DNA from: Basidiobolus meristosporus CBS 931.73
Taxonomy: Eukaryota; Fungi; Basidiobolomycota
DNA: 64,000 nt
Assembly: GCA_002104905.1 (NCBI GenBank)
Contig: MCFE01000010.1
Span: 1 to 64,000 of the forward strand
Reading direction: 5' to 3'
Shown: positions 1 through 64,000 of the stretch, in pieces
Numbering within the stretch: the first letter of the stretch is position 1
Layout of the letters: the number at the start of each line of letters is the position of its first letter
Program-made: the position numbers and the translations under genes
Notes under the pieces: generated by a model
Seen by the model: the letters and a program-made list of their open reading frames with translations, nothing else
What the model was told of the DNA's origin: nothing
Database searches by the model: none

Positions 1-689
1 TTAGGAAATACGTACCAAAGGAATGTGATTTGTTGAATAAAGATAAAAAAATAGTCATGATTGATAGCATATTTGCAATTCGAGCACTTATTGGTGATGA
101 ATCTATACTACCCGAGTTAGTAAGATTCCCCTCTTGAAGATTGCTTTTTAATCACAGCACAAGCAAAGTAAACACCTCAGCATCAAACCACTAGCAGATG
201 ACACGCAAGTTATATTGACATGCAAGTGGCATATTGGCTATGCTCTTGCGTGCGACCCGGTTACTATATTTGCCCACTTGTCTTTGTTGTTTATCACTAG
301 CACAGCTGAAGAATGGTAGACCAACATGCAGCCAATCAGTTCAGAAAGACAATAACCGCTGTGTGAAAGTCATTCCATCATTACTGGCTTCTATCTGCTA
401 GAAAAGGTCAGGTATGGGATTGGCCACACTACATCGAAGATCATTAGGACTGCCTTTGCATTGATTTTCAATCATCAGTAGCTATATTTGGCAAGAAGCA
501 ACCGAGCATAATATACCTCGATGGCGACACCCGAATGTCATGAGTTTGATTGGCTGGACTTACTATGTTTCGGTAACTGTATTCAGCCGACTGCCGTTTA
601 TACAGTCTTTGTTCTATCCAATTTAAGCTGCCAATTGATCAGTAGGTAGTTGACCATGGATTCCATTTGGTACTTAGATCCATATATCA

Positions 690-1290
690 GCACCTTGCAC
701 TTCAGCTGGTCAAAAAAGCGTAATCCATAATCAGTTTAGTCAACTCTTTACTTAGAAATGATATTGCCATCAGAGGACTAGGTATATATGCCTACTCATG
801 AGTTACAGCTTTATCTTGGTCATGATTGTTGTAAATTGTGCATATACACCTATATGTTGTAAAAATTCATAATTCCACCTAAACATTCACCTAACTTAGT
901 CACTTAGATCATTACCTACAAATCTCTGAGAATACTGACCAATTTCCTTGTTGGGATTTACTTAGAATATTTACCCAGAACATGAAAATTAGATAAGTTG
1001 TCCAAGCAGCCCCTAACTTTGCACACATGCTCTTGTGACCTTCCTAAGCATGTTCTTTGTGCTTATTATGCCAACACCATGTAAAGTATAAATTCTACTT
1101 TTACATTCAATAAATCATTAAGTGAAAACCACATAATCTACTTGTTCTCCAAATTACTTCCAATATCTCCAAGACTCTTACAACACTATATACCTGTATC
1201 AATCTAATTATATCATAGCTTATGAACTTAACTATTGCCTGCCTATATTCTTTGTTAGCATATGCCTTGAATATATCATGAAAAGTACAT
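690..1290 (-). mobile_element. Heavily decayed Tc1/mariner-type transposase relic
   Basis: Manual minus-strand translation gives motif-like fragments in the expected order: VVFT (~1130, cf. V-F-S/T-D-E), KVRGCL (~1020-1003, cf. MVWGCF), T*SSDGNII (783-757, cf. SQSPDLNPI) and FDQLKCKV (714-691, cf. WDxLKRxV). V-to-S spacing is 80 codons in one frame versus ~77 in Tc1. Many stops and indels; no terminal inverted repeats found. Confidence 0.35.
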
Positions 1291-1819
1291 GTGTTCAGTA
1301 CATATTGTTATGGGCAGTCATGATGTAGATATAGAGTCAAATCTATATCTATCAGAGTGACAAGTTGATATTCATTTAGAAAAGCCCACCCAAATGGTTT
1401 CACACTCTGTACCCAAAAAATAAATATCAAAGAAGTACAATCTTGCAATGTTATAGCAAGGATAATAAGTATCAGCGTCAAGATGCCATTGGTATAATTA
1501 AATCTTAAAAAGCAGCAGTACCTGATATTTTGGTAAAATAATCTAGGCGAGTCCCCACAAAGAATTTAGGCAAGAAACTATAAAACCCATGAAGTATGAT
1601 CTAAGCAACCAAGTTAATGGCATGTATAGGTGTAATTACGAAATTCACACGAAATGGTGCATCAGGTTTGGGGACACATGATTGAGTTTAAAAGCTTAGG
1701 GCACTTTAAGGTCTCCACTAACATTTGCTGCAACATATATGAAATCTACCCTCATTGAATCAATCAGTAGGTGTGACTGTTTTGGACGAAGCAGCCTCAA
1801 GAACCTGCGGATGAAAGAA

Positions 1820-1871
1820 ATGTCGTAGACGGGGCTGTCCTAAATATGTCGTAGATGGGGCTGTCCTAAAT
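1820..1871. repeat. 26-bp tandem direct repeat, 2 copies
   Basis: atgtcgtagacggggctgtcctaaat followed immediately by atgtcgtagatggggctgtcctaaat (1 mismatch). Confidence 0.9.
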
Positions 1872-3387
1872 CCAGCATTTATATACACGGACCCTATACA
1901 AATACTCCGAATTAGAAACAATATTTTCTAATCATAAAGCCAGGATTGCAGTAGAATAATGCTTATAATATTATGTCGTGACTACTATTCGATGAAAATG
2001 CACATGAAATCGTTTGTACGCGTGTTGCAATGCCCGAATACCCGCTACTGGCAAATATATGTATGAATCGGGATTAGAGTTGAGGTAAAACAAATGATAC
2101 ACGAAATGATACACGAATTGTGATATAAAACTAGAATTCTCAGAGTAATTTAGGTAGATATACTGTTAACATGATCCATGTACTTACCCCAGAAATCGCC
2201 GTTTGAATCGATCGATCTCGCAGGAGTGAAGAAAGTCTATGGCCAGAGAATGGTGGGATATTTCCAGTCAATTGTCTAGTACTGAAGTCGAGTTGTGGCT
2301 CAAGGGCGAGCCAAGGATAGTTGCAGGACTAAAATTACTGCTATTACTACTGAGGTTATACATGGAGATTAATTCTTGGTTACTTTTACCCAGGTTCCGG
2401 CTATGGAACAGGGAATACGAGGATCTATTGGTATTGATAATGCCACTAGGTTGGGGCTAGGGCTAGGGCTAGGAGAGGCCACAATTATGTATTGTATTGT
2501 GATAGATTTCAAGGGCTGCCTATATTAGCTAACGGCAATCCACATGTCAAATGAAGAGAATCACAGTTTACATGATCATTAGATTAAATTATTGTATCAC
2601 TGGCTCAAGTACGAGTATGAGTTCATAGGGCTAGTATTACATAACGAGTCCAGTATAATACAACAATAACAACACGGATCATCCCTGAGGTCGATTTCAG
2701 AATGTCTCTTCAACCCAGATTTTTAATCGAGATAATTGCGACAACATTCATACTCCAGCTTCTGATTTTGGCACTCAAACCTTCCACCAAACGAAGTTTT
2801 TCCTCTCCTTAATCAGCTGCAATATCTTGGACTGAAATGATCTGGTTAATCCACGGTTTCTAGCCTAAATCCAAAGGATTGGAATGGCGATCAGGGTCCA
2901 TGTGATATGTGATTCACCTTTCCCATTGGTTTTGGATGGCTCGCTATGATGCGAGCGGCTGTGAAGGACTTAGCTCTCCTGAGAATTTGGTGGGAGCTTG
3001 GATGCCATTTTCGCCGGTATAACATGGCATCTCGGACAGTGTTGCTTTGCCCATGCCTCTCTCTAAACCGCAGAGTCTAGAACCAAACATGCAGCGGATC
3101 TAAGGACACCCAAGACAGGTTTCATCTGCAACATTTCTCTGCCCCTTTAGTAGCGCTGCTACAGAATGGTGGACAATGCTGTGACATGATCCTTGAATGT
3201 CTTCGACTTCCAAACATACCAACTGGATGGGATGGGACAACTTCACTGTGATTCGCATTACGGATGAGTTTTAAGGGGATCGATGATGATCGATATCAGG
3301 TGATTCAGGCTGCGTCCATATATATCACCCCATCATGCTGGCTACATCCAAGTATTTCTTGCCATAGTTGGACCCCACCCACTTGAG

Positions 3388-4326
3388 ATGAGTTCGTCGA
3401 AAGTAATAATGGAAAACTTGATAAACAGCACTGCCACAACGGTCAGCGCATCTTGGCTTGTTCTCTTGTGGATTCAAACACTGGACAGGAGTCTGTTCAT
3501 CCATCGAAGGCCGTTCAAGGTAGCAATGTCGTGCCAACTGCTGTTCGGCAGCATCCGCAACATTAGCGTCATGTTGCTCTGCGTAGGGTTTCCAATCTCA
3601 TGTAGATTAGTGGGCATCATTGGTGGAATAGATTATCAGTTCTTCGCCATAGCCACAGAAGCGGTGATGTATATTCGGTGCCGCTCGTTTACTAATCACA
3701 GAAAGCTACTGACCATTCTGTTGACACCAACCTGGATCATTCGATTTGCATTATGCATCTGGCTGACCACAACGATCCAGGGGGCAGACAATGGGTACGG
3801 AGAGGTATGTAATCTAGTCATGAATTATGAGCTCTCGGCAATGATGCAATACATCAAAATCGCCAGCGAGCTCCTGATCCTGGCCTTTTTTATTGAGCAC
3901 TTGGTCAAGCTGGTAAGACGCGGGGCTCCTACCAAGCTGTCTTCGTCCAAAAGGTGGAAGCACCTCTTGATTAACAACTGCATATTCACGGGGCTGATTG
4001 CATTCAGCGAGGTGCTGGTGGCCCAGATCACAGTGTACATGACCAGCTATCTGTATCTGGCATACTCCTTGGTGAATCTTGTTCAGTCTTTACTGCTGAT
4101 TTTCATTGTCGAGGACACAAGGAAAATCTTTGTGGAGTCCAGCAGCGTAGCCAACGCCGAGTCGGTCAGCTGCCAACCTGATCACTATAGCCAATCTCTC
4201 ACCAGGCCGGATGCTACCATTCGGGTGGAAAACCGACTATCGCAAGGGAAGCCGGAGATTACTGAGGCAGAGCCATGGCAGTATAACATATACGCCAAGA
4301 ACCCGTATGAGGATAATCTACCCTAG
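3388..4326 (+). CDS. Intronless seven-transmembrane, GPCR-like membrane protein
   Basis: 312-aa ORF with seven hydrophobic segments (e.g. VSASWLVLLWI, LLTILLTPTWIIRFALCIWL, IASELLILAFFIEHLV, YLYLAYSLVNLVQSLLLIFIVE) and a polar C-terminal tail. The start may be the second ATG at 3409. Receptor function is inferred from topology only. Confidence 0.7.
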   Translation: MSSSKVIMENLINSTATTVSASWLVLLWIQTLDRSLFIHRRPFKVAMSCQLLFGSIRNISVMLLCVGFPISCRLVGIIGGIDYQFFAIATEAVMYIRCRSFTNHRKLLTILLTPTWIIRFALCIWLTTTIQGADNGYGEVCNLVMNYELSAMMQYIKIASELLILAFFIEHLVKLVRRGAPTKLSSSKRWKHLLINNCIFTGLIAFSEVLVAQITVYMTSYLYLAYSLVNLVQSLLLIFIVEDTRKIFVESSSVANAESVSCQPDHYSQSLTRPDATIRVENRLSQGKPEITEAEPWQYNIYAKNPYEDNLP

Positions 4327-4330
4327 TGGA

Positions 4331-4375
4331 GTATATGGTTTCTGTAGGCGTGGGGTATATGGTTTTTGTAGGCGT
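4331..4375. repeat. Imperfect direct repeat, 24-bp period, just 3' of the 7TM stop
   Basis: gtatatggtttctgtaggcgt / gtatatggtttttgtaggcgt. Confidence 0.8.
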
Positions 4376-4869
4376 CCGTGCATGTAATATTACAGACTTC
4401 ATTTTGTTGCAGGCAATACTTCAGACTAATGTAAACAGTGCCTTGATCGTAATTGTAGTTAAGTCAATTTGGCATATCAATCTAGCATAAACTAAATAAA
4501 CGCTTCCATCCCATCAAGCCCTTGCCTCGAACAATACTAGGATTAGGGTTAAGGTCGCTGGCACAATAGCTGTCAAGTAAGGGCTGTACCACCATCTGCT
4601 GCCAGCTGATTACCTTAAACCACTTAGATAAGATAAACATCGGTTTGAAAGGGCATCAGTCACATGAAAGACGGACATTTCAGGCTTTCAGGTCCATTCC
4701 CCACCCGTTCATTGGTCGAAACGGAGCTATGGAGGTTAGGTCAAATTGAGTCATCAATTATATCCGATTTCTCAAGATAACCTGAGCAGACATGCCATCG
4801 AAAATTGATTTATAATATCAGGTCTTCTGCCTTTGTTGGCCCTGCAGTTCATATAGACACTTCTTGCAA

Positions 4870-6018
4870 ATGACCACCGGTAACGATTCTCCGAAAGTAT
4901 GGAATTTCGGCGCTGGGCCCTCCGTGCTTCCCAGAGCTGTACTTGAAAAAGCTCAGAAAGACCTGTTGGATTACGAAGGAACCGGCATGTCGGTAGTGGA
5001 GCTCTCTCACCGCTCAAAAACCTTCCAGAAACTCATGGATGAGACCACTTCGAATCTCAAGACCCTTTTGAACATCCCCGACAACTATCGCATCTTGTTC
5101 ATGCAAGGCGGTGGGTCCACCCAGTTTTCCGCCGTCGTGTTTAACCTGCTCGCGCATAAAGGAGATCGTAAGGCAACCGTGGACTACCTTGTCACTGGTA
5201 GTTGGTCGCAGAAGGCCTCCGAGGAGGCCAAGCATCTTGGCGCCAACGTCAACATCGTGTTCAACACCAAAAAAGATACCGGCTCCTACACCTCGGTGCC
5301 CCCCAAGGAGACTTGGAAGCTGACCGGAAGCGAGGCGGCATACGTTTACTACTGTGATAACGAGACGGTGCATGGCGTGGAGTTCGACCAGGTTCCAGAA
5401 ATTGACCCAAGCGTGCCACTGGTATGCGACATGTCCTCCAACATCCTATCCCGCGAGGTGGATGTCTCCAAGTTCGGTATCATCTACGCCGGTGCACAAA
5501 AGAACATGGGACCAAGTGGTGTCACGATAGTGATTATCCGTGAAGATTTACTAGATCGTCCCGCGGTTGAGAACCAAGAGAGCGCCCCCTGGCCTATCCC
5601 ATTGATGTTCGACTACAAGATACAAGCCGACAACGGGTCCTTGTACAACACTCCTCCCATGTTCAGTATTTACGTGGTAGGACTCGTCCTTGAATGGTTG
5701 CTCCAGCTTGGCGGCATCTCAGCCATCCAAGCAATCAACGAGCGCAAGGCAAAAAAGCTATATGATGTCATCGACAAGTACGACATCTACAAATGCCCGG
5801 TGGACGTGCAGGTGAGATCCAAGATGAACGTCCCATTCAGACTGACTACCGAAGAACTGGAGAAGGAGTTCCTCAAAGGGGCCGAGGAGCTGCACATGGC
5901 CCAGTTAAAGGGACATCGTTCCGTGGGCGGGATCAGAGCCTCTCTATACAATGCCATGGAGGAGGAAGGTGTACAAGCACTCACCCAATATATGGAACAG
6001 TTTGCCCAATCCCACTAA
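4870..6018 (+). CDS. SER1: Phosphoserine aminotransferase
   Basis: Motifs NFGAGP, ELSHRS, GGGSTQF, YCDNETVHG, DMSS, GAQKN (PLP lysine), NTPP and GHRSVGGIRASLYNA. First ATG is at 4870 (the ORF track starts at an upstream TTG). Confidence 0.97.
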   Translation: MTTGNDSPKVWNFGAGPSVLPRAVLEKAQKDLLDYEGTGMSVVELSHRSKTFQKLMDETTSNLKTLLNIPDNYRILFMQGGGSTQFSAVVFNLLAHKGDRKATVDYLVTGSWSQKASEEAKHLGANVNIVFNTKKDTGSYTSVPPKETWKLTGSEAAYVYYCDNETVHGVEFDQVPEIDPSVPLVCDMSSNILSREVDVSKFGIIYAGAQKNMGPSGVTIVIIREDLLDRPAVENQESAPWPIPLMFDYKIQADNGSLYNTPPMFSIYVVGLVLEWLLQLGGISAIQAINERKAKKLYDVIDKYDIYKCPVDVQVRSKMNVPFRLTTEELEKEFLKGAEELHMAQLKGHRSVGGIRASLYNAMEEEGVQALTQYMEQFAQSH

Positions 6019-6343
6019 TCCCATCACACCTTACTCTCGACAAGTATATTGCTTCCACATCCCATCACTGTACCTAGTAACTCCAACTCTAATAAACCCT
6101 TGCAATCCCTAACCTCTGGCAGTGTTTACGTCATCCAAGTGGACGGTCACTTATTCGAAAGGTTACTTGCAATGGTCGCAGTTTATTTATAAGTTGTATC
6201 TAGCAAATAATGGAATAGGAGGCATTGAGAAGAAATAGAGAGTGTTAGACTACAGAGAGAACGGCAAGCTCACCACGCGGGATTAGTTGTTTTTGGATTT
6301 TTCATAGAAGGGGGGAGGAAGAAATGAATAAATTACAAAAAAA

Positions 6344-9300
6344 TCAACCAAACACATCCTCACGATCCGTCTCCACGCTCACCTCCTCCATGCTGGAGAA
6401 GTTCAGGAAATGACTGGGTCGGTGCACCTCGTGGTAGAACTCCTTTGGCGTGTCTAGTTGAACGTTGTACTTCATATCCGGACGATGCTTGGGACCCATG
6501 AAGTTGTAGTTCCAAACCCCATCGTCGGGAACCATGAAGAAACCAAGGAAGCGATCGGACAGCAGCATCTGTACCTTCTCGTAGTGAGAGGGGGAGTAAC
6601 CTTGAGGGTTGCTTCCGGAATCTTTGTTGTTGCGACCCCACTCGTAGCCCGACGGCGTGAGCTTGTAGGCGGTGAGAGAGCAGGAACCAGGGGTGAATGA
6701 ACAGGTGATGATAATGGTTCTCTCGCCATCCCATGATTTGTTCTCTCCCATGATCTTGGAGTGGGTAGTGACATCCTGTGGCGCCAGCTGGGGAAGCTCA
6801 TTTGGTTGTGTGTGTATCCAACCAAGAGGCTCATAGTCCCGAAGATACTCGTGGTCGGGAAGCTGGTGGGGCAGGTGGATGGTCTGGTGAGTACCCCACT
6901 GTGGGACCAGAACAATACAACGAATCTCCTTGACTTGCGGGTTGTCGGGGGGTGAAACGCCATACATGTATCCGGCAATCTGAGTACGAAGGTCAGAGAT
7001 GGTGATGAAGCGCTTGAGAACATTCTTGGGAAGAATGTAAGTGTATCCGGTCTCCTTGATGTCGTCCGACGTAACATAGATGTGGTTGGTACGAAGGTTG
7101 AGGTTCGTGGAGGAAATGGCACGCGTTCTCCATTCAGTCTTCGACGAGAACGTCTGGGTTTCGTAGTTACTGGTGGTAGTAACGATCATCTCATCACCAT
7201 GAATGTTTTGGGTCTTGGTGGTGACTGCCGTGAGCTGAGATTGCTCCTTGGCTTGCTTCTCAATCTCCGCGATCTGTTGGCGTTGCAGAGATGGTGCGGA
7301 GATCTCCATACCGAGGATGATGTCTCGAATCTCGGATTGCGTGAGAGAGGCAACATTCACATTGTTCTTCTTGCCATAGTCTCCGAGGATCAGGTCCTTC
7401 AGCGAAACTTCAACCTTGATCCACTCCTCATCGGACAGTGTGGGCCAGATGTGGTGGGGCTCGGTGATGGTAGTCTTGTCCGGACGAAGGATCATCTTGG
7501 TCTTGTCGTTGTTGACATGGAGAGCACGAAGAATCAGGATAAGACGAGAGAAGGCGGTGTAGGATGAAATGGTACGCAGCCAATCATCGTACAAGTTGAA
7601 GAGCACCATATTGGGCTCGGTCGCCTTGAGAATCAAATCACCAAACTTCTCAACCTTGAGACAAGCTTGGAATGGAAGCTGCAGCTCACTTCCCTTGATG
7701 ACGATGTTGGGGAAATCAAGTAGATGGACTTCCAAGGGATCAAGCATACCTTTACGAGTGACGATGATCTGCTTAGGTTGTTCTTCTACTGGGAGGGATC
7801 GAATCAAGGCTGCCACTTCTTCAGCAGTCTTCCACTTGGCCAACTGTCCCAAACGCTTCTGGCCAGCCCATACGGAAGTATGAATGATCTTCAGGAAGAG
7901 TTGGCCGGTTCTGGGGTTGAAGATGAAAATGGCACCGTTGATGGGCTTGGTGGTCAAGTTTCCTTCGAAGGTCTTGTGAATGGTTACTCTATATACGTTC
8001 GTGTCATCGACAAACCAAATGATTTGGTTGCTGAACAACTCCCCGTAATTCTGACTGCTCAGATAAGGCTCGGTGGGCTCAGATGAGTAGAGTTGGAGAC
8101 CCTTTCTGATACGTTCGCGAAGAACGTAAAGTGCAGGGTTGGCCTTCATGATCTTGGCCATGGCTTGCTGCATCAGCGGCTTCATACCAGGGAACCAGTT
8201 GCCGTAGGCACTGTGCAAGTTGTATGCCAGGTCAATGCCCACCATGGAGCCGGTGGGCGAGGGATAGATGCTCATGTTATCGGTAGTGTAATCCAAGAAC
8301 TTGGCACGAGTGTATCTTTCGATATCATGAGAATCGAAATCACCCCAGCGAAGCTGGACATCAACCCAGAACTTCTGGGTGGTGGCACCATCCATGGAGT
8401 CCTTGGTGTCGCTGAGCAACGAAGGTCTCGACACACTCCACTTGTAGGCAGCAAACAGCAAGATATCCGCGCAGGAACTGTTCATCTTGTAACTCTTTCT
8501 AGGGTGAATCGTTTCCTTCTGGACAGTTTCAATCTGAAGTGCCTCCAACTCTTGATCGAATACTTGGCACAAATCCATCACCACACTCTCGTGGATCTTC
8601 TGCCACAAATGGGCACGGAAGATCTGAATCAAAGAGATCTTGAGGGTTGGGATCTTACCGTGCATGAAGATACCGGTCAAATCGAGTTGGACTTGGAAAC
8701 CAACGTACACGTTGGCACGATTGATGGTTGGGGACCACCAGAGTGTGAAACGACGATTGGGGATTTGGTTCAAACCGCTTCTCTGGGCGTTGGTAAGCTT
8801 CTTGTACTTCATGGACTCTTCGAAGCCACTGGCCTTCTCCCAGAAGAGACCCTCCCATGTGGGGAAGTAGGTTCCCTTGAACAGGGTATGCTCCAGAATT
8901 CCTTCCACACCACCGAGGGCCTGGATCATATCTGTACGGTAGTTGTTCAGATTCCAAAGCTTACCATCGTGGCGTTGATGGGTCCACCAGAATGGATTGT
9001 TCTTCAAGACCTGGTACTGCTTGAAATCCGTTCTGACTCTCCATCCCTTGTCGTAAGCCAAGGTATGACGGTCCTTCTGGAAGAGGGTATTGATACGAGG
9101 AATACCTCGGTCCCAGGAATCCTCCAGATCTTCAAGTGTAAGACGGCGATTCTGAGCATTGGCTTCCTGTCTCTTCAACGCATATTCGGCCCAAACTCTC
9201 TGTGAATCGATGAACTCTGATTCCCAGGGCTGGATGTATCTGAACAAGTTCGGAATAACTTGGTCCTCCTCGTGGCTCATACCGGAACGGAAATGCGTGA

Positions 9301-12300
9301 TTCCGGTTTCGGTTTGCTTGGACCAGCGAAGATCAGATTGGGGAATCAGGACGTGACCCATGGACAACATACCCAATCCACCAAGTTCTTTGGGAGTATA
9401 GAAGACCACTGGCGGGAATCTTGAAGGCATCTTGGAGTTAAGGCCAATCTTGATACGAGTCTGAATCTTGTTCTCACACTTCACGAGTAAATCGAGAAGC
9501 TCGCGGGTGTGAACGACTGCCTCACGGAAGTACGTCATCAATCCAATGAGAGCCGTGTTCCATTTGTTCACAATCTTGGTGAAAGTGGTTGAACCGGAAG
9601 CCATCAAAATTTGGCGTACGCGGTTGTGGAATTTGGCCTGGGATTCCTCATCCACACGAAGATATGCTTGCGCAGTTCGCTCCTTGGTCTCCTCGTTGAT
9701 AAGATTCCAAACACCGTCACTCAAGCTGAACTCCTCGTTGAGGCTACGAATCTTGGGAAGAATACGGACCTCAAAGCCACACATGGCAAAGAGAAGATTT
9801 GGGTTATCCTTGCTGTAGACGCTGACAAAGCTGTCTTCCCATTCAATGGTGGTAAGCGATCTAGGCAATCTGTTCTTGATTTCCCAGAATACGGCTCTAC
9901 CAAGATTGACATCGTGCTTCATCAATCTCATCCTACAATCCCTTGGCCAGCATCTCTTGTTGTTGTATCCAACAATATTTTCGTTGTTTGGATCTGGATG
10001 CTCGGTAAGATAACGCTGAATCAAGTCACGCGCCTCGTCGGCGGAGAAACGGAACAACATGTGGATGCGGTCGATGTAGCGGGAGTACAAACGAATCGGG
10101 TGGCGGGTCTCAGTGGCAATATCGCGATATTGAAGGAAGTCATTAGGCATTTGCGGGGGCCCAGCCATCTCACTTGCCCTCTGCAATCCAAGCATAAGAA
10201 TATCCAACACAAGTCCGTAGTACTGGAAGATGAAACTGGCAAACTGCAGACCTCTAATCAAACCGTACGAGTTGACGTGGTTCATGTCCTTGTAGTTGAG
10301 GACAACGTTGTTCTTTGCGGTCATGTAGTCAGCAATGTTGTGGTCCAGAATTAGACGAAGCAGCTTGTTGAGCAAAGTCAGATCGATCTTTTCATAAACC
10401 TTGCTGAAGACTGTCTCGAGCATAACGTTACATTCGCCAGATTCAGTAACCCATACATCAGTCAGATTGTTGATCCCTTGGCACCATTTGTAGACAAGCA
10501 ATGGTGGGGGTTCGGTGTCAGAAGGCTTGATCCAAGCGGGGAAGAGGTGACGCTTATCGGCCTCATACCACAGGTACTGGTCAAGATAAGCATCAGTGAT
10601 CTTCTCAAGTGGCTCAACGTCATAGACAGGAATCAAATGGCTGTAGAGATCCATGAATTCGATTCCGATTTCCTTGAAGGCACGCTGGGTGAGCAGTAAA
10701 CGCTTGATTCTACTAAGCGCCTCGTGTGGATTATCGTAGGCCTGCTCAATAAGGCCAAGCTCCTCACGCTGACTCTGATTCAATCTACCTTGAACACTGT
10801 ACGCCTCACGCAGTCTCTCCAACGCCAAGATAAGAAGTTTGGTATCGTGCTTGTAGGACAAAGGTGGGAATGGAATCGGTGAGAATTTTCTGCTTTCCAA
10901 CCAATGAACGGTAGATGTGTAGATAGCAACAGCTTCTTCGGCAGTGATGTATGGACCATCTTTGAGATAATTGTGCTGACGCTCTTGCTCAGCCTTCAAC
11001 CATAGACGAGTAAGACGACCCAAGTTCTTCTTGCATACTGTCTTGTCGACAGTGGCACCACGTCTGATTCTCTCCCGATTGTAATGGGCAACACTTGTCC
11101 ACCAGTCAGCTTTAGACTTGACATATCTAAGGATCATATTCTCAATGGGAGTAGGCAAGCCTGGGACCTTCCAAGGAATATTCGCTTTCCAGCAACGCCA
11201 TGCCTCACTGAGATGCTGAAGAATAGTCTTGGACTTGTTGGCCTTGATTCCCTCAGGCATCATGTCGAGAATATCGTGCATGACCGCGGCACGAAGCTCA
11301 AGATCGTAATGCGACTCAACACGCTGCTTAGTGACAGTTTTGGCGATACCCTTGGAATGACGACCTTCGAAGTGTCTTGCCAAAAGATTTCCAAGCCATC
11401 TTTCAAGTAGTGGAACAATACCACGCATGAAGAAGAGCCAGACACGCCATCCTGGGGCCCAGAAACCACAACCAGGGCCTTTACCAACGGGACCGGTATT
11501 GAAACGATAATAGATCAAGTGCTTCAAATCCTTACACATACGAATTTGACGCATCAGTCTGTACTTGTAACGGTACATACCAGTCAGCTGGCCCACGTGT
11601 GCAAAAATGTATTGGAGACCATCGGCAAGCTGGAATGCATCCACATTACCAAGACGGTATTGCACATGGGAGTCGACAATAAGCTTCGTCAATCTCAGGA
11701 TTTCACGGCACAAATGGAACGCGTTACCGAAGCGAGACTTCTTTCTTTCCTTGGTGGTGAGAGTCTTCACGGGCTTGAGATTGAAATTATAATCCAAGTG
11801 AAGGTAGTTCAAATTCTTACGGTGGATAAGTAAATTGAGCATGTTATAACCTTGACGGCACACCTGCAAACCAGCCTCAACCCAATCCAGCTCTGTTGTT
11901 TGGAAGAACTTTGTGGATTTCAGTTGACGGAATAGATATTTCTTGTTGAGTGCCTTGGGAGGGCGGTGCTTCAGAGAGGTCAAAACATAGCATTTGAGCA
12001 ACTTCTGATACGACACCCTGACCTTGACAGGTTGGTTCGGAGGACAGTGCTCCATGTACCAGAATTTAACCAACGTGACATCCTGAGCACGTCTCGTACG
12101 GCCACTTCGCTTATCGAATGGATGTGGAGCCCACCATAACGCAATAGCGTTGGCGGTATCGTCGTTGTAGAGTGGGACGTCCTCCAAGAAAGGCTGCACC
12201 TCTTCGGGAAGAGTGAACTCGCTCTCTTCGTCGCTGAAGAGCTCGTCCTCGTGTTCATGAGCATCAGAGCTGATGTTACGAGAAGAAATAGGATTGATGA

Positions 12301-13466
12301 TAGGATCATAGTAGAAAGCTGGGAGATCTGGATCGTCGGTGCGGACAAATACGTTGATGGGGTAGTGGTACCAGGAAACGCGCACGGATCGGGGAAGAGA
12401 GTTATAAAGGAATGGGAATGCAATCTTGTATTCGGTGCGAACAGGCTGTCTGATGATAACCTTGTTGATATCATTGAACTCGTTCCAATCTTCATCCGTA
12501 GTATCAAGGTCTCTGTACAGGGGTTCAAACTTGGGACCACCAGGAATAGCCATGTTTAGAGACTTGGCAGTGATGAAAGCATTGAGATCGAACAGGTAGA
12601 AGTAGTTCTGATCGGTGAGATCAGACAGCAACTGATGCGCCAAACGATACAACGTAGACATGATGGGTAGGTCCAGCTTCCACTTTCTATAGGTAGAACC
12701 ATTGACAAACTTGGTATCAAGTAGGGGCTTGTGGTCATAAAACCACTCATAGACAGCGCTGTCCTCATCCTCATCAAGATCCATCTGAATAGCCTCAAGA
12801 GGCTCGACGTCCATGACGTTGTCTCCATAATCAAGGGGCGGTTCTTCATCATCGAAAGGTGGGAAACGCATACGCTTGAAATGTCTTCTATCACGCTTCT
12901 CTTTTCTCATCATGATCCACATGGTTCCCCATTGAGCAATATAGACTGGCTCAATGACCCATGGAATCTCGTTTACAAAGGTGATGGCACCGGTGATGTG
13001 GTATAAAATAGGAACTTCACGGATCTGGGTGAAAAAAATGGTTGGGTTAGTTTAGCTTGGCCAGAGCGAAGAGGACGTTGGCGTAGAGTACCTGCTCCCA
13101 GGGCATTGGCATGTTCTCGAGTAACTTGAGTACAGCGTGTGGGATGTATTTCAACGCACCCAAATAAATACGTTTGTCGTGGCGGAACTTTTTGTTGGAC
13201 ATATCGCCATGATCTTTGATGATCTTACGAATGTGTTCAGGAGGCATATCCTCCTTCTGATGCTCTACGAAACCAAACCGTCTCTTATCTCCATAACGCT
13301 TGGCGTTGATTTGTTGCCACTTTCTAGCTTTCTCTTGTAGTCTCTGTTCATGGAGTTTCATTTCATCTTGAGCACCATCTGTTTCCATCGGTTGCGACGG
13401 AGCATACGTCTGCTGATCTGGTACAGCCACGAACTGTCCCGAGGACAACTCGCTTTGATCGGCCAT
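6344..13466 (-). CDS. PRP8: Pre-mRNA splicing factor Prp8, 2 exons (13466-13092, 13024-6344), ~2351 aa
   Basis: Unmistakable Prp8 sequence throughout. A 67-nt GT-AG intron with an ACTAAC branch joins MPMPWEQ to [13 protein letters not shown]. Continuous through the RNaseH-like and Jab1/MPN domains. Confidence 0.98.
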
Positions 13467-13841
13467 AATTTAAAGACAAAAGTATATATTTACAGTCTTC
13501 AAAGGTCTCTGTATCTTTTGTGGATAAAGAAACAAATAACTTTCTATGTCGCGAAAAGGAGGGGTAGTTGTGACAAAATAAGAGAAAATTATTGAGTGAA
13601 CAAGACGAACACGAACTAACGTACGTTAGCTTCCCGTTTTGCATATGAGAAATCGATTATTTAGTGTATTTTTTTTCTGCAAAATTTGGTCACGTGCAAG
13701 GGCTCATGACGAGGGATCGCTGCGGGATTTGTTGTTTGGCATGATTTTGGCGGCAACCTTGTACTTCGCAGTGTGAATCAACATGAAATTTTTGAAACGC
13801 TTGGGAATTATGTTCAGGCGTTCGGATATCAATTATCTGCT

Positions 13842-14564
13842 ATGTCAGGACTTCGGAATTTTTACATCGTTACCACCGTAATCTTGATGTTTTCATGTTT
13901 TCCGAGTCGACACCAGAGCAGACTCCCTTCAGAATGTGTATTCTGCACGATAAGTGAGCATTCTGGAACGCGCATGGTGTATCAAGTTCGTATCCAAATT
14001 CCCCATCTTGGGAGTTCCGTCTCTTACCACAATTGTGACAGGATGAAGATGTGATTGCTTTCCATGACATTAGACCAGCCGCCAAAACTCACTTGCTAGT
14101 AGTTCCAACCAAACACATAGGTAATCCTTATGGTTTTCAAAGTGTCTTTTTCTAGACTAAGGGTCTACTTTAGAAACGGTGAAAGCACTTCAAGGGCATG
14201 ACTACACAACAGGTAGATATAAACTAGTTGAATTACAAGGAATAGGCCCTGAATATTTGAATGGTTTAGTCAAGAAAATGGAAGCCGTAGGTCGCCGTTT
14301 GCTTCGTGAACAAGGTTACACCGAAGAGAACACCAGGTAAGTTTTACATTGCTTTTCGGCGGCTGTTTGGTAGCTAATAGTATCGACCTCCTTCTCAGAC
14401 TTGGCTTCCACATACCTCCATTCAACTCTATTAATCATTTGCATCTACATTGCTTGGGCTTACCGTTCCGGAATTGGTGGATTGGGGGAAAATACTCGCA
14501 TAATACACCTTTGTGGTTTATTTCAGTTGAGAAAGTTTTGGAGAAACTGAGTGCGGATGCTTGA
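13842..14564 (+). CDS. HIT-family nucleotide-binding protein (HINT3-like), 5 exons
   Basis: Exons 13842-13985, 14042-14120, 14174-14212, 14270-14336, 14399-14564 splice in frame to give CVFC...AFHDIRPAAKTHLLVVPTKHI...LGFHIPPFNSINHLHLHC (HxHxH triad). Confidence 0.88.
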
Positions 14565-15695
14565 ATAGTATATTGCCAACTGTGGTTTACTAAAGTTTAA
14601 AAGAACCATGACAATTGTGGAGTAACATCGGCAACGATTCGCCCATAGTAACTGGGGTCTTGTCATTTTGGTTGAAAGTTTCTTTATTGAAAAATGTCAA
14701 TAATTCAATACTTTAAATTCCACCACATGGTCGATTGATTGAGCTGCACTATTCCAAACATTATAGCATTGAAGCAGATCTGATCCTGTGTGTTTAGTAC
14801 AAGATAGGTGTTGCACTTTTGAATGCACTTCTTGCGAAGAAAGAATCTGACAATCCACAATGGTTGGGTGTGATCTGACTTCTATAATTGTTTTGTATGA
14901 TTAATACGTACTTGGAGAATTGGAACACGTATAAATCCAGATGTATTTTCAATTACCGATCGTATGCGGATGGAATATTCTAAAAGGCGAGATATTACCT
15001 GAACAGGAATACCTTCAAATACGTTGATGCCAGCAACAAAGCTAATAATAGTGTGAATAGCAATATCAGTATTTGAAGGTTGACGAAGTCCGCTACCACA
15101 TGGCCTGTACCCTATCACGAAGTCATATATTAGTCAGTGTGGTGTTTTCCAAGATGTAGTACAACTAAATACCCACTCACGCAAAAACAGCAAGTGAGAG
15201 GGTACCATTCAATGCTAGTAGACTAACCAATGTCCAAGATATATTCCAGAGACTTTGTATTTTAGAATAGGAATAGCCGGAAATGAACCTAGAGACCCTT
15301 TACAATGGATATGCTTGCTATTTCGGCTGCTCCTTTAGAATTCACTAGGTACTCCTGTTATAGCTCGATACTACATGATGTATCTGCAACTTTGCATCTT
15401 TCACCTTCATACTTGAAGGGGACATGCTGTTTATTATAGACCTATTGGAAAAGATACGAATTGTAATTTTAAATTTAGCTTTCTGTCGATACCAATAGGT
15501 TTCAAGTCTAAAGTGGGTGGTTCCTATAGCTCTTGCCAAAACTGGATTGATACCTACTACAGTGGCTACCTTGAAACAAAGACAAAGAGCATCCTATGTA
15601 AAACATAAAGACCGTTTCGGTATATAAATACGTTAATACATGCATTAAATGTTCAACCTCATATGTCCTCCTATTAGATATTTGTCCAGTTAGCT

Positions 15696-17177
15696 ATGTG
15701 TATCTTGAATAACAGATTATTCAGAGCATCTACCATAGCCTTTATAGCGGTAGGTCTTCTCTGTCTGGTAATCATTACCCCTATCGTTCAACACTATAAG
15801 GATCACCATCACGGTAATGATCACAATGAAGCAGCCTCTGGAGCATTGAAACAGCACGGTATTATCAACACTAGCGCTAACAAAAGCTCAACCGCAAAAA
15901 CGACAAGCCATTCACACACATCAACAACTTCCTCAGCCTCTCCCTCGCCTACACTCTCCAAATGGGTAGATCCCGACACTCCACAGCAGTTCAGAACTAA
16001 GATGGCCGGTGGTCAGAACTTCACCTTGGTGTTCTCCGATGAGTTCAACACCCCGGGACGTAAATTCGCTGAGGGCGAAGATCCCAAGTGGACTGCCGTG
16101 GATCTCTGGTATTGGTCAACTGGAAACATGGAATGGTTGAGCCCAGATGCTGTGACCACCTTTGATGGAAGCATGAAGATCCAAATGACCAAGCAAGAAA
16201 TCAACGGCCATCAATACAGAAGTGGTATGGTTCAGAGTTGGAACAAGTTCTGCTTCACTGGTGGTATTATCGAGGTGAATGTCTCGCTTCCTGGCAGAGG
16301 CGATATTCCAGGATTCTGGCCAGCTGTGTGGACTATGGGTAACTTGGGAAGAGCCGGATATGGGGCCACCACCGATGGCACCTGGCCATATACCTATGAT
16401 ACATGTGACAGTGCCGTGGGTGTGAACCAAAGTCTGCCGTATCCTTTGTCCAGACAACCAGGTCAGAGGCTAAACAAGTGTGTCTGTCCCGGTGAAGATC
16501 ATCCCAACCCAGGAACCGGTCGTGGAGCCCCGGAGATTGATGTCTTCGAGGCAGCCGGTGTTCTTAACAAGAACGGCGTTGTGTCACTCTCTGATCAGAT
16601 CGCTCCCTTCGACTACAAGTACAAAGCAAACGAAGAATTTATGTATCTGTATGGTAAAGAGACCACACATAACGGTTATTTGGGAGGCATTTGCCAGCAG
16701 TGCGTTTCTGCTGTCAACCCTGTCCCTGCGGATGCTTACGAAGGCAAAGCATTCCAAACCTACTCGTTCGAATATGTACCTGGACCTGATGGTTACATCA
16801 TCTGGAGAATCAATGGCCAAGATATCTGGAGACTGGACGCTGCAGCAATTGGACCTGATGCACGCTCGGAGGTTGCTCAAAGACTTATCAGTGCTGAGCC
16901 AATGTACATCATCATGAACTTCGGTATGTCCCATTCTTGGGGCTGGTTCGAATTGGACAAGGTTCCATTCCCAAGCACCATGTGGATTGATTACATTCGT
17001 GTTTATCAACGTCCTGATAAGATCAGCGTTACTTGCGATCCCCCAGGTTATCCCACCACCCAGTATATCAAAGATCACATAAATGCGTATAACGATACAT
17101 CACTTAGGTTCTGGAAAGACGCTGTCTATGAATTCCCGAAGTATAATCTCGATGGCCATTGTCCTGATGTTAAATAA
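15696..17177 (+). CDS. KRE6/SKN1-like GH16 beta-glucan synthesis-associated protein, copy 1
   Basis: N-terminal TM anchor, Ser/Thr stalk, then LVFSDEF, SGMVQSWNKFCFTGG, WPAVWTMGNLGRAGY, GRGAPEIDVFEA (ExDxxE catalytic motif), EPMYIIMN, IDYIRVYQ. Confidence 0.92.
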   Translation: MCILNNRLFRASTIAFIAVGLLCLVIITPIVQHYKDHHHGNDHNEAASGALKQHGIINTSANKSSTAKTTSHSHTSTTSSASPSPTLSKWVDPDTPQQFRTKMAGGQNFTLVFSDEFNTPGRKFAEGEDPKWTAVDLWYWSTGNMEWLSPDAVTTFDGSMKIQMTKQEINGHQYRSGMVQSWNKFCFTGGIIEVNVSLPGRGDIPGFWPAVWTMGNLGRAGYGATTDGTWPYTYDTCDSAVGVNQSLPYPLSRQPGQRLNKCVCPGEDHPNPGTGRGAPEIDVFEAAGVLNKNGVVSLSDQIAPFDYKYKANEEFMYLYGKETTHNGYLGGICQQCVSAVNPVPADAYEGKAFQTYSFEYVPGPDGYIIWRINGQDIWRLDAAAIGPDARSEVAQRLISAEPMYIIMNFGMSHSWGWFELDKVPFPSTMWIDYIRVYQRPDKISVTCDPPGYPTTQYIKDHINAYNDTSLRFWKDAVYEFPKYNLDGHCPDVK

Positions 17178-19962
17178 TGGCCATCTTTTCATCGGCATTA
17201 CCTCATAAGACACACATCAACCCCACTAATACATGTAGCTACAATTAACCCATGCAAGTCATGATCATCGTATGTTTCGATGTATATATTAGTACCAGTC
17301 CCAATAAATGTAATGCCAGAACTGAAAATCTATTACTAAATGCCCATGACTCAATAAGATGAGGATACATACAGCTTGCAATATCCGAGTCACGTGTTTT
17401 CCCGTGACTAAACAGTATATATCAAAATGAACTTGTTCAATATGCGCAAAATGTGAATGTTTTGTCTTTACCACCATATTATTGACAACCGCGCTTTGTT
17501 CCGATAGACCCAAGACCAAAAGTACCCAGCGCCTACAATGCATATTTCATACAACTGACGAGAATTCGGCGTCCAAGTTGGTTATGAAGTCTGTATACAG
17601 CTTTGGTATATTGGAATCACCCCTCACTCTTGAGATTTGTGTTAGTATGAAGACGTGATTCCTTTTACGGCAGCAGGCATTCTGTCAGGATTCGTTTACT
17701 TGTTATTCCTGTTAGTCATAGAGGTGAATTTAAGTTGTTGGAGACTTGTGAATTAAGCGCACTTTGCTACTCGGTAAAAAAGTGCTTAAATAGTCTAAAA
17801 ATTTGGGTAAATGAGAAAATTATCGCAAAAGGGCTGTTGTGCGTTGAGCTGATAGAAAGGATCGAAGCGATTTCGGGTATCCCCTACTGCGGGGATGGTG
17901 TTTCTCTGAAGAAGATATAGGGCAGGCGGGACATTTTCCTGGTATTCACAAGGTAAGTGCTAGGCATAGATTCTACAAACTACCGTTTGCTTTTGTCAAG
18001 CACCCACAGCTGCATTCCTTGGGCTCCAAAATTAGTGGGTTTGTGGACTACACTAAGAGTATTTACCATGGCGGTGTGTCTATCAAAAATATTTTGGAGG
18101 GAACGAAGCCATAAGCACAGTATTTATTACTCATATATATAGAACCAAGTGTAAACAAAGAATTTCACTATATACACATATCGCACATATCATGTATATA
18201 TCATTGATTTTCGATATTTGAATCTCCAATCTAGCACCTCGCTCATCCTCGCCTCCAGCTCTGGGGGAGATACCAGCCAAAGTGAACATATCCCGTTTCA
18301 CCATATGGTATATCTACTGTTATGCACACCTCAAAAGAGGAATTATTTGAGTACAAGCGTATGAATGCAACTGAAAGATTATATGACAAACGTTGCTAAA
18401 ATAGGAGCAAGACTTGAGGAGACATTGTTTTCAGTTACCAAAAGGAAAATACAGGGGCTTCAGTATATACAAACGGCCAAACCTACTTTTTTATGCCTTA
18501 CGGTTTGTGGTGCCGCCATTATATTGGTGCGCCGGACTTTTTGAAATATTAAGCTTCAGAATTAACGTTATCTGAACAATTATAACGCTCTCGTAAAGAT
18601 TAATGGAAATGCCCATAAGCCTTTGTTTTGCAAAACGGAACCACACTGCACCTTCCGCTTAATCATAGTAAATATGTAGAGCTATATGTAGAATTTAATA
18701 ATCAAAGTTGGACCTAAGCAGTTTAATGCTGAATCTAGATGACATTGCTGAACCTGCATCGAAGATGATTATTCCTTTCGATCCTATATTACAGAGCTTA
18801 CATACACGATTATTACCTTCAAATCTACCCATTTGAGTACTTTTTGTTCCAGAAACTGCACGTTATTCACCAATAATGTAGAAGTTCTGGCGCAATTCGG
18901 CACTTTATTGCATTCATAAACAAACACCTTTGAATTCGAAAAAGCTAGCCTGAGCAGGGTCCCCGGTGCTCTGATGACCTCTATCAATGATTAGACATGT
19001 TCATCAAATGCTTGTAGATATTGGACAAAGCTAGGGCAATTGTTAACAGTAATATGATTATTGGAAAGTCGGGGTAGCTTGAAGACTCTTAAAATCATAT
19101 AAAATTAGAGCACTGGGCGACGTTTAAAGCATATCAGACAGGCCAACATCTAGTTTCATTGACATGCTATCAACAAAGCAAGGCAACGAATTTCTGGAGG
19201 TATGGATTGCCATTTTTGGAATACCCAATATCTCGGATCACCTGTAAATAGGTAGCCAATCATCAAACGTAACATGATAGATCTATGTTTACAATTGCAA
19301 TATATGGAGAAGTAAGGAAATGTATGGAAAAGGGAATCAGTAAAGTAGAATTCCCGTATCCATTGAATAGACCTGTAGGAGCGCGGTGGAACATTTCCTA
19401 GAATTACGATGGTTTTGGAGAAATATTGGACCAGATTAGGAACTTAACAAGTGTGGTAAATACAAGAAGGATGGTGGAAATGAGCAAAAATGTATAGATC
19501 ACGTCTGGTGTGCGCAATTCAGGAAGGTAGTTGCGAGTGTGGATATATCCATATATGTCAAGGCTATTTTCAGATCTGTGATGTGACTTGATTAGCACCT
19601 CAAACGAGCTGGCTTACTGGCGGGTCCTCTTGCCATGCCATGAGTAGTATAGGTCCCAGCTGTTGTTAAGCATGCATACACTCTCACCAGATTTAAAGAT
19701 AAGCAACCTCAATTTAAATTTAGCTTCTGACGAAGTCCAATAGAATTTGACCATAGCGATAACAAACCAAACTAGCGATTGTAGTTTGTGATAAACAAAT
19801 AGCAAATGGTTGTATCTGTTGAGTCCTCCCAATTTTGGCCGTTGTCTTCGGTTTGAGAGTATCGAGCCAAGGGCCTTTCTTACCAATTAAGACACCCTAT
19901 TAGTATAAAAGAAAGTCCTCAGACCTACTTCTCCCTCACCATCGCAAGAATCTTCCTTCGCC

Positions 19963-21486
19963 ATGGGTTTTGCACAGAATCGTTTATTCAGGACATCTGC
20001 CATAGTCTTTGTTGTGGTAGGCCTTCTCTGTCTGGTGATCATTACCCCTATTGTTCAACATAATAAGGGTAAGCACCACAATGGTAATAACTATGATGAA
20101 GCTGCCTCAATGGAGCTTAAAAAGCATAGTACGGCTAGTTCCAGCCACTCATTGACATCCTCGGCTACATCTAAATCTGTATCTACCACTAAATCCTCAT
20201 CCACTACTACCACTACCTCCACTACAACTTCTTCAGCCTCTCCTTCGCCTACACTCTCCAAATGGGTAGATCCCGACACTCCACAGCAGTTCAGAACTAA
20301 GATGGCCGGTGGTCAGAACTTCACCTTGGTGTTCTCCGATGAGTTCAACACCCCGGGACGTAAATTCGCTGAGGGCGAAGATCCCAAGTGGACTGCCGTG
20401 GATCTCTGGTACTGGCCAACTGGCAACCTGGAATGGTTGAGCCCAGATGCTGTGACCACCTCTGATGGAAGCATGAAGATCCAAATGACTCAACAAGAAA
20501 TCAATGGTAGACAGTACAGAAGTGGTATGGTTCAGAGTTGGAACAAGTTCTGCTTCACTGGTGGTATTATCGAGGTGAATGTCTCGCTTCCTGGCAGAGG
20601 CGATATTCCAGGATTCTGGCCAGCTGTGTGGACTATGGGTAACTTGGGAAGAGCCGGATATGGGGCCACCACCGATGGCACCTGGCCATATACCTATGAT
20701 ACATGTGACAGTGCCGTGGGTGTGAACCAAAGCTTGCCATATCCCTTATCTCAACAGCCAGGTCAGAAGCTGAACAAGTGTGTCTGTCCCGGTGAAGATC
20801 ATCCCAACCCAGGAACCGGTCGTGGAGCCCCGGAGATTGATGTCTTCGAGGCAGCCGGTGTTCTTAACAAGAACGGCGTTGTGTCACTCTCTGATCAGAT
20901 CGCTCCCTTCGACTACAAGTACAAAGCAAACGAAGAATTTATGTATCTGTATGGTAAAGAGACCACGCATAACGGTTATTTGGGAGGCATTTACCAGCAG
21001 TGCGTTTCTGCTGTCAACCCTGTCCCTGCGGATGCTTACGAAGGCAAAGCATTCCAAACCTACTCGTTCGAATATGTACCTGGACCTGATGGTTACATCA
21101 TCTGGAGAATCAATGGCCAAGATATCTGGAGACTGGACGCTGCAGCAATTGGACCTGATGCACGCTCGGAGGTTGCTCAAAGACTTATCAGTGCTGAGCC
21201 AATGTACATCATCATGAACTTCGGTATGTCTCATTCTTGGGGCTGGTTCGAATTGGACAAGGTTCCATTCCCAAGCACCATGTGGATTGATTACATTCGT
21301 GTTTATCAACGCCCTGATAAGATCAGCGTTACTTGCGATCCCCCAGGTTATCCCACCACCCAATATATCAAGGATCATATGAATGCTTACAACAACACAG
21401 CATTCAGATTCTGGAAGGATGCTGGTTACGAATACCCCAAGTATAATTCTGATGGTCGTTGCCCTGCTACAGCCAACGCATTATAG
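19963..21486 (+). CDS. KRE6/SKN1-like GH16 protein, copy 2
   Basis: Same motifs as copy 1 with EIDVFE intact. Longer Ser/Thr stalk. Aligns to copy 1 at a constant 4300-nt offset over the catalytic domain. Confidence 0.92.
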   Translation: MGFAQNRLFRTSAIVFVVVGLLCLVIITPIVQHNKGKHHNGNNYDEAASMELKKHSTASSSHSLTSSATSKSVSTTKSSSTTTTTSTTTSSASPSPTLSKWVDPDTPQQFRTKMAGGQNFTLVFSDEFNTPGRKFAEGEDPKWTAVDLWYWPTGNLEWLSPDAVTTSDGSMKIQMTQQEINGRQYRSGMVQSWNKFCFTGGIIEVNVSLPGRGDIPGFWPAVWTMGNLGRAGYGATTDGTWPYTYDTCDSAVGVNQSLPYPLSQQPGQKLNKCVCPGEDHPNPGTGRGAPEIDVFEAAGVLNKNGVVSLSDQIAPFDYKYKANEEFMYLYGKETTHNGYLGGIYQQCVSAVNPVPADAYEGKAFQTYSFEYVPGPDGYIIWRINGQDIWRLDAAAIGPDARSEVAQRLISAEPMYIIMNFGMSHSWGWFELDKVPFPSTMWIDYIRVYQRPDKISVTCDPPGYPTTQYIKDHMNAYNNTAFRFWKDAGYEYPKYNSDGRCPATANAL

Positions 21487-22991
21487 GGATTCTCTTTCGC
21501 CACATTGTAAACATATCACCAATCTATTTATACGCTCATCTATATCTCCTTGAACACTCCATGTATCCTTAATCGAGGCTCTATTGACTAAGTCATAACA
21601 TTGAATAAAATTGGATGAATCACGCGAAGCCGTATTCATCACCCAGAAAATCTTTTCCTCTTGACATTAGCCAATCAAGAATGTTGTGATAGCAATATGC
21701 TATTTGCAACATTGTAACGGAGAGTGTTTTGAATCAAACATTCCGATACATCATTTAATTACTCCAGAATGAAGGGATTCCTGGAGAGAGCGGGTGGGGT
21801 GGTGTTTTAGCTAACAGAGAACAAATGCTCGAAACTAGCTTTAGTTATCAAAAGTTGAATTGCAAGCCATGTAGCTGAGAAACTATAGCCAAAAGGTAGT
21901 AGAAAAAAATAATTAATGGAATACTATCGATTTAACTGCATGATTTGATCACCGATTAATCGATTCCAGGCACCACTAAGCTCAGATCATCGTTGTATTC
22001 ATCGAATTGATATTTATCGTACATACTAACCGTTTGCGGTGCATCGCGTGAAGTGTGCCCACACTTGTCTATATCTGGTCGGAGGATCTGTAGAGGACGA
22101 TAGTTTATTGTATCACTAGCACTGACAGTGTTGGAATATGTCAAGGGCATTGAAACTTTATCCTGTTTACATACCCGTATGGTAAGGCGAAAATCTCACA
22201 AACACAGTGGATGTGCCTCGACTATAGTCATCTTCCCATAAAGCAAGAGTAGATAATGACAATTGAGGAGACACCGAAACAATTCATTCTCCTAGTGGCA
22301 TATCAGAGTAAGCAATGTCAAACATGAACACCCTTGGCTCCTACCCGCAGTGTCAACAGTCTACTAGACAAGTCTGACATTTTGGATGGTCCTGTGATGT
22401 GACTTAAAATAGGCAGCCAATCAATGGATGACAATGACAAGCCATGTGTTTATACTATCAATTTATGGCCAAACATCAAGTTGTTAGAGCAGAGATCATT
22501 TGGTCGTGATAGACCTGTAAAAATACGGTAGAACATCCCCAAGAAATCGCGTCAGTTTTGGTACTAATCTAGCCTGGACAAAGGATTTCCCAAGACTGGC
22601 AAACGCAAAAATGCTGGGAGCAAGTCCTGTCAATTCAGGAAAATATTTGGAAGTGGGGATCTATCCTTATTAGCGGAGACCGTCCTTGGTTCTCGGAAAA
22701 GGTGAACTGGACTTGTCATTGCGATATGCGTACTCACGGACAATACCTTACCAGACGCTTCGTCTATATATATAATTGGCAACCCATCTAAACCAATAAC
22801 ACTCTTGTCCAGAGATAGTAGATAAACCCGGCGATCAGGCTTATGGTAAACAATTGGCTAGTTGTCATTTCGACCTTTGTCGCTTTGAGACAAGTATGGC
22901 TTTTCGTACAAAACTGACAAAACCTATAAAAGCCTCGGTTGACGCACCTACGGTTCCACAATCGACACCTTTCATTTTCAGACATCCTATT

Positions 22992-24455
22992 ATGGGTATA
23001 GCACATAATCGGCTTTTCAGGACATCTGCCATAGCTTTTGTTGTGGTAGGTATTCTATGCCTAGTGATTATCACTCCAATTGTCCATCACCACAAAAAAC
23101 ACGAGTATCATCGTAACAATTATAACGAGGCCCTGGCTCCTTTAAACCAAACCAACTCGAACACAGCCATCGAAAACCCCTCACCCTTGATTACCACTGC
23201 TACCGCTGCCTCTGTAGCCACCCCTACACACATCTCAAAATGGATCGATTCTGACACCCCACAGGAGGTCAGGAACAAGGTAGCTGGCGGTCAAAACTTC
23301 ACCTTGGTGTTCTCCGATGAGTTCAACACCCCGGGACGTAAATTCGCTGAGGGCGAAGATCCCAAGTGGACTGCCGTGGATCTCTGGTATTGGTCAACTG
23401 GAAACATGGAATGGTTGAGCCCAGATGCTGTGACCACCTCTGATGGAAGCATGAAGATCCAAATGACCAAGCAAGAAATCAACGGCCATCAATACAGAAG
23501 TGGCATGGTTCAGAGTTGGAACAAGTTCTGCTTCACTGGTGGTATTATCGAGGTGAATGTCTCGCTTCCTGGCAGAGGTGATATTCCAGGATTCTGGCCA
23601 GCTGTGTGGACTATGGGTAACTTGGGAAGAGCCGGATATGGGGCCACCACCGATGGCACCTGGCCATATACCTATGATACATGTGACAGTGCCGTGGGGG
23701 CCAACCAAAGTCTGCCGTATCCTTTGTCCAGACAGCCAGGTCAGAGGCTAAACAAGTGTGTCTGTCCCGGTGAAGATCATCCCAACCCAGGAACCGGTCG
23801 TGGTGCCCCTGAGATTGATGTGTTTGAAGCGGCTGGTATTGACAACAAGAACGGGGTCGTAACACTATCCGACCAAGTCGCTCCTTTCGACTTTGATTAC
23901 ACTGCTAATGCAGAATACATCTCTATCTATGGTAAAGATACAACCAGAAATTCTTATACAGGAGGCGTATATCAGCAATGCGTTTCCGCTGTCAATACGG
24001 TTCCCCTGGACGCTTATGAAGGCAAAGCATTCCAAACCTACTCGTTCGAATATGTGCCTGGGCCTGAGGGATATATTATCTGGAGAATCAACGATCAAGA
24101 TATCTGGAGACTGGATGCGGCAGCAATTGGGCCAGATGCGCGTTCCGAGGTTGCCCAAAGACTTATCAGTGCTGAGCCTATGTCTATTATCATGAACTTG
24201 GGTATGTCCTCAAGCTTCGGATGGGTAGACTTGGAGCAGCTACCATTCCCAAGCACCATGTGGATTGATTATGTTCGTGTTTACCAACTGCCAGACAAGA
24301 TCAGCGTAACCTGTGATCCCCCAGGCTATCCCACCACCCAGTATATCAAGGATCATATGAACGCTTACAATAACACAGCATTCAGATACTGGAAGGATGC
24401 CGGATACGAGTTCCCCAAGTATAACGTTGATGGCAGCTGCCCTAGCTCTATCTAA
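22992..24455 (+). CDS. KRE6/SKN1-like GH16 protein, copy 3
   Basis: ATG at 22992 gives MGIAHNRLFRTSAIAF, homologous to the starts of copies 1 and 2 (the track's upstream TTG start is rejected). A probable 5'UTR intron ends at ttttcag (22981). EIDVFE intact. Confidence 0.92.
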   Translation: MGIAHNRLFRTSAIAFVVVGILCLVIITPIVHHHKKHEYHRNNYNEALAPLNQTNSNTAIENPSPLITTATAASVATPTHISKWIDSDTPQEVRNKVAGGQNFTLVFSDEFNTPGRKFAEGEDPKWTAVDLWYWSTGNMEWLSPDAVTTSDGSMKIQMTKQEINGHQYRSGMVQSWNKFCFTGGIIEVNVSLPGRGDIPGFWPAVWTMGNLGRAGYGATTDGTWPYTYDTCDSAVGANQSLPYPLSRQPGQRLNKCVCPGEDHPNPGTGRGAPEIDVFEAAGIDNKNGVVTLSDQVAPFDFDYTANAEYISIYGKDTTRNSYTGGVYQQCVSAVNTVPLDAYEGKAFQTYSFEYVPGPEGYIIWRINDQDIWRLDAAAIGPDARSEVAQRLISAEPMSIIMNLGMSSSFGWVDLEQLPFPSTMWIDYVRVYQLPDKISVTCDPPGYPTTQYIKDHMNAYNNTAFRYWKDAGYEFPKYNVDGSCPSSI

Positions 24456-25158
24456 GAGTGTCTCTGGCACATTGTAAACATATATCCGGTTTCTTAGTTA
24501 CATACTTTATGAATCCCTACACTTAACTTGTATACCCACGTACCCACGCCTCATATACCCTCCATGGATGATCCTACCAAACAGAACCAATCCGTGGCAA
24601 TCACATATACTCTCTTAGACGTTTATTAAAGCATTTAATTTGTTCAGTTATCTAATCTAACCTCCCAAATAACCCGAATGGTCCAGAAATAGACATAATA
24701 CACATCAAATGGTGAACGGCGAACTCCTGCATTCACGGTGTATCTAAAAGATCAACATCGGGAGGATAAATAATGCGATAAATTATGCGATAAATCACAG
24801 GATCGCACCTGATCTCAGTATATTTCTCGGAAGAAGCCCGAGATTATCAGGCTCAATACGATCATTTCAAATCTCAGCAAGAATTATGATCTCTCGAGGG
24901 TTGGCAAAGAGATCCCAACCAATCATCCAACCATGGTTGGCCATGGTGTAGAATCATGGTGTCGGGCGATTTTTTTTTTCATTTTTTTTTCACCGATTTT
25001 TTTCTTTTGGAGGGAAAAGATTGGGTGTTGGGGGGAGTAAAATTTTGTGCTTATAAGCCAGTGCAGGTGGGAATAGAGACTTTACCCTTGGTTCGTTTAC
25101 GAGTACCAGTGTCTTCTTAAGAAGTTTTTTCTTTCCTATCAATTCCTTTATATCAACC

Positions 25159-27012
25159 ATGGCTACTGAACAATATCAAGGTGCTATCGGTATCGATCTC
25201 GGTACCACTTACTCCTGCGTTGCCGTCTGGGAAGGTGAGCGTGTCGAAATCATTGCTAACGAGCAAGGTAACCGTACCACTCCCTCCTATGTCGCTTTCA
25301 CCGACAGCGAGAGACTTATTGGTGATGCCGCCAAGAACCAAGGCGCCATGAACCCTAAGAACACCGTCTTCGATGCCAAGCGTTTGATCGGTCGTCGTTT
25401 CGATGACCCATCTGTCAAGAAGGATATGGCCAACTGGCCTTTCACCATTATTGACAAGGATGATCAACCTTATGTCCAAGTTCAATACCAAGGTGAGACC
25501 AAGGAATTCTCTCCCCAAGAAATTTCTTCTATGGTCTTGATCAAGATGAAGGAAGTTGCTGAGGCCAAGTTGGGCAAGACCGTCGAGAAGGCTGTCGTCA
25601 CTGTCCCCGCTTACTTCAACGACTCCCAACGTCAAGCTACCAAGGATGCTGGATCCATCGCTGGTCTTGAGGTCCTTCGTATCATCAACGAGCCCACCGC
25701 CGCTGCTATCGCTTACGGTCTTGACTCCAAGACCCAAACCGAGAAGAACGTCCTCATCTTCGATTTGGGTGGTGGTACCTTCGATGTTTCCCTTCTTACC
25801 ATCAACGGTGGTATCTTCGCTGTCAAGGCTACCGCTGGTGATACCCATCTTGGTGGTGAAGATTTCGATCACACTCTCCTTGAGCACTTCAAGCAAGACT
25901 TCAAGCGCAAGCACAAGCAAGACATCTCCGATGATGCTCGTGCCGTCCGTAGATTGAGAACCGCTTGTGAGCGTGCCAAGAGAACTTTGTCTTCCTTGAC
26001 TCAGACCACCATCGAAATCGACTCCCTCTACCAAGGTATCGACTACCAAGCCAACATCACTCGTGCCAAGTTCGAGGAGTTGAACAACGCTCTCTTCGAC
26101 AACACCATTGAGCCCGTCAAGAAGGTCCTCAAGGATGCCAAGTTCGCCAAGAACGAGGTTGACGAGATCGTCCTTGTTGGTGGTTCCACTCGTATCCCCA
26201 AGATTCAATCTCTTCTCCAAGAGTTCTTCGACGGAAAGGAATTGAACAAGTCTATCAACCCTGATGAAGCCGTTGCCTACGGTGCTGCCGTCCAAGCTGC
26301 TGTCTTGACCAACACCTCTGGTTCCGAGAAGACCCAAGATCTTCTCCTTCTTGATGTCGTCCCCCTTTCTCTCGGTGTTGAGATGGAAGGTGGTGTCATG
26401 GCTGTTGTTGTTCCCCGTAACACTCCTATCCCCACCATCAAGAAGAAGGTCTTCACCACCACCCACGACAACCAAACCACTGTCGAGTTCCCTATCTATG
26501 AAGGTGAGCGCCCCATGACCAAGGATAACAACCTCCTCGGTAACTTCCAACTCAGCGGTATCCCCCCTGCTCCTCGTGGTGCCCCCGAGCTTGAATGTAC
26601 CTTCGACCTTAACGCCGATGGTATCCTCAAGGTTACCGCCCAAGAGAAGGCTTCCGGTCGCAAGGCCAACATCACCATCTCTAACAGCTCTGGCCGTTTG
26701 AGCGCTGCCGATATTGAGCGCATGGTCAAGGATGCCGAGAAGTTCAAGGATGAGGACAAGAAGGCTGAAGCCCGTGTCCAAGCCAAGCAAGAATTGGAAT
26801 CCTACATCTACCAAATCGAAGGTTCCATGTCCGACATGAACGTTGCCATGAAGATGAAGCGTGGTGACAAGGAGGCCATTGAGAACGCTTTGTCCGATGC
26901 CATGGAATTCTTGGACATCAAGGCCAACGAGGCTTCCCAAGATGAGATCTCCTCCACTCACCGCAAGCTCCAGAAGACCGTCTCTTCCGCTTTCCGCAAC
27001 CTCTACAAATAA
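25159..27012 (+). CDS. SSB1: Ribosome-associated Hsp70 chaperone, Ssb type
   Basis: [48 protein letters not shown]. The C-terminus ends [15 protein letters not shown] without EEVD, as in fungal Ssb. Strong codon bias. Confidence 0.93.
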
Positions 27013-27263
27013 ATCCGCTCCCCGGAATATCCGTTGATCATGCACTGTGGTTCGAACAGCTTCAATCCCAAATCTGTATAGACTTATAGCTAATAGATAG
27101 TTGAAAATTATCGCTGGATCTTAACAATGACCTTTATTCAATTATCAATAAACTAGTTGTTGCTATCCAATTTGAATGCAATCGATTTTCGTTATAATGA
27201 TTGATATAGCCTACAAACGTTTGGTGTTTCTCTCTATATATATATGGTAGATGACACTCGATT

Positions 27264-29113
27264 TTATTTGGTTTTTTCCCTTTCGAGTGGATACTCAGTG
27301 ATCACTTCAACCGAATTAATTGGTGGGAAGGGGTTCTGCTTGCTGAGTACGACGAGCTTGCGCTGGTGGTTTAAGTATCCTTTGACGTAGCCCTGTACGT
27401 GTGTGTGGAGCCAAGTTAGATTATTAGTCGCGTTACTGAGACGATCAACTTACCTGGTCAATTAGGGAGATTAAAATACACTCGGCATCACCTATATCCA
27501 AATCCTCATCATCGCTGGCCACGGACATTGCTGTCAACACATCCTCGTATGACAAGGTGGGCGGTGATTTGGGGGATGGGTTGTACGTCAACAGAAAACT
27601 AGGGGCAATGGCGATGGGATTAAGTGACTGCTCATTGAAGAACCATTTCTCGACGTCTACCTACACTTTTCTTATCAATTGACGATAGAGAATGATGGCA
27701 CAGCGTTCCTTCAGGATCATGTAGTTTCCTGTGCTCAGGAACCAATCAAGCTGGGCATCCAAGGAGCGCTCGAAGCTTCGAATGTCCCCTTTACCAATTG
27801 CTTGGATGATCCCACTCAAGCGATTTACTAGCCCATATTTCTCCAACAACTCTCGAGAGGGCGGCCTGCCACGGATGATTCTTGTGATGGTCAAGTACAA
27901 GAAAATCAACCTTGGGGGAGGGGGTGGTTGGTCACTATCATGACGAAAGTCGTCGTATTAATTGGGCACATACCGCCGATTCTTGCGCATCTCATCGGGG
28001 CAATGTCGGAATGCGAAATCCAGCTCAGTCTCTGCCTGCATCAAATGGCTTAGGTAAGGACGAAAACAACCACTCCATCGTCTATTGAGCTCACCTTTTT
28101 TATCAAATGTTGATAGAGATACAGTCTTCCAACGTAATACCGGTAGGTGACTTGCTGTGAGATTGGGAAATTCTCCACGCTGAGCTTCGCCTTTTGGATG
28201 TTGTTGATGAAAGTTTGGCACAATCTAATTGTATCCAGCTGGTGAAAGATGTCGTACGTGTTAGCATGTCTATCTTCGAGAGTCAGAGCACGCGGCACCT
28301 ACATTGAAGTAAACTTTGAACGCCAAATTCGTGACAAAATAGATGGCTGGTTTTTTGGATTCTTCGAACGGTGCTCTGCAGGGAAAGGGGATGATCAGAG
28401 TTGGCCGTGAGAGTACATATAAACATCCGCCACCACACAAACCTATCACTAATAATCATGTTGAAGGTCCTCGATAGAATACGTGCTGCGTCGGTGGCTT
28501 TCTTGTTTTTGCTTCGAACACGAGTTTGCTTATCTGCCTGGAGTCCTCGTGTTAAAAACCGCACGTATGGAGTAAATTAGGAGTGCTATATTTCAGTACC
28601 TGCAACGCAAATTCCACCAAATAGCTTGATAGCTTTTTAACCATTGGAACAAGCCACCCAGCATCGCCTGCGTTAAATGCGGGAATGAATTGTCTAGTGT
28701 GTCGGAATTGATTAATCCAAGCTCTTGGACGATCGAAAAAAAACCAAACTATATTACGCAAATACGTCGGCAAAAAGATCGTAGAGATGCGTCAAGTTAG
28801 TAGGGTCCACCTCCTTTATAAATGTAAGATACGCTGCAGTAAGATCGTCATAGGGCCTTTCTGTAATATTCTTCCTACATAACGCTTGGACATTATTCAC
28901 CTAATATAATACAGCGACTAGGTAAATCATGGATCTGTTTGCAGTAATCTTCGTAGAGGTCTGGAAATAACTAACCGATTGCAACTCTTTTTTTAGTGTA
29001 TCTGTATATGAGTTGACATCAAAGTCGAAGTAATATGCAAGAAGATCACCATCTCTGGCACCTCTTGCCTGGGATACCTGCTGTATCGTTTCCAACACTG
29101 TAGGGCAAGACAT
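27264..29113 (-). CDS. PCI-domain protein (PCID2/CSN12/Thp1 family), multi-exon
   Basis: Spliced reading gives ...[18 protein letters not shown]|LDTIRLCQ...[19 protein letters not shown]...[11 protein letters not shown]|[23 protein letters not shown]. All introns inspected are GT-AG. Start codon tentative. Confidence 0.85.
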
Positions 29114-29758
29114 GCTTTTGGATTGAAAGTACCCAGTGAACCACAAGGCCTGCCAGCACGTTGCGATAATGTGGATTTTTTCGAAAACAAGATGAACATG
29201 TTTTGATTTAGCAAGTTGATTACCAGGAGGATATTTGATCAACTGGCTAATCAAGAATTCACCTGAGGGTTAATCCTATTTTAGAAGAGAGCATGAGAGA
29301 ACGCTTCACCAATCAATCAAAACACCAGGACCAAATACAAATTAGATAAGCAAGCCTCGTGCATTAACCAAATTTCTTGGCCAGTTCCGATACTGTATGC
29401 ACAATGAGTACCAATTCTCTTACAAACAGTACGGCAACTGGCTCCCATATACGTTCACTCGGGAATAAGGGAACTGTGAGAATTTCCAGTATATTAGTGA
29501 ATGTGAATTCAATACGAACAAGAGCATGAGGGTGAGAACTTCTCGAAAATTCTCACGCAATTGTAGATCATTGGGTTTTGACGGGTATCGATGATGACTT
29601 AGCCGGGACGTTAGCCTCTCGATATATATTCACGTGAGCGATGGGTGATTTCGCAATAGCCCCAACCAAGAGATTATTTGCTTGCACATTGATTTTGGTA
29701 ACCTTATTTCCCTGTTAGCCTTTCAACTTGACAGTAAATATCCTCCATATCTTCAACA

Positions 29759-30532
29759 ATGTCTTCCCTTAGAGTCCTTGTCGGTTGTAAGCGTGTCATC
29801 GACTACGCTGTGAAAATCCGCGTCAACGCTGCCAAGACCGCTGTGGAGACCAATGGCGTCAAGCACTCCATGAACCCTTTTGACGAAATTGCAGTTGAGG
29901 AGGCCGTTCGCCTTAAGGAGAAGCTCGGAAAGAAGGTGAGCGAAGTGGTCGCTGTTTCCTGCGGTACTGCTAAGGCACAAGAGACTCTCCGCACTGCTTT
30001 GGCCATGGGTGCTGATCGCGCCATTCACGTTCAAGTGGAAGATGACGCCAAGTTGCAACCTTTAGGCGTTGCCAAACTGCTGAAGGCTATTGTGGAGAAG
30101 GAGAAGATCGACTTGGTCGTTCTCGGCAAGCAAGCTATTGACGACGATTCCAACCAAACCGGTCAAATGTTGGCTGGGTTGTTGAACTGGCCACAAGCTA
30201 CTTTCGCTTCCAAGGTGGAAATTGCCGAAGATAACGCAATCACTGTATCTCGTGAGGTTGACGGTGGCATTGAGACCATCGCCTCCAAGATCCCTGCTAT
30301 CATTACCACCGATCTTAGACTCAATGAGCCCAGATATGCCTCTCTTCCCAACATCATGAAGGCCAAGAAAAAGCCTCTTGCCAAGCTTACACCCGGTGAT
30401 CTTGGTGTTGATGTGGAACCACGTCTCGAGGTTCTCGAAGTCTCTGAGCCTCCCAAGAGAAGTGGAGGTAAGAAGGTCGAATCAGTTGATGAGCTTGTTG
30501 ACAAATTGAAGAATGAAGCTGCCATTTTGTAA
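29759..30532 (+). CDS. ETFB: Electron transfer flavoprotein beta subunit
   Basis: [78 protein letters not shown]. Confidence 0.97.
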
Positions 30533-30802
30533 ATTGATCCCCAAATCTTAAACCTGCATTCACCCAGATTCATTCATACATATCCTCGTCAATCCTCGTC
30601 AATCTTCCTTGAATCGAAATAAAGGCAAAAACGATAGCAACCTCGATGAGACAACAATGTTAGATCTCAATCAGAAACATGTGTCTGATTTGTAACAACT
30701 TTATGTAGAATACTCCTTACAATTGTGTATCATCAGCACCATTTGTGGTTATATAAGCTATCTTCGCTCTACTCATAGTTCACCACTCACCACTCACCCA
30801 TA

Positions 30803-31021
30803 ATGTACATCTACTGCTTGATCGCCATTCTTGGAGCTCTATCCAGCTCGGTCATGTCGCTCCCAATTCTTGATATTGGTGGGACGGTACCCGTGGAGTT
30901 CAGCCCCGTGATCAACATTACCCCTAGATTCCGACCCATAGTCGGTGTCATTGGGATTGGCAGTAACGATCTAGACAGCAGCACCCCAAGAAAAGCCGCT
31001 TTCCCATTCCTTAATTCTTAG
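30803..31021 (+). CDS. Small putative secreted protein, 72 aa
   Basis: Signal-peptide-like N-terminus (MYIYCLIAILGALSSSVMS|LP), TATA-like tatataag ~50 nt upstream and a C-rich leader. No family recognised. Confidence 0.6.
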   Translation: MYIYCLIAILGALSSSVMSLPILDIGGTVPVEFSPVINITPRFRPIVGVIGIGSNDLDSSTPRKAAFPFLNS

Positions 31022-31182
31022 GATAGCAGTCTTGTAGAAAGTGTGGGTGGTGAGGAGGGTCGATTTATTGTGTAATTAATTACTAATTTCACCGTGTGCC
31101 AAAGGCTACTTGCGGCGAGGTGATTGTTGAATAAATCGATGTATTTAATCTACATTCTTCAATTTTACCATCAAATTCAAGT

Positions 31183-34023
31183 CTACGATAGGTTTGCTTC
31201 AAGGTGCTTCAGATGCTTTCTGACTTCATCGTATCTTTCTTGGTCCCCAAATGATTCATAGACTTGTGCCAGCGTCCTGTAAGTGCTCTCGTTCGCCACA
31301 ACCTTCCTTTCTAGCATCTCCTTAAAGATTTGCTCCACCAGTTGTGGATCTTTCTGCATTCGGCCAGCGCTAGCGATTACTAGATTGTAGTGGTATGGTT
31401 CAGGATGCGTTATACCGCTTAAAATCTCTTGGCATTTTGAAATATCGAATGGCTCCAAGAAGGCGTAGGCTTGTAAAAGTAGCTTATAAGTGTACCCGTT
31501 AGGCGTGACTTTCGAGGCTTGAAGATCTTTAAAGCATTCAGCAACTTTAACCTGGTCTCTTTGGTTGATGTAATAAGTCATCATGGTGTTGAAGGGAATT
31601 GGACTTAATTTACAGCCCGTGTCTTGAAGCATCTCTCGATAGTACTGATGTGCCGATGTGGAATTATGCATATTTAGTGATGTGTTGATTAGTGTGTTGT
31701 AGGTCAATTCGGTAGGTTGAATCTGGTAGTGTTTCATCTCTAAGTAAATATCGGCCATGGTGGAAAGATCAGCGCTATAGGCGATTTTGCTCCATAAAGC
31801 CCGGAAAAAATCATGAGTAAGACGAAGTCCCCGTATCCTCAACTCTTCATAGGCATCTAAAGCGATTTTAGAGGCGTCGGGGCTGTGCAAAAGAAATAGA
31901 TATTGTGCACACGCATTAGCACTAGGGTATTCGCCCATATTAACTATTGACTCATAGTATTCCTGTGCTTTAGGCAGATTCTTTCGGGAGGCGAATGCAC
32001 ATAGCAGTGAATTTGTAGGAAAGAGGCGTGCTTTGTTGCGTTCCTTTGGATCCTTGATGTTTTGATAGATGCTGTCAGAGATCTTGAGAATCTTCTCTGC
32101 GTCCTCTAGTCTATTTTCTATTCCAAGCCTCTCAATCAATTCGGAAAACGCTTGTGGAGTCAGTAAGACTTGGCTGTTAACTGCATCTTCGAGTAGAGAT
32201 TCTGCAACAGGTAGACCCTTTGATTCGCCACATTTTTCGATGATATTATGCGACAGCTTGGAGGACAATTCAGCTTTCTTAAGAGCATGTAGAACCCGCT
32301 CAGAAATTGAACTATGCTGACAAGAGAGTAGCTCCTGCTTCCACAGAGTTTTGACACCACTCGACTTGCTTCCGAATAATGCATCACCAATGCTTTGATA
32401 TAAATTATCAAGCCCTGTGCCATCGATGTACCTTGAGCTCTGACTGGCAAGCACTTCGATCTCCTTCAAAGACTCTGGATCTCTATTACTGGCAATAATA
32501 TATGAGGCAGCGATGTATCCATAAACATCAGCAGTGACGTGGGGGTCAGCGGTATGTTTGTAAGAGTCCACGACAACTGCAGAGATGTGATCATTCGGTC
32601 GTATCTCGTATTTCAGGAGTGTTTTGAGCGATTTCAGAACAAATTTAGAGTCGCTCTTTTGAGACTGTAACACGTAAGTTGCAAAATCCAGTGCCTCTCT
32701 ACGTGATTTAGATTCCTTCGATAAGAGCAGAATCAACGTCTCAAATGCCTCCACATTTCTTGAACTATCTTCAAATTCGAATAACGCCTCCATGCTTCTA
32801 CGGCAAAATTCCATTCTAGGCTTGAATCCTAGATCCTTCATCTCTTGGAGGACCTCGACCCAGAGCTGAACGTCCCTGTTTTTCAGTGATAGTTTTGCCA
32901 ACGTCTCCAGTACTGAATATCTTGAAGAAACAGACATCGCACGTTTATCTTTGTATATCTTCTTCGCATTGTCGAATCGCTCCGCATCACATGCACTTGA
33001 AAGCAGCACATTGTATGTGACCTCATTAGGGCGACCTACTTGTGCTTTCTTCAGTCTTGTAAACCATTCAAGTGCCTCATCGAATTTTCCGTTGTTTACC
33101 AAGTGGGTTATAATGGAATTGTATGTAAGCACATCAGGGATTATGTCATCTTCCAGCATCGTCCTTTCAAGGATTTTTTCTGCTCTATCAAACTCCCCAT
33201 TTTCCAAACAGCTAATGATTGCGATGCTGTAAACACTTTGCAAATTTCTCTGGTCGTTGAGGAAACTCCCCAGCTGAGATCGAAACTTTTCGAAGTACTT
33301 CATAGAACTTGAGAAATCTTTCGCTTCACTATAAAGCAATATCAACGATGCATAGGTCATGGCTGAGGGTTTCAAGTGAGGTAGGTCATTAATCTTGTGT
33401 AGTATCTCGGCACCTCGCTTGATATCGCCCTGATGTGCAAAATTTCGCAGTAAACCGTCATAGACACCCTGCTTGTAGGTGAAGTGCTTCTCAGTAGAAA
33501 TAAGAATCTCCCAGGCTGTGTTTAAATTATTCTCCTCTTTCCAGCTCGCTATTTTTTCCTCCGTTTCGGTTGACATGGCGCCTTTTTTTAAGTATCGCTT
33601 GATAACCTGTTGAAGGTCATTTTCACGTATACTTAACGCCTTGAGCAGTGAGGCCAGGGTTGCTTCACTTGGAACATATCCCAGTTGTGACATTTCTTGA
33701 AGAGTAGATAATGCTGGCTTCAGTGAGGTATACGACGGACGTAAATGGATTTGGCCATCAAGTAATATTTGGTATTCGTATCTCGAAAGCTTTTTTCCTT
33801 GGCTATGAATTCCTTCTACGCATTTCTCCAAACCCTTTAAATCCTTTTTTTGCTTGAACTTAAGTAACTGAGTCTCTAAGGGAGAACGCTTGTACATACT
33901 TCGACAAGGGATAATAATTGGTTTGGAGGGTAGTCTGGCCAGTTTACTGACGGGAACAGGAGAGCTTCGAATGTTCGACACTAGCGGGGCGACATGTTTG
34001 AGTCCTCTTAGAAAGCCGCTCAT
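31183..34023 (-). CDS. Mitochondrial pentatricopeptide-repeat (PPR) protein, 946 aa
   Basis: Basic, acid-free presequence (MSGFLRGLKHVAPLVSNIRSS...). Repeated ~35-aa PPR units (e.g. PDVLTYNSIITHLVNNGKFDEALEWFTRLKK, PNEVTYNVLLSSA, PTELTYNTLIN, PNGYTYKLLLQAY). Confidence 0.9.
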   Translation of the reverse strand: MSGFLRGLKHVAPLVSNIRSSPVPVSKLARLPSKPIIIPCRSMYKRSPLETQLLKFKQKKDLKGLEKCVEGIHSQGKKLSRYEYQILLDGQIHLRPSYTSLKPALSTLQEMSQLGYVPSEATLASLLKALSIRENDLQQVIKRYLKKGAMSTETEEKIASWKEENNLNTAWEILISTEKHFTYKQGVYDGLLRNFAHQGDIKRGAEILHKINDLPHLKPSAMTYASLILLYSEAKDFSSSMKYFEKFRSQLGSFLNDQRNLQSVYSIAIISCLENGEFDRAEKILERTMLEDDIIPDVLTYNSIITHLVNNGKFDEALEWFTRLKKAQVGRPNEVTYNVLLSSACDAERFDNAKKIYKDKRAMSVSSRYSVLETLAKLSLKNRDVQLWVEVLQEMKDLGFKPRMEFCRRSMEALFEFEDSSRNVEAFETLILLLSKESKSRREALDFATYVLQSQKSDSKFVLKSLKTLLKYEIRPNDHISAVVVDSYKHTADPHVTADVYGYIAASYIIASNRDPESLKEIEVLASQSSRYIDGTGLDNLYQSIGDALFGSKSSGVKTLWKQELLSCQHSSISERVLHALKKAELSSKLSHNIIEKCGESKGLPVAESLLEDAVNSQVLLTPQAFSELIERLGIENRLEDAEKILKISDSIYQNIKDPKERNKARLFPTNSLLCAFASRKNLPKAQEYYESIVNMGEYPSANACAQYLFLLHSPDASKIALDAYEELRIRGLRLTHDFFRALWSKIAYSADLSTMADIYLEMKHYQIQPTELTYNTLINTSLNMHNSTSAHQYYREMLQDTGCKLSPIPFNTMMTYYINQRDQVKVAECFKDLQASKVTPNGYTYKLLLQAYAFLEPFDISKCQEILSGITHPEPYHYNLVIASAGRMQKDPQLVEQIFKEMLERKVVANESTYRTLAQVYESFGDQERYDEVRKHLKHLEANLS

Positions 34024-34500
34024 CGGAGAATGGCTTTTCGGAAATATCTGGAGAAATATATACAGAGAAAGTATATGCTAGTGTTATTAAAGCCTCGAAC
34101 ACCTTGATACTTCAACAATAGGGATTTCTCGAATCTGTAGGTTCACCATATTGGCTCATCAGAAACGAAATAAATTTTCCATTGAGATCTCCACAAATCT
34201 GCCAAAAATCAGACAAGCTTCCCCAGGCTTTTACGATATTGATAAAAGCTTAATCAAATCTGCAGCCGCAATGCGCACAATATATGCTAAGCCCGAAGAA
34301 ATTCACAACAAGCATGAATGTCTTGCAATGTAAAAGACCACATTTTATAAATTTTCTTGATGGTAATAAGAAAGATGCTAGACTTGTTATCCGAAGAAAG
34401 TCGAATGTGAATTTGTGATGACATAGGATTACAAAGAAAAAAGAATGAAGGGTGGAGAGTTTTTTCTTGTTCTAAAATATTCAAAAATAAAGTGTTGCAC

Positions 34501-35303
34501 TCATTCCATGACAATGGTAGCACCAAGAGCCTCTAAGGTCTTCTTAAGAGCTTCAGCTTCCTCCTTGGGGACGTTTTCTTTGATGACCTTGGGTGCGCTC
34601 TCTACGAACTTCTTGGCCTATAATTGATCAAAAGTCAAACACTGTCTATGCTTGCGCGCTGCACGGAAACTAATTACCTCAACCAAGTTGCATCCAGGAA
34701 TGATACCCTTGATTTCACGAATAATCTTAGCCTTGGAGGCAGCGTCGAACTTGTCGAGCTTGACGTTGAACATGGTCTTCTCAGGAGCCTTCTCCTCCTA
34801 TAGACAAGCAAGACGTTCAATATATATGTGGCAAAATCTTGGGTGATAAAATGTTACCTCAGCAGGAGCGGCACCAGCAGGGGCAGCGGCGGCGGCAACT
34901 TGCATAACAGGAGCAGCGATGTCTTGAATGTTGAGCTTCTCCTTCAACAACTTGACCAAGTCAGCGGTTTCCAGCAAAGTCAAACCAGAGATTTCATCCA
35001 CAATTTTGGTGATCTTGGGGCTAACATCCTTGCTTTCTCCGGGAGTGGGAGCGGCCTCGGTAGAGTAGGAGTGGCGGCTGACCAAAACTGAGGAGACAGT
35101 GCTACGTGAAGCTTGTCTATTCGCCTGGAGTTAGAAAAGCCACGAACCAACCTGAACTCACTGCTCTACAAAACTTACCTAACAAAAGCTTGACGAGTGA
35201 TAGTGCGGAGAGCAACGCGGGTTTGAAGTGCAAAAGCCTACAATACACTTTTTTTAGCTTATCAAAGGAGTTAGAGAAGGTATTAGAAGAGCAGGTTTAC
35301 CAT
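34501..35303 (-). CDS. MRPL12: Mitochondrial ribosomal protein bL12m (L7/L12), 5 exons, ATG-only first exon
   Basis: Spliced: MAFALQTRV...[27 protein letters not shown]...[21 protein letters not shown]...NLVE|[38 protein letters not shown]. Confidence 0.93.
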
Positions 35304-35794
35304 TTCGACAGTAGAGTACTCGGTTGAGAAGTCAAGCAGGTATCTTTATGGTGAAGTCCGTTCAAATGATTTCTTGGTTTCGAGAAAATTGTTCAAAATT
35401 TTCCACACGTGATACAAGAATATTTTGTGGTGGTGAATTCGAATTTTGGTGGGATTTCGTGAAATTTAACGGCGAATTCCCATATTATGGGGGTTTCGAT
35501 CAGTGACTACCAACCAGAATGGGACTTACTCAAGAGTGGATGGAGTAATAAGAGGGGGGTACTCAAAATATCCTCTGAGCCAATTGATAATTAGGGCATT
35601 TCATAGATGTACGATTGTTTTCATTGGAATAGTGCTGTTTGCCGTAAATGCGAGTAATATTTTGCAGATTTCAATGGTCCGCTATTACGAACGACTTGAT
35701 GGAAAAACCAAACCAACATTTACTGTAGATTAAACCAGTGCTACATAATTTACTTGTAACAAACGCGGACATCTTTCTATAACGTACCCTCAGT

Positions 35795-38686
35795 ATGGCC
35801 AGTCGGAAATTACAAGGTAACGTAGCCTTAAGTAGCTTTGTACCCTTCAGTTAACACATCGTCTAAATTCCAAAACACCGCGTAATCCATCACTACGACT
35901 TAAAGTTGAAATCGATCGAGTGTTAAAAAAAGTGACCGAAGGGGTTGAGACCTTCGAAGAGATTTATGATAAAATCCAGACGTCAAGTAACAATAACCAG
36001 AAAGAGAAATTAGAGCAAGACTTAAAGAAAGAGATAAAGAAACTCCAAAGACATCGAGATCAGATTAAAAGTTGGATCTCTTCCAATGAAATTAAAGACA
36101 AACGTGTATTACTGGAGAATAGAAAACTGATAGAGCAGGTAGGCAAATCGAATACCTTTTGTCACAAGAAATTGCACAAACACGTCTTTTCAAATATATA
36201 GCAAATGGAGAAGTTCAAGGCCTGTGAAAAAGAGATGAAAACGAAAGCTTACTCCAAAGAAGGTTTAAGCCAGTCCGCTCGTTTAGATCCAGTAGAGCGT
36301 AAAAAGATGGAGACTTGCCAATGGGTGATATCCACAGTCGATCAGCTCAACGAAAAGATAGAGCGACTCGGCGCAGAGGAAGAAATCCTAGAAGCTGCCA
36401 TGAAGAAGGGTAAAAAGGATTCTTCCAAGATGGAGAGATTAGGCCAAGTCGGATATATAATAGAAAGAAACAAGTACCACGTGAATCGCCTAGAGCTGAT
36501 TCTCCGTCTGCTGGAAAACGGAAGAATGGACCCAGAAAAGGTAAGAATACCAGCAACTGCAGCTCATTAATGTTGTATTGACATAGTGCATTCGATAGGT
36601 TGAAGATATTCAAGAAACAATGAATTATTACCTAGAGGCTCATGAAGTATGTATATACCGCATAAAGTAACAAATGCTGGTTCTGCTAAACAATGGAAAA
36701 TCACGAAAGGAATCTGATTTCGAAGAAGACGAATATGTATATGAAGACCTTAACTTGGAAGAAGAGGAGGAGCTTTTCCAAATCGGCAACGAGGAGCCAC
36801 AAAGCAGCCATGGCTCAGTGTATGAAGGTATTTGTCAGTTTCATCTTGGTTTAACATATCTTTCTCTTAACGCATATATCGACACCCAGATTCTCGTAGT
36901 CAAAAAGAGGTTTGTAGAGTAATAGTGGTATGTAGCGAATCTATCCAAATTAAGTGTGTGTGGTATTTTATGATGAAAAGGAAGAGAAACGAAGCAAAGA
37001 CGAAGAGGTACAGTTATCATATTGATCGCCACAGTTGCATATCTTATTTCCCCACTGTTTCTAAATCCACCTGATTCTGGTATGTAGACACCATCATCAT
37101 CGTCGTCGCCTAAATCTTCGACAATCAAAGCCATTGTCTCGAATGCTAGAAGTCCGTATATGCTCTTCAATTAAGTTATTGCAGATCTTTGCTAATACTC
37201 CCTCGTAGAAATTACCATCTCAACCTCCAAAGACAACACTCCTGATAACAGTGCGTGCCGGATAGAATATGTAATTGGCCTGATTTGGTTTTTAATTTTC
37301 CATATCATTTCTATTTTCCAGCTGCTCCCACAACACCTATATCACCAAGTGGTAACAAGCCTTCGGCCGCATCGATACTGGTCAAGTCCATCAATTCCAA
37401 GACCCCTGCCACTCCTGCGTTGACCCATCCGTCCTACTCCTCTGCCGTTGGCATTCACTCTTCCCCAACCGCTAGCATCATCTCGAATGACAAGTCAGAA
37501 GGGCACACTAGCCCTAAAGGTGCTCTATATGTAAATATCTTGAGATATTTATATCAAATGTTAACCACAAATTATAGAGGATGGCCTCAAAACTTCCGAG
37601 GAGGTTGGCAATACGAAAGCTGAAGCTCAACAGGAACCTCAACCGCCAGAATCAGTAAATATGCCTGTGTCGAATTTATTGAGAAAGTTGTACTCTAATA
37701 CACATCTGCAGACTCCTTCCTCGGCACTTTCCGAAGTAACTAAAGCCGTAGAGGGTCTCAAAGATATCCCCCAAACTACACTCGGTAGCTCTGCTGCTGG
37801 CCTTGAAAAAGTAACACGCGATTTGATTGCATAAGTGAATACCAACCTCTAACCATTGCCATCTCAGTCAAATGTAGATACTGAAGTTACGCAAGAAAAT
37901 CCGCATCCAGAAGTAGAAAACCGAGTCCCCCCTGTTCTTGTGGATTTGGTTCCATCATTAGACTCCATCAAAGACAAAGGTATACCGTTTCTGCGGGTAG
38001 CTTTATTGTGCGCAAGATTTCTAAAATGTTTCCAACAAAGTCGAAGGTGGCAACTATCCTGAAGACCAAGATATGCTCGAAACTAGTTTCCTTTGCATGC
38101 CTGATAGCGCTGATTTAGAAAAGTATGCAACATATCTCTAAGGAAGGCTACGTAAATTCTTGCTAATTTTGAACCATTGCTTCTCTATTTCCCCCAACTC
38201 AAGACCCAAGTTCTACACTCCCAAAACTCCCGCATCTACACCCAGCTACTATCCTCAAAGCATAATGCCAGTCCTGAACAACCCTGCCTTTTACGAAAGA
38301 TTCGATTTGGACACTTTGTTCTTCATCTTTTATTATCAGCAGGGAACCTACCAGCAGTATGGTGACATTACGTAGTTTATTCCAAATTGACACCACGCTG
38401 AAGCATACACTCTAGATACCTAGCGGCGAGAGAGCTCAAGAAACAGTCTTGGCGGTTCCATAAGAAGTATCTGACATGGTTTCAGCGCCATGAAGAGCCC
38501 AAAGCCATTACGGAAGATTACGAACAGGGGACGTATATTTACTTCGACTACGAGGGAGCTTGGTGCCAGCGTAAGAAAACTGAGTTTAGGTAAGCTCCAT
38601 GGTATATCCAGGCTGCATGTGGCGTGTTGCTCACCGTACTCTACAGATTTGAATACCGGTATCTGGAAGACGCTGAGCTCCTATAG
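35795..38686 (+). CDS. NOT3: CCR4-NOT subunit Not3/Not5, many exons including 20- and 27-nt microexons
   Basis: MASRKLQ|[17 protein letters not shown]...[12 protein letters not shown]...[22 protein letters not shown]-terminal NOT box: [19 protein letters not shown]...[22 protein letters not shown]...[11 protein letters not shown]...FEYRYLED. Confidence 0.93.
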
Positions 38687-38965
38687 TTCGTGTCAACACA
38701 TTGTCTAAATATCCAAACCATAGTATACTTAATCGTTTCTACTGCCTTCCTCCTACCACCCTATGGTGCACATTTATTACCTCTTTTGACGCAATAAATT
38801 CATAGGTGTGCATACACTTGTAACTTAGTTCATTCCATATAGTGATCGTGTGGGCAAGCCGAATAATAGGAACGAACAAATGTGATGTTCAAGCTAATAT
38901 TACGTTCATATATTTTATTGGAAAGCTCAATGTGTAAGAACTGCTCCGCAAACATCGTACTACAT

Positions 38966-39431
38966 TTAAGCAGTCTTGGTGGCGGTGGCCTTCTTTCCGT
39001 CACGGTCGAATCTGAATCTGGGAGGGGGGGTTCTGATTCTACGACCGACGGTGGAGCGGACACGGACGATGTGTTGATGAATAGCGCAGGAGATGCAGTA
39101 GTGCAACTTGACATACAACTTGGGGAGAGCGTATTCAGCATAGACGGAAGCTTCCTTAAGATCACGGACAGCAGCAGATTCGACCATGTTACGGATGGTG
39201 AAACGCTTGATAGCCTTATCCTTGGGAACGCAACGAGCGCAGTTGACACAACGGACGGGCTTGACGTGACCGCGTCCACTCTTGTTACGTCCGTGATTTC
39301 TTCTCTTTGTGGTCTACAGAAGAAGAGTACATGAGTGACTGTATGGAATACAACTCTGGCTTGATCTATTCAACGCGTTGAATACATCCACCAACGATTC
39401 GCAACGAATTCGGCTAGAGAAAACCTACCAT
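38966..39431 (-). CDS. RPS26: 40S ribosomal protein eS26 (ATG exon + intron 39428-39314)
   Basis: M|[38 protein letters not shown]...[19 protein letters not shown]...RVRS. Confidence 0.97.
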
Positions 39432-40028
39432 GATCGCAGATTACACAAAGTATGAATGAGTAAAAAAGAAGGACCTCCGACCCGTCGGTGGTAATTTTTA
39501 TTCTCAGATCCCCGAGAAAATTCTTTTTTTTCTCCAACTGAAGCATTCTCTTCATCAAATGTGATGCAGGATTTTTTTTTAGATCAAGGCCCTGATCAAG
39601 TTAACCACGATATCTGGGAAAGTTGGTCAAGTTATGCGACGGGTTAACGCGGGTGATCTCAGATCTGCCTCTACAGTGATTCAATGCTGTGATCATCAAA
39701 TATGTGGGGAGGGAGACGCAAGGCTGGTCAATATCGTGGGGAGAGGGGAATCACGCCTTTCCATGCACCAAGTAAATTAGGGATGTTACAAGCCTGATGC
39801 TTTCATTGGGGCAAAAGATCAAAGTCATCTCCTTGATGTAAAAAATATCGCATTTCCCTGGGAAGTAGTGCGATAATTTTACCCCAGCAACAAACGAGAT
39901 TTGTTGTGGAGCGGGGCCCCCAAAGGTGTTCACTATTCCTACAACCAAAGATTAATTTTTCGAGCTTATTGTTGTAGGTTGAAACCCAGTTTGGGAAAGA
40001 AAGAGACTTGACTTAACATTCACCTAAA

Positions 40029-40884
40029 ATGAATTCTCTCAGAGTACTTTCTAGAGCATCCAACCCAAAACTCACCACAGCTTGTAAGTATTTCCTTCTC
40101 TGCTAAGCTCGATCCGCAAACGTTCGTCATCCGGTTTTCATTTTGGAATGGCCTTTTATTGCAAATCTAGTGGCGGTTTATTCATATTTTCTCGCATATA
40201 TAGTACTGAATCGTGGTGTGTTGACTCCCGTTGGTTCTCAATTCGCTCGTTATTCCGCCTCTACTAATGTACAAACCGATAAACCCAGCGATGGTAACTT
40301 TGGCTCCACTTATGCTGACTATAAAAAGAATGTGAATATTTGGGATTACTCTGCCCAACATCTGTTCCTCACTGAACTTTTCCGTGGTGCCTGGGTTGTT
40401 TTGGAGAACTTCTTCCGCCCCCCTTATACTATCTTCTATCCCCACGAAAAGGGTCCCCTTTCTCCTAGATTCCGTGGTGAGCACGTTTTGAGACGCTATC
40501 CTTCAGGTAACCTATTTCGTCTCTTCAAGCCTCACTGCTCCTTCTGACTGATTGGATTCATTCCCTCCAGGCGAGGAACGTTGCATCGCTTGCAAACTCT
40601 GTGAAGCCATTTGTCCAGCTCAAGCCATCACCATTGAAGCCGAGCCTCGTGAAGACGGTAGCCGTCGTACTACCCGCTACGATATTGACATGACCAAGTG
40701 CATCTATTGCGGCTTTTGTCAAGAGGCTTGTCCAGTGGATGCCATCGTTGAAGGCCCCAACTTCGAATACACCACTGAGACTCACGAAGAATTATTGTAC
40801 AACAAGGAGAAACTACTTGCTAACGGCGATAAATGGGAGACTGAGATTGCAGCCAACTTGAAGGCTGAGCATCTCTACCGTTAA
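40029..40884 (+). CDS. NDUFS8: Complex I TYKY subunit (2x[4Fe-4S]), 3 exons
   Basis: [24 protein letters not shown]|[15 protein letters not shown]...[20 protein letters not shown]. Intron 1 has two in-frame candidate acceptors (40170, 40203); intron 2 is 40507-40570. Confidence 0.96.
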
Positions 40885-41290
40885 GAGCAAATCATTAAAT
40901 GATAAGCCAAGTCAATATGATTCGAGTTAACATTTTTTGAATTTGTATACACCATTGAAACTATCTCTTAAACATCTCAACAACAGATACACTCACCCTC
41001 CCCTCACCCCACCCCATTTCATTTCATCCCTTCCACGCCGCCTGTTTCTTCTGTTTTTTAATCCAGTAAAAGGAAGAGTCGCGCTAGCTGAGCAATTCAC
41101 ATTGATTCATAGATAACGTTTATTCTTTCTAACTGAGCAATTTGAACATAAATCATAGTGCGACAGTCCGTGCGATTGTCACATCATATCTTCGCAATAT
41201 GGTGTTTCTAAATAATCAAAACCAATGTATTCTACGCAGTGAAGACCAGAATCGAATCAAGCACTGCGAAAATCTCCTACTGTTTAATCT

Positions 41291-42708
41291 CTATTCAACG
41301 TGACGGGAAATCACTTTATAGTTGGCGGTGTTTCTTCTGATGATCTCGACGACTGGCCCCAAAAGTCGAACGAACGCCTTCTTACCTAATGTCACAACCT
41401 TTAGGCGGCCGTGGGCAGTGATGGTGGCAGCACGGGGTTTATCGTTAAGTAGGGCAAGCTCTATGGACGATGGGTTAGCTTCGTTTCTAAAGGGAATTTG
41501 GTCTGAAGCTTACCTCCGAAATAATCTCCCTTTTTGAGAGTAGGGAAGACATCATCTGAATCGTCTTTGGTAACCTTGGCTTCGCCTGATTCGATAATGA
41601 AGAAATTCTCGCCTACATCCCCTTGGCGAATCACGACTTCGCCATCCTCGAAGTTAAGTGGCTCCAAGGCGTCAGCGATCTTGTATCTCTCGTACGGCTC
41701 TAAAGATACCAGGAGCGGTACTTCTTCCAAGAAGGATTCAAACATACGTCTTTTGCTGTTGGTTCGCTCCATAAGCATCCTACGGAATGTAACTCTGTCA
41801 AGTGCCCAAAGGACAGAGTCGGATGTAGCAACAATGGTTGCAGCACGAGGGGCGTTGTACATCAAAGCCAATTCACCAAAACTGCCTCCAGGAATATAGT
41901 CTGTGACTTTCTGAGGCTCGCCGCCATTTTTAGACACGAAACAATCGAATGAACCAGAATCCACGACGTAGAAGTAATCGCCGATTCCCCCCTGCTGGAT
42001 GATCACTTCTCCATTTTGGACCTTCTTTTCGCTCATGGCGTTGACAACGTCACGATACTGTTCCTCGTCGAGATTGCTGAACAAGAAGTTTTTGGCAATG
42101 GAGGATTCGATTCGTTGACGCTGCTCTGGTGTTTTTTCGATGACGATTTTTTCGTAGTCTGCGTCACCAGTAGGGGCCATGGATTCTGCGCTCACCGAAG
42201 TACGGCGTCCACGATCGCGTACAGGCGGCATTGGAGGTAGACTGCCTAGTTCATCTTCTAATTCGTCCTCCATATCAGAATGCACCGTGTGATGGAATGT
42301 CGTAGAACCAAAAGATTCTTGGCCACTAACGAAAGCTTCTTCATCACTCTCATCGAGCACTCGATCTATTTCAGTGGGTACGTTCAATTGGTCGCTACTT
42401 TCCTCAGCAAACTCGGTCATGTGGAGGCTCTGCGACACCTGTTGCCAGCCACTAGTTTGCATGGCTAGATACGTATAGTAAATAGAGCAAGTTAGGCTTC
42501 TTTTTCGACAGGACCTTGTTGTCGGTTATTTGCACAACTTACTTAAGGATAGGAGTTCAGCTCTTTGCTCCTGGAGCTTATGCTGGAAATAATCGGCGCA
42601 GAATTGATACAGATCCTTTGGCTGGGCCTGAACCACCTTCTCGTGCAGATTCTGAATTATGTCCGCGAAACCATGTGGGGTGAGATCAAGGTTATCGTTG
42701 GAAGACAT
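41291..42708 (-). CDS. cAMP-dependent protein kinase regulatory subunit, paralogue A, 3 exons
   Basis: RIIa-like D/D domain (VVQAQPKDLYQFCADYF), inhibitor site RRTSV, two cNMP domains with [15 protein letters not shown] and FG|ELALLNDKPRAAT. Confidence 0.95.
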
Positions 42709-43471
42709 GGATAGTGAAATCTATATACGATGCTACTGATATTGTGGTTAACAGAAAGGTTACGTGAATTGGTTTACTAGGAAACTAGGAGGTAGTAGAA
42801 AGCTGGTTTCTTTGAAAAATTTCCCTGGATAATGGTGTAAAAAGAAGACTCGAATGCACATCAATCACGCTCCTTCCACGATATTCTCAGGGATTTCATT
42901 GACCATTGGATGCTAGATTCAATTCAAGTCACGCTCAGTATTAACCAGTGGTCTTGTAGTAAAATATCGATAACCTCCACTAAATTGAACCGATCTCACT
43001 TGATGACGAAGATACCTGTGAGCAAAGCCACTATTTTATTCGCCAGTTTTGCTACCAGCATTGATTCTCTTCTAATTGGTGCATTTTCAATCTCTGCTCA
43101 TTGTTGACAACCTCAAGCATGGGTCATTGATTCGGCCACCACAATATCAATCCAATGGTTTCCCATGTTTTCCCCAATAATAGCCCAATCGTCTAATTGT
43201 GCAGTCTTTGGGTGTTTAGCAATTTCACGTGGTCCTTTCGTTTGTTAATCAACTTGATTAAACACGGGAGGGTGGCATTTCCCATTAGTCCCTGTGATGC
43301 AGTGGTATATGCGTTCAATTAATCACCCATTATTTATTGATCTTGATTTATATCACGTGATGTTAAATACGTCGGCCCTAAGGACCACTATGAATGTTGA
43401 TGGTACAAAGGAGTATTAGGACCAAGGTTATAGAAAAGGCTTAGTCCATCTAGAATCGTTCTGCTCTTAAC

Positions 43472-44973
<1,502 letters not shown>

Positions 44974-45456
44974 TTTATAATATTTATTCCTATTTCTATC
45001 GATTAGCTGCTTAATCACTTTGTATACAGCGGAGTTGAACTGTCTTTAATAGCAATTAGTTTGAGATCACCCACCCCTTCGTCCCATTCCCCACAGATAC
45101 CAGCACTCACTTAGCATCTCCTCTATGCCAAGTAAATAAAGACGCGGCCGGATGCTCCCTGAGATTTACCAACTGAATTGGCGGATTCCAGAGAACATCA
45201 TCAAGCCAACCAGACATTCACCCGAGATGAAAAAAATCGATCCAAGTGCAGTGTGGAAGGGGAATTGGATTTCATCGAGAAAAAAAAATTCTAAACGCAG
45301 CTTTCTTTTTCGGGATCGGCCTCAAAATTGTCAAAAAAAAAATACGCGAGCCACCCACATTAAAGTGTAGTGAATTTCGCACCGTTGTGCAGTGTGTATC
45401 TATCTTACGGCGGACGGGAACCTCCACATTCTATTCATTAGACACTTAGATACAGA

Positions 45457-46638
45457 ATGCAGTCCGACGAAGTAATTTGGCAGGTTATCAACCAAAACTT
45501 TTGTTCTTACAAAGTGAAGTAAGTGGGCCCCAGTTTTTCCTTTTCTCTCTTGGATTCCTTGCTAAACCCTCACGCCCAGGACAAAAACCGGTAATTTTTG
45601 TACGAACGAGTACAATCTCACAGGTCTTTGCAATCGTCAATCCTGCCCCCTTGCTAACAGTAAATATGCCACAATTCGTGAACATGACGGTGAGTTTTGG
45701 TTCAAGAGTGCCTGAAAAATCGACTGTAGATTGAACTGGTTATTTTGTCTGGAAATATTTAGGTATTATTTATCTGTACATGAAGACCCCCGAAAGAGCA
45801 CATAGTCCCGCCAAGCTCTGGGAGCGCGTCAAGTTATCCAAGAACTACGCCCAGGCTCTCGAGCAGGTACGGTTGAGTTTGCTTGAGCTCTGTTGCCCAG
45901 ACCCTGGACTCACCTTTGCTTTTGTTCCATTCGACTTACCATAGATTGATAAAGAGTTGATCTACTGGCCAAACTTCATCAATCACAAATGTAAGCAGCG
46001 TCTGACAAAGATCACACAGTACCTTATCAAGATGCGTAAACTCAAGCTGAAGAACCGTCCTACTCTGGTCGGAATCAAACCCAAAATTGAGAAGCGTGAG
46101 AGATCTCGTGAGATCAAGGCTGAGGCAGCTGCTAGATTGGACAAGGCCATTGAGAAGGAGCTTCTGGAGAGACTGAAGAGTCGCGCCTATGGAGACGCAC
46201 CTCTCAATGTCAATGAAGAGGTTTGGAATCAAATCTTGGAAAGCGAGCAGCTCGAGGTTGAAAGTGACGTTACAGACGAGGACGAGGATATCAGCGATGT
46301 CGAGGAAGAAGAGGAGGAAGAGGAAGACGAGGTAAATATGCTATGTATACATATACTACAACGCACGTTCTAATCCGAAATAGGGTGAGCATGAGTTTGT
46401 CTCGGATATCAGTGAGGATGAGATGGACGATCTTGAGGACTTTGGCGACTTTGATGAATTTGATGACATGGAGGACGCATCTGACAGCGAAGCCGATGGC
46501 AGCTCGGATGATGAGGTTGTGGCCAAGGGCAAGAGAAAGCAAAGCAAAAAGGCCCAGCCAGCCAAGAAGCAGAGAAGACGTGGGGCTCATGTCGAGGTGG
46601 AGTACGAACAAGAAGAGGAGCCTGCTCTCAAGAACTAA
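45457..46638 (+). CDS. MAK16: Ribosome biogenesis protein Mak16, 5 exons
   Basis: [21 protein letters not shown]|...[24 protein letters not shown]...[11 protein letters not shown]...[12 protein letters not shown]...[10 protein letters not shown]; acidic tail ending VEVEYEQEE. Confidence 0.95.
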
Positions 46639-47234
46639 CCCACCACAAGCACTCATTTTTGGCCAGTTGTGTTATCTGTTTGTGACTAATATATAATTTA
46701 GAACCCTTCTCACTCTTTACTTAACACAGTCGCAGTCTATCATAGTATATTGAATGTTTATTATCGATCAAATATACTGTCTAGACATTAATGTACAATA
46801 AAAAGATCAATTCCTGAGTCATACTTCACCACACCGAGAAAGGAAATAGTGTCATATGCCGAGAACAAAGGGATCATTCGAATGGAAAATAAAGTTGACC
46901 AGCCTCCTGCATATTGATGGACGCTGAGGTAGGCATATTCAGCGGGATATAGTGCGTTTCCCGTTAGGATTACTGACGATAAGAATTCGGATAACACTAT
47001 TTAGGAAGGTAAGCCTCAATGCGGATCGAATCTTATCTCTTCGTTTGGAATTGTTTGGAAGGGGGCTTCGATTAGAAAGGTATCGAGCCGACTTCTTGTC
47101 TCAGCAGCCAATCAATCAGGTGGCGAGCCTAAAGATAGCTGCTGATTGTATGCTACTTGAATACTACTTAAAGGTCCATGTGTCATGGCGCGAGGTTGAA
47201 GTGTCAGTTTAGTGATTTGTCTCTACAGGTAACC

Positions 47235-50200
47235 ATGATGTTCGAGTCCTTTCTTCGGCCTCGGTTACCGCTGCTATTTTTTGGATTATTCTTGTTTTTT
47301 GTATGTACTCAAGCTCAAGGGATCGAGTCATTGGATGAAATAGAACAAGAATGCATACACCCGAGCAAGCAGGCTGATCCCTGCCAGTTTGTTCGTATGT
47401 ATTGTGGAAGTGAGGCTGGCCTTATCAATTATCTAGAACTTCGTTATTGCACAGTCTCCCCACAAAACGCTATCTGGTTTTTCGCATTGATGTTGTTCCT
47501 GACAATAGCCTACTTCTATGCATTGTTCAGAGTTAGTGATGTACACTTGACCACTGCTCTGCAGAGTATCTCCGACTACCTCGGACTAAGCAGCGAAATT
47601 GCTGGTCTGACTCTGCTTTCGTTTGGCAACGGTGCCCCCGACTTGTTCACAGCGTTTGCCGGAGTCAGCTCTGGTGATTATGAATTGATTTTTGGTTCAA
47701 CAATAGGGAGTGCTATGTTTGTGCTCAATGTTGTTCTGGGAAGTATCATCATAGCCTCATATTTCCGACACAAGAACGAGGTGCTATCCTTCCTTGAACA
47801 AAACCCCCCGGAGATTCCTCGCGCCGGCTCCTCTTTTGAAGGAGAAGTAGAGCAGCCTCGGCCAGCGAGTAGTTCAGAGTCTTTCGTAAGACTGAGGAGA
47901 AAGCTACAGTCCATTACCAGAGCCCTCCGTCTAGACGCTTGTAATGAGCGTTCTTCATCCTACTGTGTCATACAGTTCAGAGGTAACTCTGTGGATAGGT
48001 TTTCGCATCTCCGCAATATGTCCATCTATACCATCGCAGTGTTCATGCTGTTGGCTATATTTAACGACGGCACAGTTCATTGGTACGACCCCGTAATACT
48101 GTTGGTATATTATGTTTTCTTTTTGGCTTTCTTCATTGGTAGACATTTCTACCTCGAACGAACAGCGAGAAAGAAAAAAGAGGCTAGCTTAAAGTTGAAC
48201 CAGATTACATCTCCTTCGAGTGCACTTTTCCGCGGCGCCTCCTTTGACTCAGTCCGTACTTTCGACAACAACCTAATGGTGTCAGATTCCGCACGGCTCT
48301 TTCTCGACGCAAAGCCAGTGACTCCCGGGATTTCCGAGGGAAGTTTAAAGCAGCCTGTATTCGACATACCACAGCTTATTGTAACACCAGCAGATATTCC
48401 CGAAGACAGGTATATTTTGGTTTTCGGCCCTGAGCAACATTATCTGTATTCTAACTTTCCTTTAGTGATGATTCCCTGAGTAATACACACAAGCGACATC
48501 ATCTGTTCAGAGCCAATAAGCCTAATCCGATAATTACCACCTGTTTTACTGAATGCTCCACCGCTCATGAGGGAGCAATCCCCCCACTCCCTACCATAGT
48601 GATTAGCGCGGAAGAAGAAAGCCTGTTAGATGTGTCTGACAAAGATCAAGAAACCTATGTGGAGGACGAGCAATTCAAACTTGACTTTTGTCATTTGTTT
48701 GATTTGTTGAAGCTACACCTATATCACGATAGTGAGATAATGTATTCCTTAAAGGCACGGTTCCGCTTCACCAAACCAACCACCATATTTCAGTGGATCA
48801 AATTGATTGCTGAAACATCTACTGGGATCTTCTGGATATTCATGATACCAATACGCTGCTTGATCTTCCTATCGATGCCACCTTTTCTATCTGATATGAT
48901 CACTGAGGTGGATGATGATATCCGAGAGGAGGATGAGGATCACCTTGAAGAGATCGCTATGAATTCCGAGAACCCAGAGGAGTATGTTGAAGATGCTGTT
49001 AGCACCAGCATCATACGCTACAGATGTAGCTGCGATATTACCGACAGTGAGAAACAAACAGCAGCAATCGGATCAGAGAGAGCCAAAAGCTCGGATTATC
49101 CACATTCACCATCTCCCAGTAGACTGTTGACTGTACCTAGAATTGATGTAAATAGCGATATACCGCCCGCCTTCAATCTTTATAACTCGAAGCAACGCAA
49201 CTCCATAAAATGCGCCCGTCCTGTCTCCCCCCAAAAAGCATTCATTCCGCCCGAAATGCCAAGTATACAAACTGGAGGTCTGTACACACCTACACCTGCA
49301 CAAAGAGTAGTATCCAACCACAAGTGTGCGTTCGTACCCGACTCGGCCTGTAGCCCTGAATCACGCCATTTGGATTACGGAACCATGTCAGAGAATGTCA
49401 GAAAAGCGCCTTGGTGGTGGCCTCTACCGCGAAAGGCGATGATTCGATTCATATATCATTTGACGCATGTTCCGGTCCATCGATTTCTCAAATATCGTGT
49501 CCTCATGGCGGTCTACCCATTTGTCGCAAGTCTACTGATCATCTTCTTAGCGGGATTCGACATTGAAGGACTGGGCATCCTTGCCGTATTAGTTGTTGCA
49601 GTAGTCTTGATGATCTCCGGCCTTCTTGTAACGCACTCTATTGTGCCAGTTGCCGCGGATTTTGGTCGAGGTTTCGCCGAATATCTAGATGCCAAATCGC
49701 AATTGAGCCCGTTGTCAGGTGGAATGTTCTCACCTACATCTGCTGCAGTAAACTCACCTTCGAATCAGTATTCAAGCGGAGAGGCAGTGTCGCTCTCCAC
49801 AGACGAGAAGAATATCGCCCGGTACCTCAAGTTCCTCCTTATGGCCTACTGCCGCGGAGGATACTCCGAGTGCAAACCGTGCCATATTTCATTTCACACC
49901 ATCAAGGTTGCATCCATCCTGTATCTGTACGAGCTAGTATGCGCATTCATAACGTTCCTCATGTCCATACTGTGGATCTATCTGGTATCGAACGAGATCG
50001 TTGCACTGCTCGCTTCCCTTGGTACCATACTGTCCCTTTCCAAAGCGATTCTTGGACTGACTGTTCTTGCCTGGGGAAACTCGCTTGGCGATCTCTTTGC
50101 TGATGTTGCCATGGCCAGGGCAGGCTTCTTCCGAGTTGCATTCACCGCTGTTTGGGCGGGGCCAATTCAGAATCTGCTCTTGACCTTGGGCATCACCCTT

Positions 50201-50452
50201 CTGATAGGATGTTTCCAGCATAAGCCAGTGGGGGCCGGTCTGAATGCAGCCAGTATACCCCTACCACCGATATCTGCCACAATCTGGTTGGGATTCGCAT
50301 TTTTGCTGTTCAGTGTAGTGATCCTGAGCGGAGCGCTGCTGGGACTCTACTACAAGTTCCGATTACCCCTGTCCTTGGGCATCCTGTTGATCGCCAATTT
50401 CGCCGTTTACCTGATCACCGCCATATTCATGGAGTGGAGAACAGAAGGCTAA
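47235..50452 (+). CDS. Cation/Ca2+ exchanger (CCX/NCLX family), 2 exons (intron 48410-48465), ~1053 aa
   Basis: Alpha-1 repeat GLTLLSFGNGAPDLFTA and alpha-2 repeat GLTVLAWGNSLGDLFADV; N-terminal signal and Cys-containing luminal segment (GLINYLELRYC). The intron joins the two track ORFs in frame. Confidence 0.9.
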
Positions 50453-50842
50453 GCCATCCCACGATGTATATTATTTATTATAAACCATATCCTTGTATCT
50501 TTTCCTTCGAATGTACAATAAACCAATCTCCAACCCCAAATCGCCAATCATCACAATATCAACCGCTATGGGGAAAGAAAGAGCGTAGTGTACTTTGGGA
50601 ACTCTATCCTACGGCTCGCATTTAATGAACAACCACGCACAACCCGGTCGTCTCGATGGACACTGCCAGACGAAATCAAATCCCCCAACTCTACTCTACT
50701 CTACTCGAGGAGGCCGAAAGAAACACCAAAATTATTTAACGAGAAAAAGTGGATACAACTATATACGCTTTTGGGTAGGGACCAAGTGGGAAAGAGGGTG
50801 GGTGGGAGGAGCAAAACTTATACAACGTAGGGAGGGGGTCAC

Positions 50843-51523
50843 TTAAAACTCAGTAGTGTGTTGCGAATAGGCCTGACCCGAGTAGTAGTTGGGCGGGTAC
50901 GTTGCGTGTTGCAAGTGCTGGTTCTGCTCCTGGGTGCCTTGGAATAGCACGCTCGATGCCTCTCCCCCTTCATCCTCCTTGTAACCGCCGTTGGTTTTGT
51001 CGACCTTGATTGTCTACAGGTGGGAAGGTGAGTGACATAGATACTTTGGAAACCTGTGGGAGCAACCGACTTCGCCTACCTCCCGATACTTCCCCAGGTA
51101 TATCTTCAAGACCTCCGCGTAGTTCTCGAACCCTAGCGACTGCATAGCCCACAGGATATCTTCGCCGTTGATGGTCTTTCTCTTTTCCTGTATGCAACGA
51201 TCGCTCGCTGTGACGAAACAGAGTTAAGGTGAACTAACGCAGTTGAGTGCTCGATCTCTCCCCCTCCTACGCAAGAGGAGAGTAAGGGTGAAGGTGAGGG
51301 TGAGGGTGAGGGGTTGGCTAGTGGGTACAAAAGGATATTCGCTGGTGATGAAGGAGATGAACTCCGACACGCACTCCTGTATGGTCTCCTTTGCCTCCTT
51401 CGCGATCTTCGCATTATCCGGCAGGCTACGTTTCATGATGCGGGCGACGTTGGCGATGGGTAAGAGACGGTCCTGCTCCCGGATGTCGTCGTGTTCATCA
51501 AGCTGGTTTTCCCCTGACATCAT
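50843..51523 (-). CDS. HAP3: CCAAT-binding factor subunit NF-YB/Hap3, 3 coding exons (51523-51339, 51209-51080, 51013-50843)
   Basis: [21 protein letters not shown]...[24 protein letters not shown]|[43 protein letters not shown]. The histone fold is restored only by removing an AT-AC intron. Confidence 0.95.
51210..51338 (-). other. U12-type (minor spliceosome) AT-AC intron, 129 nt
   Basis: 5' end ATATCCTTTT; branch site CACCTTAAC (CCTTAAC at 51229-51223) ~13 nt from the 3' end; ends ...CGTCAC. Splits the Glu codon of ITSE/ASD exactly (GA|A). Confidence 0.95.
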
Positions 51524-51633
51524 AAAGGTTTTCTTTTCTGAATGGGGGGGGGGAGGAGTTGGTTCAGGGTAAGTAGGCGCCCTCGAGAGGACGGGAAATC
51601 ACGTCGCTAACAAATGAAACCATGCTTACCCAG

Positions 51634-52500
51634 TGGACGTATCGATATGCACCTCTGTCGGTATAAGTGACGCGCTTAACGAACCGCCCGACCTGAATCC
51701 CGCTGTGGGTGATATAGGAGAGGCGTCAGCTGGGAAGTGACACGAGGGAGGTCACCTGATTGGTCGGTCGATATCAATCTTCCTTCCCTGATCCCAATTG
51801 GGGTTTTTTTTGAACCCGATTGTTTGATGTGGTCTAGCGAGGTTTCAACCGCGGTATCAGCTCGGAATACATTCGCTCGACCGTTCCTAAAAATATTCCC
51901 TAGGGTGAGCGGCCTTGGTCCCGCGGAGGGAAACCCGATGTTGACAACACCCCAGAGGGCCATGCTACGAACCCACTCCACTGTAGCCTATTCGAACCAC
52001 GAGGGGCACGTTGGTCGCATCCAATGCAGCTCAGAATCCCCTGAACCTGATTCAACGTGGAGCCATTCGCGACTGGTTCTAAACCTAGACTCTGGTCAAC
52101 CGTTCAATCACCGTGACGAGGGGACGCCGATCGCCGTGTCCAAGATGCATCATCACACCCATCAACAGAACGAAGGTTTGGGCCGTACTGGCCGGTCCCC
52201 ATCCACAGTTCGGTGGTCTCATGGGTCTGAGACCAGGCCCCCGAATTGGATCTGGATGGCTCCAATTCGCCAGATGGTCAAACATCACCTGCTGAGGTAG
52301 CCAAGGGTCCTTGGATTCCCATTGGCGACTCCTGGCATATGAGCACTGCCTCGCAAAATTGCATAACCCAGCTCACCAAGTCCATTCTGCATGATATCCC
52401 GGGGGTCGAGGCGGCTCTGTAGCATACAACTTTCACGCCCAGTAACTCCGCCAAGCCCCTATTGGTATGGGGACGTGACGGTGTACTACCCACACTTACC
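51634..52500. ncRNA. Candidate structured non-coding RNA or very long structured 5' leader, identity and strand unresolved
   Basis: No protein-like ORF. Several nested helices, including a 22-bp interrupted stem at 52199-52259. Flanked by intron-like signals on both strands. See findings. Confidence 0.35.
51756..51765 (-). promoter_or_regulatory. CCAAT box upstream of HAP3
   Basis: gaCCAATcag on the minus strand, ~235 nt upstream of the HAP3 ATG. Matches the NF-Y preferred context; function is inferred. Confidence 0.4.
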
Positions 52501-52769
52501 CGTGTGAATGTGGTGTCAGTTTGCTGAATCACACTTGTTGGACTACTGCTCTATTCCAAATAGTTTATTAGGCGAAGTGGGTCTTGGGAAAGGGAAAAGG
52601 AAAAGGAAGAGGCGGGAAGGATGCTGGGAATAAGGAGGGCACGCTACGCAAGGCCGGCGAATGTGAACTAGGAACACACTACGTGCCCACTGCAAATGAA
52701 GGATGGTTTATTCAAACGGTGAAAATTGTATGAATGTAATAAACTAAACTATTAAAGAATACTCGTAAT

Positions 52770-55700
52770 CTACAATTGGCAGGTACCAGGTGCCGGAGGT
52801 TTCGGTGTGGTTTGAGGTTGAGGTTGGGCTCGGTTGTGGATCATGTGGGATTTCACCAGATCACCCGACGCCAATGCAGAACAAAGCGACAGCTCTCCGG
52901 CCAGGACTGCGGCGCAGATGATGCGAGCTAGCTGCTGGGAATTGGCACCAGGCTCGGTGGGATGTGGTCCACGAACCCCCAAGATATCGAGACACGCCGA
53001 CTGAGGGGGTAATTGGGTACCTCCTCCGATCGTACCCACTTCAATTGATGGCATGGTGCAGGTCACCAACAGATCTTGTCCGTCGTTCACCGCCTCCATC
53101 AAAGTGATACATGTAGAACTTTCGACATTCTGGGCTGGGTCTTGTCCAGTGGCGAGGTAAATGGCGGTTAGAATGTTGGCGGCATGAGCGTTGAAGCCAC
53201 CAATTGAACCAGCCATGGCAGAACCAACCAAATTTTTGGAGATATTCAGCTCAACCAAGGCGCTGACCGAGGTCTTGAGGACCTTCTTGACCACCTCTCC
53301 AGGAATCACCGACTCGGCGACAACCGATTTGCCACGACCTTCGATCCAGTTGATGGCAGCTGGCTTCTTGTCAGTGCAGTAGTTGCCACTAAGAGAGATG
53401 ATCAGCATTTCGGGGAATTGCTCCCTCAATGCGACTAGCGCCTTCTCAACGCCCTTGGAAATCATGTTCATTCCCATGGCGTCTCCGGTAGCAGTGACAA
53501 ATCGAATGTATACCAAGCGTCCTGCCAATGTGACCTTGAGCTTCTTGAGTCTTGCGAAACGGCTGGTGGAGTTGAAGGTGGAGACAATGAAGTCGAACCC
53601 TTCTCCCTCGACCCATTTCTTGCAGGCGTTGGCCCGGGTGATATTGGGGAATTCAAGCACCGGTCCTCTGGTCATACCGTCGTTGGTGAGCACGGTAATG
53701 GCCCCTCCGCCAGCATTCATCGCTTTGCATCCACGTGCAGTGGAGGCAACTAAACAACCCTCAGTAGTGGCCATAGGGATATGATAGAGTTTACCATCGA
53801 TATTAAGAGGGCCGGCAATACCCACAGGGATAGGCATATAGCCGATGACGTTTTCACAGCATTGGCCCATCACTTTAGTGTAGTCATAATGCTCAACTGG
53901 GAGCGCACTGTTCTCGAGCGACTTGGTGACTGATGCACGGGAGATCAGGGAGCGGCGAATCTTTACGGCGCGGACATGGTCCTTCAACACCTTCTCAAGA
54001 GCATAAGGAGCGATCTTGCCATTGTTAACGAGGGACAGAACTTCGGAGTCGGTCAACCCGTAGGGTCCTGCCTCCGAGTTCAGCACAGTTAGGCATTCAT
54101 CCACAGGACGAATAACATCACTAGTGGGGATTTCCATCTTTACTGGGGCCTCAACAGGCTTGGAGAGAGGGGCAGCAACTGGCACTGGAGCCTCAGGCTT
54201 GGTCAACGCCTTACTAGCGTTTGCGGTGGACTCACCCTCGTGTTGTTCAGTTTTAGAGAGGTTGTAAAGGTAAGCGTTGAACACCAACGATGCAACCAAA
54301 CAGGCGAAGGTCAGAATATAAACGATGGTATCCTTCATGTACAAGTCGATCAAATGTGCGATGACATACACGGACTCCATCAACTCCCTGGTGACAGACT
54401 CGGAGTTGACCAGGCGGAATACCAGTGGAGCAGAGATATCAACGACAAGTGGATGTTCAGCTTGATGAGTAGACAGAAGACTCAAACCAGACTGAATTGC
54501 TGGCTCACTGAAATCAAGGGAAACGGAGTCGCCAATTGATTCGCTGTTCAAGGGGCTGTATATGTTGAACATATGAATGGCCAAGAATCCGAAGATCATC
54601 AATAGCTTGATACGCGAGATGGTGGGGTTCTCCACCTTCTCGATAGAATCAGCACCAGTGGTATCCTTCAAGGCCTCCATGGTGATTTTCTTGATATAAG
54701 CAGGGCTTGTGTCGTTACGTTCCTTCTTACCGCCGTTCCTTCTCTCCTCACGGATGCGGATCAACTCCAACTTGATGGTTAACACGGCAGTATAGAAAGT
54801 GAAGAGAAAGACGCAATCATAGAATAATATCAAAGCGGCCAACGCCGAGAATTCCTTGAGTCCGTGGACGTTGGAGAATGCGCCACATGCCAATAAGGCA
54901 ATTTCCAGGAAGTAGCTCTTGAGAATGGTGCCACTGACCTTGCTGACACCCGACACCACCTTGTCTTGGACAGAGAGTGGGGTGATAACTCCGTTTTGGC
55001 TTCTAGCGATCGTTTCAACAGTGGGTGAAGACTTGGCGAACAAAACTGCCTTGGTCAGAGTGTATGGCTTCTCGAAGCCAACAGTAATAACCAAGAAAGG
55101 AATTGCCTCGCTTAACATGACGATATTGATTGGGATATTCAAAGCGCGCACGGTGATCAGGGCCAGGATGAACGCGGAGATGCTGGACATCAAAACGGCT
55201 ACCGCAAGAGTGATTTTGGATCCAATTTCACGCATATTGAAGAAGAGAACGGCAATTGTTCCATGCATTAAGATATACGCGATCAAGACCAAGGTGACCT
55301 CGGCACTGTTGGCCTGGTCTACAAGCTCCTTGATCTTGAAGCAAGCATTTACGAATAGGGTCACCAACCAGTGTCCAGTTGTTTTGTCTGAGGCAAGAGT
55401 AGGTGGCACGATATTGGCAACTTGGGCGAGTGAGGCCTTTTCCTCCCACTGAGTGATAAGATTCTTCCCTCTGTCGTCGTTACTGGCAAAGATATAAGAG
55501 AGAACGTAGGTAGAGGAGTCGGTGTTTGTGGAGATAAGATCGTAACTGAGACAAGTAGAATCGTCCAGCTTGAAGCACAGATCCTTGTGGTAGGTATAAG
55601 ACCCCAAGACATCCGAAACAGTCATGTTTTTGGTAAGGTATTCGTCCAACTGAGAGATAGAAGGGAAAACGCCTTGGTTGGGTTCCTCTTCGGAAGCTCC

Positions 55701-55991
55701 GGTAAAGACATGCTTCGAGAGGGTTATTTGCACCTGCTTCATATGGTAACGAGGGGTATTTTCGTATTTCTGAACATCATCAAGCTGGCTAAGGGGGATA
55801 AATTGGTTGTCTAAGCGGACCAAAGTTTCGTTGCTTTGCTTTGGAAGCTGCTCGGCAAAGAGATTGGAGTATCTGATGTTATGCCAAATACCGTAGTACG
55901 CGCAAGAGAACACTATGAAGCATAGGATGATGACTTCTATGGGATTCTTTGCCGACCGCAAGGTAGCAGCTTTGACTGGCGAGACAAACAT
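52770..55991 (-). CDS. HMG1: Class I HMG-CoA reductase with sterol-sensing domain, ~1073 aa
   Basis: SSD ([16 protein letters not shown]), [54 protein letters not shown]. First ATG at 55991; the track's extension to 56219 is probably UTR or intron. Confidence 0.96.
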
Positions 55992-56283
55992 TCTGTGACC
56001 TCTTCCTATGTGATACCAAAGAACAAAATGAAAAAAGTAGAAGTGTGGGGAAGAGACACTGGGAAGGAAAACCAACAGAAAAGAGCCAGGGAGCCAAGAA
56101 ACGCAAGCACTACTTGATTGTTTTATGGAAAATCGGTGTATCAGGTAAGAATAGATTTGGAAATAGTCATTGCTCTGTGGCCGTGAATTAAAACAAGCGA
56201 TATTATCCCAAAACCCCAAAGATTACGAAACGATTGGATAAGGAAATCCGGTAAGATGAGCTCGTGTTCCACACCAGGACCGG

Positions 56284-56301
56284 ATATATATATATATATA
56301 T
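56284..56301. repeat. (AT)n microsatellite in the HMGR/bZIP divergent promoter
   Basis: Uninterrupted atatat... run of about 9 units. Confidence 0.85.
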
Positions 56302-57210
56302 GTTGAATGGGCCCCCTTCCCAATGGAAGGCACCCTATGTTGTAGCGGTGGTGGTGGAGAGTGTATGCAGTCTAAACAAAGTAGTACAGATGAGATACTC
56401 AATACGCATCAAAGTGACCAGTCATTAAATTTATCTTACACTGCAGGGTCAGAAATTTACACAAGAGCCAATCCCGTATGGCTGTAGTAATGGCCTAGAA
56501 GATTGCATAAACTATCGTCCAAGGCACTTCGATATCGACATATTGGTGTGGTTGACCAAGGGCCTTGGAGGTTTGCTTAGATGTCAACGATTACTCTGCA
56601 GAAGTAGCCAGTATTTTCTAAGCCTTGCCCACCCCCCTAAACCCTCGCATATAATTGCTCAGATGAAACATTGTCCATGCTTTACGATGTCTGGAGCAAT
56701 GGTCGTCTAATCCAGTATTCGTTTGCACGTCGGCCTATTTTCTCCGAGCTCTCTCCCCACAAAGGAAACATGATTGGGTGCAGTGTGCCTTAAGTGCATT
56801 CTAGACCACATACAGTTTAGTCAAGAGCTTAATGACGAAATATATGCTATCTCATCTGTACTTTATGCCGTTTGTATTGGCCGGTATTCTGATGTGTGGT
56901 TTAGATCAGCTGTGCTGTATATCGGGAGTGTCTTCCAAATATGTTCTCTTATCAGATCACAAGTCCAAGTTCATAGAAGAGGCACTTGCCAATCACTGCC
57001 ATTTGAACCAAACATCGTTACTAATATATTGCGAACGATCGAAATGTTTTCGTATAATGGCCACTCTTTTGGACCTGTACGGTTCGGTACCTGGTTCAGC
57101 CTTACTGAGTTTTCCATTTTTATTCCCGGATTTCGACCTCGGATAGTTGTTCTTTCGTAAATCACTTCAACCAATTTCCTTCCCAACCGCTCCATTTCGC
57201 TACCGTCACA

Positions 57211-58653
57211 ATGACCTTGGCTGATACTCCCCAAGTTCAGCAAACAGGGAAGTTTGCCTACGGGCTGCTTGACCTGAGTAGGGATCAAGAGTTCCATTTC
57301 TCCGAAAACCCAAGTAAGCTCAACCTGTACTCACACTGGGCCCCTTATCGCTGGGATATTAACCAGCTTGCTATTTGCAGAGGTGGTCCACCAAACCGAT
57401 AAAGCACACCACAAGAAACCTGGCCGGAAGCCACTCACCAATATTCCTGATAGCGTAAGTGTCTGCTTGAGGACGGTGTTATCCGCTAGTAAAACTTTAC
57501 TCACCTGCGGTTTATTTGGCATCGCTAGAAACGTAAGGCACAAATTCTAACCGCACAAAGGGCCTTTCGTGAGCGCAAGAAGTGCTACATCGAGGATCTG
57601 GAGAGCAAAGTCAAAAATTGCGAGCACACACACGATAGCACCATCACTTCCTTACAGAAAGAGCTGCTGGCGCTCAAGGAACGCTTGGCTCACTTGGAGA
57701 AGGAGAACCAAAGTTTGAAGGCTACCGAAAGTGTAATCTACTCACAAGAATACAACGATACCCTGAGCTTCCCTGCCAATACTAGCCCGGAGGCTTTCAA
57801 GGGCCTTCCGGTTAGTTACCAGTTGACACAGCTCCCGACACTTAGCGGACCACTCATATCAGATCTAAACTCACCGGTTCCTTCAGTTCCAGAGCTGGGC
57901 CCTACGCAATACGAAGATCCTTATCAAGTAATCCCGTCTCTTGATTCGTATAGTGTGAGCCTCAATCCTATTGGAGCATCGCGCGTCAATATTTTGTCAA
58001 GCAGCTTGAACTCGGAGCCGGCTCATCTCTCGGAATCGGATCCTTCCACACATTCACTATCGGATCTACCAAAAACACCAAATGATTTACGGGAGCCACT
58101 GAAATATTTGGAACCCGAGTTCGACCGACCACTCTGTCCCCCGATTGCCCCAGTCACGGGATCAGAGCCATCAGGATGCCAATCTAAGCGCAAGGGATGC
58201 TGCGGTTCCAAGTCCAAGCCACCCACGGAGTGTGAGGAGAGCTTGCCACCAGTGATTCCTGAGCTGCCGAAGATTTCGTGTGGTTGTGACTTCGAGGTAC
58301 CCTGCATACCAAAAAACGCGGACGAGGCTGCACTGTGCGAGTCACTGACCTGTGTAGCAGTTGGGGTGCCGGCCACGTCGGTGTCCACCGATCGACTGGT
58401 GTTAGAGCTAGAGGAGGGTGAGGCCAATTCATGCGCATCCACTCATCGCAAGTACATCGGTGCCCGGGACCTGTGGGAGAAATTCTCTGCTCAGCCGGAG
58501 TTTGCTCATCTAAGTATAGATTCGTTGTGTAAGCAACTCAAGAGCAAGATCAAAGTTATAAATGGCTGCAATGGTGAGAAAAGGCATGTCATCATCCCCG
58601 AGGATGAGGTGACTGCAGCTTTTGAGAGATTGCATCTCAGTGGGGCGAACTAA
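57211..58653 (+). CDS. Yap/AP-1-like bZIP transcription factor with C-terminal Pap1/Yap1-type Cys-rich domain, 3 exons (57211-57313, 57381-57454, 57529-58653), 433 aa
   Basis: KKPGRKPLTNIPDS|KRKAQILTAQRAFRERKKCYIEDLESKV plus leucine zipper; C-terminal DLWEKFSAQPEFAHLSIDSLCKQLKSK...VIIPEDEV resembles the Yap1 c-CRD. Confidence 0.88.
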
Positions 58654-58968
58654 CCCATTCATTCCTAATGGAGCGAGCTAGCCCGTGGATTCTAATTGTG
58701 TATATTCGTTTTATGTTCATCTGCGTTTTGCCCATTTTGCTCGTAGCGCTAATAAATATCATGTCTAATAGTCACATCCCACCCCCGTCCCCAAAAGCAT
58801 ATGCCATATAAAATTCGTAAATAGAGGCATCTAGATGTGATGCGAGCTTCTAGACAGGATGAGGTGATCGAGGTGATCGAGGCGATCATTGTTTTGTGAT
58901 TCGCTAGGTATTCCAGGCAACGTCAAAAACATCCCATCCGCCCTCGGTACACCGCTCCCACTCTCAAC

Positions 58969-59661
58969 ATGAACCAACCGAGCTGCGATTTCCCCAAGCT
59001 AAAGAAGACGTACTACGGACTTCGTCACGGGTTCTCCAAGGCGAACGAGCTCAATCTGATTGTGTCCGATCCACGAAACGGCTGCGAGGACTTCGGACTG
59101 ACCGAGCTTGGGGTGCGCCAAGCCAGAAAGGTACGGCTTCGCGTTTGATGTGAACTTCTATCCAAGGCTAACTTAGCTCTCCCGACTGTTGTTCAGGCCG
59201 CGGAGGAGTTTTTGCCGGCGTTTACCGAGCGCTCGGTCAAAGTGTACACAAGTGACTTCCTTCGCACTCGAGAGACCTGCACAAACTTCGTTGATCGTTT
59301 GAACGAGCTTGCCCCAGGACTGGCCGTGAGTGTGGTCATCACCCCGCTGCTACGTGAGAGGTACTTCGGGGAGCTGGAGAAACAAAGCGCAAACAATTAC
59401 CAGAACGTGTGGGAGCTCGATGAAAAGGCTTTGCCAGATACCCAATATCACAGTGAATCGGTTCACGGGGTCCTAAACCGGGCTATTCAGCTAATCAACG
59501 AAATCGAGAGTAAACACGACGATCCCGAGAGCATCGTGTTCGTTTCTCACGGAGATGCCTTGCAAATATTGCAAACGGGCTTCTCAGGCATCCGCCCCGA
59601 GGATCACAGAACCCTGCCACACTGGTCCCAGGGGGAAATCAAAAAGTTCACCAGGAACTGA
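58969..59661 (+). CDS. Histidine phosphatase superfamily (phosphoglycerate mutase-like) protein, 2 exons (intron 59131-59196)
   Basis: YGLRHGFSKAN (RHG phosphohistidine), SDFLRTRET, LLRERYFGELE, VFVSHGDALQIL. Substrate unknown. Confidence 0.88.
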
Positions 59662-59935
59662 GATGGGGTCAATTCAACAAAGCGCCTTGGACTGGTTCGC
59701 ACTGGATTGAATCGCGATTTATTCGATCATTTTGCATGGATTTTTACATGGGGTTTGCATCGAGGGATTTCACTAAACCGTCAACATACGCAAGCGAGTA
59801 ACGTACAACAAGAGGTTAGCCACACCATCGAATAAAGTTAGTTCAATAAAAATGGGCTTTGCAAATGCACTGATCGTTAAACCAGGCCTCACGAGGCGCA
59901 TGTGTCGCGTGCGTTCAGCAGGCTCTGTTGGGCAA

Positions 59936-61729
59936 TCAAACGATGTCGTTGGATGACTGGGATGGACGTCGTTCGATTCGCTTGTAGTTGGCAGTATTCC
60001 GCTTCAAAATATCCACCACCGGTCCGAGAAGCCTCACGAACGCGTCCTTGGATAAGGCGGCGGCTTTCAGGTGGCCGTTGGCCGTGATAGTGGCAACTCT
60101 TGGGGCATCGTTTAGGAAGGCAAGTTCTAGGAACATACAAAAGCTTAGTCGGTCTGGGCATGCATCACAGCTGTCCCATCACACTACCTCCAAAGTAGTC
60201 CCCGGCCTTGAGTCCAGGGAGCGAATGCTCCTCTCCCTCCTCGTCCAACTGGCTGACCGAGGCCTCACCCGACTCGACAATATAGAAATAATCCCCTAAC
60301 GAGCCCTGTTCGATGATGACATCCCCATCCTCATATTCCACTGGCTCCAGGGCGTCCGAGATCTTCACAATCTCCGACGACTCGAGGGAGCGCAGGATGG
60401 GAACGGATTTGAGGAAGGATTCGTACATTCTGCGTTTGCGGAAGGTGTTGTTGGTGATGCTCCGTCTAAATGTGACTCGATCGACTGCCCACAACACTCC
60501 GTCCGTCACCGCTCTAACGGTAGCAGCTCTTGGTGTCTAAAGGACCGACGGTTACAAATTGCGTCAAGATGGACTTGTGTCGCGTACATACGTTATACAT
60601 CAGGGCAAGCTCTCCGAAGCTTCCTCCCTGGCCGACTTGGATCACATGCTTTCCGTTCACGATGATGTCAAACAGGCCGTCGTCCACGACGTAGAAGTTG
60701 TCGCCCTCATCGCCTTGCTTGATGACATCCTCACCAGCCACTACCTTTCTTTCGAACATAGCGTCTACCTAGAGGTGGGGTTGGCTCAGCGCCCGAATTG
60801 CTGCATCAAGTGGCCTTTGGACTTACTATCTCTCGTTTTTGGTCCTCTTCTAGGTTTCTAAACAGCAGGTTCGAAGAGGTGGCCGAGGCGATTCTCATCT
60901 TGGCCTCGTTGCTCTTTGGGATGACTACGCGGGTGTAATCCTCCTCGCTTGGCTTGATGGATTCGGCGCTGACTGAGCCGCGACGTCCTCGATTGTACGG
61001 GACGTTGACCGCCAGCTGGGTGCGTTGAAACCGGGTGGAAAGTTTCTTTTGTGGATTTTGAAAGTCGTCCTGGTCGGTCTTTGGTGGTTGCTCGTCACTA
61101 AGTGGGTGGAGGATAAGGTTGCCCCATGGGGGATGCATAGATTAATTACAGTGGTGGTGGAACAAGGATCGAGCGGAGGATACCCACGCTTCTCTCTTTC
61201 TTTTCTCACTTGTGTTGTCTGTCCGCTCTAATATCGGTTGGACTTAGGCCTGGCGCAAAACATACGTCGGAAAGAAGAAGGAACGTACCTTCTTGTTTCT
61301 CCTTCAGGTACATGGTGTTGACCTCCAAGGCGCATTCTTTCAGGTGCTCCTACGTGGGGTACGTGAGGGTTCAGAAACATGGTAATCCATGTACCGTGTC
61401 AGGGAAATTACCGAATAAGCGGTGTCCGAGCTGGCATCCACCTTTGTCTGAAGCTTGCTCAGACAGTCGATCACGAATTGAAGTGGCTTCTCTGGCTTGT
61501 AAAGTAGAAGCACCGTCATCATGTGCTAGAGAGATCCAGACCAACCGTGGAGAAGATGAAAGAAACGTCAAGTTAGTTTTCGCTGTTGCTTCTGTGGTCG
61601 ATCGCGGACTGGAAATCCACCTCACGGGCGAGTCGTGAAACAATGCATACTAACATCAAATAGGGGCTCCAAATTGAATCTTCGTAGGTACTCTTTATCG
61701 ACAGGGCTTGTTGCGCTTAGACATGTCAT
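59936..61729 (-). CDS. cAMP-dependent protein kinase regulatory subunit, paralogue B, multi-exon
   Basis: N-terminal D/D-like segment ([13 protein letters not shown]|[22 protein letters not shown]), inhibitor site [14 protein letters not shown]|TPRAAT and FG|[13 protein letters not shown]. 5' exon structure reconstructed by hand. Confidence 0.9.
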
Positions 61730-62025
61730 GGCTAAATAAACGGTCGGCGTTACGTCAGGGGAAACGGAGCTTGTCAAAGTAGAGTGGCAGCTGTGTAGTT
61801 GATTTTTTGAAAAGGAATGATTGTGTGATTAGTGCGTGTCAAATGGCCCAATGGGATAGAAGGGGGCGTTTTCAACTAGCAAAATCCGTACTGCGATCAA
61901 TTATTCCTATACATCGATGGGTGATGCGTGATGGGTGATGGGTGATGCGTGATAATAAACATTAATTTATTGAGAATGTATTGAGACATGTCTAAGTGAG
62001 ATGGGATTGCGCAGTCCTGTTGACA

Positions 62026-64000
62026 TTAGCGCTCTTGGTTGAATCTTGCCCTGGCCTACTCAGTCATGTAAGCAATGGTGACCGATTCAAATTAACAAAC
62101 ACAATTTACCATCTTTTTGACTTTATCTTGATAGGTCTCATTCGGATCGTCTGCAACATATGCCTGGGTGGCGCCAAGTCCGGCTCCATGTCCGTATTGC
62201 ACAGCCTGGGTATTGATTAGCAACGAATGAAACAAGATTAATGGATGGAACTCGGTTACCTGAATGGGATCGACAATTCCGTTGCGGTCTTTCCCGAGAC
62301 CTTCACCGGCACGCCAGCCCATGCTCTGTAGCATGCGATTGCCGATATTGTCATCGCCAATTGTTTGACTCGTGGTTGTTCTGGACTGTCGTGAGTGGGC
62401 GTTCTTTGGAAGATCGATATGCATGACATACCTGGGCTCCATGGTGTGGCATTCCCGTCTAGTTGGTCGAGGTGAAGTTGTGGATCGTACTTTTCTTGGC
62501 TGCCCGTATTTCTCTCTCCTCTCGGCTGCCCTATTTCGGTATTTCGCCTACAACAAGGCTCAGCAAGTGCCAACCGTCGAAAGGCAAACCACCCATCCTA
62601 CCGTATTCTCCTGGCGGTGCTGGCTCTCTTCCTCGGTCAAAACAAGTGATTTCTTTAACGTCGCCGCCTGCCGCACGCGAGAGTCGTTCAAATTACGCTA
62701 AGACCGCGTTAATACCGGGCTCGAGCAGGATATGAACGCGACATACTAAGGTGCATACCTGGTGCAATTCTGAGGCTTCGTTGTGCTTACAGAGGTCATC
62801 CAAGGACTTGAACTGGCGCTGGCATAAGAGGCAAACATTGTTCACGTAATCACCAAAGTCTTCCGACGGCTTTGGTAAAGGGAAGTAAGTAACGTTGCTG
62901 TTGAAGACTGCTGTTCGACTGTTTAGGGCTTTACCTGATCTGATTCATTTGATATAGTGGACGACAGTTCAACCTGTTTCTCATTCCACCTTTGGATTTG
63001 GTTTCGAAACTGCATGTCTTACAGGTGAAAAAGTGGTACATGCCACCAGATGATATAGGGATGCTGACCTTTCCACTGCTGTTCGCAACCACCACTTTCT
63101 TGGCAGCTAAATTTATCGAGTTTCCGTTAGTAGATGAATCGACATGAACCCCGAAACCTCGGTAAAGAAACCAATTCTCTGACTATCACTATTGGTCTTT
63201 GTTGCGTCTTGGCGGATATCCCTAGAGGTGCTCCTGATTAATGAATGAGATAGGACAATAGGCAAGTTTGGGCATGTACCCTGGGCGCTTGGTCTTTGCG
63301 GGTAGACTTTGTTTCACATGGGGCTCTGTTGGATGTGTGGACGTTGAGCTAGAAGTGGGGCAAGTGGAGGATAAATCGAGCGAACCTTGTTTAGCTTCTT
63401 TCTCACCTCCCTTGGAGGTGCCACGCAGGTCATCAAAGAACGCGTTGAGCTCATCATCGATCTCTCCTACATATTTCGAGGGTGCAGGTTTGCTTTCCTT
63501 AATTATGGCCTGGACGGTGGTGGCTTCATTTTTCCCTTGATCACTGGATGCTATGTCCAGTGCCACGTCGGAGTAGAACGCATCCAGTTCTTTTTCCACA
63601 TCGGCTAGAAACGGTAGAATCGTTAAACAACTTCGAAGGTGCTTATTGTGTGACTTGTCTTGATTTTACTTGGGTCCCGAAGTTGAGGCTCTGCCTCTTT
63701 AACCGCATGAGAAGGGTTCATTAACTCGGGTGGAATGCTGGGTCCTATGAATTGGGTCTGTTTGGGCGTTGAATGGTCTACTATGGGATACATGCTTGGA
63801 AAGGCATTCTCATCCCAGTACGCCAAGACATGTCCAGTGTCGGTGGTTATCGTATAAGGTGACGGCGCATAAACCGGGATAAAGCTCTCGTGGTGAGCAA
63901 ACGTAACTCCGGTGGGTCGATTATCTATGAGAAACCCAGTTGGATGGGCTTCAGGGTTCAACATCTGGGCCAAAGCGTGAGAGGATGTCTAGTAGGCGCT
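62026..64000 (-). CDS. RBM5/RBM10-like splicing regulator (end of RRM, C2H2 finger, G-patch), 5' end beyond the window
   Basis: FLIDNRPTGVTFAH (RRM end), CLLCQRQFKSLDDLCKHNEASELH (C2H2), KYRNRAAERREKYG, NIGNRMLQSMGWRAGEGLGKDRNGIVDPI (G-patch), ends ARARFNQER*. Confidence 0.85.

What the first reader, a model, noticed from the sequence alone, without database searches (positions are those of the whole stretch)
51210..51338. Textbook AT-AC minor-spliceosome intron inside the fungal HAP3/NF-YB histone fold
Seen: the minus-strand intron begins ATATCCTTTT, has CCTTAAC ~13 nt before a terminal AC, and its removal is the only way found to restore the conserved FITSE-ASDRC[10 protein letters not shown] sequence. 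No GT-AG alternative keeps the frame. Established: the U12 spliceosome was lost in Dikarya but kept in some early-diverging fungi, and AT-AC introns are the rarer U12 subtype. Inference: this organism has a working minor spliceosome, and CCAAT-complex assembly could be rate-limited by minor splicing. Unspliced RNA reads on to a stop at 51224 and encodes a 99-aa truncated Hap3 lacking half the histone fold. Gene predictors are likely to mis-model this gene.
Basis: partly seen in the sequence, partly recalled or inferred. Interest (0 to 1): 0.75.

Follow-up and report, generated by a model that had tools for sequence, protein, structure and literature searches.

The report
Minor-spliceosome AT-AC intron in Basidiobolus NF-YB
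The 129-base stretch is very probably a real intron of the rare minor-spliceosome (U12, AT-AC) type in the CCAAT-factor gene Hap3/NF-YB of the fungus Basidiobolus meristosporus, but this fungus is already known to be rich in such introns and its public gene model already removes this one correctly.

Summary
Observation confirmed. On the minus strand, 51338..51210 begins ATATCCTTT, carries CCTTAAC 13 nt before a terminal AC, and splits the Glu codon (GA|A) of FITS-E-ASDRC. The two flanking exons match the NF-YB histone fold with exactly one residue missing between them.

The window is Basidiobolus meristosporus CBS 931.73. Two published surveys count 237 and 249 minor introns in this species and report U11, U12 and U6atac snRNA genes in its lineage.

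It holds for relatives: two Basidiobolus ranarum models, a Dentiscutata model, an Absidia model and a Syncephalis model all read into or stop at the intron.

The same AT-AC intron, with signals kept and interiors randomised, is in the B. meristosporus paralogue, in B. ranarum copies, in Dentiscutata (Glomeromycota) and in Halteromyces (Mucorales). Podila, Bifiguratus and a chytrid have a GT-AG intron 2 nt downstream. Two other fungi have none.

The scan had already noted the paralogue's 76-nt intron on other DNA of this genome (s1-197663), plus many other AT-AC introns. Verdict: genuine, a further member of a known kind, low to moderate interest. The rate-limiting idea is untested. Exons were searched one by one and never joined.

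The parts
51339..51523 (-). Exon 1 of Hap3/NF-YB: ATG at 51523, 61 codons plus GA of the split Glu codon
   Evidence: translation. Pfam PF00808 E=2.8e-16, profile positions 2-42 of 65. HapC chain 4g91_B residues 2-48. Identical to P0001 residues 1-61.
51210..51338 (-). U12-type AT-AC intron, 129 nt, lying after the 2nd base of the Glu codon
   Evidence: The public protein P0001 implies exactly this junction.
51330..51338 (-). 5' splice site ATATCCTTT (U12 consensus)
   Evidence: The same 9-mer is found in 7 gene copies from 4 species.
51285..51312 (-). Hexamer microsatellite (CACCCT-like, 4.7 copies) inside the intron; it accounts for part of the extra length compared with the 72-111-nt homologous introns
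51223..51230 (-). Branch-site motif ACCTTAAC (core CCTTAAC), 13 nt before the intron end; contains the in-frame TAA (51226-51224) that ends the unspliced 99-aa ORF
51210..51211 (-). Terminal AC of the intron
51080..51209 (-). Exon 2: third base of the Glu codon plus 43 codons, ASDRC...KYRE
   Evidence: Pfam PF00808 profile positions 44-65 of 65. HapC 4g91_B residues 50-92, E=5.5e-19. Identical to P0001 residues 63-105.
51014..51079 (-). Intron 2, GT-AG, 66 nt (GTAGGC...CTGTAG). The public model uses a donor 9 nt further down (GTCGGT at 51070), which adds VGE.
   Evidence: The paralogue and B. ranarum proteins read KYRE-TIKVDK without VGE.
50843..51013 (-). Exon 3: 56 codons plus the TAA stop; low-complexity C-terminal tail
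   Evidence: Identical to P0001 residues 109-164.

Best explanation
Window 51523..50843 (minus strand) is one of at least two Hap3/HapC/NF-YB genes of Basidiobolus meristosporus CBS 931.73. Helix alpha-2 of its histone fold is interrupted, after the second base of the Glu codon in FITS-E-ASDRC, by a 129-nt U12-type intron of the AT-AC subtype.

Inferred mechanism, from established knowledge of minor splicing: U11 and then U6atac pair with ATATCCTT, U12 pairs with the CCTTAAC branch site, and the branch adenosine about 14 nt from the 3' end directs cleavage after AC. This joins GA to A and gives a full NF-YB fold.

Shown here: the sequence signals, the exact one-residue fit to the fold, the agreement with the deposited protein, and the conservation of the signals in paralogues and in other fungal phyla.

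Inferred only: the use of the minor spliceosome itself and the efficiency of splicing.
For: 1. Signals and position.
2. Exon 1 covers PF00808 profile positions 2-42 and exon 2 covers 44-65. They match HapC 4g91_B residues 2-48 and 50-92, so exactly one residue spans the junction. Of the four ways to supply that residue, only AT...AC has canonical ends (read).
3. Public protein P0001 (B. meristosporus CBS 931.73, 100% identical) equals exon 1 + E + exon 2 + VGE + exon 3 when checked piece by piece.
4. The same ATATCCTTT...[AT][CT]CTTAAC...AC intron sits at the same codon position in the paralogue L001:1686-1761, B. ranarum L002:1683-1772 and L003:1686-1757, Dentiscutata L008:992-1087 and Halteromyces L010:844-954. 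L004 shows the 5' end only.
5. Between copies the exons keep 76-100% amino-acid identity at 60-86% nucleotide identity, while intron interiors align no better than shuffled sequence.
6. Literature: 249 (Larue & Roy 2023, PMC10639083) and 237 (Olthof 2024, PMC11347168) minor introns in this species. U11, U12 and U6atac genes are reported in zoopagomycote fungi, and a putative divergent U4atac in B. meristosporus.
Against: - No RNA evidence could be examined here. I infer, but did not see, that the public model rests on transcripts.
- The mRNA cannot tell AT...AC from a 1-nt-shifted TA...CA cut, because of the repeated A.
- No minor snRNA lies in this window (Rfam scan), so the machinery is known only from papers.
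- The branch motif is ACCTTAAC, 7 of 8 matches to TCCTTAAC.
Confidence: 0.9

Rival explanations
1. The intron is real, but minor splicing of it is slow or regulated. Retention, giving the 99-aa truncated product or nonsense-mediated decay, would then limit Hap3 supply and CCAAT-complex assembly. This is the first reader's functional add-on and is compatible with the best explanation.
For: Both B. meristosporus Hap3 paralogues found carry the same U12 intron, so no U12-free copy was seen. An in-frame stop lies inside the intron. Slow minor splicing is described in animals (my own knowledge).
Against: There are no expression or retention data. In the fungus Rhizophagus, Larue & Roy found no link between minor splicing and proliferation (section headings). 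Conservation of the intron is equally expected under neutral persistence.
Confidence: 0.12
2. The AT-AC intron is removed by the major (U2-dependent) spliceosome, as a few AT-AC introns are in animals.
For: U2-dependent AT-AC introns exist (noted in Olthof 2024).
Against: Those introns lack the ATATCCTT and TCCTTAAC motifs. Here both are present, correctly spaced, and conserved across four species while the rest of the intron drifts.
Confidence: 0.03
3. A GT/GC-AG alternative is the real junction, for example GC at 51342 with the AG ending at 51208 (135 nt), giving a variant protein.
For: In-frame GT/GC-AG pairs exist.
Against: All of them delete or insert residues in an invariant stretch: S61, E62, A63 and S64 are invariant in 17 proteins. 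The donors are poor (GCGAAT). The public protein and all orthologues read SEASD.
Confidence: 0.03
4. The gene is decaying and the 99-aa unspliced ORF is all that is made.
For: The ORF 51224..51523 is open.
Against: Exons 2 and 3 downstream of the intron are intact. Exon 2 is 100% identical in protein to B. ranarum at 80% nucleotide identity, which indicates purifying selection. Splice signals are intact.
Confidence: 0.02

Closest known systems
Catalogued minor (U12-type) introns of Basidiobolus meristosporus (Larue & Roy 2023, PMC10639083; Olthof et al. 2024, PMC11347168)
   Same: Same genome and same intron class. Both surveys scored annotated introns, and this intron is in the public annotation with the right junction, so it is very likely among their 249 and 237.
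   Different: Neither paper's text names NF-YB, and no paper in the library links NFYB or NF-YB with minor introns. I could not open their intron lists.
Classical AT-AC U12-dependent introns of animals and plants (consensus /ATATCCTT ... TCCTTAAC, then 10-15 nt, then AC/)
   Same: 5' splice site 9 of 9, branch motif 7 of 8, branch-to-3' spacing within the usual range, terminal AC, and a non-zero intron phase (phase 2).
   Different: None in the sequence. Dependence on U11/U12/U4atac/U6atac is not shown for this intron.
Aspergillus nidulans HapC in the CCAAT-binding complex (PDB 4g91 chain B); NF-YB of animals and plants
   Same: The two exons align to HapC residues 2-48 and 50-92 with E values of 3.6e-20 and 5.5e-19. 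Invariant fold residues are kept.
   Different: Dikarya such as Aspergillus have no minor spliceosome. The C-terminal tail (exon 3) has no family match.
Minor-to-major intron conversion and intron sliding
   Same: Podila, Bifiguratus and Phlyctochytrium carry a GT-AG intron 2 nt downstream of the AT-AC site, and the mRNA (GA-AG-Cx) is unchanged.
   Different: Published pipelines compare identical positions only and would score such a slide as a loss (Larue & Roy methods). The direction of change and common descent are not shown here.

Membership tests
U12-type (minor-spliceosome) intron, AT-AC subtype | 5' splice site matching /ATATCCTT | tested here: met
   ATATCCTTT at 51338-51330.
U12-type (minor-spliceosome) intron, AT-AC subtype | Branch-site motif TCCTTAAC roughly 10-20 nt from the 3' splice site, with no need for a polypyrimidine tract | tested here: met
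   ACCTTAAC at 51230-51223, with 13 nt to the intron end.
U12-type (minor-spliceosome) intron, AT-AC subtype | Terminal AC, and removal restores the reading frame and the conserved protein | tested here: met
   AC at 51211-51210. Exon pieces fit PF00808 and HapC with one residue between them. Piecewise identity to P0001.
U12-type (minor-spliceosome) intron, AT-AC subtype | Splice signals conserved in homologous introns while the interior drifts | tested here: met
   Six complete homologous introns plus one 5' end in four species. Interior identity equals the shuffled level.
U12-type (minor-spliceosome) intron, AT-AC subtype | Host genome encodes U11, U12, U4atac and U6atac and the minor-specific proteins | not testable with these tools
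   Only this window is available and it holds none. The literature reports U11, U12 and U6atac in zoopagomycote fungi and a putative divergent U4atac in B. meristosporus.
U12-type (minor-spliceosome) intron, AT-AC subtype | Junction observed in RNA and dependent on the minor spliceosome | not testable with these tools
   No RNA-seq access. The deposited protein model implies the junction.
NF-YB / HAP3 / HapC histone-fold subunit of the CCAAT-binding complex | CBFD_NFYB_HMF histone fold above Pfam's cut-off | tested here: met
   Exon 1 scores 60 bits and exon 2 scores 23.1 bits against a cut-off of 21.4.
NF-YB / HAP3 / HapC histone-fold subunit of the CCAAT-binding complex | Closest solved relatives are NF-YB/HapC rather than NC2-beta, CHRAC or core histones | tested here: met
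   NF-YB/HapC chains at E 1e-17 to 1e-21, against CHRAC-14 at 5.6e-5 and NC2-beta at 1.8e-4.
NF-YB / HAP3 / HapC histone-fold subunit of the CCAAT-binding complex | Forms a dimer with Hap5/NF-YC and binds CCAAT together with Hap2 | not tested
   No partner genes were examined.

The most novel reading that the evidence does not exclude
The intron after the 2nd base of the Glu codon of FITS-E-AS would be an ancient minor intron of NF-YB that predates the split of Basidiobolomycota, Glomeromycota, Mucoromycota and Zoopagomycotina, and perhaps fungi themselves. It would have been turned into a major intron several times: in place (GA|GT...) or by a 2-nt slide (GAAG|GT...CAG|C) that reuses the AG following the old AC as acceptor.

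Current conversion-versus-loss pipelines compare identical positions only. They would count such slid conversions as losses and so underestimate conversion.
Probability: 0.35. Interest if true: 0.45.

Novelty: new member of a known kind. Interest (0 to 1): 0.3.

Why it matters
For this genome it matters little. The species is the published fungal record-holder for minor introns, and the deposited model already has the junction.

The practical value is for annotation elsewhere. The same intron is mis-modelled in Basidiobolus ranarum, Dentiscutata erythropus, Absidia glauca and Syncephalis plumigaleata, where NF-YB proteins are truncated or carry a spurious 'EYPF...' segment.

The comparative pattern is the more interesting part. 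One intron site shows a U12 AT-AC state, a U2 GT-AG state and a GT-AG state shifted by 2 nt. That makes it a compact test case for how minor introns are converted or lost in fungi.

Tried and rejected
- Rfam scan of the window at gathering thresholds: no match, so no minor snRNA gene here.
- Other RTATCCTT sites in the window. The sites at 16439 and 23717 are coding sequence of tandem SKN1/KRE6 paralogues. The site at 21563 lies after a stop codon. The site at 27375 and the rest have no branch motif. None is a credible second U12 intron.
- GT/GC-AG alternatives were enumerated by frame arithmetic. All were rejected because they damage invariant fold residues.
- Metagenome scan with a 17-protein alignment: of 80 loci, 77 are uninterrupted at the site and 3 lack the motif. 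Retrieval favours contiguous matches and transcript contigs, so this says nothing about intron states.
- Triparma (stramenopile) locus: no intron at the site, so uninformative.
- Two cluster look-ups to name the unnamed read-through proteins. The first gave only Syncephalis and Phaeothamnion names. The second gave no organism names.
- Paper searches for NFYB or NF-YB with minor or U12 introns found nothing relevant. The supplements of Olthof 2024 are not held.
- Not done by rule: the three exons were never joined into one typed or scripted protein for a search or a fold. Exons were searched by reference one at a time, and the public protein P0001 was compared piece by piece. No human sequence was fetched or compared, so animal NFYB intron positions remain unchecked.

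Full report
**What is in the sequence.** All of the following is on the minus strand.
- An ORF starts at ATG 51523 and reads MMSGENQ...SEFISFITS.
- After AGC (Ser) come G and A at 51340-51339, then ATATCCTTTTGT from 51338.
- CCTTAAC lies at 51229-51223, followed by 13 nt that end in AC (51211-51210).
- The next bases are A GCG AGC GAT CGT TGC, giving [15 protein letters not shown]...KYRE.
- A second, ordinary GT-AG intron (51079..51014) leads to a 56-codon tail and a stop at 50845-50843.
- Left unspliced, the frame stops at the TAA inside CCTTAAC, giving the 99-aa ORF 51224..51523.

**More than chance?** A composite U12 pattern (RTATCCTT, 30-600 nt, CCTTRAC, 7-18 nt, AC or AG) occurs once on both strands of the window, at this place. 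Random sequences with the same dinucleotide transitions give 0.26 per window.

The decisive point is position.
- Exon 1 covers Pfam PF00808 profile positions 2-42 and exon 2 covers 44-65.
- They align to Aspergillus HapC (4g91_B) residues 2-48 and 50-92.
- Exactly one residue must therefore be made across the junction.
- Of the four ways to split one codon there, only GA|AT...AC|A has canonical intron ends.

All of them remove or add residues in a stretch that is invariant in 17 NF-YB proteins.

**Whose gene, and is it already modelled?** The word-index protein search used the unspliced 99-aa ORF, scoring residues 1-61. It returned a 164-aa 'histone-fold-containing protein' of Basidiobolus meristosporus CBS 931.73 at 100% identity (P0001).

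Checked piece by piece, P0001 equals exon 1 + E + exon 2 + VGE + exon 3. The deposited model thus already uses the 51339^51209 junction. It differs from my reading only at intron 2, where it takes a donor 9 nt further down. The paralogue and the B. ranarum orthologue read KYRE-TIKVDK without VGE, so the upstream donor GTAGGC at 51079 is the better supported. It may also be an alternative donor.

Exons were searched by reference one at a time.

**Is a minor spliceosome plausible here?** Yes, and it is published.
- Larue & Roy 2023 (PMC10639083) report 249 minor introns in B. meristosporus (0.554% of introns), the highest density known in fungi.
- Olthof et al. 2024 (PMC11347168) report 237. They also report U11, U12 and U6atac genes in zoopagomycote fungi and a putative divergent U4atac in this species.
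- The window itself holds no snRNA gene.

Earlier notes of this scan gave the species name and the 'already known to be rich' statement. I verified both. One note (s1-197663) describes a 76-letter AT-AC intron in an NF-YB fold on another piece of the genome. That is the paralogue I fetched independently as L001:1686-1761.

**Comparative evidence.** The same intron, at the same place in the same codon, with ATATCCTTT at the 5' end and [AT][CT]CTTAAC 10-30 nt before AC, is present in:

| Copy | Locus | Length |
|---|---|---|
| B. meristosporus, this window | 51338..51210 | 129 nt |
| B. meristosporus paralogue | L001:1686-1761 | 76 nt |
| B. ranarum | L002:1683-1772 | 90 nt |
| B. ranarum | L003:1686-1757 | 72 nt |
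| B. ranarum | L004 | 5' end only (contig ends) |
| Dentiscutata erythropus (Glomeromycota) | L008:992-1087 | 96 nt |
| Halteromyces radiatus (Mucorales) | L010:844-954 | 111 nt |

In Halteromyces the branch motif lies an unusual 30 nt from the intron end, after a long T run.

Between copies the flanking exons keep 76-100% amino-acid identity at 60-86% nucleotide identity. The intron interiors align no better than shuffled sequence. This is the signature of a functional intron whose only constrained parts are the U12 signals.

**Other states at the site.**
- Podila clonocystis, Bifiguratus adelaidae and the chytrid Phlyctochytrium planicorne have a GT-AG intron 2 nt downstream, after the first base of the Ala codon (GAAG|GT...AG|Cx).
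- The mRNA is the same GA-AG-Cx in both states.
- Two of the three 3' ends read ACAG, as if the AG following an old AC had become the acceptor.
- Tieghemiomyces, Syncephalis pseudoplumigaleata and the stramenopile Triparma have no intron there.

Indirect evidence comes from proteins that read through the site. The set is biased to short models.

| Read-through | Count (of 256) | Meaning |
|---|---|---|
| E-Y-P-[FL] | 31 | Translation of R-TATCC-N-YT, a U12-like 5' site at the same position |
| E-Y-P-other | 17 | R-TATCC read-through |
| E-stop or E-[YCW] | 67 | A GT donor at the same position |
| E-G | 30 | The +2 donor |

- The E-Y-P-[FL] group includes Absidia glauca P0109, Syncephalis plumigaleata P0127 and one sequence labelled Prorocentrum minimum (P0132).
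- The E-stop or E-[YCW] group includes an Ipomoea batatas isoform and plant-like N-termini.

These are peptide inferences without DNA, and mostly without taxon names. They suggest, but do not prove, that the intron position is widely shared among eukaryotes and that the U12 state is old.

**Mechanism.** Shown here are the signals, the fit to the fold, and the conservation. The rest is inferred from the established model of minor splicing. In that model U11 and later U6atac pair with ATATCCTT, and U12 pairs with the branch site. The first step uses the adenosine in CCTTAAC about 14 nt from the 3' end, and the second step cuts after AC.

The only relevant fact is that both Hap3 paralogues found depend on the same kind of intron.

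**Verdict.** This is a genuine U12-type AT-AC intron in a genuine NF-YB gene. It is one more member of a class already catalogued for this species, and it is correctly spliced in the public model. Interest is low to moderate.

The parts worth keeping are two:
- the list of mis-modelled orthologues in other early-diverging fungi;
- the three-state pattern at one intron site, including a recurrent 2-nt offset that standard conversion and loss pipelines would miss (their methods).

No human sequence was fetched, so animal NF-YB genes were not compared.

Noticed in passing
window 51014-51079 (minus strand): The public model P0001 places the intron-2 donor 9 nt downstream (GTCGGT at 51070), inserting VGE after KYRE. 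The paralogue and B. ranarum proteins lack VGE, so the donor GTAGGC at 51079 is better supported, or the two are alternative donors.
   Followed up: partly
L002-L004 (B. ranarum), L008 (Dentiscutata); proteins P0002, P0005, P0111, P0109, P0127: Public NF-YB models in relatives are broken at this intron. P0002 stops at FITSE. P0005 and P0111 read into the intron (FITSEYPF...). Absidia glauca P0109 and Syncephalis plumigaleata P0127 replace AS by a spurious YPF/YPL segment.
   Followed up: yes
L007:988-1182, L009:869-920, L011:770-862: A GT-AG intron lies exactly 2 nt downstream of the AT-AC position in Podila, Bifiguratus and a chytrid, with an identical mRNA. Two of the three end in ACAG, and Podila keeps a TTCTTGAAC motif 8 nt before that AC. 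This may be a relic of a converted U12 intron (intron slide).
   Followed up: partly
window 51285-51312: A hexamer microsatellite (AGGGTG on the plus strand, 4.7 copies) lies inside the intron and is absent from the homologous introns.
   Followed up: yes
window about 16340-16760, 19963-21486 and 23620-24040 (plus strand): A tandem cluster of at least three SKN1/KRE6-type beta-glucan synthesis genes. Pfam PF03935 was checked only for the middle copy (E=7.6e-172). All three share the coding motif LPYPLS, which mimics GTATCCTTT in the first and third copies.
   Followed up: partly
window 52770-56219 (minus strand) and 48599-50452 (plus strand): The neighbours of the Hap3 gene are an apparently uninterrupted 1149-aa HMG-CoA reductase ORF with a sterol-sensing domain and a Na/Ca-exchanger-family ORF.
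   Followed up: partly
window 51530-51640 (minus strand): A possible 5'-UTR intron (GTAAGC...CCATTCAG) just upstream of the start codon. This rests on reading the sequence only.
   Followed up: no
window 51634-52500: Another note of the scan (s1-212705) flags a hairpin-rich 0.9-kb stretch between Hap3 and HMGR. It is the upstream or promoter side of this gene. I did not examine it.
   Followed up: no
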